Source: Auanema rhodensis (taxonomy: Eukaryota; Animalia; Nematoda). From it: 64,000 bases of DNA. Below, piece by piece: positions 1 through 64,000 of this stretch. The stretch's first letter is position 1; each line of letters opens with the position of its first letter. Both the position numbers and the translations under genes were made by a program. The stretch spans positions 62,001 through 126,000 of the forward strand of contig CAXKVF010000092.1 of the NCBI GenBank assembly GCA_964057225.1. The letters are read 5' to 3'. The notes beneath the pieces are model-generated. The model was given only the letters and a program-made list of their open reading frames with translations. It did not search any database and had not been told where the DNA came from.

Positions 1-3000
1 GTAACTCGCTTCACGTGAAAGATAAAGAGATGCGGTTTTCAAAATTAGATTCCCCATGTCCATATTAGTCTAAAAACAAATTTTTATTGATATTGGTGCA
101 TGGTAACCATGACTTTGAAATTTACGTGAACTTTAATTTATGCTAATTAAATGTATACGTGATGTGCACTTGGTATGTAACTCGCTTCACGTGAAAGATA
201 AAGAGATGCGGTTTTCAAAATTAGATTCCCCATGTCCATATTAGTCTAAAAACAAATTTTTATTGATATTGGTTCATGGTAACCATGACTTTGAAATTTA
301 CGTGAACTTTAATTTATGCTAATTAAATGTATACGTGATGTGCACTTGGTATGTAACTCGCTTCACGTGAAAGATAAAGAGATGCGGTTTTCAAAATTAG
401 ATTTCCCATGTCCATATTAGTCTAAAAACAAATTTTTATTGATATTGGTTCATGGTAACCATGACTTTGAAATTTACGTGAACTTTAATTTATGCTAATT
501 AAATGTACACGTGATGTGCACTTGGTATGTAACTCGCTTCACGTGAAAGATAAAGAGATGCGGTTTTCAAAATTAGATTCCCCATGTCCATATTAGTCTA
601 AAAACAAATTTTTATTGATATTGGTGCATGGTAACCATGACTTTGAAATTTACGTGAACTTTAATTTATGCTAATTAAATGTACACGTGATGTGCACTTG
701 GTATGTAACTCGCTTCACGTGAAAGATAAAGAGATGCGGTTTTCAAAATTAGATTCCCCATGTCCATATTAGTCTAAAAACAAATTTTTATTGATATTGG
801 TGCATGGTAACCATGACTTTGAAATTTACGTGAACTTTAATTTATGCTAATTAAATGTATACGTGATGTGCACTTGGTATGTAACTCGCTTCACGTGAAA
901 GATAAAGAGATGCGGTTTTCAAAATTAGATTCCCCATGTCCATATTAGTCTAAAAACAAATTTTTATTGATATTGGTTCATGGTAACCATGACTTTGAAA
1001 TTTACGTGAACTTTAATTTATGCTAATTAAATGTATACGTGATGTGCACTTGGTATGTAACTCGCTTCACGTGAAAGATAAAGAGATGCGGTTTTCAAAA
1101 TTAGATTCCCCATGTCCATATTAGTCTAAAAACAAATTTTTATTGATATTGGTTCATGGTAACCATGACTTTGAAATTTACGTGAACTTTAATTTATGCT
1201 AATTAAATGTATACGTGATGTGCACTTGGTATGTAACTCGCTTCACGTGAAAGATAAAGAGATGCGGTTTTCAAAATTAGATTCCCCATGTCCATATTAG
1301 TCTAAAAACAAATTTTTATTGATATTGGTGCATGGTAACCATGACTTTGAAATTTACGTGAACTTTAATTTATGCTAATTAAATGTACACGTGATGTGCA
1401 CTTGGTATGTAACTCGCTTCACGTGAAAGATAAAGAGATGCGGTTTTCAAAATTAGATTCCCCATGTCCATATTAGTCTAAAAACAAATTTTTATTGATA
1501 TTGGTTCATGGTAACCATGACTTTGAAATTTACGTGAACTTTAATTTATGCTAATTAAATGTACACGTGATGTGCACTTGGTATGTAACTCGCTTCACGT
1601 GAAAGATAAAGAGAGGCGGTTTTCAAAATTAGATTCCCCATGTCCATATTAGTCTAAAAACAAATTTCTATTGATATTGGTGCATGGTAACCATGACTTT
1701 GAAATTTACGTGAACTTTAATTTATGCTAATTAAATGTACACGTGATGTGCACTTGGTATGTAACTCGCTTCACGTGAAAGATAAAGAGATGCGGTTTTC
1801 AAAATTAGATTCCCCATGTCCATATTAGTCTAAAAACAAATTTTTATTGATATTGGTGCATGGTAACCATGACTTTGAAATTTACGTGAACTTTAATTTA
1901 TGCTAATTAAATGTACACGTGATGTGCACTTGGTATGTAACTCGCTTCACGTGAAAGATAAAGAGATGCGGTTTTCAAAATTAGATTCCCCATGTCCATA
2001 TTAGTCTAAAAACAAATTTTTATTGATATTGGTTCATGGTAACCATGACTTTGAAATTTACGTGAACTTTAATTTATGCTAATTAAATGTACACGTGATG
2101 TGCACTTGGTATGTAACTCGCTTCACGTGAAAGATAAAGAGATGCGGTTTTCAAAATTAGATTCCCCATGTCCATATTAGTCTAAAAACAAATTTTTATT
2201 GATATTGGTGCATGGTAACCATGACTTTGAAATTTACGTGAACTTTAATTTATGCTAATTAAATGTACACGTGATGTGCACTTGGTATGTAACTCGCTTC
2301 ACGTGAAAGATAAAGAGATGCGGTTTTCAAAATTAGATTCCCCATGTCCATATTAGTCTAAAAACAAATTTTTATTGATATTGGTGCATGGTAACCATGA
2401 CTTTGAAATTTACGTGAACTTTAATTTATGCTAATTAAATGTACACGTGATGTGCACTTGGTATGTAACTCGCTTCACGTGAAAGATAAAGAGATGCGGT
2501 TTTCAAAATTAGATTCCCCATGTCCATATTAGTCTAAAAACAAATTTTTATTGATATTGGTTCATGGTAACCATGACTTTGAAATTTACGTGAACTTTAA
2601 TTTATGCTAATTAAATGTACACGTGATGTGCACTTGGTATGTAACTCGCTTCACGTGAAAGATAAAGAGAGGCGGTTTTCAAAATTAGATTCCCCATGTC
2701 CATATTAGTCTAAAAACAAATTTTTATTGATATTGGTGCATGGTAACCATGACTTTGAAATTTACGTGAACTTTAATTTATGCTAATTAAATGTACACGT
2801 GATGTGCACTTGGTATGTAACTCGCTTCACGTGAAAGATGAAGAGATGCGGTTTTCAAAATTAGATTCCCCATGTCCATATTAGTCTAAAAACAAATTTT
2901 TATTGATATTGGTGCATGGTAACCATGACTTTGAAATTTACGTGAACTTTAATTTATGCTAATTAAATGTACACGTGATGTGCACTTGGTATGTAACTCG

Positions 3001-6000
3001 CTTCACGTGAAAGATAAAGAGATGCGGTTTTCAAAATTAGATTCCCCATGTCCATATTAGTCTAAAAACAAATTTTTATTGATATTGGTGCATGGTAACC
3101 ATGACTTTGAAATTTACGTGAACTTTAATTTATGCTAATTAAATGTACACGTGATGTGCACTTGGTATGTAACTCGCTTCACGTGAAAGATAAAGAGATG
3201 CGGTTTTCAAAATTAGATTCCTCATGTCCATATTAGTCTAAAAACAAATTTTTATTGATATTGGTGCATGGTAACCATGACTTTGAAATTTACGTGAACT
3301 TTAATTTATGCTAATTAAATGTACACGTGATGTGCACTTGGTATGTAACTCGCTTCACGTGAAAGATAAAGAGATGCGGTTTTCAAAATTAGATTCCCCA
3401 TGTCCATATTAGTCTAAAAACAAATTTTTATTGATATTGGTGCATGGTAACCATGACTTTGAAATTTACGTGAACTTTAATTTATGCTAATTAAATGTAC
3501 ACGTGATGTGCACTTGGTATGTAACTCGCTTCACGTGAAAGATAAAGAGATGCGGTTTTCAAAATAAGATTCCCCATGTACATATTAGTCTAAAAACAAA
3601 TTTTTATTGATATTGGCGCATGGTAACCATGACTTTGAAATTTACGTGAACTTTAATTTATGCTAATTAAATGTACACGTGATGTGCACTTGGTATGTAA
3701 CTCGCTTCACGTGAAAGATAAAGAGATGCGGTTTTCAAAATTAGATTCCCCATGTCCATATTAGTCTAAAAACAAATTTTTATTGATATTGGTGCATGGT
3801 AACCATGACTTTGAAATTTACGTGAACTTTAATTTATGCTAATTAAATGTACACGTGATGTGCACTTGGTATGTAACTCGCTTCACGTGAAAGATAAAGA
3901 GATGCGGTTTTCAAAATTAGATTCCCCATGTCCATATTAGTCTAAAAACAAATTTTTATTGATATTGGTGCATGGTAACCATGACTTTGAAATTTACGTG
4001 AACTTTAATTTATGCTAATTAAATGTACACGTGATGTGCACTTGGTATGTAACTCGCTTCACGTGAAAGATAAAGAGATGCGGTTTTCAAAATTAGATTC
4101 CCCATGTCCATATTAGTCTAAAAACAAATTTTTATTGATATTGGTTCATGGTAACCATGACTTTGAAATTTACGTGAACTTTAATTTATGCTAATTAAAT
4201 GTACACGTGATGTGCACTTGGTATGTAACTCGCTTCACGTGAAAGATAAAGAGATGCGGTTTTCAAAATTAGATTCCCCATGTCCATATTAGTCTAAAAA
4301 CAAATTTTTATTGATATTGGTGCATGGTAACCATGACTTTGAAATTTACGTGAACTTTAATTTATGCTAATTAAATGTACACGTGATGTGCACTTGGTAT
4401 GTAACTCGCTTCACGTGAAAGATAAAGAGATGCGGTTTTCAAAATTAGATTCCCCATGTCCATATTAGTCTAAAAACAAATTTTTATTGATATTGGTGCA
4501 TGGTAACCATGACTTTGAAAGTTACGTGAACTTTAATTTATGCTAATTAAATGTACACGTGATGTGCACTTGGTATGTAACTCGCTTCACGTGAAAGATA
4601 AAGAGATGCGGTTTTCAATATTAGATTCCCCATGTCCATATTAGTCTAAAAACAAATTTTTATTGATATTGGTGCATGGTAACCATGACTTTGAAAGTTA
4701 CGTGAACTTTAATTTATGCTAATTAAATGTACACGTGATGTGCACTTGGTATGTAACTCGCTTCACGTGAAAGATAAAGAGATGCGGTTTTCAATATTAG
4801 ATTCCCCATGTCCATATTAGTCTAAAAACAAATTTTTATTGATATTGGTTCATGGTAACCATGACTTTGAAATTTACGTGAACTTTAATTTATGCTAATT
4901 AAATGTACACGTGATGTGCACTTGGTATGTAACTCGCTTCACGTGAAAGATAAAGAGATGCGGTTTTCAAAATTAGATTCCCCATGTCCATATTAGTCTA
5001 AAAACAAATTTTTATTGATATTGGTGCATGGTAACCATGACTTTGAAATTTACGTGAACTTTAATTTATGCTAATTAAATGTACACGTGATGTGCACTTG
5101 GTATGTAACTCGCTTCACGTGAAAGATAAAGAGATGCGGTTTTCAAAATTAGATTCCCCATGTCCATATTAGTCTAAAAACAAATTTTTATTGATATTGG
5201 TTCATGGTAACCATGACTTTGAAATTTACGTGAACTTTAATTTATGCTAATTAAATGTACACGTGATGTGCACTTGGTATGTAACTCGCTTCACGTGAAA
5301 GATAAAGAGATTCGGTTTTCAAAATTAGATTCCCCATGTCCATATTAGTCTAAAAACAAATTTTTATTGATATTGGTGCATGGTAACCATGACTTTGAAA
5401 TTTACGTGAACTTTAATTTATGCTAATTAAATGTACACGTGATGTGCACTTGGTATGTAACTCGCTTCACGTGAAAGATGAAGAGATGCGGTTTTCAAAA
5501 TTAGATTCCCCATGTCCATATTAGTCTAAAAACAAATTTTTATTGATATTGGTGCATGGTAACCATGACTTTGAAATTTACGTGAACTTTAATTTATGCT
5601 AATTAAATGTACACGTGATGTGCACTTGGTATGTAACTCGCTTCACGTGAAAGATAAAGAGATGCGGTTTTCAAAATTAGATTCCCCATGTCCATATTAG
5701 TCTAAAAACAAATTTTTATTGATATTGGTTCATGGTAACCATGACTTTGAAATTTACGTGAACTTTAATTTATGCTAATTAAATGTACACGTGATGTGCA
5801 CTTGGTATGTAACTCGCTTCACGTGAAAGATAAAGAGATGCGGTTTTCAAAATTAGATTCCCCATGTCCATATTAGTCTAAAAACAAATTTTTATTGATA
5901 TTGGTTCATGGTAACCATGACTTTGAAATTTACGTGAACTTTAATTAATGCTAATTAAATGTACACGTGATGTGCACTTGGTATGTAACTCGCTTCACGT

Positions 6001-9000
6001 GAAAGATAAAGAGATGCGGTTTTCAAAATTAGATTCCCCATGTCCATATTAGTCTAAAAACAAATTTTTATTGATATTGGTGCATGGTAACCATGACTTT
6101 GAAATTTACGTGAACTTTAATTTATGCTAATTAAATGTACACGTGATGTGCACTTGGTATGTAACTCGCTTCACGTGAAAGATAAAGAGATGCGGTTTTC
6201 AAAATTAGATTCCCCATGTCCATATTAGTCTAAAAACAAATTTTTATTGATATTGGTGCATGGTAACCATGACTTTGAAATTTACGTGAACTTTAATTTA
6301 TGCTAATTAAATGTACACGTGATGTGCACTTGGTATGTAACTCGCTTCACGTGAAAGATAAAGAGATGCGGTTTTCAAAATTAGATTCCCCATGTCCATA
6401 TTAGTCTAAAAACAAATTTTTATTGATATTGGTGCATGGTAACCATGACTTTGAAATTTACGTGAACTTTAATTTATGCTAATTAAATGTACACGTGATG
6501 TGCACTTGGTATGTAACTCTCTTCACGTGAAAGATAAAGAGATGCGGTTTTCAAAATTAGATTCCCCATGTCCATATTAGTCTAAAAACAAATTTTTATT
6601 GATATTTGTTCATGGTAACCATGACTTTGAAATTTACGTGAACTTTAATTTATGCTAATTAAATGTACACGTGATGTGCACTTGGTATGTAACTCGCTTC
6701 ACGTGAAAGATAAAAAGATGCGGTTTTCAAAATTAGATTCCCCATGTCCATATTAGTCTAAAAACAAATTTTTATTGATATTGGTGCATGGTAACCATGA
6801 CTTTGAAATTTACGTGAACTTTAATTTATGCTAATTGAATGTACACGTGATGTGCACTTGGTATGTAACTCGCTTCACGTGAAAGATAAAGAGATGCGGT
6901 TTTCAAAATTAGATTCCCCATGTCCATATTAGTCTAAAAACAAATTTTTATTGATATTGGTGCATGGTAACCATGACTTTGAAATTTACGTGAACTTTAA
7001 TTTATGCTAATTAAATGTACACGTGATGTGCACTTGGTATGTAACTCGCTTCACGTGAAAGATAAAGAGATGCGGTTTTCAAAATTAGATTCCCCATGTC
7101 CATATTAGTCTAAAAACAAATTTTTATTGATATTGGTGCATGGTAACCATGACTTTGAAAGTTACGTGAACTTTAATTTATGCTAATTAAATGTACACGT
7201 GATGTGCACTTGGTATGTAACTCGCTTCACGTGAAAGATAAAGAGATGCGGTTTTCAAAATTAGATTCCCCATGTCCATATTAGTCTAAAAACAAATTTT
7301 TATTGATATTGGTTCATGGTAACCATGACTTTGAAATTTACGTGAACTTTAATTTATGCTAATTAAATGTACACGTGATGTGCACTTGGTATGTAACTCG
7401 CTTCACGTGAAAGATAAAGAGATTCGGTTTTCAAAATTAGATTCCCCATGTCCATATTAGTCTAAAAACAAATTTTTATTGATATTGGTGCATGGTAACC
7501 ATGACTTTGAAATTTACGTGAACTTTAATTTATGCTAATTAAATGTACACGTGATGTGCACTTGGTATGTAACTCGCTTCACGTGAAAGATGAAGAGATG
7601 CGGTTTTCAAAATTAGATTCCCCATGTCCATATTAGTCTAAAAACAAATTTTTATTGATATTGGTGCATGGTAACCATGACTTTGAAATTTACGTGAACT
7701 TTAATTTATGCTAATTAAATGTACACGTGATGTGCACTTGGTATGTAACTCGCTTCACGTGAAAGATAAAGAGATGCGGTTTTCAAAATTAGATTCCCCA
7801 TGTCCATATTAGTCTAAAAACAAATTTTTATTGATATTGGTTCATGGTAACCATGACTTTGAAATTTACGTGAACTTTAATTTATGCTAATTAAATGTAC
7901 ACGTGATGTGCACTTGGTATGTAACTCGCTTCACGTGAAAGATAAAGAGATGCGGTTTTCAAAATTAGATTCCCCATGTCCATATTAGTCTAAAAACAAA
8001 TTTTTATTGATATTGGTTCATGGTAACCATGACTTTGAAATTTACGTGAACTTTAATTAATGCTAATTAAATGTACACGTGATGTGCACTTGGTATGTAA
8101 CTCGCTTCACGTGAAAGATAAAGAGATGCGGTTTTCAAAATTAGATTCCCCATGTCCATATTAGTCTAAAAACAAATTTTTATTGATATTGGTGCATGGT
8201 AACCATGACTTTGAAATTTACGTGAACTTTAATTTATGCTAATTAAATGTACACGTGATGTGCACTTGGTATGTAACTCGCTTCACGTGAAAGATAAAGA
8301 GATGCGGTTTTCAAAATTAGATTCCCCATGTCCATATTAGTCTAAAAACAAATTTTTATTGATATTGGTGCATGGTAACCATGACTTTGAAATTTACGTG
8401 AACTTTAATTTATGCTAATTAAATGTACACGTGATGTGCACTTGGTATGTAACTCTCTTCACGTGAAAGATAAAGAGATGCGGTTTTCAAAATTAGATTC
8501 CCCATGTCCATATTAGTCTAAAAACAAATTTTTATTGATATTGGTTCATGGTAACCATGACTTTGAAATTTACGTGAACTTTAATTTATGCTAATTAAAT
8601 GTACACGTGATGTGCACTTGGTATGTAACTCGCTTCACGTGAAAGATAAAGAGATGCGGTTTTCAAAATTAGATTCCCCATGTCCATATTAGTCTAAAAA
8701 CAAATTTTTATTGATATTGGTGCATGGTAACCATGACTTTGAAATTTACGTGAACTTTAATTTATGCTAATTGAATGTACACGTGATGTGCACTTGGTAT
8801 GTAACTCGCTTCACGTGAAAGATAAAGAGATGCGGTTTTCAAAATTAGATTCCCCATGTCCATATTAGTCTAAAAACAAATTTTTATTGATATTGGTGCA
8901 TGGTAACCATGACTTTGAAATTTACGTGAACTTTAATTTATGCTAATTAAATGTACACGTGATGTGCACTTGGTATGTAACTCGCTTCACGTGAAAGATA

Positions 9001-10902
9001 AAGAGATGCGGTTTTCAAAATTAGATTCCCCATGTCCATATTAGTCTAAAAACAAATTTTTATTGATATTGGTGCATGGTAACCATGACTTTGAAAGTTA
9101 CGTGAACTTTAATTTATGCTAATTAAATGTACACGTGATGTGCACTTGGTATGTAACTCGCTTCACTTGAATGATAAAGAGATGCGGTTTTCAAAATTAG
9201 ATTCCCCATGTCCATATTAGTCTAAAAACAAATTTTTATTGATATTGGTTCATGGTAACCATGACTTTGAAATTTACGTGAACTTTAATTTATGCTAATT
9301 AAATGTACACGTGATGTGCACTTGGTATGTAACTCGCTTCACGTGAATGATAAAGAGATGCGGTTTTCAAAATTAGATTCCCCATGTCCATATTAGTCTA
9401 AAAACAAATTATTATTGATATTGGTGCATGGTAACCATGACTTTGAAAGTTACGTGAACTTTAATTTATGCTAATTAAATGTACACGTGATGTGCACTTG
9501 GTATGTAACTCGCTTCACTTGAAAGATAAAGAGATGCGGTTTTCAAAATTAGATTCCCCATGTCCATATTAGTCTAAAAACAAATTTTTATTGATATTGG
9601 TTCATGGTAACCATGACTTTGAAATTTACGTGAACTTTAATTTATGCTAATTAAATGTACACGTGATGTGCACTTGGTATGTAACTCGCTTCACGTGAAA
9701 GATAAAGAGATGTGGTTTTCAAAATTAGAATCCCCATGTCCATATTAGTCTAAAAACAAATTTTTATTGATATTGGTGCATGGTAACCATGACTTTGAAA
9801 TTTACGTGAACTTTAATTTATGCTAATTAAATGTACACGTGATGTGCACTTGGTATGTAACTCTCTTCACGTGAAAGATAAAGAGATGCGGTTTTCAAAA
9901 TTAGATTCCCCATGTCCATATTAGTCTAAAAACAAATTTTTATTGATATTGGTTCATGGTAACCATGACTTTGAAATTTACGTGAACTTTAATTTATGCT
10001 AATTAAATGTGCACGTGATGTGCACTTGGTATGTAACTCGCTTCACGTGAAAGATAAAGAGATGCGGTTTTCAAAATTAGATTCCCCATGTCCATATTAG
10101 TCTAAAAACAAATTTTTATTGATATTGGTGCATGGTAACCATGACTTTGAAATTTACGTGAACTTTAATTTATGCTAATTAAATGTACACGTGATGTGCA
10201 CTTGGTATGTAACTCGCTTCACGTGAAAGATGAAGAGATGCGGTTTGCAAAATTAGATTCCCCATGTCCATATTAGTCTAAAAACAAATTTTTATTGACA
10301 TTGGTGCATGGTAACCATGACTTTGAAATTTACGTGAACTTTAATTTATGCTAATTAAATGTACACGTGATGTGCACTTGGTATGTAACTCGCTTCACGT
10401 GAAAGATAAAGAGATGCGGTTTTCAAAATTAGATTCCCCATGTCCATATTAGTCTAAAAACAAATTTTTATTGATATTGGTGCATGGTAACCATGACTTT
10501 GAAATTTACGTGAACTTTAATTTATGCTAATTAAATGTACACGTGATGTGCACTTGGTATGTAACTCGCTTCACGTGAATGATAAAGAGATGCGGTTTTC
10601 AAAATTAGATTCCCCATGTCCATATTAGTCTAAAAACAAATTATTATTGATATTGGTGCATGGTAACCATGACTTTGAAAGTTACGTGAACTTTAATTTA
10701 TGCTAATTAAATGTACACGTGATGTGCACTTGGTATGTAACTCGCTTCACGTGAAAGATAAAGAGATGCGGTTTTCAAAATTAGATTCCCCATGTCCATA
10801 TTAGTCTAAAAACAAATTTTTATTGATATTGGTTCATGGTAACCATGACTTTGAAATTTACGTGAACTTTAATTTATGCTAATTAAATGTACACGTGATG
10901 TG

Positions 10903-10944
10903 CACTTGGTATGTAACTCGCTTCACTTGGTATGTAACTCGCTT
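10903..10944 (+). repeat. 21-bp internal tandem duplication (CACTTGGTATGTAACTCGCTT)x2, first occurrence of the 197-bp variant monomer
   Basis: Read directly at 10903-10944. Also at 17788, 18515, 20824, 21373, 22450, 23703, 24076, 26737, 27110 and 29067, and twice in each inverted block. Confidence 0.96.
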
Positions 10945-13900
10945 CACGTGAAAGATGAAGAGATGCGGTTTTCAAAATTAGATTCCCCATGTCCATATTA
11001 GTCTAAAAACAAATTTTTATTGATATTGGTGCATGGTAACCATGACTTTGAAATTTACGTGAACTTTAATTTATGCTAATTAAATGTACACGTGATGTGC
11101 ACTTGGTATGTAACTCGCTTCACGTGAAAGATAAAGAGATGCGGTTTTCAAAATTAGATTCCCCATGTCCATATTAGTCTAAAAACAAATTTTTATTGAT
11201 ATTGGTGCATGGTAACCATGACTTTGAAATTTACGTGAACTTTAATTTATGCTAATTAAATGTACACGTGATGTGCACTTGGTATGTAACTCGCTTCACG
11301 TGAAAGATAAAGAGATGCGGTTTTCAAAATTAGATTCCCCATGTCCATATTAGTCTAAAAACAAATTTTTATTGATATTGGTTCATGGTAACCATGACTT
11401 TGAAATTTACGTGAACTTTAATTTATGCTAATTAAATGTACACGTGATGTGCACTTGGTATGTAACTCGCTTCACGTGAAAGATAAAGAGATGCGGTTTT
11501 CAAAATTAGATTCCCCATGTCCATATTAGTCTAAAAACAAATTTTTATTGATCTTGGTGCATGGTAACCATGACTTTGAAATTTACGTGAACTTTAATTT
11601 ATGCTAATTAAATGTACACGTGATGTGCACTTGGTATGTAACTCGCTTCACGTGAAAGATGAAGAGATGCGGTTTTCAAAATTAGATTCCCCATGTCCAT
11701 ATTAGTCTAAAAACAAATTTTTATTGATATTGGTGCATGGTAACCATGACTTTGAAATTTACGTGAACTTTAATTTATGCTAATTAAATGTACACGTGAT
11801 GTGCACTTGGTATGTAACTCGCTTCACGTGAAAGATGAAGAGATGCGGTTTTCAAAATTAGATTCCCCATGTCCATATTAGTCTAAAAACAAATTTTTAT
11901 TGATATTGGTGCATGGTAACCATGACTTTGAAATTTACGTGAACTTTAATTTATGCTAATTAAATGTACACGTGATGTGCACTTGGTATGTAACTCGCTT
12001 CACGTGAAAGATGAAGAGATGCGGTTTTCAAAATTAGATTCCCCATGTCCATATTAGTCTAAAAACAAATTTTTATTGATATTGGTTCATGGTAACCATG
12101 ACTTTGAAATTTACGTGAACTTTAATTTATGCTAATTAAATGTACACGTGATGTGCACTTGGTATGTAACTCGCTTCACGTGAAAGATAAAGAGATGCGG
12201 TTTTCAAAATTAGATTCCCCATGTCCATATTAGTCTAAAAACAAATTTTTATTGATATTGGTGCATGGTAACCATGACTTTGAAATTTACGTGAACTTTA
12301 ATTTATGCTAATTAAATGTACACGTGATGTGCACTTGGTATGTAACTCGCTTCACGTGAAAGATGAAGAGATGCGGTTTTCAAAATTAGATTCCCCATGT
12401 CCATATTAGTCTAAAAACAAATTTTTATTGATATTGGTGCATGGTAACCATGACTTTGAAATTTACGTGAACTTTAATTTATGCTAATTAAATGTACACG
12501 TGATGTGCACTTGGTATGTAACTCGCTTCACGTGAAAGATGAAGAGATGCGGTTTTCAAAATTAGATTCCCCATGTCCATATTAGTCTAAAAACAAATTT
12601 TTATTGATATTGGTTCATGGTAACCATGACTTTGAAATTTACGTGAACTTTAATTTATGCTAATTAAATGTACACGTGATGTGCACTTGGTATGTAACTC
12701 GCTTCACGTGAAAGATAAAGAGATGCGGTTTTCAAAATTAGATTCCCCATGTCCATATTAGTCTAAAAACAAATTTTTATTGATATTGGTGCATGGTAAC
12801 CATGACTTTGAAATTTACGTGAACTTTAATTTATGCTAATTAAATGTACACGTGATGTGCACTTGGTATGTAACTCGCTTCACGTGAAAGATAAAGAGAT
12901 GCGGTTTTCAAAATTAGATTCCCCATGTCCATATTAGTCTAAAAACAAATTTTTATTGATATTGGTGCATGGTAACCATGACTTTGAAATTTACGTGAAC
13001 TTTAATTTATGCTAATTAAATGTACACGTGATGTGCACTTGGTATGTAACTCGCTTCACGTGAAAGATAAAGAGATGCGGTTTTCAAAATTAGATTCCCC
13101 ATGTCCATATTAGTCTAAAAACAAATTTTTATTGATATTGGTGCATGGTAACCATGACTTTGAAATTTACGTGAACTTTAATTTATGCTAATTAAATGTA
13201 CACGTGATGTGCACTTGGTATGTAACTCGCTTCACGTGAAAGATAAAGAGATGCGGTTTTCAAAATTAGATTCCCCATGTCCATATTAGTCTAAAAACAA
13301 ATTTTTATTGATATTGGTTCATGGTAACCATGACTTTGAAATTTACGTGAACTTTAATTTATGCTAATTAAAAGTACACGTGATGTGCACTTGGTATGTA
13401 ACTCGCTTCACGTGAAAGATAAAGAGATGCGGTTTTCAAAATTAGATTCCCCATGTCCATATTAGTCTAAAAACAAATTTTTATTGATATTGGTTCATGG
13501 TAACCATGACTTTGAAATTTACGTGAACTTTAATTTATGCTAATTAAATGTACACGTGATGTGCACTTGGTATGTAACTCGCTTCACGTGAAAGATAAAG
13601 AGATGTGGTTTTCAAAATTAGATTCCCCATGTCCATATTAGTCTAAAAACAAATTTTTATTGATATTGGTGCATGGTAACCATGACTTTGAAATTTACGT
13701 GAACTTTAATTTATGCTAATTAAATGTACACGTGATGTGCACTTGGTATGTAACTCTCTTCACGTGAAAGATAAAGAGATGCGGTTTTCAAACTTAGATT
13801 CCCCATGTCCATATTAGTCTAAAAACAAATTTTTATTGATATAGGTTCATGGTAACCATGACTTTGAAATTTACGTGAACTTTAATTTATGCTAATTAAA

Positions 13901-16900
13901 TGTGCACGTGATGTGCACTTGGTATGTAACTCGCTTCACGTGAAAGATAAAGAGATGCGGTTTTCAAAATTAGATTCCCCATGTCCATATTAGTCTAAAA
14001 ACAAATTTTTATTGATATTGGTGCATGGTAACCATGACTTTGAAATTTACGTGAACTTTAATTTATGCTAATTAAATGTACACGTGATGTGCACTTGGTA
14101 TGTAACTCGCTTCACGTGAAAGATAAAGAGATGCGGTTTTTAAAATTAGATTCCCCATGTCCATATTAGTCTAAAAACAAATTTTTATTGATATTGGTTC
14201 ATGGTAACCATGACTTTGAAATTTACGTGAACTTTAATTTATGCTAATTAAATGTACACGTGATGTGCACTTGGTATGTAACTCGCTTCACGTGAAAGAT
14301 AAAGAGATGCGGTTTTCAAAATTAGATTCCCCATGTCCATATTAGTCTAAAAACAAATTTTTATTGATATTGGTGCATGGTAACCATGACTTTGAAATTT
14401 ACGTGAACTTTAATTTATGCTAATTAAATGTACACGTGATGTGCACTTGGTATGTAACTCGCTTCACGTGAAAGATAAAGAGATGCGGTTTTCAAAATTA
14501 GATTCCCCATGTCCATATTAGTCTAAAAACAAATTTTTATTGATATTGGTGCATGGTAACCATGACTTTGAAATTTACGTGAACTTTAATTTATGCTAAT
14601 TAAATGTACACGTGATGTGCACTTGGTATGTAACTCGCTTCACGTGAAAGATAAAGAGATGCGGTTTTCAAAATTAGATTCCCCATGTCCATATTAGTCT
14701 AAAAACAAATTTTTATTGATATTGGTGCATGGTAACCATGACTTTGAAATTTACGTGAACTTTAATTTATGCTAATTAAATGTACACGTGATGTGCACTT
14801 GGTATGTAACTCTCTTCACGTGAAAGATAAAGAGATGCGGTTTTCAAAATTAGATTCCCCATGTCCATATTAGTCTAAAAACAAATTTTTATTGATATTG
14901 GTTCATGGTAACCATGACTTTGAAATTTACGTGAACTTTAATTTATGCTAATTAAATGTACACGTGATGTGCACTTGGTATGTAACTCGCTTCACGTGAA
15001 AGATAAAGAGATGCGGTTTTCAAAATTAGATTCCCCATGTCCATATTAGTCTAAAAACAAATTTTTATTGATATTGGTGCATGGTAACCATGACTTTGAA
15101 ATTTACGTGAACTTTAATTTATGCTAATTAAATGTACACGTGATGTGCACTTGGTATGTAACTCGCTTCACGTGAAAGATAAAGAGATGCGGTTTTCAAA
15201 ATTAGATTTCCCATGTCCATATTAGTCTAAAAACAAATTTTTATTGATATTGGTGCATGGTAACCATGACTTTGAAAGTTACGTGAACTTTAATTTATGC
15301 TAATTAAATGTACACGTGATGTGCACTTGGTATGTAACTCGCTTCACGTGAAAGATAAAGAGATGCGGTTTTCAAAATTAGATTCCCCATGTCCATATTA
15401 GTCTAAAAACAAATTTTTATTGATATTGGTTCATGGTAACCATGACTTTGAAATTTACGTGAACTTTAATTAATGCTAATTAAATGTACACGTGATGTGC
15501 ACTTGGTATGTAACTCGCTTCACGTGAAAGATCAAGAGATGCGGTTTTCAAAATTAGATTCCCCATGTCCATATTAGTCTAAAAACAAATTTTTATTGAT
15601 ATTGGTGCATGGTAACCATGACTTTGAAATTTACGTGAACTTTAATTTATGCTAATTAAATGTACACGTGATGTGCACTTGGTATGTAACTCGCTTCACG
15701 TGAAAGATAAAGAGATGCGGTTTTCAAAATTAGATTCCCCATGTCCATATTAGTCTAAAAACAAATTTTTATTGATATTGGTGCATGGTAACCATGACTT
15801 TGAAATTTACGTGAACTTTAATTTATGCTAATTAAATGTACACGTGATGTGCACTTGGTATGTAACTCGCTTCACGTGAAAGATAAAGAGATGTGGTTTT
15901 CAAAATTAGAATCCCCATGTCCATATTAGTCTAAAAACAAATTTTTATTGATATTGGTGCATGGTAACCATGACTTTGAAATTTATGTGAACTTTAATTT
16001 ATGCTAATTAAATGTACACGTGATGTGCACTTGGTATGTAACTCGCTTCACGTGAAAGATATAGAGATGCGGTTTTCAAAATTAGATTCCCCATGTCCAT
16101 ATTAGTCTAAAAACAAATTTTTATTGATATTGGTTCATGGTAACCATGACTTTGAAATTTACGTGAACTTTAATTAATGCTAATTAAATGTACACGTGAT
16201 GTGCACTTGGTATGTAACTCGCTTCACGTGAAAGATCAAGAGATGCGGTTTTCAAAATTAGATTCCCCATGTCCATATTAGTCTAAAAACAAATTTTTAT
16301 TGATATTGGTGCATGGTAACCATGACTTTGAAATTTACGTGAACTTTAATTTATGCTAATTAAATGTACACGTGATGTGCACTTGGTATGTAACTCGCTT
16401 CACGTGAAAGATAAAGAGATGCGGTTTTCAAAATTAGATTCCCCATGTCCATATTAGTCTAAAAACAAATTTTTATTGATATTGGTGCATGGTAACCATG
16501 ACTTTGAAATTTACGTGAACTTTAATTTATGCTAATTAAATGTACACGTGATGTGCACTTGGTATGTAACTCGCTTCACGTGAAAGATAAAGAGATGTGG
16601 TTTTCAAAATTAGAATCCCCATGTCCATATTAGTCTAAAAACAAATTTTTATTGATATTGGTGCATGGTAACCATGACTTTGAAATTTATGTGAACTTTA
16701 ATTTATGCTAATTAAATGTACACGTGATGTGCACTTGGTATGTAACTCTCTTCACGTGAAAGATAAAGAGATGCGGTTTTCAAAATTAGATTCCCCATGT
16801 CCATATTAGTCTAAAAACAAATTTTTATTGATATTGGTTCATGGTAACCATGACTTTGAAATTTACGTGAACTTTAATTTATGCTAATTAAATGTGCACG

Positions 16901-19900
16901 TGATGTGCACTTGGTATGTAACTCGCTTCACGTGAAAGATAAAGAGATGCGGTTTTCAAAATTAGATTCCCCATGTCCATATTAGTCTAAAAACAAATTT
17001 TTATTGATATTGGTGCATGGTAACCTTGACTTTGAAATTTACGTGAACTTTAATTTATGCTAATTAAATGTACACGTGATGTGCACTTGGTATGTAACTC
17101 GCTTCACGTGAAAGATGAAGAGATGCGGTTTGCAAAATTAGATTCCCCATGTCCATATTAGTCTAAAAACAAATTTTTATTGACATTGGTGCATGGTAAC
17201 CATGACTTTGAAATTTACGTGAACTTTAATTTATGCTAATTAAATGTACACGTGATGTGCACTTGGTATGTAACTCGCTTCACGTGAAAGATAAAGAGAT
17301 GCGGTTTTCAAAATTAGATTCCCCATGTCCATATTAGTCTAAAAACAAATTTTTATTGATATTGGTGCATGGTAACCATGACTTTGAAATTTACGTGAAC
17401 TTTAATTTATGCTAATTAAATGTACACGTGATGTGCACTTGGTATGTAACTCGCTTCACGTGAATGATAAAGAGATGCGGTTTTCAAAATTAGATTCCCC
17501 ATGTCCATATTAGTCTAAAAACAAATTTTTATTGATATTGGTGCATGGTAACCATGACTTTGAAAGTTACGTGAACTTTAATTTATGCTAATTAAATGTA
17601 CACGTGATGTGCACTTGGTATGTAACTCGCTTCACGTGAAAGATAAAGAGATGCGGTTTTCAAAATTAGATTCCCCATGTCCATATTAGTCTAAAAACAA
17701 ATTTTTATTGATATTGGTTCATGGTAACCATGACTTTGAAATTTACGTGAACTTTAATTTATGCTAATTAAATGTACACGTGATGTGCACTTGGTATGTA
17801 ACTCGCTTCACTTGGTATGTAACTCGCTTCACGTGAAAGATGAAGAGATGCGGTTTTCAAAATTAGATTCCCCATGTCCATATTAGTCTAAAAACAAATT
17901 TTTATTGATATTGGTGCATGGTAACCATGACTTTGAAATTTACGTGAACTTTAATTTATGCTAATTAAATGTACACGTGATGTGCACTTGGTATGTAACT
18001 CGCTTTTCACGTGAAAGATAAAGAGATGCGGTTTTCAAAATTAGATTCCCCATGTCCATATTAGTCTAAAAACAAATTTTTATTGATATTGGTGCATGGT
18101 AACCATGACTTTGAAATTTACGTGAACTTTAATTTATGCTAATTAAATGTACACGTGATGTGCACTTGGTATGTAACTCGCTTCACGTGAAAGATAAAGA
18201 GATGCGGTTTTCAAAATTAGATTCCCCATGTCCATATTAGTCTAAAAACAAATTTTTATTGATATTGGTTCATGGTAACCATGACTTTGAAATTTACGTG
18301 AACTTTAATTTATGCTAATTAAATGTACACGTGATGTGCACTTGGTATGTAACTCGCTTCACGTGAAAGATAAAGAGATGCGGTTTTCAAAATTAGATTC
18401 CCCATGTCCATATTAGTCTAAAAACAAATTTTTATTGATATTGGTGCATGGTAACCATGACTTTGAAATTTACGTGAACTTTAATTTATGCTAATTAAAT
18501 GTACACGTGATGTGCACTTGGTATGTAACTCGCTTCACTTGGTATGTAACTCGCTTCACGTGAAAGATGAAGAGATGCGGTTTTCAAAATTAGATTCCCC
18601 ATGTCCATATTAGTCTAAAAACAAATTTTTATTGATATTGGTGCATGGTAACCATGACTTTGAAATTTACGTGAACTTTAATTTATGCTAATTAAATGTA
18701 CACGTGATGTGCACTTGGTATGTAACTCGCTTCACGTGAAAGATAAAGAGATGCGGTTTTCAAAATTAGATTCCCCATGTCCATATTAGTCTAAAAACAA
18801 ATTTTTATTGATATTGGTGCATGGTAACCATGACTTTGAAATTTACGTGAACTTTAATTTATGCTAATTAAATGTACACGTGATGTGCACTTGGTATGTA
18901 ACTCGCTTCACGTGAAAGATAAAGAGATGCGGTTTTCAAAATTAGATTCCCCATGTCCATATTAGTCTAAAAACAAATTTTTATTGATATTGGTGCATGG
19001 TAACCATGACTTTGAAATTTACGTGAACTTTAATTTATGCTAATTAAATGTACACGTGATGTGCACTTGGTATGTAACTCGCTTCACGTGAAAGATAAAG
19101 AGATGCGGTTTTCAAAATTAGATTCCCCATGTCCATATTAGTCTAAAAACAAATTTTTATTGATATTGGTGCATGGTAACCATGACTTTGAAATTTACGT
19201 GAACTTTAATTTATGCTAATTAAATGTACACGTGATGTGCACTTGGTATGTAACTCGCTTCACGTGAAAGATAAAGAGATGCGGTTTTCAAAATTAGATT
19301 CCCCATGTCCATATTAGTCTAAAAACAAATTTTTATTGATATTGGTTCATGGTAACCATGACTTTGAAATTTACGTGAACTTTAATTTATGCTAATTAAA
19401 TGTACACGTGATGTGCACTTGGTATGTAACTCGCTTCACGTGAAAGATAAAGAGATGCGGTTTTCAAAATTAGATTCCCCATGTCCATATTAGTCTAAAA
19501 ACAAATTTTTATTGATATTGGTTCATGGTAACCATGACTTTGAAATTTACGTGAACTTTAATTTATGCTAATTAAATGTACACGTGATGTGCACTTGGTA
19601 TGTAACTCGCTTCACGTGAAAGATAAAGAGATGTGGTTTTCAAAATTAGATTCCCCATGTCCATATTAGTCTAAAAACAAATTTTTATTGATATTGGTGC
19701 ATGGTAACCATGACTTTGAAATTTACGTGAACTTTAATTTATGCTAATTAAATGTACACGTGATGTGCACTTGGTATGTAACTCTCTTCACGTGAAAGAT
19801 AAAGAGATGCGGTTTTCAAAATTAGATTCCCCATGTCCATATTAGTCTAAAAACAAATTTTTATTGATATTGGTTCATGGTAACCATGACTTTGAAATTA

Positions 19901-22900
19901 ACGTGAACTTTAATTTATGCTAATTAAATGTGCACGTGATGTGCACTTGGTATGTAACTCGCTTCACGTGAAAGATAAAGAGATGCGGTTCTCAAAATTA
20001 GATTCCCCATGTCCATATTAGTCTAAAAACAAATTTTTATTGATATTGGTGCATGGTAACCATGACTTTGAAATTTACGTGAACTTTAATTTATGCTAAT
20101 TAAATGTACACGTGATGTGCACTTGGTATGTAACTCGCTTCACGTGAAAGATGAAGAGATGCGGTTTGCAAAATTAGATTCCCCATGTCCATATTAGTCT
20201 AAAAACAAATTTTTATTGACATTGGTGCATGGTAACCATGACTTTGAAATTTACGTGAACTTTAATTTATGATAATTAAATGTACACGTGATGTGCACTT
20301 GGTATGTAACTCGCTTCACGTGAAAGATAAAGAGATGCGGTTTTCAAAATTAGATTCCCCATGTCCATATTAGTCTAAAAACAAATTTTTATTGATATTG
20401 GTGCATGGTAACCATGACTTTGAAATTTACGTGAACTTTAATTTATGCTAATTAAATGTACACGTGATGTGCACTTGGTATGTAACTCGCTTCACGTGAA
20501 TGATAAAGAGATGCGGTTTTCAAAATTAGATTCCCCATGTCCATATTAGTCTAAAAACAAATTTTTATTGATATTGGTGCATGGTAACCATGACTTTGAA
20601 AGTTACGTGAACTTTAATTTATGCTAATTAAATGTACACGTGATGTGCACTTGGTATGTAACTCGCTTCACGTGAAAGATAAAGAGATGCGGTTTTCAAA
20701 ATTAGATTCCCCATGTCCATATTAGTCTAAAAACAAATTTTTATTGATATTGGTTCATGGTAACCATGACTTTGAAATTTACGTGAACTTTAATTTATGC
20801 TAATTAAATGTACACGTGATGTGCACTTGGTATGTAACTCGCTTCACTTGGTATGTAACTCGCTTCACGTGAAAGATGAAGAGATGCGGTTTTCAAAATT
20901 AGATTCCCCATGTCCATATTAGTCTAAAAACAAATTTTTATTGATATTGGTGCATGGTAACCATGACTTTGAAAGTTACGTGAACTTTAATTTATGCTAA
21001 TTAAATGTACACGTGATGTGCACTTGGTATGTAACTCGCTTCACGTGAATGATAAAGAGATGCGGTTTTCAAAATTAGATTCCCCATGTCCATATTAGTC
21101 TAAAAACAAATTTTTATTGATATTGGTGCATGGTAACCATGACTTTGAAAGTTACGTGAACTTTAATTTATGCTAATTAAATGTACACGTGATGTGCACT
21201 TGGTATGTAACTCGCTTCACGTGAAAGATAAAGAGATGCGGTTTTCAAAATTAGATTCCCCATGTCCATATTAGTCTAAAAACAAATTTTTATTGATATT
21301 GGTGCATGGTAACCATGACTTTGAAATTTACGTGAACTTTAATTTATGCTAATTAAATGTACACGTGATGTGCACTTGGTATGTAACTCGCTTCACTTGG
21401 TATGTAACTCGCTTCACGTGAAAGATGAAGAGATGCGGTTTTCAAAATTAGATTCCCCATGTCCATATTAGTCTAAAAACAAATTTTTATTGATATTGGT
21501 GCATGGTAACCATGACTTTGAAATTTACGTGAACTTTAATTTATGCTAATTAAATGTACACGTGATGTGCACTTGGTATGTAACTCGCTTCACGTGAAAG
21601 ATAAAGAGATGCGGTTTTCAAAATTAGATTCCCCATGTCCATATTAGTCTAAAAACAAATTTTTATTGATATTGGTGCATGGTAACCATGACTTTGAAAT
21701 TTACGTGAACTTTAATTTATGCTAATTAAATGTACACGTGATGTGCACTTGGTATGTAACTCGCTTCACGTGAAAGATAAAGAGATGCGGTTTTCAAAAT
21801 TAGATTCCCCATGTCCATATTAGTCTAAAAACAAATTTTTATTGATATTGGTGCATGGTAACCATGACTTTGAAATTTACGTGAACTTTAATTTATGCTA
21901 ATTAAATGTACACGTGATGTGCACTTGGTATGTAACTCGCTTCACGTGAAAGATAAAGAGATGCGGTTTTCAAAATTAGATTCCCCATGTCCATATTAGT
22001 CTAAAAACAAATTTTTATTGATATTGGTGCATGGTAACCATGACTTTGAAATTTACGTGAACTTTAATTTATGCTAATTAAATGTACACGTGATGTGCAC
22101 TTGGTATGTAACTCGCTTCACGTGAAAGATAAAGAGATGCGGTTTTCAAAATTAGATTCCCCATGTCCATATTAGTCTAAAAACAAATTTTTATAGATAT
22201 TGGTGCATGGTAACCATGACTTTGAAATTTACGTGAACTTTAATTTATGCTAATTAAATGTACACGTGATGTGCACTTGGTATGTAACTCGCTTCACGTG
22301 AAAGATAAAGAGATGCGGTTTTCAAAATTAGATTCCCCATGTCCATATTAGTCTAAAAACAAATTTTTATTGATATTGGTGCATGGTAACCATGACTTTG
22401 AAATTTACGTGAACTTTAATTTATGCTAATTAAATGTACACGTGATGTGCACTTGGTATGTAACTCGCTTCACTTGGTATGTAACTCGCTTCACGTGAAA
22501 GATGAAGAGATGCGGTTTTCAAAATTAGATTCCCCATGTCCATATTAGTCTAAAAACAAATTTTTATTGATATTGGTGCATGGTAACCATGACTTTGAAA
22601 TTTACGTGAACTTTAATTTATGCTAATTAAATGTACACGTGATGTGCACTTGGTATGTAACTCGCTTCACGTGAAAGATAAAGAGATGCGGTTTTCAAAA
22701 TTAGATTCCCCATGTCCATATTAGTCTAAAAACAAATTTTTATTGATATTGGTGCATGGTAACCATGACTTTGAAATTTACGTGAACTTTAATTTATGCT
22801 AATTAAATGTACACGTGATGTGCACTTGGTATGTAACTCGCTTCACGTGAAAGATAAAGAGATGCGGTTTTCAAAATTAGATTCCCCATGTCCATATTAG

Positions 22901-24574
22901 TCTAAAAACAAATTTTTATTGATATTGGTGCATGGTAACCATGACTTTGAAATTTACGTGAACTTTAATTTATGCTAATTAAATGTACACGTGATGTGCA
23001 CTTGGTATGTAACTCGCTTCACGTGAAAGATAAAGAGATGCGGTTTTCAAAATTAGATTCCCCATGTCCATATTAGTCTAAAAACAAATTTTTATTGATA
23101 TTGGTGCATGGTAACCATGACTTTGAAATTTACGTGAACTTTAATTTATGCTAATTAAATGTACACGTGATGTGCACTTGGTATGTAACTCGCTTCACGT
23201 GAAAGATAAAGAGATGCGGTTTTCAAAATTAGATTCCCCATGTCCATATTAGTCTAAAAACAAATTTTTATAGATATTGGTGCATGGTAACCATGACTTT
23301 GAAATTTACGTGAACTTTAATTTATGCTAATTAAATGTACACGTGATGTGCACTTGGTATGTAACTCGCTTCACGTGAAAGATAAAGAGATGCGGTTTTC
23401 AAAATTAGATTCCCCATGTCCATATTAGTCTAAAAACAAATTTTTATTGATATTGGTGCATGGTAACCATGACTTTGAAATTTACGTGAACTTTAATTTA
23501 TGCTAATTAAATGTACACGTGATGTGCACTTGGTATGTAACTCGCTTCACGTGAAAGATAAAGAGATGCGGTTTTCAAAATTAGATTCCCCATGTCCATA
23601 TTAGTCTAAAAACAAATTTTTATTGATATTGGTGCATGGTAACCATGACTTTGAAATTTACGTGAACTTTAATTTATGCTAATTAAATGTACACGTGATG
23701 TGCACTTGGTATGTAACTCGCTTCACTTGGTATGTAACTCGCTTCACGTGAAAGATAAAGAGATGCGGTTTTCAAAATTAGATTCCCCATGTCCATATTA
23801 GTCTAAAAACAAATTTTTATTGATATTGGTGCATGGTAACCATGACTTTGAAATTTACGTGAACTTTAATTTATGCTAATTAAATGTACACGTGATGTGC
23901 ACTTGGTATGTAACTCGCTTCACGTGAAAGATAAAGAGATGCGGTTTTCAAAATTAGATTCCCCATGTCCATATTAGTCTAAAAACAAATTTTTATTGAT
24001 ATTGGTGCATGGTAACCATGACTTTGAAATTTACGTGAACTTTAATTTATGCTAATTAAATGTACACGTGATGTGCACTTGGTATGTAACTCGCTTCACT
24101 TGGTATGTAACTCGCTTCACGTGAAAGATAAAGAGATGCGGTTTTCAAAATTAGATTCCCCATGTCCATATTAGTCTAAAAACAAATTTTTATTGATATT
24201 GGTGCATGGTAACCATGACTTTGAAATTTACGTGAACTTTAATTTATGCTAATTAAATGTACACGTGATGTGCACTTGGTATGTAACTCGCTTCACGTGA
24301 AAGATAAAGAGATGCGGTTTTCAAAATTAGATTCCCCATGTCCATATTAGTCTAAAAACAAATTTTTATTGATATTGGTTCATGGTAACCATGACTTTGA
24401 AATTTACGTGAACTTTAATTTATGCTAATTAAATGTACACGTGATGTGCACTTGGTATGTAACTCGCTTCACGTGAAAGATAAAGAGATGCGGTTTTCAA
24501 AATTAGATTCCCCATGTCCATATTAGTCTAAAAACAAATTTTTATTGATATTGGTGCATGGTAACCATGACTTT

Positions 24575-24610
24575 GAAAGTTACGTGAACTTTAATTTATG
24601 CTAATTAAAT
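24575..24610 (+). repeat. Left copy of the 36-bp target-site-like direct duplication flanking inverted block 1
   Basis: GAAAGTTACGTGAACTTTAATTTATGCTAATTAAAT, carrying the minor GAAAGTT allele, ends at the left junction and recurs at 25807-25842. Confidence 0.85.
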
Positions 24611-25806
24611 CCAATATCAATAAAAATTTGTTTTTAGACTAATATGGACATGGGGAATCTAATTTTGAAAACCGCATCTCTTTATCTTTCACGTGAAGCG
24701 AGTTACATACCAAGTGAAGCGAGTTACATACCAAGTGCACATCACGTGTACATTTAATTAGCATAAATTAAAGTTCACGTAAATTTCAAAGTCATGGTTA
24801 CCATGCACCAATATCAATAAAAATTTGTTTTTAGACTAATATGGACATGGGGAATCTAATTTTGAAAACCGCATCTCTTTATCTTTCACGTGAAGCGAGT
24901 TACATACCAAGTGCACATCACGTGTACATTTAATTAGCATAAATTAAAGTTCACGTAAATTTCAAAGTCATGGTTACCATGCACCAATATCAATAAAAAT
25001 TTGTTTTTAGACTAATATGGACATGGGGAATCTAATTTTGAAAACCGCATCTCTTTATCTTTCACGTGAAGCGAGTTACATACCAAGTGAAGCGAGTTAC
25101 ATACCAAGTGCACATCACGTGTACATTTAATTAGCATAAATTAAAGTTCACGTAAATTTCAAAGTCATGGTTACCATGCACCAATATCAATAAAAATTTG
25201 TTTTTAGACTAATATGGACATGGGGAATCTAATTTTGAAAACCGCATCTCTTTATCTTTCACGTGAAGCGAGTTACATACCAAGTGCACATCACGTGTAC
25301 ATTTAATTAGCATAAATTAAAGTTCACGTAAATTTCAAAGTCATGGTTACCATGCACCAATATCAATAAAAATTTGTTTTTAGACTAATATGGACATGGG
25401 GAATCTAATTTTGAAAACCGCATCTCTTTATCTTTCACGTGAAGCGAGTTACATACCAAGTGCACATCACGTGTACATTTAATTAGCATAAATTAAAGTT
25501 CACGTAAATTTCAAAGTCATGGTTACCATGCACCAATATCTATAAAAATTTGTTTTTAGACTAATATGGACATGGGGAATCTAATTTTGAAAACCGCATC
25601 TCTTTATCTTTCACGTGAAGCGAGTTACATACTAAGTGCACATCACGTGTACATTTAATTAGCATAAATTAAAGTTCACGTAAATTTCAAAGTCATGGTT
25701 ACCATGCACCAATATCAATAAAAATTTGTTTTTAGACTAATATGGACATGGGGAATCTAATTTTGAAAACCGCATCTCTTTATCTTTCACGTGAAGCGAG
25801 TTACAT
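24611..25806 (-). repeat. Inverted satellite block 1 (1,196 bp, about 6.5 monomers)
   Basis: After ...CTAATTAAAT (24610) the sequence switches to CCAATATCAATAAAAATTTG, the reverse complement of the monomer. It returns to forward orientation after ...GCGAGTTACAT (25806). Confidence 0.98.
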
Positions 25807-25842
25807 GAAAGTTACGTGAACTTTAATTTATGCTAATTAAAT
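25807..25842 (+). repeat. Right copy of the 36-bp target-site-like direct duplication flanking inverted block 1
   Basis: Identical to 24575-24610 including the minor G allele. The same arrangement flanks block 2 (27609-27644 and 28841-28876). Confidence 0.85.
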
Positions 25843-27644
25843 GTACACGTGATGTGCACTTGGTATGTAACTCGCTTCACGTGAAAGATAAAGAGATGCG
25901 GTTTTCAAAATTAGATTCCCCATGTCCATATTAGTCTAAAAACAAATTTTTATTGATATTGGTGCATGGTAACCATGACTTTGAAATTTACGTGAACTTT
26001 AATTTATGCTAATTAAATGTACACGTGATGTGCACTTGGTATGTAACTCGCTTCACGTGAAAGATAAAGAGATGCGGTTTTCAAAATTAGATTCCCCATG
26101 TCCATATTAGTCTAAAAACAAATTTTTATTGATATTGGTGCATGGTAACCATGACTTTGAAATTTACGTGAACTTTAATTTATGCTAATTAAATGTACAC
26201 GTGATGTGCACTTGGTATGTAACTCGCTTCACGTGAAAGATAAAGAGATGCGGTTTTCAAAATTAGATTCCCCATGTCCATATTAGTCTAAAAACAAATT
26301 TTTATAGATATTGGTGCATGGTAACCATGACTTTGAAATTTACGTGAACTTTAATTTATGCTAATTAAATGTACACGTGATGTGCACTTGGTATGTAACT
26401 CGCTTCACGTGAAAGATAAAGAGATGCGGTTTTCAAAATTAGATTCCCCATGTCCATATTAGTCTAAAAACAAATTTTTATTGATATTGGTGCATGGTAA
26501 CCATGACTTTGAAATTTACGTGAACTTTAATTTATGCTAATTAAATGTACACGTGATGTGCACTTGGTATGTAACTCGCTTCACGTGAAAGATAAAGAGA
26601 TGCGGTTTTCAAAATTAGATTCCCCATGTCCATATTAGTCTAAAAACAAATTTTTATTGATATTGGTGCATGGTAACCATGACTTTGAAATTTACGTGAA
26701 CTTTAATTTATGCTAATTAAATGTACACGTGATGTGCACTTGGTATGTAACTCGCTTCACTTGGTATGTAACTCGCTTCACGTGAAAGATAAAGAGATGC
26801 GGTTTTCAAAATTAGATTCCCCATGTCCATATTAGTCTAAAAACAAATTTTTATTGATATTGGTGCATGGTAACCATGACTTTGAAATTTACGTGAACTT
26901 TAATTTATGCTAATTAAATGTACACGTGATGTGCACTTGGTATGTAACTCGCTTCACGTGAAAGATAAAGAGATGCGGTTTTCAAAATTAGATTCCCCAT
27001 GTCCATATTAGTCTAAAAACAAATTTTTATTGATATTGGTGCATGGTAACCATGACTTTGAAATTTACGTGAACTTTAATTTATGCTAATTAAATGTACA
27101 CGTGATGTGCACTTGGTATGTAACTCGCTTCACTTGGTATGTAACTCGCTTCACGTGAAAGATAAAGAGATGCGGTTTTCAAAATTAGATTCCCCATGTC
27201 CATATTAGTCTAAAAACAAATTTTTATTGATATTGGTGCATGGTAACCATGACTTTGAAATTTACGTGAACTTTAATTTATGCTAATTAAATGTACACGT
27301 GATGTGCACTTGGTATGTAACTCGCTTCACGTGAAAGATAAAGAGATGCGGTTTTCAAAATTAGATTCCCCATGTCCATATTAGTCTAAAAACAAATTTT
27401 TATTGATATTGGTTCATGGTAACCATGACTTTGAAATTTACGTGAACTTTAATTTATGCTAATTAAATGTACACGTGATGTGCACTTGGTATGTAACTCG
27501 CTTCACGTGAAAGATAAAGAGATGCGGTTTTCAAAATTAGATTCCCCATGTCCATATTAGTCTAAAAACAAATTTTTATTGATATTGGTGCATGGTAACC
27601 ATGACTTTGAAAGTTACGTGAACTTTAATTTATGCTAATTAAAT
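25807..27644 (+). repeat. 176-bp satellite, forward block between the two inverted blocks
   Basis: Forward monomers whose variants (TATAGAT at 26306, 21-bp duplications at 26737 and 27110) repeat those at 23272, 23703 and 24076 with a 3,034-bp offset. Confidence 0.97.
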
Positions 27645-28840
27645 CCAATATCAATAAAAATTTGTTTTTAGACTAATATGGACATGGGGAATCTAATTTT
27701 GAAAACCGCATCTCTTTATCTTTCACGTGAAGCGAGTTACATACCAAGTGAAGCGAGTTACATACCAAGTGCACATCACGTGTACATTTAATTAGCATAA
27801 ATTAAAGTTCACGTAAATTTCAAAGTCATGGTTACCATGCACCAATATCAATAAAAATTTGTTTTTAGACTAATATGGACATGGGGAATCTAATTTTGAA
27901 AACCGTATCTCTTTATCTTTCACGTGAAGCGAGTTACATACCAAGTGCACATCACGTGTACATTTAATTAGCATAAATTAAAGTTCACGTAAATTTCAAA
28001 GTCATGGTTACCATGCACCAATATCAATAAAAATTTGTTTTTAGACTAATATGGACATGGGGAATCTAATTTTGAAAACCGCATCTCTTTATCTTTCACG
28101 TGAAGCGAGTTACATACCAAGTGAAGCGAGTTACATACCAAGTGCACATCACGTGTACATTTAATTAGCATAAATTAAAGTTCACGTAAATTTCAAAGTC
28201 ATGGTTACCATGCACCAATATCAATAAAAATTTGTTTTTAGACTAATATGGACATGGGGAATCTAATTTTGAAAACCGCATCTCTTTATCTTTCACGTGA
28301 AGCGAGTTACATACCAAGTGCACATCACGTGTACATTTAATTAGCATAAATTAAAGTTCACGTAAATTTCAAAGTCATGGTTACCATGCACCAATATCAA
28401 TAAAAATTTGTTTTTAGACTAATATGGACATGGGGAATCTAATTTTGAAAACCGCATCTCTTTATCTTTCACGTGAAGCGAGTTACATACCAAGTGCACA
28501 TCACGTGTACATTTAATTAGCATAAATTAAAGTTCACGTAAATTTCAAAGTCATGGTTACCATGCACCAATATCTATAAAAATTTGTTTTTAGACTAATA
28601 TGGACATGGGGAATCTAATTTTGAAAACCGCATCTCTTTATCTTTCACGTGAAGCGAGTTACATACCAAGTGCACATCACGTGTACATTTAATTAGCATA
28701 AATTAAAGTTCACGTAAATTTCAAAGTCATGGTTACCATGCACCAATATCAATAAAAATTTGTTTTTAGACTAATATGGACATGGGGAATCTAATTTTGA
28801 AAACCGCATCTCTTTATCTTTCACGTGAAGCGAGTTACAT
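27645..28840 (-). repeat. Inverted satellite block 2 (1,196 bp, duplicate of block 1)
   Basis: Same junctions (AAAT|CCAATATC and GTTACAT|GAAAGTTACG) and same length as block 1, shifted by 3,034 bp. Confidence 0.98.
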
Positions 28841-29449
28841 GAAAGTTACGTGAACTTTAATTTATGCTAATTAAATGTACACGTGATGTGCACTTGGTAT
28901 GTAACTCGCTTCACGTGAAAGATAAAGAGATGCGGTTTTCAAAATTAGATTCCCCATGTCCATATTAGTCTAAAAACAAATTTTTATTGATATTGGTGCA
29001 TGGTAACCATGACTTTGAAATTTACGTGAACTTTAATTTATGCTAATTAAATGTACACGTGATGTGCACTTGGTATGTAACTCGCTTCACTTGGTATGTA
29101 ACTCGCTTCACGTGAAAGATGAAGAGATGCGGTTTTCAAAATTAGATTCCCCATGTCCATATTAGTCTAAAAACAAATTTTTATTGATATTGGTGCATGG
29201 TAACCATGACTTTGAAATTTACGTGAACTTTAATTTATGCTAATTAAATGTACACGTGATGTGCACTTGGTATGTAACTCGCTTCACGTGAAAGATAAAG
29301 AGATGCGGTTTTCAAAATTAGATTCCCCATGTCCATATTAGTCTAAAAACAAATTTTTATTGATATTGGTGCATGGTAACCATGACTTTGAAATTTACGT
29401 GAACTTTAATTTATGCTAATTAAATGTACACGTGATGTGCACTTGGTAT

Positions 29450-29719
29450 GTAACTCGCTTCACGTGAAAGATAAAGAGATGCGGTTTTCAAAATTAGATT
29501 CCCCATGTCCATATTAGTCTAAAAACAAATTTTTATTGATATTGGTGCATGGTAACCATGACTTTGAAAGAGATGCGGTTTTCAAAATTAGATTCCCCAT
29601 GTCCATATTAGTCTAAAAACAAATTTTTATTGGTATTGGTGCATGGTAACCATGACTTTGAAATTTACGTGAACTTTAATTTATGCTAATTAAATGTACA
29701 CGTGATGTGCACTTGGTAT
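29450..29719 (+). other. Fused dimer with an 82-bp deletion (monomer positions 121-176 plus 1-26)
   Basis: ACTTTGAAA is joined directly to GAGATGCGG at 29569/29570. Monomer starts at 29450 and 29720 are 270 bp apart (352-82). Confidence 0.95.
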
Positions 29720-32700
29720 GTAACTCGCTTCACGTGAAAGATAAAGAGATGCGGTTTTCAAAATTAGATTCCCCATGTCCATATTAGTCTAAAAACAAAT
29801 TTTTATTGGTATTGGTGCATGGTAACCATGACTTTGAAATTTACGTGAACTTTAATTTATGCTAATTAAATGTACACGTGATGTGCACTTGGTATGTAAC
29901 TCGCTTCACGTGAAAGATAAAGAGATGCGGTTTTCAAAATTAGATTCCCCATGTCCATATTAGTCTAAAAACAAATTTTTATTGATATTGGTGCATGGTA
30001 ACCATGACTTTGAAATTTACGTGAACTTTAATTTATGCTAATTAAATGTACACGTGATGTGCACTTGGTATGTAACTCGCTTCACGTGAAAGATAAGGAG
30101 ATGCGGTTTTCAAAATTAGATTCCCCATGTCCATATTAGTCTAAAAACAAATTTTTATTGATATTGGTGCATGGTAACCATGACTTTGAAATTTACGTGA
30201 ACTTTAATTTATGCTAATTAAATGTACACGTGATGTGCACTTGGTATGTAACTCGCTTCACGTGAAAGATAAAGAGATGCGGTATTCAAAATTAGATTCC
30301 CCATGTCCATATTAGTCTAAAAACAAATTTTTATTGATATTGGTTCATGGTAACCATGACTTTGAAATTTACGTGAACTTTAATTTATGCTAATTAAATG
30401 TACACGTGATGTGCACTTGGTATGTAACTCGCTTCACGTGAAAGATAAAGAGATGCGGTTTTCAAAATTAGATTCCCCATGTCCATATTAGTCTAAAAAC
30501 AAATTTTTATTGATATTGGTTCATGGTAACCATGACTTTGAAATTTACGTGAACTTTAATTAATGCTAATTAAATGTACACGTGATGTGCACTTGGTATG
30601 TAACTCGCTTCACGTGAAAGATAAAGAGATGCGGTTTTCAAAATTAGATTCCCCATGTCCATATTAGTCTAAAAACAAATTTTTATTGATATTGGTGCAT
30701 GGTAACCATGACTTTGAAATTTACGTGAACTTTAATTTATGCTAATTAAATGTACACGTGATGTGCACTTGGTATGTAACTCGCTTCACGTGAAAGATAA
30801 AGAGATGCGGTTTTCAAAATTAGATTCCCCATGTCCATATTAGTCTAAAAACAAATTTTTATTGATATTGGTGCATGGTAACCATGACTTTGAAAGTTAC
30901 GTGAACTTTAATTTATGCTAATTAAATGTACACGTGATGTGCACTTGGTATGTAACTCGCTTCACGTGAAAGATAAAGAGATGCGGTTTTCAATATTAGA
31001 TTCCCCATGTCCATATTAGTCTAAAAACAAATTTTTATTGATATTGGTTCATGGTAACCATGACTTTGAAATTTACGTGAACTTTAATTTATGCTAATTA
31101 AATGTACACGTGATGTGCACTTGGTATGTAACTCGCTTCACGTGAAAGATAAAGAGATGCGGTTTTCAAAATTAGATTCCCCATGTCCATATTAGTCTAA
31201 AAACAAATTTTTATTGATATTGGTGCATGGTAACCATGACTTTGAAAGTTACGTGAACTTTAATTTATGCTAATTAAATGTACACGTGATGTGCACTTGG
31301 TATGTAACTCGCTTCACGTGAAAGATAAAGAGATGCGGTTTTCAATATTAGATTCCCCATGTCCATATTAGTCTAAAAACAAATTTTTATTGATATTGGT
31401 TCATGGTAACCATGACTTTGAAATTTACGTGAACTTTAATTTATGCTAATTAAATGTACACGTGGTGTGCACTTGGTATGTAACTCGCTTCACGTGAAAG
31501 ATAAAGAGATGCGGTTTTCAAAATTAGATTCCCCATGTCCATATTAGTCTAAAAACAAATTTTTATTGATATTGGTGCATGGTAACCATGACTTTGAAAT
31601 TTACGTGAACTTTAATTTATGCTAATTAAATGTACACGTGATGTGCACTTAGTATGTAACTCGCTTCACGTGAAAGATAAAGAGATGCGGTTTTCAAAAT
31701 TAGATTCCCCATGTCCATATTAGTCTAAAAACAAATTTTTATTGATATTGGTGCATGGTAACCATGACTTTGAAATTTACGTGAACTTTAATTTATGCTA
31801 ATTAAATGTACACGTGATGTGCACTTGGTATGTAACTCGCTTCACGTGAAAGATAAAGAGATGCGGTATTCAAAATTAGATTCCCCATGTCCATATTAGT
31901 CTAAAAACAAATTTTTATTGATATTGGTTCATGGTAACCATGACTTTGAAATTTACGTGAACTTTAATTTATGCTAATTAAATGTACACGTGATGTGCAC
32001 TTGGTATGTAACTCGCTTCACGTGAAAGATAAAGAGATGCGGTTTTCAAAATTAGATTCCCCATGTCCATATTAGTCTAAAAACAAATTTTTATTGATAT
32101 TGGTTCATGGTAACCATGACTTTGAAATTTACGTGAACTTTAATTAATGCTAATTAAATGTACACGTGATGTGCACTTGGTATGTAACTCGCTTCACGTG
32201 AAAGATAAAGAGATGCGGTTTTCAAAATTAGATTCCCCATGTCCATATTAGTCTAAAAACAAATTTTTATTGATATTGGTGCATGGTAACCATGACTTTG
32301 AAATTTACGTGAACTTTAATTTATGCTAATTAAATGTACACGTGATGTGCACTTGGTATGTAACTCGCTTCACGTGAAAGATAAAGAGATGCGGTTTTCA
32401 AAATTAGATTCCCCATGTCCATATTAGTCTAAAAACAAATTTTTATTGATATTGGTTCATGGTAACCATGACTTTGAAATTTACGTGAACTTTAATTTAT
32501 GCTAATTAAATGTACACGTGATGTGCACTTGGTATGTAACTCGCTTCACGTGAAAGATAAAGAGATGCGGTTTTCAAAATTAGATTCCCCATGTCCATAT
32601 TAGTCTAAAAACAAATTTTTATTGATATTGGTTCATGGTAACCATGACTTTGAAATTTACGTGAACTTTAATTAATGCTAATTAAATGTACACGTGATGT

Positions 32701-35700
32701 GCACTTGGTATGTAACTCGCTTCACGTGAAAGATAAAGAGATGCGGTTTTCAAAATTAGATTCCCCATGTCCATATTAGTCTAAAAACAAATTTTTATTG
32801 GTATTGGTGCATGGTAACCATGACTTTGAAATTTACGTGAACTTTAATTTATGCTAATTAAATGTACACGTGATGTGCACTTGGTATGTAACTCGCTTCA
32901 CGTGAAAGATAAAGAGATGCGGTTTTCAAAATTAGATTCCCCATGTCCATATTAGTCTAAAAACAAATTTTTATTGATATTGGTTCATGGTAACCATGAC
33001 TTTGAAATTTACGTGAACTTTAATTAATGCTAATTAAATGTACACGTGATGTGCACTTGGTATGTAACTCGCTTCACGTGAAAGATAAAGAGATGCGGTT
33101 TTCAAAATTAGATTCCCCATGTCCATATTAGTCTAAAAACAAATTTTTATTGGTATTGGTGCATGGTAACCATGACTTTGAAATTTACGTGAACTTTAAT
33201 TTATGCTAATTAAATGTACACGTGATGTGCACTTGGTATGTAACTCGCTTCACGTGAAAGATAAAGAGATGCGGTTTTCAAAATTAGATTCCCCATGTCC
33301 ATATTAGTCTGAAAACAAATTTTTATTGATATTGGTGCATGGTAACCATGACTTTGAAATTTACGTGAACTTTAATTTATGCTAATTAAATGTACACGTG
33401 ATGTGCACTTGGTATGTAACTCGCTTCACGTGAAAGATAAGGAGATGCGGTTTTCAAAATTAGATTCCCCATGTCCATATTAGTCTAAAAACAAATTTTT
33501 ATTGATATTGGTGCATGGTAACCATGACTTTGAAATTTACGTGAACTTTAATTTATGCTAATTAAATGTACACGTGATGTGCACTTGGTATGTAACTCGC
33601 TTCACGTGAAAGATAAAGAGATGCGGTATTCAAAATTAGATTCCCCATGTCCATATTAGTCTAAAAACAAATTTTTATTGATATTGGTTCATGGTAACCA
33701 TGACTTTGAAATTTACGTGAACTTTAATTTATGCTAATTAAATGTACACGTGATGTGCACTTGGTATGTAACTCGCTTCACGTGAAAGATAAAGAGATGC
33801 GGTTTTCAAAATTAGATTCCCCATGTCCATATTAGTCTAAAAACAAATTTTTATTGATATTGGTTCATGGTAACCATGACTTTGAAATTTACGTGAACTT
33901 TAATTAATGCTAATTAAATGTACACGTGATGTGCACTTGGTATGTAACTCGCTTCACGTGAAAGATAAAGAGATGCGGTTTTCAAAATTAGATTCCCCAT
34001 GTCCATATTAGTCTAAAAACAAATTTTTATTGATATTGGTGCATGGTAACCATGACTTTGAAATTTACGTGAACTTTAATTTATGCTAATTAAATGTACA
34101 CGTGATGTGCACTTGGTATGTAACTCGCTTCACGTGAAAGATAAGGAGATGCGGTTTTCAAAATTAGATTCCCCATGTCCATATTAGTCTAAAAACAAAT
34201 TTTTATTGATATTGGTGCATGGTAACCATGACTTTGAAATTTACGTGAACTTTAATTTATGCTAATTAAATGTACACGTGATGTGCACTTGGTATGTAAC
34301 TCGCTTCACGTGAAAGATAAAGAGATGCGGTTTTCAAAATTAGATTCCCCATGTCCATATTAGTCTAAAAACAAATTTTTATTGATATTGGTGCATGGTA
34401 ACCATGACTTTGAAAGTTACGTGAACTTTAATTTATGCTAATTAAATGTACACGTGATGTGCACTTGGTATGTAACTCGCTTCACGTGAAAGATAAAGAG
34501 ATGCGGTTTTCAATATTAGATTCCCCATGTCCATATTAGTCTAAAAACAAATTTTTATTGATATTGGTTCATGGTAACCATGACTTTGAAATTTACGTGA
34601 ACTTTAATTTATGCTAATTAAATGTACACGTGATGTGCACTTGGTATGTAACTCGCTTCACGTGAAAGATAAAGAGATGCGGTTTTCAAAATTAGATTCC
34701 CCATGTCCATATTAGTCTAAAAACAAATTTTTATTGATATTGGTGCATGGTAACCATGACTTTGAAATTTACGTGAACTTTAATTTATGCTAATTAAATG
34801 TACACGTGATGTGCACTTAGTATGTAACTCGCTTCACGTGAAAGATAAAGAGATGCGGTTTTCAAAATTAGATTCCCCATGTCCATATTAGTCTAAAAAC
34901 AAATTTTTATTGATATTGGTGCATGGTAACCATGACTTTGAAATTTACGTGAACTTTAATTTATGCTAATTAAATGTACACGTGATGTGCACTTGGTATG
35001 TAACTCGCTTCACGTGAAAGATAAAGAGATGCGGTTTTCAAAATTAGATTCCCCATGTCCATATTAGTCTAAAAACAAATTTTTATTGATATTGGTTCAT
35101 GGTAACCATGACTTTGAAATTTACGTGAACTTTAATTTATGCTAATTAAATGTACACGTGATGTGCACTTGGTATGTAACTCGCTTCACGTGAAAGATAA
35201 AGAGATGCGGTTTTCAAAATTAGATTCCCCATGTCCATATTAGTCTAAAAACAAATTTTTATTGATATTGGTTCATGGTAACCATGACTTTGAAATTTAC
35301 GTGAACTTTAATTAATGCTAATTAAATGTACACGTGATGTGCACTTGGTATGTAACTCGCTTCACGTGAAAGATAAAGAGATGCGGTTTTCAAAATTAGA
35401 TTCCCCATGTCCAGATTAGTCTAAAAACAAATTTTTATTGGTATTGGTGCATGGTAACCATGACTTTGAAATTTACGTGAACTTTAATTTATGCTAATTA
35501 AATGTACACGTGATGTGCACTTGGTATGTAACTCGCTTCACGTGAAAGATAAAGAGATGCGGTTTTCAAAATTAGATTCCCCATGTCCATATTAGTCTAA
35601 AAACAAATTTTTATTGATATTGGTGCATGGTAACCATGACTTTGAAATTTACGTGAACTTTAATTTATGCTAATTAAATGTACACGTGATGTGCACTTGG

Positions 35701-38700
35701 TATGTAACTCGCTTCACGTGAAAGATAAGGAGATGCGGTTTTCAAAATTAGATTCCCCATGTCCATATTAGTCTAAAAACAAATTTTTATTGATATTGGT
35801 GCATGGTAACCATGACTTTGAAATTTACGTGAACTTTAATTTATGCTAATTAAATGTACACGTGATGTGCACTTGGTATGTAACTCGCTTCACGTGAAAG
35901 ATAAAGAGATGCGGTATTCAAAATTAGATTCCCCATGTCCATATTAGTCTAAAAACAAATTTTTATTGATATTGGTTCATGGTAACCATGACTTTGAAAT
36001 TTACGTGAACTTTAATTTATGCTAATTAAATGTACACGTGATGTGCACTTGGTATGTAACTCGCTTCACGTGAAAGATAAAGAGATGCGGTTTTCAAAAT
36101 TAGATTCCCCATGTCCATATTAGTCTAAAAACAAATTTTTATTGATATTGGTTCATGGTAACCATGACTTTGAAATTTACGTGAACTTTAATTAATGCTA
36201 ATTAAATGTACACGTGATGTGCACTTGGTATGTAACTCGCTTCACGTGAAAGATAAAGAGATGCGGTTTCCAAAATTAGATTCCCCATGTCCATATTAGT
36301 CTAAAAACAAATTTTTATTGATATTGGTGCATGGTAACCATGACTTTGAAATTTACGTGAACTTTAATTTATGCTAATTAAATGTACACGTGATGTGCAC
36401 TTGGTATGTAACTCGCTTCACGTGAAAGATAAGGAGATGCGGTTTTCAAAATTAGATTCCCCATGTCCATATTAGTCTAAAAACAAATTTTTATTGATAT
36501 TGGTGCATGGTAACCATGACTTTGAAATTTACGTGAACTTTAATTTATGCTAATTAAATGTACACGTGATGTGCACTTGGTATGTAACTCGCTTCACGTG
36601 AAAGATAAAGAGATGCGGTTTTCAAAATTAGATTCCACATGTCCATATTAGTTTAAAAACAAATTTTTATTGATATTGGTGCATGGTAACCATGACTTTG
36701 AAATTTACGTGAACTTTAATTTATGCTAATTAAATGTACACGTGATGTGCACTTGGTATGTAACTCGCTTCACGTGAAAGATAAAGAGATGCGGTTTTCA
36801 AAATTAGATTCCCCATGTCCATATTAGTCTAAAAACAAATTTTTATTGATATTGGTTCATGGTAACCATGACTTTGAAATTTACGTGAACTTTAATTTAT
36901 GCTAATTAAATGTACACGTGATGTGCACTTGGTATGTAACTCGCTTCACGTGAAAGATAAAGAGATGCGGTTTTCAAAATTAGATTCCCCATGTCCATAT
37001 TAGTCTAAAAACAAATTTTTATTGATATTGGTGCATGGTAACCATGACTTTGAAATTTACGTGAACTTTAATTTATGCTAATTAAATGTACACGTGATGT
37101 GCACTTGGTATGTAACTCGCTTCACGTGAAAGATAAAGAGATGCGGTTTTCAAAATTAGATTCCCCATGTCCATATTAGTCTAAAAACAAATTTTTATTG
37201 ATATTGGTTCATGGTAACCATGACTTTGAAATTTACGTGAACTTTAATTTATGCTAATTAAATGTACACGTGATGTGCACTTGGTATGTAACTCGCTTCA
37301 CGTGAAAGATAAAGAGATGCGGTTTTCAAAATTAGATTCCCCATGTCCATATTAGTCTAAAAACAAATTTTTATTGATATTGGTGCATGGTAACCATGAC
37401 TTTGAAATTTACGTGAACTTTAATTTATGCTAATTAAATGTACACGTGATGTGCACTTGGTATGTAACTCGCTTCACGTGAAAGATAAAGAGATGCGGTT
37501 TTCAAAATTAGATTCCCCATGTCCATATTAGTCTAAAAACAAATTTTTATTGATATTGGTTCATGGTAACCATGACTTTGAAATTTACGTGAACTTTAAT
37601 TTATGCTAATTAAATGTACACGTGATGTGCACTTGGTATGTAACTCGCTTCACGTGAAAGATAAAGAGATGCGGTTTTCAAAATTAGATTCCCCATGTCC
37701 ATATTAGTCTAAAAACAAATTTTTATTGATATTGGTGCATGGTAACCATGACTTTGAAATTTACGTGAACTTTAATTTATGCTAATTAAATGTACACGTG
37801 ATGTGCACTTGGTATGTAAATCGCTTCACGTGAAAGATAAAGAGATGCGGTTTTCAAAATTAGATTCCCCATGTCCATATTAGTTTAAAAACAAATTTTT
37901 ATTGATATTGGTGCATGGTAACCATGACTTTGAAATTTACGTGAACTTTAATTTATGCTAATTAAATGTACACGTGATGTGCACTTGGTATGTAACTCGC
38001 TTCACGTGAAAGATAAAGAGATGCGGTTTTCAAAATTAGATTCCCCATGTCCATATTAGTCTAAAAACAAATTTTTATTGATATTGGTTCATGGTAACCA
38101 TGACTTTGAAATTTACGTGAACTTTAATTTATGCTAATTAAATGTACACGTGATGTGCACTTGGTATGTAACTCGCTTCACGTGAAAGATAAAGAGATGC
38201 GGTTTTCAAAATTAGATTCCCCATGTCCATATTAGTCTAAAAACAAATTTTTATTGATATTGGTTCATGGTAACCATGACTTTGAAATTTACGTGAACTT
38301 TAATTTATGCTAATTAAATGTACACGTGATGTGCACTTGGTATGTAACTCGCTTCACGTGAAAGATAAAGAGATGCGGTTTTCAAAATTAGATTCCCCAT
38401 GTCCATATTAGTCTAAAAACAAATTTTTATTGATATTGGTTCATGGTAACCATGACTTTGAAATTTACGTGAACTTTAATTTATGCTAATTAAATGTACA
38501 CGTGATGTGCACTTGGTATGTAACTCGCTTCACGTGAAAGATAAAGAGATGCGGTTTTCAAAATTAGATTCCCCATGTCCAGATTAGTCTAAAAACAAAT
38601 TTTTATTGGTATTGGTGCATGGTAACCATGACTTTGAAATTTACGTGAACTTTAATTTATGCTAATTAAATGTACACGTGATGTGCACTTGGTATGTAAC

Positions 38701-41700
38701 TCGCTTCACGTGAAAGATAAAGAGATGCGGTTTTCAAAATTAGATTCCCCATGTCCATATTAGTCTAAAAACAAATTTTTATTGATATTGGTGCATGGTA
38801 ACCATGACTTTGAAATTTACGTGAACTTTAATTTATGCTAATTAAATGTACACGTGATGTGCACTTGGTATGTAACTCGCTTCACGTGAAAGATAAGGAG
38901 ATGCGGTTTTCAAAATTAGATTCCCCATGTCCATATTAGTCTAAAAACAAATTTTTATTGATATTGGTGCATGGTAACCATGACTTTGAAATTTACGTGA
39001 ACTTTAATTTATGCTAATTAAATGTACACGTGATGTGCACTTGGTATGTAACTCGCTTCACGTGAAAGATAAAGAGATGCGGTATTCAAAATTAGATTCC
39101 CCATGTCCATATTAGTCTAAAAACAAATTTTTATTGATATTGGTTCATGGTAACCATGACTTTGAAATTTACGTGAACTTTAATTTATGCTAATTAAATG
39201 TACACGTGATGTGCACTTGGTATGTAACTCGCTTCACGTGAAAGATAAAGAGATGCGGTTTTCAAAATTAGATTCCACATGTCCATATTAGTTTAAAAAC
39301 AAATTTTTATTGATATTGGTTCATGGTAACCATGACTTTGAAATTTACGTGAACTTTAATTTATGCTAATTAAATGTACACGTGATGTGCACTTGGTATG
39401 TAACTCGCTTCACGTGAAAGATAAAGAGATGCGGTTTTCAAAATTAGATTCCACATGTCCATATTAGTTTAAAAACAAATTTTTATTGATATTGGTTCAT
39501 GGTAACCATGACTTTGAAATTTACGTGAACTTTAATTTATGCTAATTAAATGTACACGTGATGTGCACTTGGTATGTAACTCGCTTCACGTGAAAGATAA
39601 GGAGATGCGGTTTTCAAAATTAGATTCCCCATGTCCATATTAGTCTAAAAACAAATTTTTATTGATATTGGTGCATGGTAACCATGACTTTGAAATTTAC
39701 GTGAACTTTAATTTATGCTAATTAAATGTACACGTGATGTGCACTTGGTATGTAACTCGCTTCACGTGAAAGATAAAGAGATGCGGTTTTCAAAATTAGA
39801 TTCCACATGTCCATATTAGTTTAAAAACAAATTTTTATTGATATTGGTGCATGGTAACCATGACTTTGAAATTTACGTGAACTTTAATTTATGCTAATTA
39901 AATGTACACGTGATGTGCACTTGGTATGTAACTCGCTTCACGTGAAAGATAAAGAGATGCGGTTTTCAAAATTAGATTCCCCATGTCCATATTAGTCTAA
40001 AAACAAATTTTTATTGATATTGGTTCATGGTAACCATGACTTTGAAATTTACGTGAACTTTAATTTATGCTAATTAAATGTACACGTGATGTGCACTTGG
40101 TATGTAACTCGCTTCACGTGAAAGATAAAGAGATGCGGTTTTCAAAATTAGATTCCCCATGTCCATATTAGTCTAAAAACAAATTTTTATTGATATTGGT
40201 GCATGGTAACCATGACTTTGAAATTTACGTGAACTTTAATTTATGCTAATTAAATGTACACGTGATGTGCACTTGGTATGTAACTCGCTTCACGTGAAAG
40301 ATAAAGAGATGCGGTTTTCAAAATTAGATTCCCCATGTCCATATTAGTCTAAAAACAAATTTTTATTGATATTGGTTCATGGTAACCATGACTTTGAAAT
40401 TTACGTGAACTTTAATTTATGCTAATTAAATGTACACGTGATGTGCACTTGGTATGTAACTCGCTTCACGTGAAAGATAAAGAGATGCGGTTTTCAAAAT
40501 TAGATTCCCCATGTCCATATTAGTCTAAAAACAAATTTTTATTGATATTGGTGCATGGTAACCATGACTTTGAAATTTACGTGAACTTTAATTTATGCTA
40601 ATTAAATGTACACGTGATGTGCACTTGGTATGTAACTCGCTTCACGTGAAAGATAAAGAGATGCGGTTTTCAAAATTAGATTCCCCATGTCCATATTAGT
40701 CTAAAAACAAATTTTTATTGATATTGGTTCATGGTAACCATGACTTTGAAATTTACGTGAACTTTAATTTATGCTAATTAAATGTACACGTGATGTGCAC
40801 TTGGTATGTAACTCGCTTCACGTGAAAGATAAAGAGATGCGGTTTTCAAAATTAGATTCCCCATGTCCATATTAGTCTAAAAACAAATTTTTATTGATAT
40901 TGGTGCATGGTAACCATGACTTTGAAATTTACGTGAACTTTAATTTATGCTAATTAAATGTACACGTGATGTGCACTTGGTATGTAAATCGCTTCACGTG
41001 AAAGATAAAGAGATGCGGTTTTCAAAATTAGATTCCCCATGTCCATATTAGTTTAAAAACAAATTTTTATTGATATTGGTGCATGGTAACCATGACTTTG
41101 AAATTTACGTGAACTTTAATTTATGCTAATTAAATGTACACGTGATGTGCACTTGGTATGTAACTCGCTTCACGTGAAAGATAAAGAGATGCGGTTTTCA
41201 AAATTAGATTCCCCATGTCCATATTAGTCTAAAAACAAATTTTTATTGATATTGGTTCATGGTAACCATGACTTTGAAATTTACGTGAACTTTAATTTAT
41301 GCTAATTAAATGTACACGTGATGTGCACTTGGTATGTAACTCGCTTCACGTGAAAGATAAAGAGATGCGGTTTTCAAAATTAGATTCCCCATGTCCATAT
41401 TAGTCTAAAAACAAATTTTTATTGATATTGGTGCATGGTAACCATGACTTTGAAATTTACGTGAACTTTAATTTATGCTAATTAAATGTACACGTGATGT
41501 GCACTTGGTATGTAACTCGCTTCACGTGAAAGATAAAGAGATGCGGTTTTCAAAATTAGATTCCCCATGTCCATATTAGTTTAAAAACAAATTTTTATTG
41601 ATATTGGTGCATGGTAACCATGACTTTGAAATTTACGTGAACTTTAATTTATGCTAATTAAATGTACACGTGATGTGCACTTGGTATGTAACTCGCTTCA

Positions 41701-44700
41701 CGTGAAAGATAAAGAGATGCGGTTTTCAAAATTAGATTCCCCATGTCCATATTAGTCTAAAAACAAATTTTTATTGATATTGGTGCATGGTAACCATGAC
41801 TTTGAAATTTACGTGAACTTTAATTTATGCTAATTAAATGTACACGTGATGTGCACTTGGTATGTAACTCGCTTCACGTGAAAGATAAGGAGATGCGGTT
41901 TTCAAAATTAGATTCCCCATGTCCATATTAGTCTAAAAACAAATTTTTATTGATATTGGTGCATGGTAACCATGACTTTGAAATTTACGTGAACTTTAAT
42001 TTATGCTAATTAAATGTACACGTGATGTGCACTTGGTATGTAACTCGCTTCACGTGAAAGATAAAGAGATGCGGTATTCAAAATTAGATTCCCCATGTCC
42101 ATATTAGTCTAAAAACAAATTTTTATTGATATTGGTTCATGGTAACCATGACTTTGAAATTTACGTGAACTTTAATTTATGCTAATTAAATGTACACGTG
42201 ATGTGCACTTGGTATGTAACTCGCTTCACGTGAAAGATAAAGAGATGCGGTATTCAAAATTGATTCCCCATGTCCATATTAGTCTAAAAACAAATTTTTA
42301 TTGATATTGGTTCATGGTAACCATGACTTTGAAATTTACGTGAACTTTAATTTATGCTAATTAAATGTACACGTGATGTGCACTTGGTATGTAACTCGCT
42401 TCACGTGAAAGATAAAGAGATGCGGTTTTCAAAATTAAATTCCCCATGTCCATATTAGTCTAAAAACAAATTTTTATTGATATTGGTGCATGGTAACCAT
42501 GACTTTGAAATTTACGTGAACTTTAATTTATGCTAATTAAATGTACACGTGATGTGCACTTGGTATGTAACTCGCTTCACGTGAAAAATGAAGAGATGCG
42601 GTTTTCAAAATTAGATTCCCCATGTCCATATTAGTCTCAAAACAAATTTTTATTGATATTGGTGCATGGTAACCATGACTTTGAAATTTACGTGAACTTT
42701 AATTTATGCTAATTAAATGTACACGTGATGTGCACTTGGTATGTAACTCGCTTCACGTGAAAGATAAGGAGATGCGGTTTTCAAAATTAGATTCCCCATG
42801 TCCATATTAGTCTAAAAACAAATTTTTATTGATATTGGTTCATGGTAACCATGACTTTGAAATTTACGTGAACTTTAATTTATGCTAATTAAATGTACAC
42901 GTGATGTGCACTTGGTATGTAACTCGCTTCACGTGAAAGATAAGGAGATGCGGTTTTCAAAATTAGATTCCCCATGTCCATATTAGTCTAAAAACAAATT
43001 TTTATTGATATTGGTGCATGGTAACCATGACTTTGAAATTTACGTGAACTTTAATTTATGCTAATTAAATGTACACGTGATGTGCACTTGGTATGTAACT
43101 CGCTTCACGTGAAAGATAAAGAGATGCGGTTTTCAAAATTAGATTCCCCATGTCCATATTAGTTTAAAAACAAATTTTTATTGATATTGGTGCATGGTAA
43201 CCATGACTTTGAAATTTACGTGAACTTTAATTTATGCTAATTAAATGTACACGTGATGTGCACTTGGTATGTAACTCGCTTCACGTGAAAGATAAAGAGA
43301 TGCGGTTTTCAAAATTAGATTCCCCATGTCCATATTAGTCTAAAAACAAATTTTTATTGATATTGGTTCATGGTAACCATGACTTTGAAATTTACGTGAA
43401 CTTTAATTTATGCTAATTAAATGTACACGTGATGTGCACTTGGTATGTAACTCGCTTCACGTGAAAGATAAAGAGATGCGGTTTTCAAAATTAGATTCCC
43501 CATGTCCATATTAGTCTAAAAACAAATTTTTATTGATATTGGTTCATGGTAACCATGACTTTGAAATTTACGTGAACTTTAATTTATGCTAATTAAATGT
43601 ACACGTGATGTGCACTTGGTATGTAACTCGCTTCACGTGAAAGATAAAGAGATGCGGTTTTCAAAATTAGATTCCCCATGTCCATATTAGTCTAAAAACA
43701 AATTTTTATTGATATTGGTGCATGGTAACCATGACTTTGAAATTTACGTGAACTTTAATTTATGCTAATTAAATGTACACGTGATGTGCACTTGGTATGT
43801 AACTCGCTTCACGTGAAAGATAAAGAGATGCGGTTCTCAAAATTAGATTCCCCATGTCCATATTAGTCTAAAAACAAATTTTTATTGATATTGGTTCATG
43901 GTAACCATGACTTTGAAATTTACGTGAACTTTAATTTATGCTAATTAAATGTACACGTGATGTGCACTTGGTATGTAACTCGCTTCACGTGAAAGTTAAA
44001 GAGATGCGGTTTTCAAAATTAGATTCCCCATGTCCATATTAGTCTAAAAACAAATTTTTATTGATATTGGTGCATGGTAACCATGACTTTGAAATTTACG
44101 TGAACTTTAATTTATGCTAATTAAATGTACACGTGATGTGCACTTGGTATGTAACTCGCTTCACGTGAAAGATAAAGAGATGCGGTTTTCAAAATTAGAT
44201 TCCCCATGTCCATATTAGTTTAAAAACAAATTTTTATTGATATTGGTGCATGGTAACCATGACTTTGAAATTTACGTGAACTTTAATTTATGCTAATTAA
44301 ATGTACACGTGATGTGCACTTGGTATGTAACTCGCTTCACGTGAAAAATGAAGAGATGCGGTTTTCAAAATTAGATTCCCCATGTCCATATTAGTCTAAA
44401 AACAAATTTTTATTGATATTGGTTCATGGTAACCATGACTTTGAAATTTACGTGAACTTTAATTTATGCTAATTAAATGTACACTTGATGTGCACTTGGT
44501 ATGTAACTCGCTTCACGTGAAAGATAAGAAGATGCGGTTTTCAAAATTAGATTCCCCATGTCCATATTAGTCTAAAAACAAATTTTTATTGATATTGGTG
44601 CATGGTAACCATGACTTTGAAATTTACGTGAACTTTAATTTATGCTAATTAAATGTACACGTGATGTGCACTTGGTATGTAACTCGCTTCACGTGAAAGA

Positions 44701-47700
44701 TAAAGAGATGCGGTTTTCAAAATTAGATTCCCCATGTCCATATTAGTCTAAAAACAAATTGTTATTGATATTGGTTCATGGTAACCATGACTTTGAAATT
44801 TACGTGTACTTTAATTTATGCTAATTAAATGTACACGTGATGTGCACTTGGTATGTAACTCGCTTCACGTGAAAGATAAAGAGATGCGGTTTTCAAAATT
44901 AGATTCCCCATGTCCATATTAGTCTAAAAACAAATTTTTATTGATATTGGTGCATGGTAACCATGACTTTGAAATTTACGTGAACTTTAATTTATGCTAA
45001 TTAAATGTACACGTGATGTGCACTTGGTATGTAACTCGCTTCACGTGAAAGATAAAGAGATGCGGTTTTCAAAATTAGATTCCCCATGTCCATATTAGTT
45101 TAAAAACAAATTTTTATTGATATTGGTGCATGGTAACCATGACTTTGAAATTTACGTGAACTTTAATTTATGCTAATTAAATGTACACGTGATGTGCACT
45201 TGGTATGTAACTCGCTTCACGTGAAAGATAAAGAGATGCGGTTTTCAAAATTAGATTCCCCATGTCCATATTAGTCTAAAAACAAATTTTTATTGATATT
45301 GGTTCATGGTAACCATGACTTTGAAATTTACGTGAACTTTAATTTATGCTAATTAAATGTACACGTGATGTGCACTTGGTATGTAACTCGCTTCACGTGG
45401 AAGATAAAGAGATGCGGTTTTCAAAATTAGATTCCCCATGTCCATATTAGTCTAAAAACAAATTTTTATTGATATTGGTGCATGGTAACCATGACTTTGA
45501 AATTTACGTGAACTTTAATTTATGCTAATTAAATGTACACGTGATGTGCACTTGGTATGTAACTCGCTTCACGTGAAAGATGAAGAGATGCGGTTTTCAA
45601 AATTAGATTCCCCATGTCCATATTAGTCTAAAAACAAATTTTTATTGATATTGGTGCATGGTAACCATGACTTTGAAATTTACGTGAACTTTAATTTATG
45701 CTAATTAAATGTACACGTGATGTGCACTTGGTATGTAACTCGCTTCACGTGAAAGATAAGGAGATGCGGTTTTCAAAATTAGATTCCCCATGTCCATATT
45801 AGTCTAAAAACAAATTTTTATTGATATTGGTGCATGGTAACCATGACTTTGAAATTTACGTGAACTTTAATTTATGCTAATTAAATGTACACGTGATGTG
45901 CACTTGGTATGTAACTCGCTTCACGTGAAAAATGAAGAGATACGGTTTTCAAAATTAGATTCCCCATGTCCATATTAGTCTAAAAACAAATTTTTATTGA
46001 TATTGGTGCATGGTAACCATGACTTTGAAATTTACGTGAACTTTAATTTATGCTAATTAAATGTACACGTGATGTGCACTTGGTATGTAACTCGCTTCAC
46101 GTGAAAGATAAGGAGATGCGGTTTTCAAAATTAGATTCCCCATGTCCATATTAGTCTAAAAACAAATTTTTATTGATATTGGTGCATGGTAACCATGACT
46201 TTGAAATTTACGTGAACTTTAATTTATGCTAATTAAATGTACACGTGATGTGCACTTGGTATGTAACTCGCTTCACGTGAAAGATAAAGAGATGCGGTTT
46301 TCAAAATTAGATTCCCCATGTCCATATTAGTCTAAAAACAAATTTTTATTGATATTGGTGCATGGTAACCATGACTTTGAAATTTACGTGAACTTTAATT
46401 TATGCTAATTAAATGTACACGTGATGTGCACTTGGTATGTAACTCGCTTCACGTGAAAGATGAAGAGATGCGGTTTTCAAAATTAGATTCCCCATGTCCA
46501 TATTAGTCTAAAAACAAATTTTTATTGATATTGGTGCATGGTAACCATGACTTTGAAATTTACGTGAACTTTAATTTATGCTAATTAAATGTACACGTGA
46601 TGTGCACTTGGTATGTAACTCGCTTCACGTGAAAGATGAAGAGATGCGGTTTTCAAAATTAGATTCCCCATGTCCATATTAGTCTAAAAACAAATTTTTA
46701 TAGACATTGGTGCATGGTAACCATGACTTTGAAATTTACGTGAACTTTAATTTATGCTAATTAAATGTACACGTGATGTGCACTTGGTATGTAACTCGCT
46801 TCACGTGAAAGATAAAGAGATGCGGTTTTCAAAATTAGATTCCCCATGTCCATATTAGTCTAAAAACAAATTTTTATTGATATTGGTGCATGGTAACCAT
46901 GACTTTGAAATTTACGTGAACTTTAATTTATGCTAATTAAATGTACACGTGATGTGCACTTGGTATGTAACTCGCTTCACGTGAAAGATGAAGAGATGCG
47001 GTTTTCAAAATTAGATTCCCCATGTCCATATTAGTCTAAAAACAAATTTTTATTGACATTGGTGCATGGTAACCATGACTTTGAAATTTACGTGAACTTT
47101 AATTTATGCTAATTAAATGTACACGTGATGTGCACTTGGTATGTAACTCGCTTCACGTGAAAGATAAGGAGATGCGGTTTTCAAAATTAGATTCCCCATG
47201 TCCATATTAGTCTAAAAACAAATTTTTATTGATATTGGTGCATGGTAACCATGACTTTGAAATTTACGTGAACTTTAATTTATGCTAATTAAATGTACAC
47301 GTGATGTGCACTTGGTATGTAACTCGCTTTACGTGAAAGATAAAGAGATGCGGTTTTCAAAATTAGATTCCCCATGTCCATATTAGTCTAAAAACAAATT
47401 TTTATTGATATTGGTTCATGGTAACCATGACTTTGAAATTTACGTGAACTTTAATTTATGCTAATTAAATGTACACGTGATGTGCACTTGGTATGTAACT
47501 CGCTTCACGTGAAAGATAAAGAGATGCGGTTTTCAAAATTAGATTCCCCATGTCCATATTAGTCTAAAAACAAATTTTTATTGATATTGGTGCATGGTAA
47601 CCATGACTTTGAAATTTACGTGAACTTTAATTTATGCTAATTAAATGTACACGTGATGTGCACTTGGTATGTAACTCGCTTCACGTGAAAGATAAAAAGA

Positions 47701-50700
47701 TGCGGTTTTCAAAATTAGATTCCCCATGTCCATATTAGTCTAAAAACAAATTTTTATTGATATTGGTTCATGGTAACCATGACTTTGAAATTTACGTGAA
47801 CTTTAATTTATGCTAATTAAATGTACACGTGATGTGCACTTGGTATGTAACTCGCTTCACGTGAAAGATAAAGAGATGCGGTTTTCAAAATTAGATTCCC
47901 CATGTCCATATTAGTCTAAAAACAAATTTTTATTGATATTGGTGCATGGTAACCATGACTTTGAAATTTACGTGAACTTTAATTTATGCTAATTAAATGT
48001 ACACGTGATGTGCACTTGGTATGTAACTCGCTTCACGTGAAAGATAAAGAGATGCGGTTTTCAAAATTAGATTCCCCATGTCCATATTAGTCTAAAAACA
48101 AATTTTTATTGATATTGCTTCATGGTAACCATGACTTTGAAATTTACGTGAACTTTAATTTATGCTAATTAAATGTACACGTGATGTGCACTTGGTATGT
48201 AACTCGCTTCACGTGAAAGATAAGGAGATGCGGTTTTCAAAATTAGATTCCCCATGTCCATATTAGTCTAAAAACAAATTTTTATTGATATTGGTGCATG
48301 GTAACCATGACTTTGAAATTTACGTGAACTTTAATTTATGCTAATTAAATGTACACGTGATGGGCACTTGGTATGTAACTCGCTTCACGTGAAAGATAAA
48401 GAGATGCGGTTTTCAAAATTAGATTCCCCATGTCCATATTAGTCTAAAAACAAATTTTTATTGATATTGGTTCATGGTAACCATGACTTTGAAATTTACG
48501 TGAACTTTAATTTATGCTAATTAAATGTACACGTGATGTGCACTTGGTATGTAACTCGCTTCACGTGAAAGATAAAGATATGCGGTTTTCAAAATTAGAT
48601 TCCCCATGTCCATATTAGTCTAAAAACAAATTTTTATTGATATTGGTGCATGGTAACCATGACTTTGAAATTTACGTGAACTTTAATTTATGCTAATTAA
48701 ATGTACACGTGATGTGCACTTGGAATGTAACTCGCTTCACGTGAAAGATGAAGAGATGCGGTTTTCAAAATTGGATTCCCCATGTCCATATTAGTCTAAA
48801 AACAAATTTTTATTGACATTGGTGCATGGTAACCATGACTTTGAAATTTACGTGAACTTTAATTTATGCTAATTAAATGTACACGTGATGTGCACTTGGT
48901 ATGTAACTCGCTTCACGTGAAAGATAAAGAGATGCGGTTTTCAAAATTAGATTCCCCATGTCCATATTAGTCTAAAAACAAATTTTTATTGATATTGGTG
49001 CATGGTAACCATGACTTTGAAATTTACGTGAACTTTAATTTATGCTAATTAAATGTACACGTGATGTGCACTTGGTATGTAACTCGCTTCACGTGAAAGA
49101 TAAAGAGATGCGGTTTTCAAAATTAGATTCCCCATGTCCATATTAGTCTAAAAACAAATTTTTATTGATATTGCTTCATGGTAACCATGACTTTGAAATT
49201 TACGTGAACTTTAATTTATGCTAATTAAATGTACACGTGATGTGCACTTGGTATGTAACTCGCTTCACGTGAAAGATAAGGAGATGCGGTTTTCAAAATT
49301 AGATTCCCCATGTCCATATTAGTCTAAAAACAAATTTTTATTGATATTGGTGCATGGTAACCATGACTTTGAAATTTACGTGAACTTTAATTTATGCAAA
49401 TTAAATGTACACGTGATGTGCACTTGGTATGTAACTCGCTTCACGTGAAAGATGAAGAGATGCGGTTTTCAAAATTAGATTCCCCATGTCCATATTAGTC
49501 TAAAAACAAATTTTTATTGATATTGGTGCATGGTAACCATGACTTTGAAATTTACGTGAACTTTAATTTATGCTAATTAAATGTACACGTGATGTGCACT
49601 TGGTATGTAACTCGCTTCACGTGAAAGATGAAGAGATGCGGTTTTCAAAATTAGATTCCCCATGTCCATATTAGTCTAAAAACAAATTTTTATTGATATT
49701 GGTGCATGGTAACCATGACTTTGAAATTTACGTGAACTTTAATTTATGCTAATTAAATGTACACGTGATGGGCACTTGGTATGTAACTCGCTTCACGTGA
49801 AAGATAAAGAGATGCGGTTTTCAAAATTAGATTCCCCATGGCCATATTAGTCTAAAAACAAATTTTTATTGATATTGGTTCATGGTAACCATGACTTTGA
49901 AATTTACGTGATTTTTAATTTATGCTAATTAAATGTACACGTGATGTGCACTTGGTATGTAACTCGCTTCACGTGAAAGATAAAGAGATGCGGTTTTCAA
50001 AATTAGATTCCCCATGTCCATATTAGTCTAAAAACAAATTTTTATTGATATTGGTGCATGGTAACCATGACTTTGAAATTTACGTGAACTTTAATTTATG
50101 CTAATTAAATGTACACGTGATGTGCACTTGGAATGTAACTCGCTTCACGTGAAAGATGAAGAGATGCGGTTTTCAAAATTAGATTCCCCATGTCCATATT
50201 AGTCTAAAAACAAATTTTTATTGACATTGGTGCATGGTAACCATGACTTTGAAATTTACGTGAACTTTAATTTATGCTAATTAAATGTACACGTGATGTG
50301 CACTTGGTATGTAACTCGCTTCACGTGAAAGATAAAGAGATGCGGTTTTCAAAATTAGATTCCCCATGTCCATATTAGTCTAAAAACAAATTTTTATTGA
50401 TATTGGTGCATGGTAACCATGACTTTGAAATTTACGTGAACTTTAATTTATGCTAATTAAATGTACACGTGATGTGCACTTGGTATGTAACTCGCTTCAC
50501 GTGAAAGATGAAGAGATGCGGTTTTCAAAATTAGATTCCCCATGTCCATAATAGTCTAAAAACAAATTTTTATTGATATTGGTGCATGGTAACCATGACT
50601 TTGAAATTTACGTGAACTTTAATTTATGCTAATTAAATGTACACGTGATGTGCACTTGGTATGTAACTCGCTTCACGTGAAAGATAAAGAGATGCGGTTT

Positions 50701-53700
50701 TCAAAATTAGATTCCCCATGTCCATATTAGTCTAAAAACAAATTTTTATTGATATTGGTGCATGGTAACCATGACTTTGAAATTTACGTGAACTTTAATT
50801 TATGCTAATTAAATGTACACGTGATGTGCACTTGGTATGTAACTCGCTTCACGTGAAAGATGAAGAGATGCGGTTTTCAAAATTAGATTCCCCATGTCCA
50901 TATTAGTCTAAAAACAAATTTTTATTGATATTGGTGCATGGTAACCATGACTTTGAAATTTACGTGAACTTTAATTTATGCTAATTAAATGTACACGTGA
51001 TGTGCACTTGGTATGTAACTCGCTTCACGTGAAAGATGAAGAGATGCGGTTTTCAAAATTAGATTCCCCATGTCCATATTAGTCTAAAAACAAATTTTTA
51101 TTGACATTGGTGCATGGTAACCATGACTTTGAAATTTACGTGAACTTTAATTTATGCTAATTAAATGTACACGTGATGTGCACTTGGTATGTAACTCGCT
51201 TCACGTGAAAGATAAAGAGATGCGGTTTTCAAAATTAGATTCCCCATGTCCATATTAGTCTAAAAACAAATTTTTATTGATATTGGTGCATGGTAACCAT
51301 GACTTTGAAATTTACGTGAACTTTAATTTATGCTAATTAAATGTACACGTGATGTGCACTTGGTATGTAACTCGCTTCACGTGAAAGATGAAGAGATGCG
51401 GTTTTCAAAATTAGATTCCCCATGTCCATATTAGTCTAAAAACAAATTTTTATTGATATTGGTGCATGGTAACCATGACTTTGAAATTTACGTGAACTTT
51501 AATTTATGCAAATTAAATGTACACGTGATGTGCACTTGGTATGTAACTCGCTTCACGTGAAAGATGAAGAGATGCGGTTTTCAAAATTAGATTCCCCATG
51601 TCCATATTAGTCTAAAAACAAATTTTTATTGATATTGGTGCATGGTAACCATGACTTTGAAATTTACGTGAACTTTAATTTATGCTAATTAAATGTACAC
51701 GTGATGTGCACTTGGTATGTAACTCGCTTCACGTGAAAGATGAAGAGATGCGGTTTTCAAAATTAGATTCCCCATGTCCATATTAGTCTAAAAACAAATT
51801 TTTATTGATATTGGTGCATGGTAACCATGACTTTGAAATTTACGTGAACTTTAATTTATGCTAATTAAATGTACACGTGATGGGCACTTGGTATGTAACT
51901 CGCTTCACGTGAAAGATAAAGAGATGCGGTTTTCAAAATTAGATTCCCCATGGCCATATTAGTCTAAAAACAAATTTTTATTGATATTGGTTCATGGTAA
52001 CCATGACTTTGAAATTTACGTGAACTTTAATTTATGCTAATTAAATGTACACGTGATGTGCACTTGGTATGTAACTCGCTTCACGTGAAAGATAAAGAGA
52101 TGCGGTTTTCAAAATTAGATTCCCCATGTCCATATTAGTCTAAAAACAAATTTTTATTGATATTGGTGCATGGTAACCATGACTTTGAAATTTACGTGAA
52201 CTTTAATTTATGCTAATTAAATGTACACGTGATGTGCACTTGGAATGTAACTCGCTTCACGTGAAAGATGAAGAGATGCGGTTTTCAAAATTAGATTCCC
52301 CATGTCCATATTAGTCTAAAAACAAATTTTTATTGATATTGGTGCATGGTAACCATGACTTTGAAATTTACGTGAACTTTAATTTATGCTAATTAAATGT
52401 ACACGTGATGTGCACTTGGTATGTAACTCGCTTCACGTGAAAGATGAAGAGATGCGGTTTTCAAAATTAGATTCCCCATGTCCATATTAGTCTAAAAACA
52501 AATTTTTATTGACATTGGTGCATGGTAACCATGACTTTGAAATTTACGTGAACTTTAATTTATGCTAATTAAATGTACACGTGATGTGCACTTGGTATGT
52601 AACTCGCTTCACGTGAAAGATAAAGAGATGCGGTTTTCAAAATTAGATTCCCCATGTCCATATTAGGCTAAAAACAAATTTTTATTGATATTGGTGCATG
52701 GTAACCATGACTTTGAAATTTACGTGAACTTTAATTTATGCTAATTAAATGTACACGTGATGTGCACTTGGTATGTAACTCGCTTCACGTGAAAGATGAA
52801 GAGATGCGGTTTTCAAAATTAGATTCCCCATGTCCATATTAGTCTAAAAACAAATTTTTATTGATATTGGTGCATGGTAACCATGACTTTGAAATTTACG
52901 TGAACTTTAATTTATGCTAATTAAATGTACACGTGATGTGCACTTGGTATGTAACTCGCTTCACGTGAAAGATAAGGAGATGCGGTTTTCAAAATTAGAT
53001 TCCCCATGTCCATATTAGTCTAAAAACAAATTTTTATTGATATTGGTGCATGGTAACCATGACTTTGAAATTTACGTGAACTTTAATTTATGCTAATTAA
53101 ATGTACACGTGATGTGCACTTGGTATGTAACTCGCTTCACGTGAAAGATAAGGAGATGCGGTTTTCAAAATTAGATTCCCCATGTCCATATTAGTCTAAA
53201 AACAAATTTTTATTGATATTGGTGCATGGTAACCATGACTTTGAAATTTACGTGAACTTTAATTTATGCAAATTAAATGTACACGTGATGTGCACTTGGT
53301 ATGTAACTCGCTTCACGTGAAAGATGAAGAGATGCGGTTTTCAAAATTAGATTCCCCATGTCCATATTAGTCTAAAAACAAATTTTTATTGATATTGGTG
53401 CATGGTAACCATGACTTTGAAATTTACGTGAACTTTAATTTATGCTGATTAAATGTACACGTGATGTGCACTTGGTATGTAACTCGCTTCACGTGAAAGA
53501 TGAAGAGATGCGGTTTTCAAAATTAGATTCCCCATGTCCATATTAGTCTAAAAACAAATTTTTATTGACATTGGTGCATGGTAACCATGACTTTGAAATT
53601 TACGTGAACTTTAATTTATGCTAATTAAATGTACACGTGATGTGCACTTGGTATGTAACTCGCTTCACGTGAAAGATAAAGAGATGCGGTTTTCAAAATT

Positions 53701-56700
53701 AGATTCCCCATGTCCATATTAGTCTAAAAACAAATTTTTATTGATATTGGTGCATGGTAACCATGACTTTGAAATTTACGTGAACTTTAATTTATGCTAA
53801 TTAAATGTACACGTGATGTGCACTTGGTATGTAACTCGCTTCACGTGAAAGATGAAGAGATGCGGTTTTCAAAATTAGATTCCCCATGTCCATATTAGTC
53901 TAAAAACAAATTTTTATTGATATTGGTGCATGGTAACCATGACTTTGAAATTTACGTGAACTTTAATTTATGCTAATTAAATGTACACGTGATGTGCACT
54001 TGGTATGTAACTCGCTTCACGTGGAAGATAAGGAGATGCGGTTTTCAAAATTAGATTCCCCATGTCCATATTAGTCTAAAAACAAATTTTTATTGATATT
54101 GGTGCATGGTAACCATGACTTTGAAATTTACGTGAACTTTAATTTATGCTAATTAAATGTACACGTGATGGGCACTTGGTATGTAACTCGCTTCACGTGA
54201 AAGATAAAGAGATGCGGTTTTCAAAATTAGATTCCCCATGTCCATATTAGTCTAAAAACAAATTTTTATTGATATTGGTTCATGGTAACCATGACTTTGA
54301 AATTTACGTGAACTTTAATTTATGCTAATTAAATGTACACGTGATGTGCACTTGGTGTGTAACTCGCTTCACGTGAAAGATAAAGAGATGCGGTTTTCAA
54401 AATTAGATTCCCCATGTCCATATTAGTCTAAAAACAAATTTTTATTGATATTGGTGCATGGTAACCATGACTTTGAAATTTACGTGAACTTTAATTTATG
54501 CTAATTAAATGTACACGTGATGTGCACTTGGTATGTAACTCGCTTCACGTGAAAGATAAAGAGATGCGGTTTTCAAAATTAGATTCCCCATGTCCATGTT
54601 AGTCTAAAAACAAATTTTTATTGATATTGGTGCATGGTAACCATGACTTTGAAATTTACGTGAACTTTAATTTATGCTAATTAAATGTACACGTGATGTG
54701 CACTTGGTATGTAACTCGCTTCACGTGAAAGATAACGAGATGCGGTTTTCAAAATTAGATTCCCCATGTCCATATTAGTCTAAAAACAAATTTTTATTGA
54801 TATTGGTGCATGGTAACCATGACTTTGAAATTTACGTGAACTTTAATTTATGCTAATTAAATGTACACGTGATGTGCACTTGGTATGTAACTCGCTTCAC
54901 GTGAAAGATAAAGAGATGCGGTTTTCAAAATTAGATTCCCCATGTCCATATTAGTCTAAAAACAAATTTTTATTGATATTGGTGCATGGTAACCATGACT
55001 TTGAATTTTACGTGAACTTTAATTTATGCTAATTAAATGTACACGTGATGTGCACTTGGTATGTAACTCGCTTCACGTGAAAGATAAAGAGATGCGGTTT
55101 TCAAAATTAGATTCCCCATGTCCATATTAGTCTAAAAACAAATTTTTATTGATATTGGTTCATGGTAACCATGACTTTGAAATTTACGTGAACTTTAATT
55201 TATGCTAATTAAATGTACACGTGATGTGCACTTGGTATGTAACTCGCTTCACGTGAAAGATAAAGAGATGCGGTTTTCAAAATTAGATTCCCCATGTCCA
55301 TGTTAGTCTAAAAACAAATTTTTATTGATATTGGTGCATGGTAACCATGACTTTGAAATTTACGTGAACTTTAATTTATGCTAATTAAATGTACACGTGA
55401 TGTGCACTTGGTATGTAACTCGCTTCACGTGAAAGATAACGAGATGCGGTTTTCAAAATTAGATTCCCCATGTCCATATTAGTCTAAAAACAAATTTTTA
55501 TTGATATTGGTGCATGGTAACCATGACTTTGAAATTTACGTGAACTTTAATTTATGCTAATTAAATGTACACGTGATGGGCACTTGGTATGTAACTCGCT
55601 TCACGTGAAAGATAAAGAGATGCGGTTTTCAAAATTAGATTCCCCATGTCCATATTAGTCTAAAAACAAATTTTTATTGATATTGGTTCATGGTAACCAT
55701 GACTTTGAAATTTACGTGAACTTTAATTTATGCTAATTAAATGTACACGTGATGTGCACTTGGTGTGTAACTCGCTTCACGTGAAAGATAAAGAGATGCG
55801 GTTTTCAAAATTAGATTCCCCATGTCCATATTAGTCTAAAAACAAATTTTTATTGATATTGGTTCATGGTAACCATGACTTTGAAATTTACGTGAACTTT
55901 AATTTATGCTAATTAAATGTACACGTGATGTGCACTTGGTATGTAACTCGCTTCACGTGAAAGATAAAGAGATGCGGTTTTCAAAATTAGATTCCCCATG
56001 TCCATATTAGTCTAAAAACAAATTTTTATTGATATTGGTGCATGGTAACCATGACTTTGAAATTTACGTGAACTTTAATTTATGCTAATTAAATGTACAC
56101 GTGATGTGCACTTGGTATGTAACTCGCTTCACGTGAAAGATAAAGAGATGCGGTTTTCAAAATTAGATTCCCCATGTCCATGTTAGTCTAAAAACAAATT
56201 TTTATTGATATTGGTGCATGGTAACCATGACTTTGAAATTTACGTGAACTTTAATTTATGCTAATTAAATGTACACGTGATGTGCACTTGGTATGTAACT
56301 CGCTTCACGTGAAAGATAACGAGATGCGGTTTTCAAAATTAGATTCCCCATGTCCATATTAGTCTAAAAACAAATTTTTATTGATATTGGTGCATGGTAA
56401 CCATGACTTTGAAATTTACGTGAACTTTAATTTATGCTAATTAAATGTACACGTGATGTGCACTTGGTATGTAACTCGCTTCACGTGAAAGATAAAGAGA
56501 TGCGGTTTTCAAAATTAGATTCCCCATGTCCATATTAGTCTAAAAACAAATTTTTATTGATATTGGTGCATGGTAACCATGACTTTGAATTTTACGTGAA
56601 CTTTAATTTATGCTAATTAAATGTACACGTGATGTGCACTTGGTATGTAACTCGCTTCACGTGAAAGATAAAGAGATGCGGTTTTCAAAATTAGATTCCC

Positions 56701-59700
56701 CATGTCCATATTAGTCTAAAAACAAATTTTTATTGATATTGGTTCATGGTAACCATGACTTTGAAATTTACGTGAACTTTAATTTATGCTAATTAAATGT
56801 ACACGTGATGTGCACTTGGTATGTAACTCGCTTCACGTGAAAGATGAAGAGATGCGGTTTTCAAAATTAGATTACCCATGTCCATATTAGTCTAAAAACA
56901 AATTTTTATTGATATTGGTGCATGGTAACCATGACTTTGAAATTTACGTGAACTTTAATTTATGCTAATTAAATGTACACGTGATGTGCACTTGGTATGT
57001 AACTCGCTTCACGTGAAAGATAAAGAGATGCGGTTTTCAAAATTAGATTCCCCATGTCCATATTAGTCTAAAAACAAATTTTTATTGATATTGGTGCATG
57101 GTAACCATGACTTTGAAATTTACGTGAACTTTAATTTATGCTAATTAAATGTACACGTGATGTGCACTTGGTATGTAACTCGCTTCACGTGAAAGATAAA
57201 GAGATGCGGTTTTCAAAATTAGATTCCCCATGTCCATATTAGTCTAAAAACAAATTTTTATTGATATTGGTTCATGGTAACCATGACTTTGAAATTTACG
57301 TGAACTTTAATTTATGCTAATTAAATGTACACGTGATGTGCACTTGGTATGTAACTCGCTTCACGTGAAAGATAAAGAGATGCGGTTTTCAAAATTAGAT
57401 TCCCCATGTCCATATTAGTCTAAAAACAAATTTTTATTGATATTGGTGCATGGTAACCATGACTTTGAAATTTACGTGAACTTTAATTTATGCTAATTAA
57501 ATGTACACGTGATGTGCACTTGGTATGTAACTCGCTTCACGTGAAAGATAAAGAGATGCGGTTTTCAAAATTAGATTCCCCATGTCCATATTAGTCTAAA
57601 AACAAATTTTTATTGATATTGGTGCATGGTAACCATGACTTTGAAATTTACGTGAACTTTAATTTATGCTAATTAAATGTACACGTGATGTGCACTTGGT
57701 ATGTAACTCGCTTCACGTGAAAGATAAAGAGATGCGGTTTTCAAAATTAGATTCCCCATGTCCATATTAGTCTAAAAACAAATTTTTATTGATATTGGTT
57801 CATGGTAACCATGACTTTGAAATTTACGTGAACTTTAATTTATGCTAATTAAATGTACACGTGATGTGCACTTGGTATGTAACTCGCTTCACGTGAAAGA
57901 TAAAGAGATGCGGTTTTCAAAATTAGATTCCCCATGTCCATATTAGTCTAAAAACAAATTTTTATTGATATTGGTGCATGGTAACCATGACTTTGAAATT
58001 TACGTGAACTTTAATTTATGCTAATTAAATGTACACGTGATGTGCACTTGGTATGTAACTCGCTTCACGTGAAAGATAAAGAGATGCGGTTTTCAAAATT
58101 AGATTCCCCATGTCCATATTAGTCTAAAAACAAATTTTTATTGATATTGGTGCATGGTAACCATGACTTTGAAATTTACGTGAACTTTAATTTATGCTAA
58201 TTAAATGTACACGTGATGTGCACTTGGTATGTAACTCGCTTCACGTGAAAGATAAAGAGATGCGGTTTTCAAAATTAGATTCCCCATGTCCATATTAGTC
58301 TAAAAACAAATTTTTATTGATATTGGTTCATGGTAACCATGACTTTGAAATTTACGTGAACTTTAATTTATGCTAATTAAATGTACACGTGATGTGCACT
58401 TGGTATGTAACTCGCTTCACGTGAAAGATGAAGAGATGCGGTTTTCAAAATTAGATTACCCATGTCCATATTAGTCTAAAAACAAATTTTTATTGATATT
58501 GGTGCATGGTAACCATGACTTTGAAATTTACGTGAACTTTAATTTATGCTAATTAAATGTACACGTGATGTGCACTTGGTATGTAACTCGCTTCACGTGA
58601 AAGATAAAGAGATGCGGTTTTCAAAATTAGATTCCCCATGTCCATATTAGTCTAAAAACAAATTTTTATTGATATTGGTGCATGGTAACCATGACTTTGA
58701 AATTTACGTGAACTTTAATTTATGCTAATTAAATGTACACGTGATGTGCACTTGGTATGTAACTCGCTTCACGTGAAAGATAAAGAGATGCGGTTTTCAA
58801 AATTAGATTCCCCATGTCCATATTAGTCTAAAAACAAATTTTTATTGATATTGGTGCATGGTAACCATGACTTTGAAATTTACGTGAACTTTAATTTATG
58901 CTAATTAAATGTACACGTGATGTGCACTTGGTATGTAACTCGCTTCACGTGAAAGATAAAGAGATGCGGTTTTCAAAATTAGATTCCCCATGTCCATATT
59001 AGTCTAAAAACAAATTTTTATTGATATTGGTTCATGGTAACCATGACTTTGAAATTTACGTGAACTTTAATTTATGCTAATTAAATGTACACGTGATGTG
59101 CACTTGGTATGTAACTCGCTTCACGTGAAAGATGAAGAGATGCGGTTTTCAAAATTAGATTCCCCATGTCTATATTAGTCTAAAAACAAATTTTTATTGA
59201 TATTGGTGCATGGTAACCATGACTTTGAAATTTACGTGAACTTTAATTTATGCTAATTAAATGTACACGTGATGTGCACTTGGTATGTAACTCGCTTCAC
59301 GTGAAAGATAAAGAGATGCGGTTTTCAAAATTAGATTCCCCATGTCCATATTAGTCTAAAAACAAATTTTTATTGATATTGGTGCATGGTAACCATGACT
59401 TTGAAATTTACGTGAACTTTAATTTATGCTAATTAAATGTACACGTGATGTGCACTTGGTATGTAACTCGCTTCACGTGAAAGATAAAGAGATGCGGTTT
59501 TCAAAATTAGATTCCCCATGTCCATATTAGTCTAAAAACAAATTTTTATTGATATTGGTTCATGGTAACCATGACTTTGAAATTTACGTGAACTTTAATT
59601 TATGCTAATTAAATGTACACGTGATGTGCACTTGGTATGTAACTCGCTTCACGTGAAAGATGAAGAGATGCGGTTTTCAAAATTAGATTCCCCATGTCCA

Positions 59701-61750
59701 TATTAGTCTAAAAACAAATTTTTATTGATATTGGTGCATGGTAACCATGACTTTGAAATTTACGTGAACTTTAATTTATGCTAATTAAATGTACACGTGA
59801 TGTGCACTTGGTATGTAACTCGCTTCACGTGAAAGATAAAGAGATGCGGTTTTCAAAATTAGATTCCCCATGTCCATATTAGTCTAAAAACAAATTTTTA
59901 TTGATATTGGTGCATGGTAACCATGACTTTGAAATTTACGTGAACTTTAATTTATGCTAATTAAATGTACACGTGATGTGCACTTGGTATGTAACTCGCT
60001 TCACGTGAAAGATAAAGAGATGCGGTTTTCAAAATTAGATTCCCCATGTCCATATTAGTCTAAAAACAAATTTTTATTGATATTGGTGCATGGTAACCAT
60101 GACTTTGAAATTTACGTGAACTTTAATTTATGCTAATTAAATGTACACGTGATGTGCACTTGGTATGTAACTCGCTTCACGTGAAAGATGAAGAGATGCG
60201 GTTTTCAAAATTAGATTCCCCATGTCTATATTAGTCTAAAAACAAATTTTTATTGATATTGGTGCATGGTAACCATGACTTTGAAATTTACGTGAACTTT
60301 AATTTATGCTAATTAAATGTACACGTGATGTGCACTTGGTATGTAACTCGCTTCACGTGAAAGATAAAGAGATGCGGTTTTCAAAATTAGATTCCCCATG
60401 TCCATATTAGTCTAAAAACAAATTTTTATTGATATTGGTGCATGGTAACCATGACTTTGAAATTTACGTGAACTTTAATTTATGCTAATTAAATGTACAC
60501 GTGATGTGCACTTGGTATGTAACTCGCTTCACGTGAAAGATGAAGAGATGCGGTTTTCAAAATTAGATTCCCCATGTCTATATTAGTCTAAAAACAAATT
60601 TTTATTGATATTGGTGCATGGTAACCATGACTTTGAAATTTACGTGAACTTTAATTTATGCTAATTAAATGTACACGTGATGTGCACTTGGTATGTAACT
60701 CGCTTCACGTGAAAGATAAAGAGATGCGGTTTTCAAAATTAGATTCCCCATGTCCATATTAGTCTAAAAACAAATTTTTATTGATATTGGTGCATGGTAA
60801 CCATGACTTTGAAATTTACGTGAACTTTAATTTATGCTAATTAAATGTACACGTGATGTGCACTTGGTATGTAACTCGCTTCACGTGAAAGATAAAGAGA
60901 TGCGGTTTTCAAAATTAGATTCCCCATGTCCATATTAGTCTAAAAACAAATTTTTATTGATATTGGTTCATGGTAACCATGACTTTGAAATTTACGTGAA
61001 CTTTAATTTATGCTAATTAAATGTACACGTGATGTGCACTTGGTATGTAACTCGCTTCACGTGAAAGATAAAGAGATGCGGTTTTCAAAATTAGATTCCC
61101 CATGTCCATATTAGTCTAAAAACAAATTTTTATTGATATTGGTGCATGGTAACCATGACTTTGAAATTTACGTGAACTTTAATTTATGCTAATTAAATGT
61201 ACACGTGATGTGCACTTGGTATGTAACTCGCTTCACGTGAAAGATAAAGAGATGCGGTTTTCAAAATTAGATTCCCCATGTCCATATTAGTCTAAAAACA
61301 AATTTTTATTGATATTGGTTCATGGTAACCATGACTTTGAAATTTACGTGAACTTTAATTTATGCTAATTAAATGTACACGTGATGTGCACTTGGTATGT
61401 AACTCGCTTCACGTGAAAGATAAAGAGATGCGGTTTTCAAAATTAGATTCCCCATGTCCATATTAGTCTAAAAACAAATTTTTATTGATATTGATGCATG
61501 GTAACCATGACTTTGAAATTTACGTGAACTTTAATTTATGCTAATTAAATGTACACGTGATGTGCACTTGGTATGTAACTCGCTTCACGTGAAAGATAAA
61601 GAGATGCGGTTTTCAAAATTAGATTCCCCATGTCCATATTAGTCTAAAAACAAATTTTTATTGATATTGGTGCATGGTAACCATGACTTTGAAATTTACG
61701 TGAACTTTAATTTATGCTAATTAAATGTACACGTGATGTGCACTTGGTAT

Positions 61751-64000
61751 GTAACTCGCTTCACGTGAAAGATGAAATAGATGCGGTTTTCAAAATTAGA
61801 TCCCCCATGTCCATATTAGTCTAAAAACAAATTTTTATTGATATTGGTGCATGGTAACCATGACTTTGAAATTTACGTGAACTTTAATTTATGCTAATTA
61901 AATGTACACGTGATGTGCACTTGGTATGTAACTCGCTTCAAGTGAAAGATAAAGAGATGCGGTTTTCAAAATTAGATTCCCCATGTCCATATTAGTCTAA
62001 AAACAAATTTTTATTAATATTGCTTCATGGTAACCATGACTTTGAAATTTACGTGAACTTTAATTTATGCTAATTAAATGTACACGTGATGTGCACTTGG
62101 TATGTAACTCGCTTCACGTGAAAGATAAAGAGATGCGGTTTTCAAAATTAGATTTCCCATGTCCATATTAGTCTAAAAACAAATTTTTATTGATATTGGT
62201 TCATGGTAACCATGACTTTGAAATTTACGTGAACTTTAATTTATGCTAATTAAATGTACACGTGATGTGCACTTGGTATGTAACTCGCTTCACGTGAAAG
62301 ATAAAGAGATGCGGTTTTCAAAATTAGATTCCCCATGTCCATATTAGTCTAAAGGAAATTTTTATTGATATTGCTTCATGGTAACCATGACTTTGAAATT
62401 TACGTGAACTTTAATTTATGCTAATTAAATGTACACGTGATGTGCACTTGGTATGTAACTCGCTTCACGTGAAAGATAAAGAGATGCGGTTTTTAAAATT
62501 AGATTCCCCATGTCCATATTAGTCTAAAAACAAATTTTTATTGATATTGGTTCATGGTAACCATGACTTTGAAATTTACGTGAACTTTAATTTATGCTAA
62601 TTAAATGTACACGTGATGTGCACTTGGTATGTAACTCGCTTCACGTGAAAGATAAAGAGATGCGGTTTTCAAAATTAGATTCCCCATGTCCATATTAGTC
62701 TAAAAACAAATTTTTATTGATATTGGTTCATGGTAACCATGACTTTGAAATTTACGTGAACTTTAATTTATGCTAATTAAATGTACACGTGATGTGCACT
62801 TGGTATGTAACTCGCTTCACGTGAAAGATAAAGAGATGCGGTTTTCAAAATTAGATCCCCCATGTCCATATTAGTCTAAAAACAAATTTTTATTGATATT
62901 GGTGCATGGTAACCATGACTTTGAAATTTACGTGAACTTTAATTTATGCTAATTAAATGTACACGTGATGTGCACTTGGTATGTAACTCGCTTCACGTGA
63001 AAGATAAAGAGATGCGGTTTTCAAAATTAGATTCCCCATGTCCATATTAGTCTAAAAACAAATTTTTATTAATATTGCTTCATGGTAACCATGACTTTGA
63101 AATTTACGTGAACTTTAATTTATGCTAATTAAATGTACACGTGATGTGCACTTGGTATGTAACTCGCTTCACGTGAAAGATAAAGAGATGCGGTTTTCAA
63201 AATTAGATTTCCCATGTCCATATTAGTCTAAAAACAAATTTTTATTGATATTGGTTCATGGTAACCATGACTTTGAAATTTACGTGAACTTTAATTTATG
63301 CTAATTAAATGTACACGTGATGTGCACTTGGTATGTAACTCGCTTCACGTGAAAGATAAAGAGATGCGGTTTTCAAAATTAGATTCCCCATGTCCATATT
63401 AGTCTAAAGGAAATTTTTATTGATATTGCTTCATGGTAACCATGACTTTGAAATTTACGTGAACTTTAATTTATGCTAATTAAATGTACACGTGATGTGC
63501 ACTTGGTATGTAACTCGCTTCACGTGAAAGATAAAGAGATGCGGTTTTTAAAATTAGATTCCCCATGTCCATATTAGTCTAAAAACAAATTTTTATTGAT
63601 ATTGGTTCATGGTAACCATGACTTTGAAATTTACGTGAACTTTAATTTATGCTAATTAAATGTACACGTGATGTGCACTTGGTATGTAACTCGCTTCACG
63701 TGAAAGATAAAGAGATGCGGTTTTCAAAATTAGATTCCCCATGTCCATATTAGTCTAAAAACAAATTTTTATTGATATTGGTTCATGGTAACCATGACTT
63801 TGAAATTTACGTGAACTTTAATTTATGCTAATTAAATGTACACGTGATGTGCACTTGGTATGTAACTCGCTTCACGTGAAAGATAAAGAGATGCGGTTTT
63901 CAAAATTAGATCCCCCATGTCCATATTAGTCTAAAAACAAATTTTTATTGATATTGGTGCATGGTAACCATGACTTTGAAATTTACGTGAACTTTAATTT
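61751..64000 (+). repeat. 6-monomer higher-order repeat (1,055-bp period), at least 2 copies
   Basis: The variant series GATCCCCC, TTAATATTGCT, GATTTCCC, TAAAGGAAA (-1 bp) and TTTTTAAAA repeats. GATCCCCC occurs at about 61800, 62855 and 63910, and AAAGG at 62351 and 63406. Confidence 0.9.

Follow-up and report, generated by a model that had tools for sequence, protein, structure and literature searches.

How an inverted block comes to lie within an otherwise head-to-tail satellite array, by being flipped in place or by being copied, is the question raised by 1196 bp of minus-strand satellite found at positions 24611-25806 of a germline contig of the nematode Auanema rhodense. The window, i.e. 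the whole 64-kb stretch of DNA that was analysed and to which coordinates refer unless stated otherwise, corresponds to positions 62001-126000 of an unplaced contig of 143,472 bp (C99) which is satellite from end to end. This contig belongs to the A. rhodense APS4 germline assembly, built from PacBio HiFi reads with hifiasm (180.9 Mb; bioRxiv 10.64898/2026.08.27.747507), and the assembly searched comprises 180,911,798 bases (~ 181 Mb) in 112 contigs. The entire window is a single tandem array with a monomer of 176 bp and a G+C content of 32%. The published 28-nt FISH probe for the AT-1 repeat (bioRxiv 10.64898/2026.08.27.747507) finds 334 matches in the window against 0 expected, hence, judging from this match, the array is the AT-1 satellite of A. 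rhodense and germline-restricted DNA. Indeed, AT-1 is autosome-terminal and is lost from somatic cells from the 12-cell stage onwards (bioRxiv 10.64898/2026.08.27.747507). Two other satellites were considered and discarded: the published Chironomus riparius primers for the chironomid telomere repeats, also of 176 bp, have no match to the monomer, and the 176-bp satellite of Bradysia does not match it either. A literal search of the literature for 19-mers of the monomer found none. The contig is not human DNA.

In order to place the block in the array, the region was split into monomers against a consensus of 316 monomers, and positions within the monomer are given below as phases. Among these 316 monomers phase 158 shows a frequent T/G polymorphism (T in 97, G in 219), and 84G, 86G and 23A are other recurrent variants. 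The tandem repeat finder (TRF) scores a 352-bp period nearly as high as the 176-bp one, suggesting that parts of the array may have a dimeric higher-order organisation. On the chromosome-scale contig C1, among the matches listed, AT-1 spans from ~ 1 kb to 0.8 Mb, from 18.1 to 18.26 Mb and from 23.09 to 24.65 Mb; the left-end monomers are in minus-strand orientation and those between ~ 23.25 Mb and the right end in plus-strand orientation, the final minus-strand match listed being at 23,094,155. The AT-1 arrays of C1 thus seem to be mirror-oriented toward both chromosome ends.

When the reverse complement of 24611-25806 (hereafter INV1, 1196 bp or 6.56 monomers) is laid without gaps on the forward sequence at 23007-24202 (S1), a single mismatch is found in 1196 positions (25633 opposite 23180, a substitution private to INV1). 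The same score, likewise one mismatch in 1196, is obtained with a second copy of this donor at 26041-27236 (S2), so that the two segments which the original prediction had proposed as best match are tied, while the next best ungapped placement of INV1 in the window has 76 mismatches. Furthermore, genome-wide BLAST, with 40 candidates scored, ranks S1 and S2 (1 mismatch) before a second inverted block described below, INV2 (2 mismatches), followed by sequences of 98% identity with a 21-bp gap; a better donor elsewhere, the possibility raised against the proposed copy, was found nowhere among these 40 candidates. INV1 also mirrors the donor in the order of its rare variants, namely a 148A monomer (the one carrying TATAGAT) and two 197-bp monomers without 84G (the GATAAA allele), in keeping with the agreement in length and variant order first noticed. 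Every other 197-bp monomer of C99 has 84G, and the two lacking it are private to this locus. A match of this kind is far beyond chance.

The donor S1 lies on the forward strand from phase 59 to phase 156 six monomers on. It is intact and in register with the neighbouring monomers, and the expectation that the source would still be present, ending 408 bp upstream of the insertion, was borne out: the spacer between donor end and insertion point occupies 24203-24610. The marks of a simple reciprocal inversion, which had been rejected from the start, are indeed absent at this locus, for the forward donor remains in place and the junctions join phases that are out of register (36|156 on the left and 59|1 on the right). 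INV1 is, on the letters of the assembly, a copy and not a flip.

As a side observation, monomers of 197 bp, which carry an internal 21-bp tandem duplication after phase 50, are found at 10853, 17738, 18465, 20774, 21323, 22400, 23653, 24026, 26687, 27060 and 29017; the spacings of 549, 725 and 1253 bp at which they reappear define local higher-order units. Contigs C100 and C4 contain many copies of this variant, always with 84G.

Both junctions can be read directly. On the left, the forward array breaks off between phases 36 and 37 of a monomer carrying the minor G allele, phases 1-36 of which occupy 24575-24610; on the right, the same 36-mer at 25807-25842 (forward strand) is the start of a full-length G-allele monomer. 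As both sides share the T at 25806, the direct repeat flanking INV1 is 36 bp long, or 37 bp with this T. Microhomology amounts to 0 nt at the left junction and to 1 nt (T) at the right one, both exactly as first described. By the standard formula, chance alone would give 0 nt at 56% and 1 nt at 28% of junctions, and a 0-nt junction is atypical for primer-template restart; at this level of homology, the joins resemble the products of end joining more than those of a restart primed by microhomology. Each of the two junction 25-mers has exactly two occurrences in the 181-Mb assembly, all of them in C99, and on this count the insertion event is private to this locus.

The monomer also holds CACGTGA and TCACGTG motifs (phases 40-46 and 71-77) that are predicted to form a DNA hairpin with a 7-bp stem and a 24-nt loop, for example at 21186-21223 (z = -2.5; 4 of 200 shuffles). 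Relative to this hairpin, the departure took place 3 nt ahead of the stem, at phase 36/37, and the donor begins inside the loop, at phase 59. This hairpin was dismissed as the cause of the departure point, as it is found in every monomer and explains nothing specific, and for the same reason its position relative to the junctions is probably a coincidence. Folding of the two donor-end regions gave structures no better than those of shuffled sequences.

Whether the 36-bp flank is a duplication is a more delicate matter. Since the monomer measures 176 bp, returning 36 bp behind the departure point or 140 bp ahead of it leads to the same phase. The 36-mer belongs to every G-allele monomer, hence identical flanks alone are no proof of duplication. 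Indeed, it may be that two adjacent G-allele monomers stood here originally and that nothing was duplicated, the inverted cis copy having taken the place of the terminal 140 bp of the upstream one, either by a switch and return in the order 3-2-1-4 of the four-point model discussed below or by end joining with deletion plus insertion. The G allele (phase 5) is carried by 18 of 343 forward monomers in the window and by 45 of 762 in C99. With the four flank copies left out, C99 has 37 runs of G-allele monomers, of which 33 are single and 4 double; the runs that stand before a 197-bp monomer comprise 3 single ones and 1 double. Both ratios argue against two adjacent G monomers at the site. However, the four double runs also provide precedents, the closest being at 20971/21147, 3.4 kb upstream of the site, where the pair is followed at 21323 by a 197-bp monomer with 84G; the insertion site likewise has a 197-bp, 84G monomer next downstream. 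The loss of 140 bp is further favoured by the human-chimpanzee short template switches, which are seen only with point 4 after point 1 (PMC5453318), and by worm mutation spectra, in which deletions are ~ 10 times commoner than duplications (PMC7368036).

Overall, the G-run statistics favour a true 36-bp duplication over a 140-bp deletion only 3-8 fold, which makes the duplication probable but not proven, and we regard the replacement of 140 bp as unlikely though to be taken seriously. The original prediction of a direct duplication of 36-37 bp therefore holds as far as the same G-allele 36-mer (37-mer with the T) on both sides is concerned, while the duplication itself is no more than probable in view of the G-G pair at 20971/21147 and of the 4 double runs in 37. 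An uninterrupted empty-site paralogue was sought in the assembly and none was found. The right flank, including a 94-bp duplication described below, is unique in the assembly, whereas look-alikes of the left flank in C100 and C4 have another variant pattern, those in C100 containing no 197-bp monomers without 84G. The contexts of all 197-bp monomers in C99 are compatible with either a single or a double G.

The inserted block did not remain alone. From 22778 to 29090 the forward strand displays a tandem duplication of 2.08 units with a period of 3,034 bp, each unit consisting of 1838 bp in forward and 1196 bp in inverted orientation. The units differ at 2 positions only, 24872/27906 and 25633/28667, both of which lie within the inverted blocks; accordingly, identity at an offset of 3034 runs from 22778 to 24871, from 24873 to 25632 and from 25634 to 26056. 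The second unit holds S2 (forward strand), which is exactly identical to S1, and a second inverted insert, INV2, at 27645-28840 (minus strand), flanked by the 36-mer at 27609-27644 and 28841-28876. INV1 and INV2 carry one private substitution each, that of INV2 being at 27906. The junctions are identical in both cassettes, so that the insertion must have preceded the duplication, and the comparison of the two units shows the order of events to be insertion, then duplication, then substitutions.

The limits of the periodicity place the exchange in an identical tract of 245 bp, 25812-26056 on the forward strand, which is the same as 22778-23022 and 28846-29090. From these limits, the doubling must have occurred by unequal exchange between in-register monomers inside this tract. 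Unequal exchange is the ordinary route of satellite amplification. A single iterative event making both cassettes was considered and set aside, since two identical junctions would have had to be recreated and the copying of a finished cassette by unequal exchange is simpler. After the doubling, 23007-28840 contains four near-perfect inverted-repeat arms of 1196 bp (S1, INV1, S2 and INV2) separated by spacers of 408, 234 and 408 bp. A chain of such arms would be fragile in many organisms.

Taken as a whole, the locus behaves as a template-switch or templated-insertion event at the kb scale followed by unequal exchange. The account that we lean towards is a germline structural variant in two steps, in which a cis-templated inverted insertion with a 36-bp overlap was followed by doubling of the cassette through unequal exchange. 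In the first step, a single break-repair or replication accident would have left a free 3' end at phase 36/37 of the G-allele monomer. This end would have been joined to new DNA copied in reverse complement from 24202 back to 23007, starting 408 bp behind the break, the template being of the same polarity and belonging either to the end's own strand or to that of the sister. After 1196 nt, the new strand would have rejoined the forward array 36 bp behind its departure. If the duplication is real, such a return means that the ends must have overlapped, and it makes an ordinary fork switch-and-return a poor fit. The overlap may have come from a staggered break with protruding tails, or from a displaced nascent strand of the BIR type that re-engaged 36 nt back. 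The second step would have come soon after, while INV was still the exact reverse complement of S: unequal exchange between 22778-23022 and 25812-26056 would have doubled the 3,034-bp cassette, and each inverted copy would later have gained one substitution.

With regard to the template, the best-matching donor (40 candidates scored) lies only 408 bp off and inverted among ~ 10^5 or more AT-1 monomers, which indicates a template in cis. Concerning the enzymes, the picture is more conjectural. Typical inserts templated by polymerase theta measure tens of nt. The 1196-nt insert is far above this length, so a processive polymerase would have had to do the copying. For the joining, most end joining in the C. 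elegans germline goes through polymerase theta, which, unlike NHEJ, is needed there for deletions and tandem duplications with inserts templated nearby (PMC7368036); by analogy, theta-mediated end joining is the most plausible joining activity in this related nematode. In the list of mechanisms put forward at the outset, FoSTeS/MMBIR is not supported, the 0 and 1 nt of homology being what chance gives, and capture of a circle or of a cDNA is disfavoured, while repair of a staggered break or of overlapping ends with a templated insert in cis is viable. The locus alone cannot separate replication-based from end-joining routes.

Three further rearrangement scars of C99 are consistent with a background of end joining. 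At position 28804 of the contig, a tandem duplication of 96 bp covers phases 66-161 with 0 nt of homology, and at position 61630 of the contig, 41 bp (phases 118-158) are deleted with 4 nt of homology (CATG). The third, at 29390-29659 of the window (TRF 29473-29663), is a monomer of 270 bp in which 94 bp (phases 84-176 plus 1) are tandemly duplicated with 3 nt of homology (AAA); it has a single occurrence in the assembly, three monomers beyond the second cassette.

Given that C99 is unplaced and purely repetitive, the structure could in principle be an artefact, made by chimeric or fold-back reads or by a mis-join of the satellite contig. Inverted chimeras are a known class of artefact. However, two copies of the structure exist, each with a base difference of its own, and its 408-bp spacer and return junction are unlike the symmetric palindromes that arise from missed adapters. 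Moreover, the library was unamplified, sheared to ~ 15 kb and sequenced as HiFi reads to ~ 29x in repeat blocks (bioRxiv 10.64898/2026.08.27.747507), hence single reads can span the 6.3-kb complex, and hifiasm would be expected to require concordant overlapping reads. We thus take the assembly to be correct here and an artefact to be very unlikely.

Capture of a free fragment at a staggered break, whether an excised satellite circle, the cDNA of a satellite transcript or a piece of the sister chromatid or of another array, is highly improbable as well. It would agree with the junction homologies of 0 and 1 nt, which resemble blunt ligation, and with the target duplication expected from fill-in of a staggered break (PMC5730883), but the best donor (40 candidates scored, 181-Mb assembly) sits on the same molecule at a distance of 408 bp. 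A circle formed by recombination between monomers holds a whole number of monomers, while the insert amounts to 6.56 of them (1196 bp = 6 x 176 + 2 x 21 + 98, from phase 156 down to 59), which does not suit a circle (eccDNA). A cDNA made by target-primed reverse transcription carries an A-tail, and the insert has neither an A-tail nor any other mark of retroposition, and its donor is 408 bp away. Likewise, for a transposon or retroposon with target-site duplication, the insert is pure satellite and neither of its ends has an A-tail. Finally, a history in several steps, in which an inversion in place or a long fold-back palindrome was trimmed later by independent rearrangements, is extremely unlikely: an inversion would have removed the donor, yet the donor is intact; a second independent event 36 bp from the first junction is improbable; and INV was the exact reverse complement of S at the time of doubling.

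We then compared the cis-templated insertion with known systems. In the four-point template-switch model (Loytynoja & Goldman 2017, PMC5453318; Ripley-type quasi-palindrome mutations), a nearby fragment, from point 2 to point 3, is reverse-complemented between two forward fragments and no prior inverted repeat is needed. The same is seen here, the 2->3 segment being a reverse-complement copy of nearby sequence, with point 1 at 24610, point 2 at 24202, point 3 at 23007 and point 4 at 24575, but over 1196 nt instead of tens of nt. If the flank is duplicated the order is 3-2-4-1, and if 140 bp were lost it is the classic 3-2-1-4; the alleles favour the former by the 3-8 fold given above. No short human-chimpanzee event had point 4 before point 1, the reason given being that such a return would require reopening of the new duplex (PMC5453318).

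FoSTeS/MMBIR rearrangements (DUP-NML-INV/DUP and DUP-TRP/INV-DUP; PMC11293582) and ODIRA (PMC10766183) share with this locus the two switches, the inverted middle and, on the duplication reading, a flank that is doubled where the return precedes the departure. In contrast, the locus has no triplicated segment, no short inverted repeat and no microhomology of 2 nt or more, and is of kb scale where those events extend over tens of kb to Mb; at its junctions there are 0 and 1 nt in place of the ~ 2 nt or more typical of FoSTeS/MMBIR. A fold-back inverted duplication would also leave an inverted copy beside its donor, as found here with arms of 1196 bp, a 408-bp spacer and 1 mismatch, but here the arm gives way to forward array after 25806, which makes two junctions and not one.

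Features in common are also found with polymerase-theta end joining in nematodes and mouse cells (PMC7368036, PMC5730883), where the insert is templated nearby, may be inverse, and a flank duplication of tens of bp is expected from protruding ends. The insert is matched in the immediate vicinity (PMC7368036), its donor ending 408 bp from the junction, and there is 1 nt of homology at one junction and 0 nt at the other; however, the insert is 20-100 times longer than usual theta inserts. Mixed-orientation blocks and inversions also occur within centromeric or other satellite arrays of complete assemblies. They resemble this locus in that a strand switch arose in a head-to-tail array and was later amplified within a larger unit, but here the donor, both junctions and the amplification are all readable at base resolution, and the DNA is not a centromere but germline-restricted DNA of a holocentric nematode.

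The locus is thus a well-preserved case of a known kind of rearrangement and reveals no new mechanism. It records how a head-to-tail satellite gained an inverted block and then built a larger repeat unit from it, and it shows copying, not flipping, to be the origin of strand switches in this array. Presumably, long inverted repeats are tolerated in germline-restricted DNA. It is a speculative and rather doubtful extension that a recurrent process operates in the germline-restricted satellites of A. rhodense, in which overlapping ends of ~ 15-40 nt are repaired by backward copying of a nearby stretch and the resulting cassettes are quickly amplified, seeding higher-order repeats of mixed orientation. 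If this were true, with overlaps clustering genome-wide at small positive values and not spread uniformly over the monomer length, it would point to a defined break geometry acting on eliminated DNA. In any case, the locus adds a data point on the mutation of germline-restricted DNA, which this holocentric nematode eliminates from its soma.
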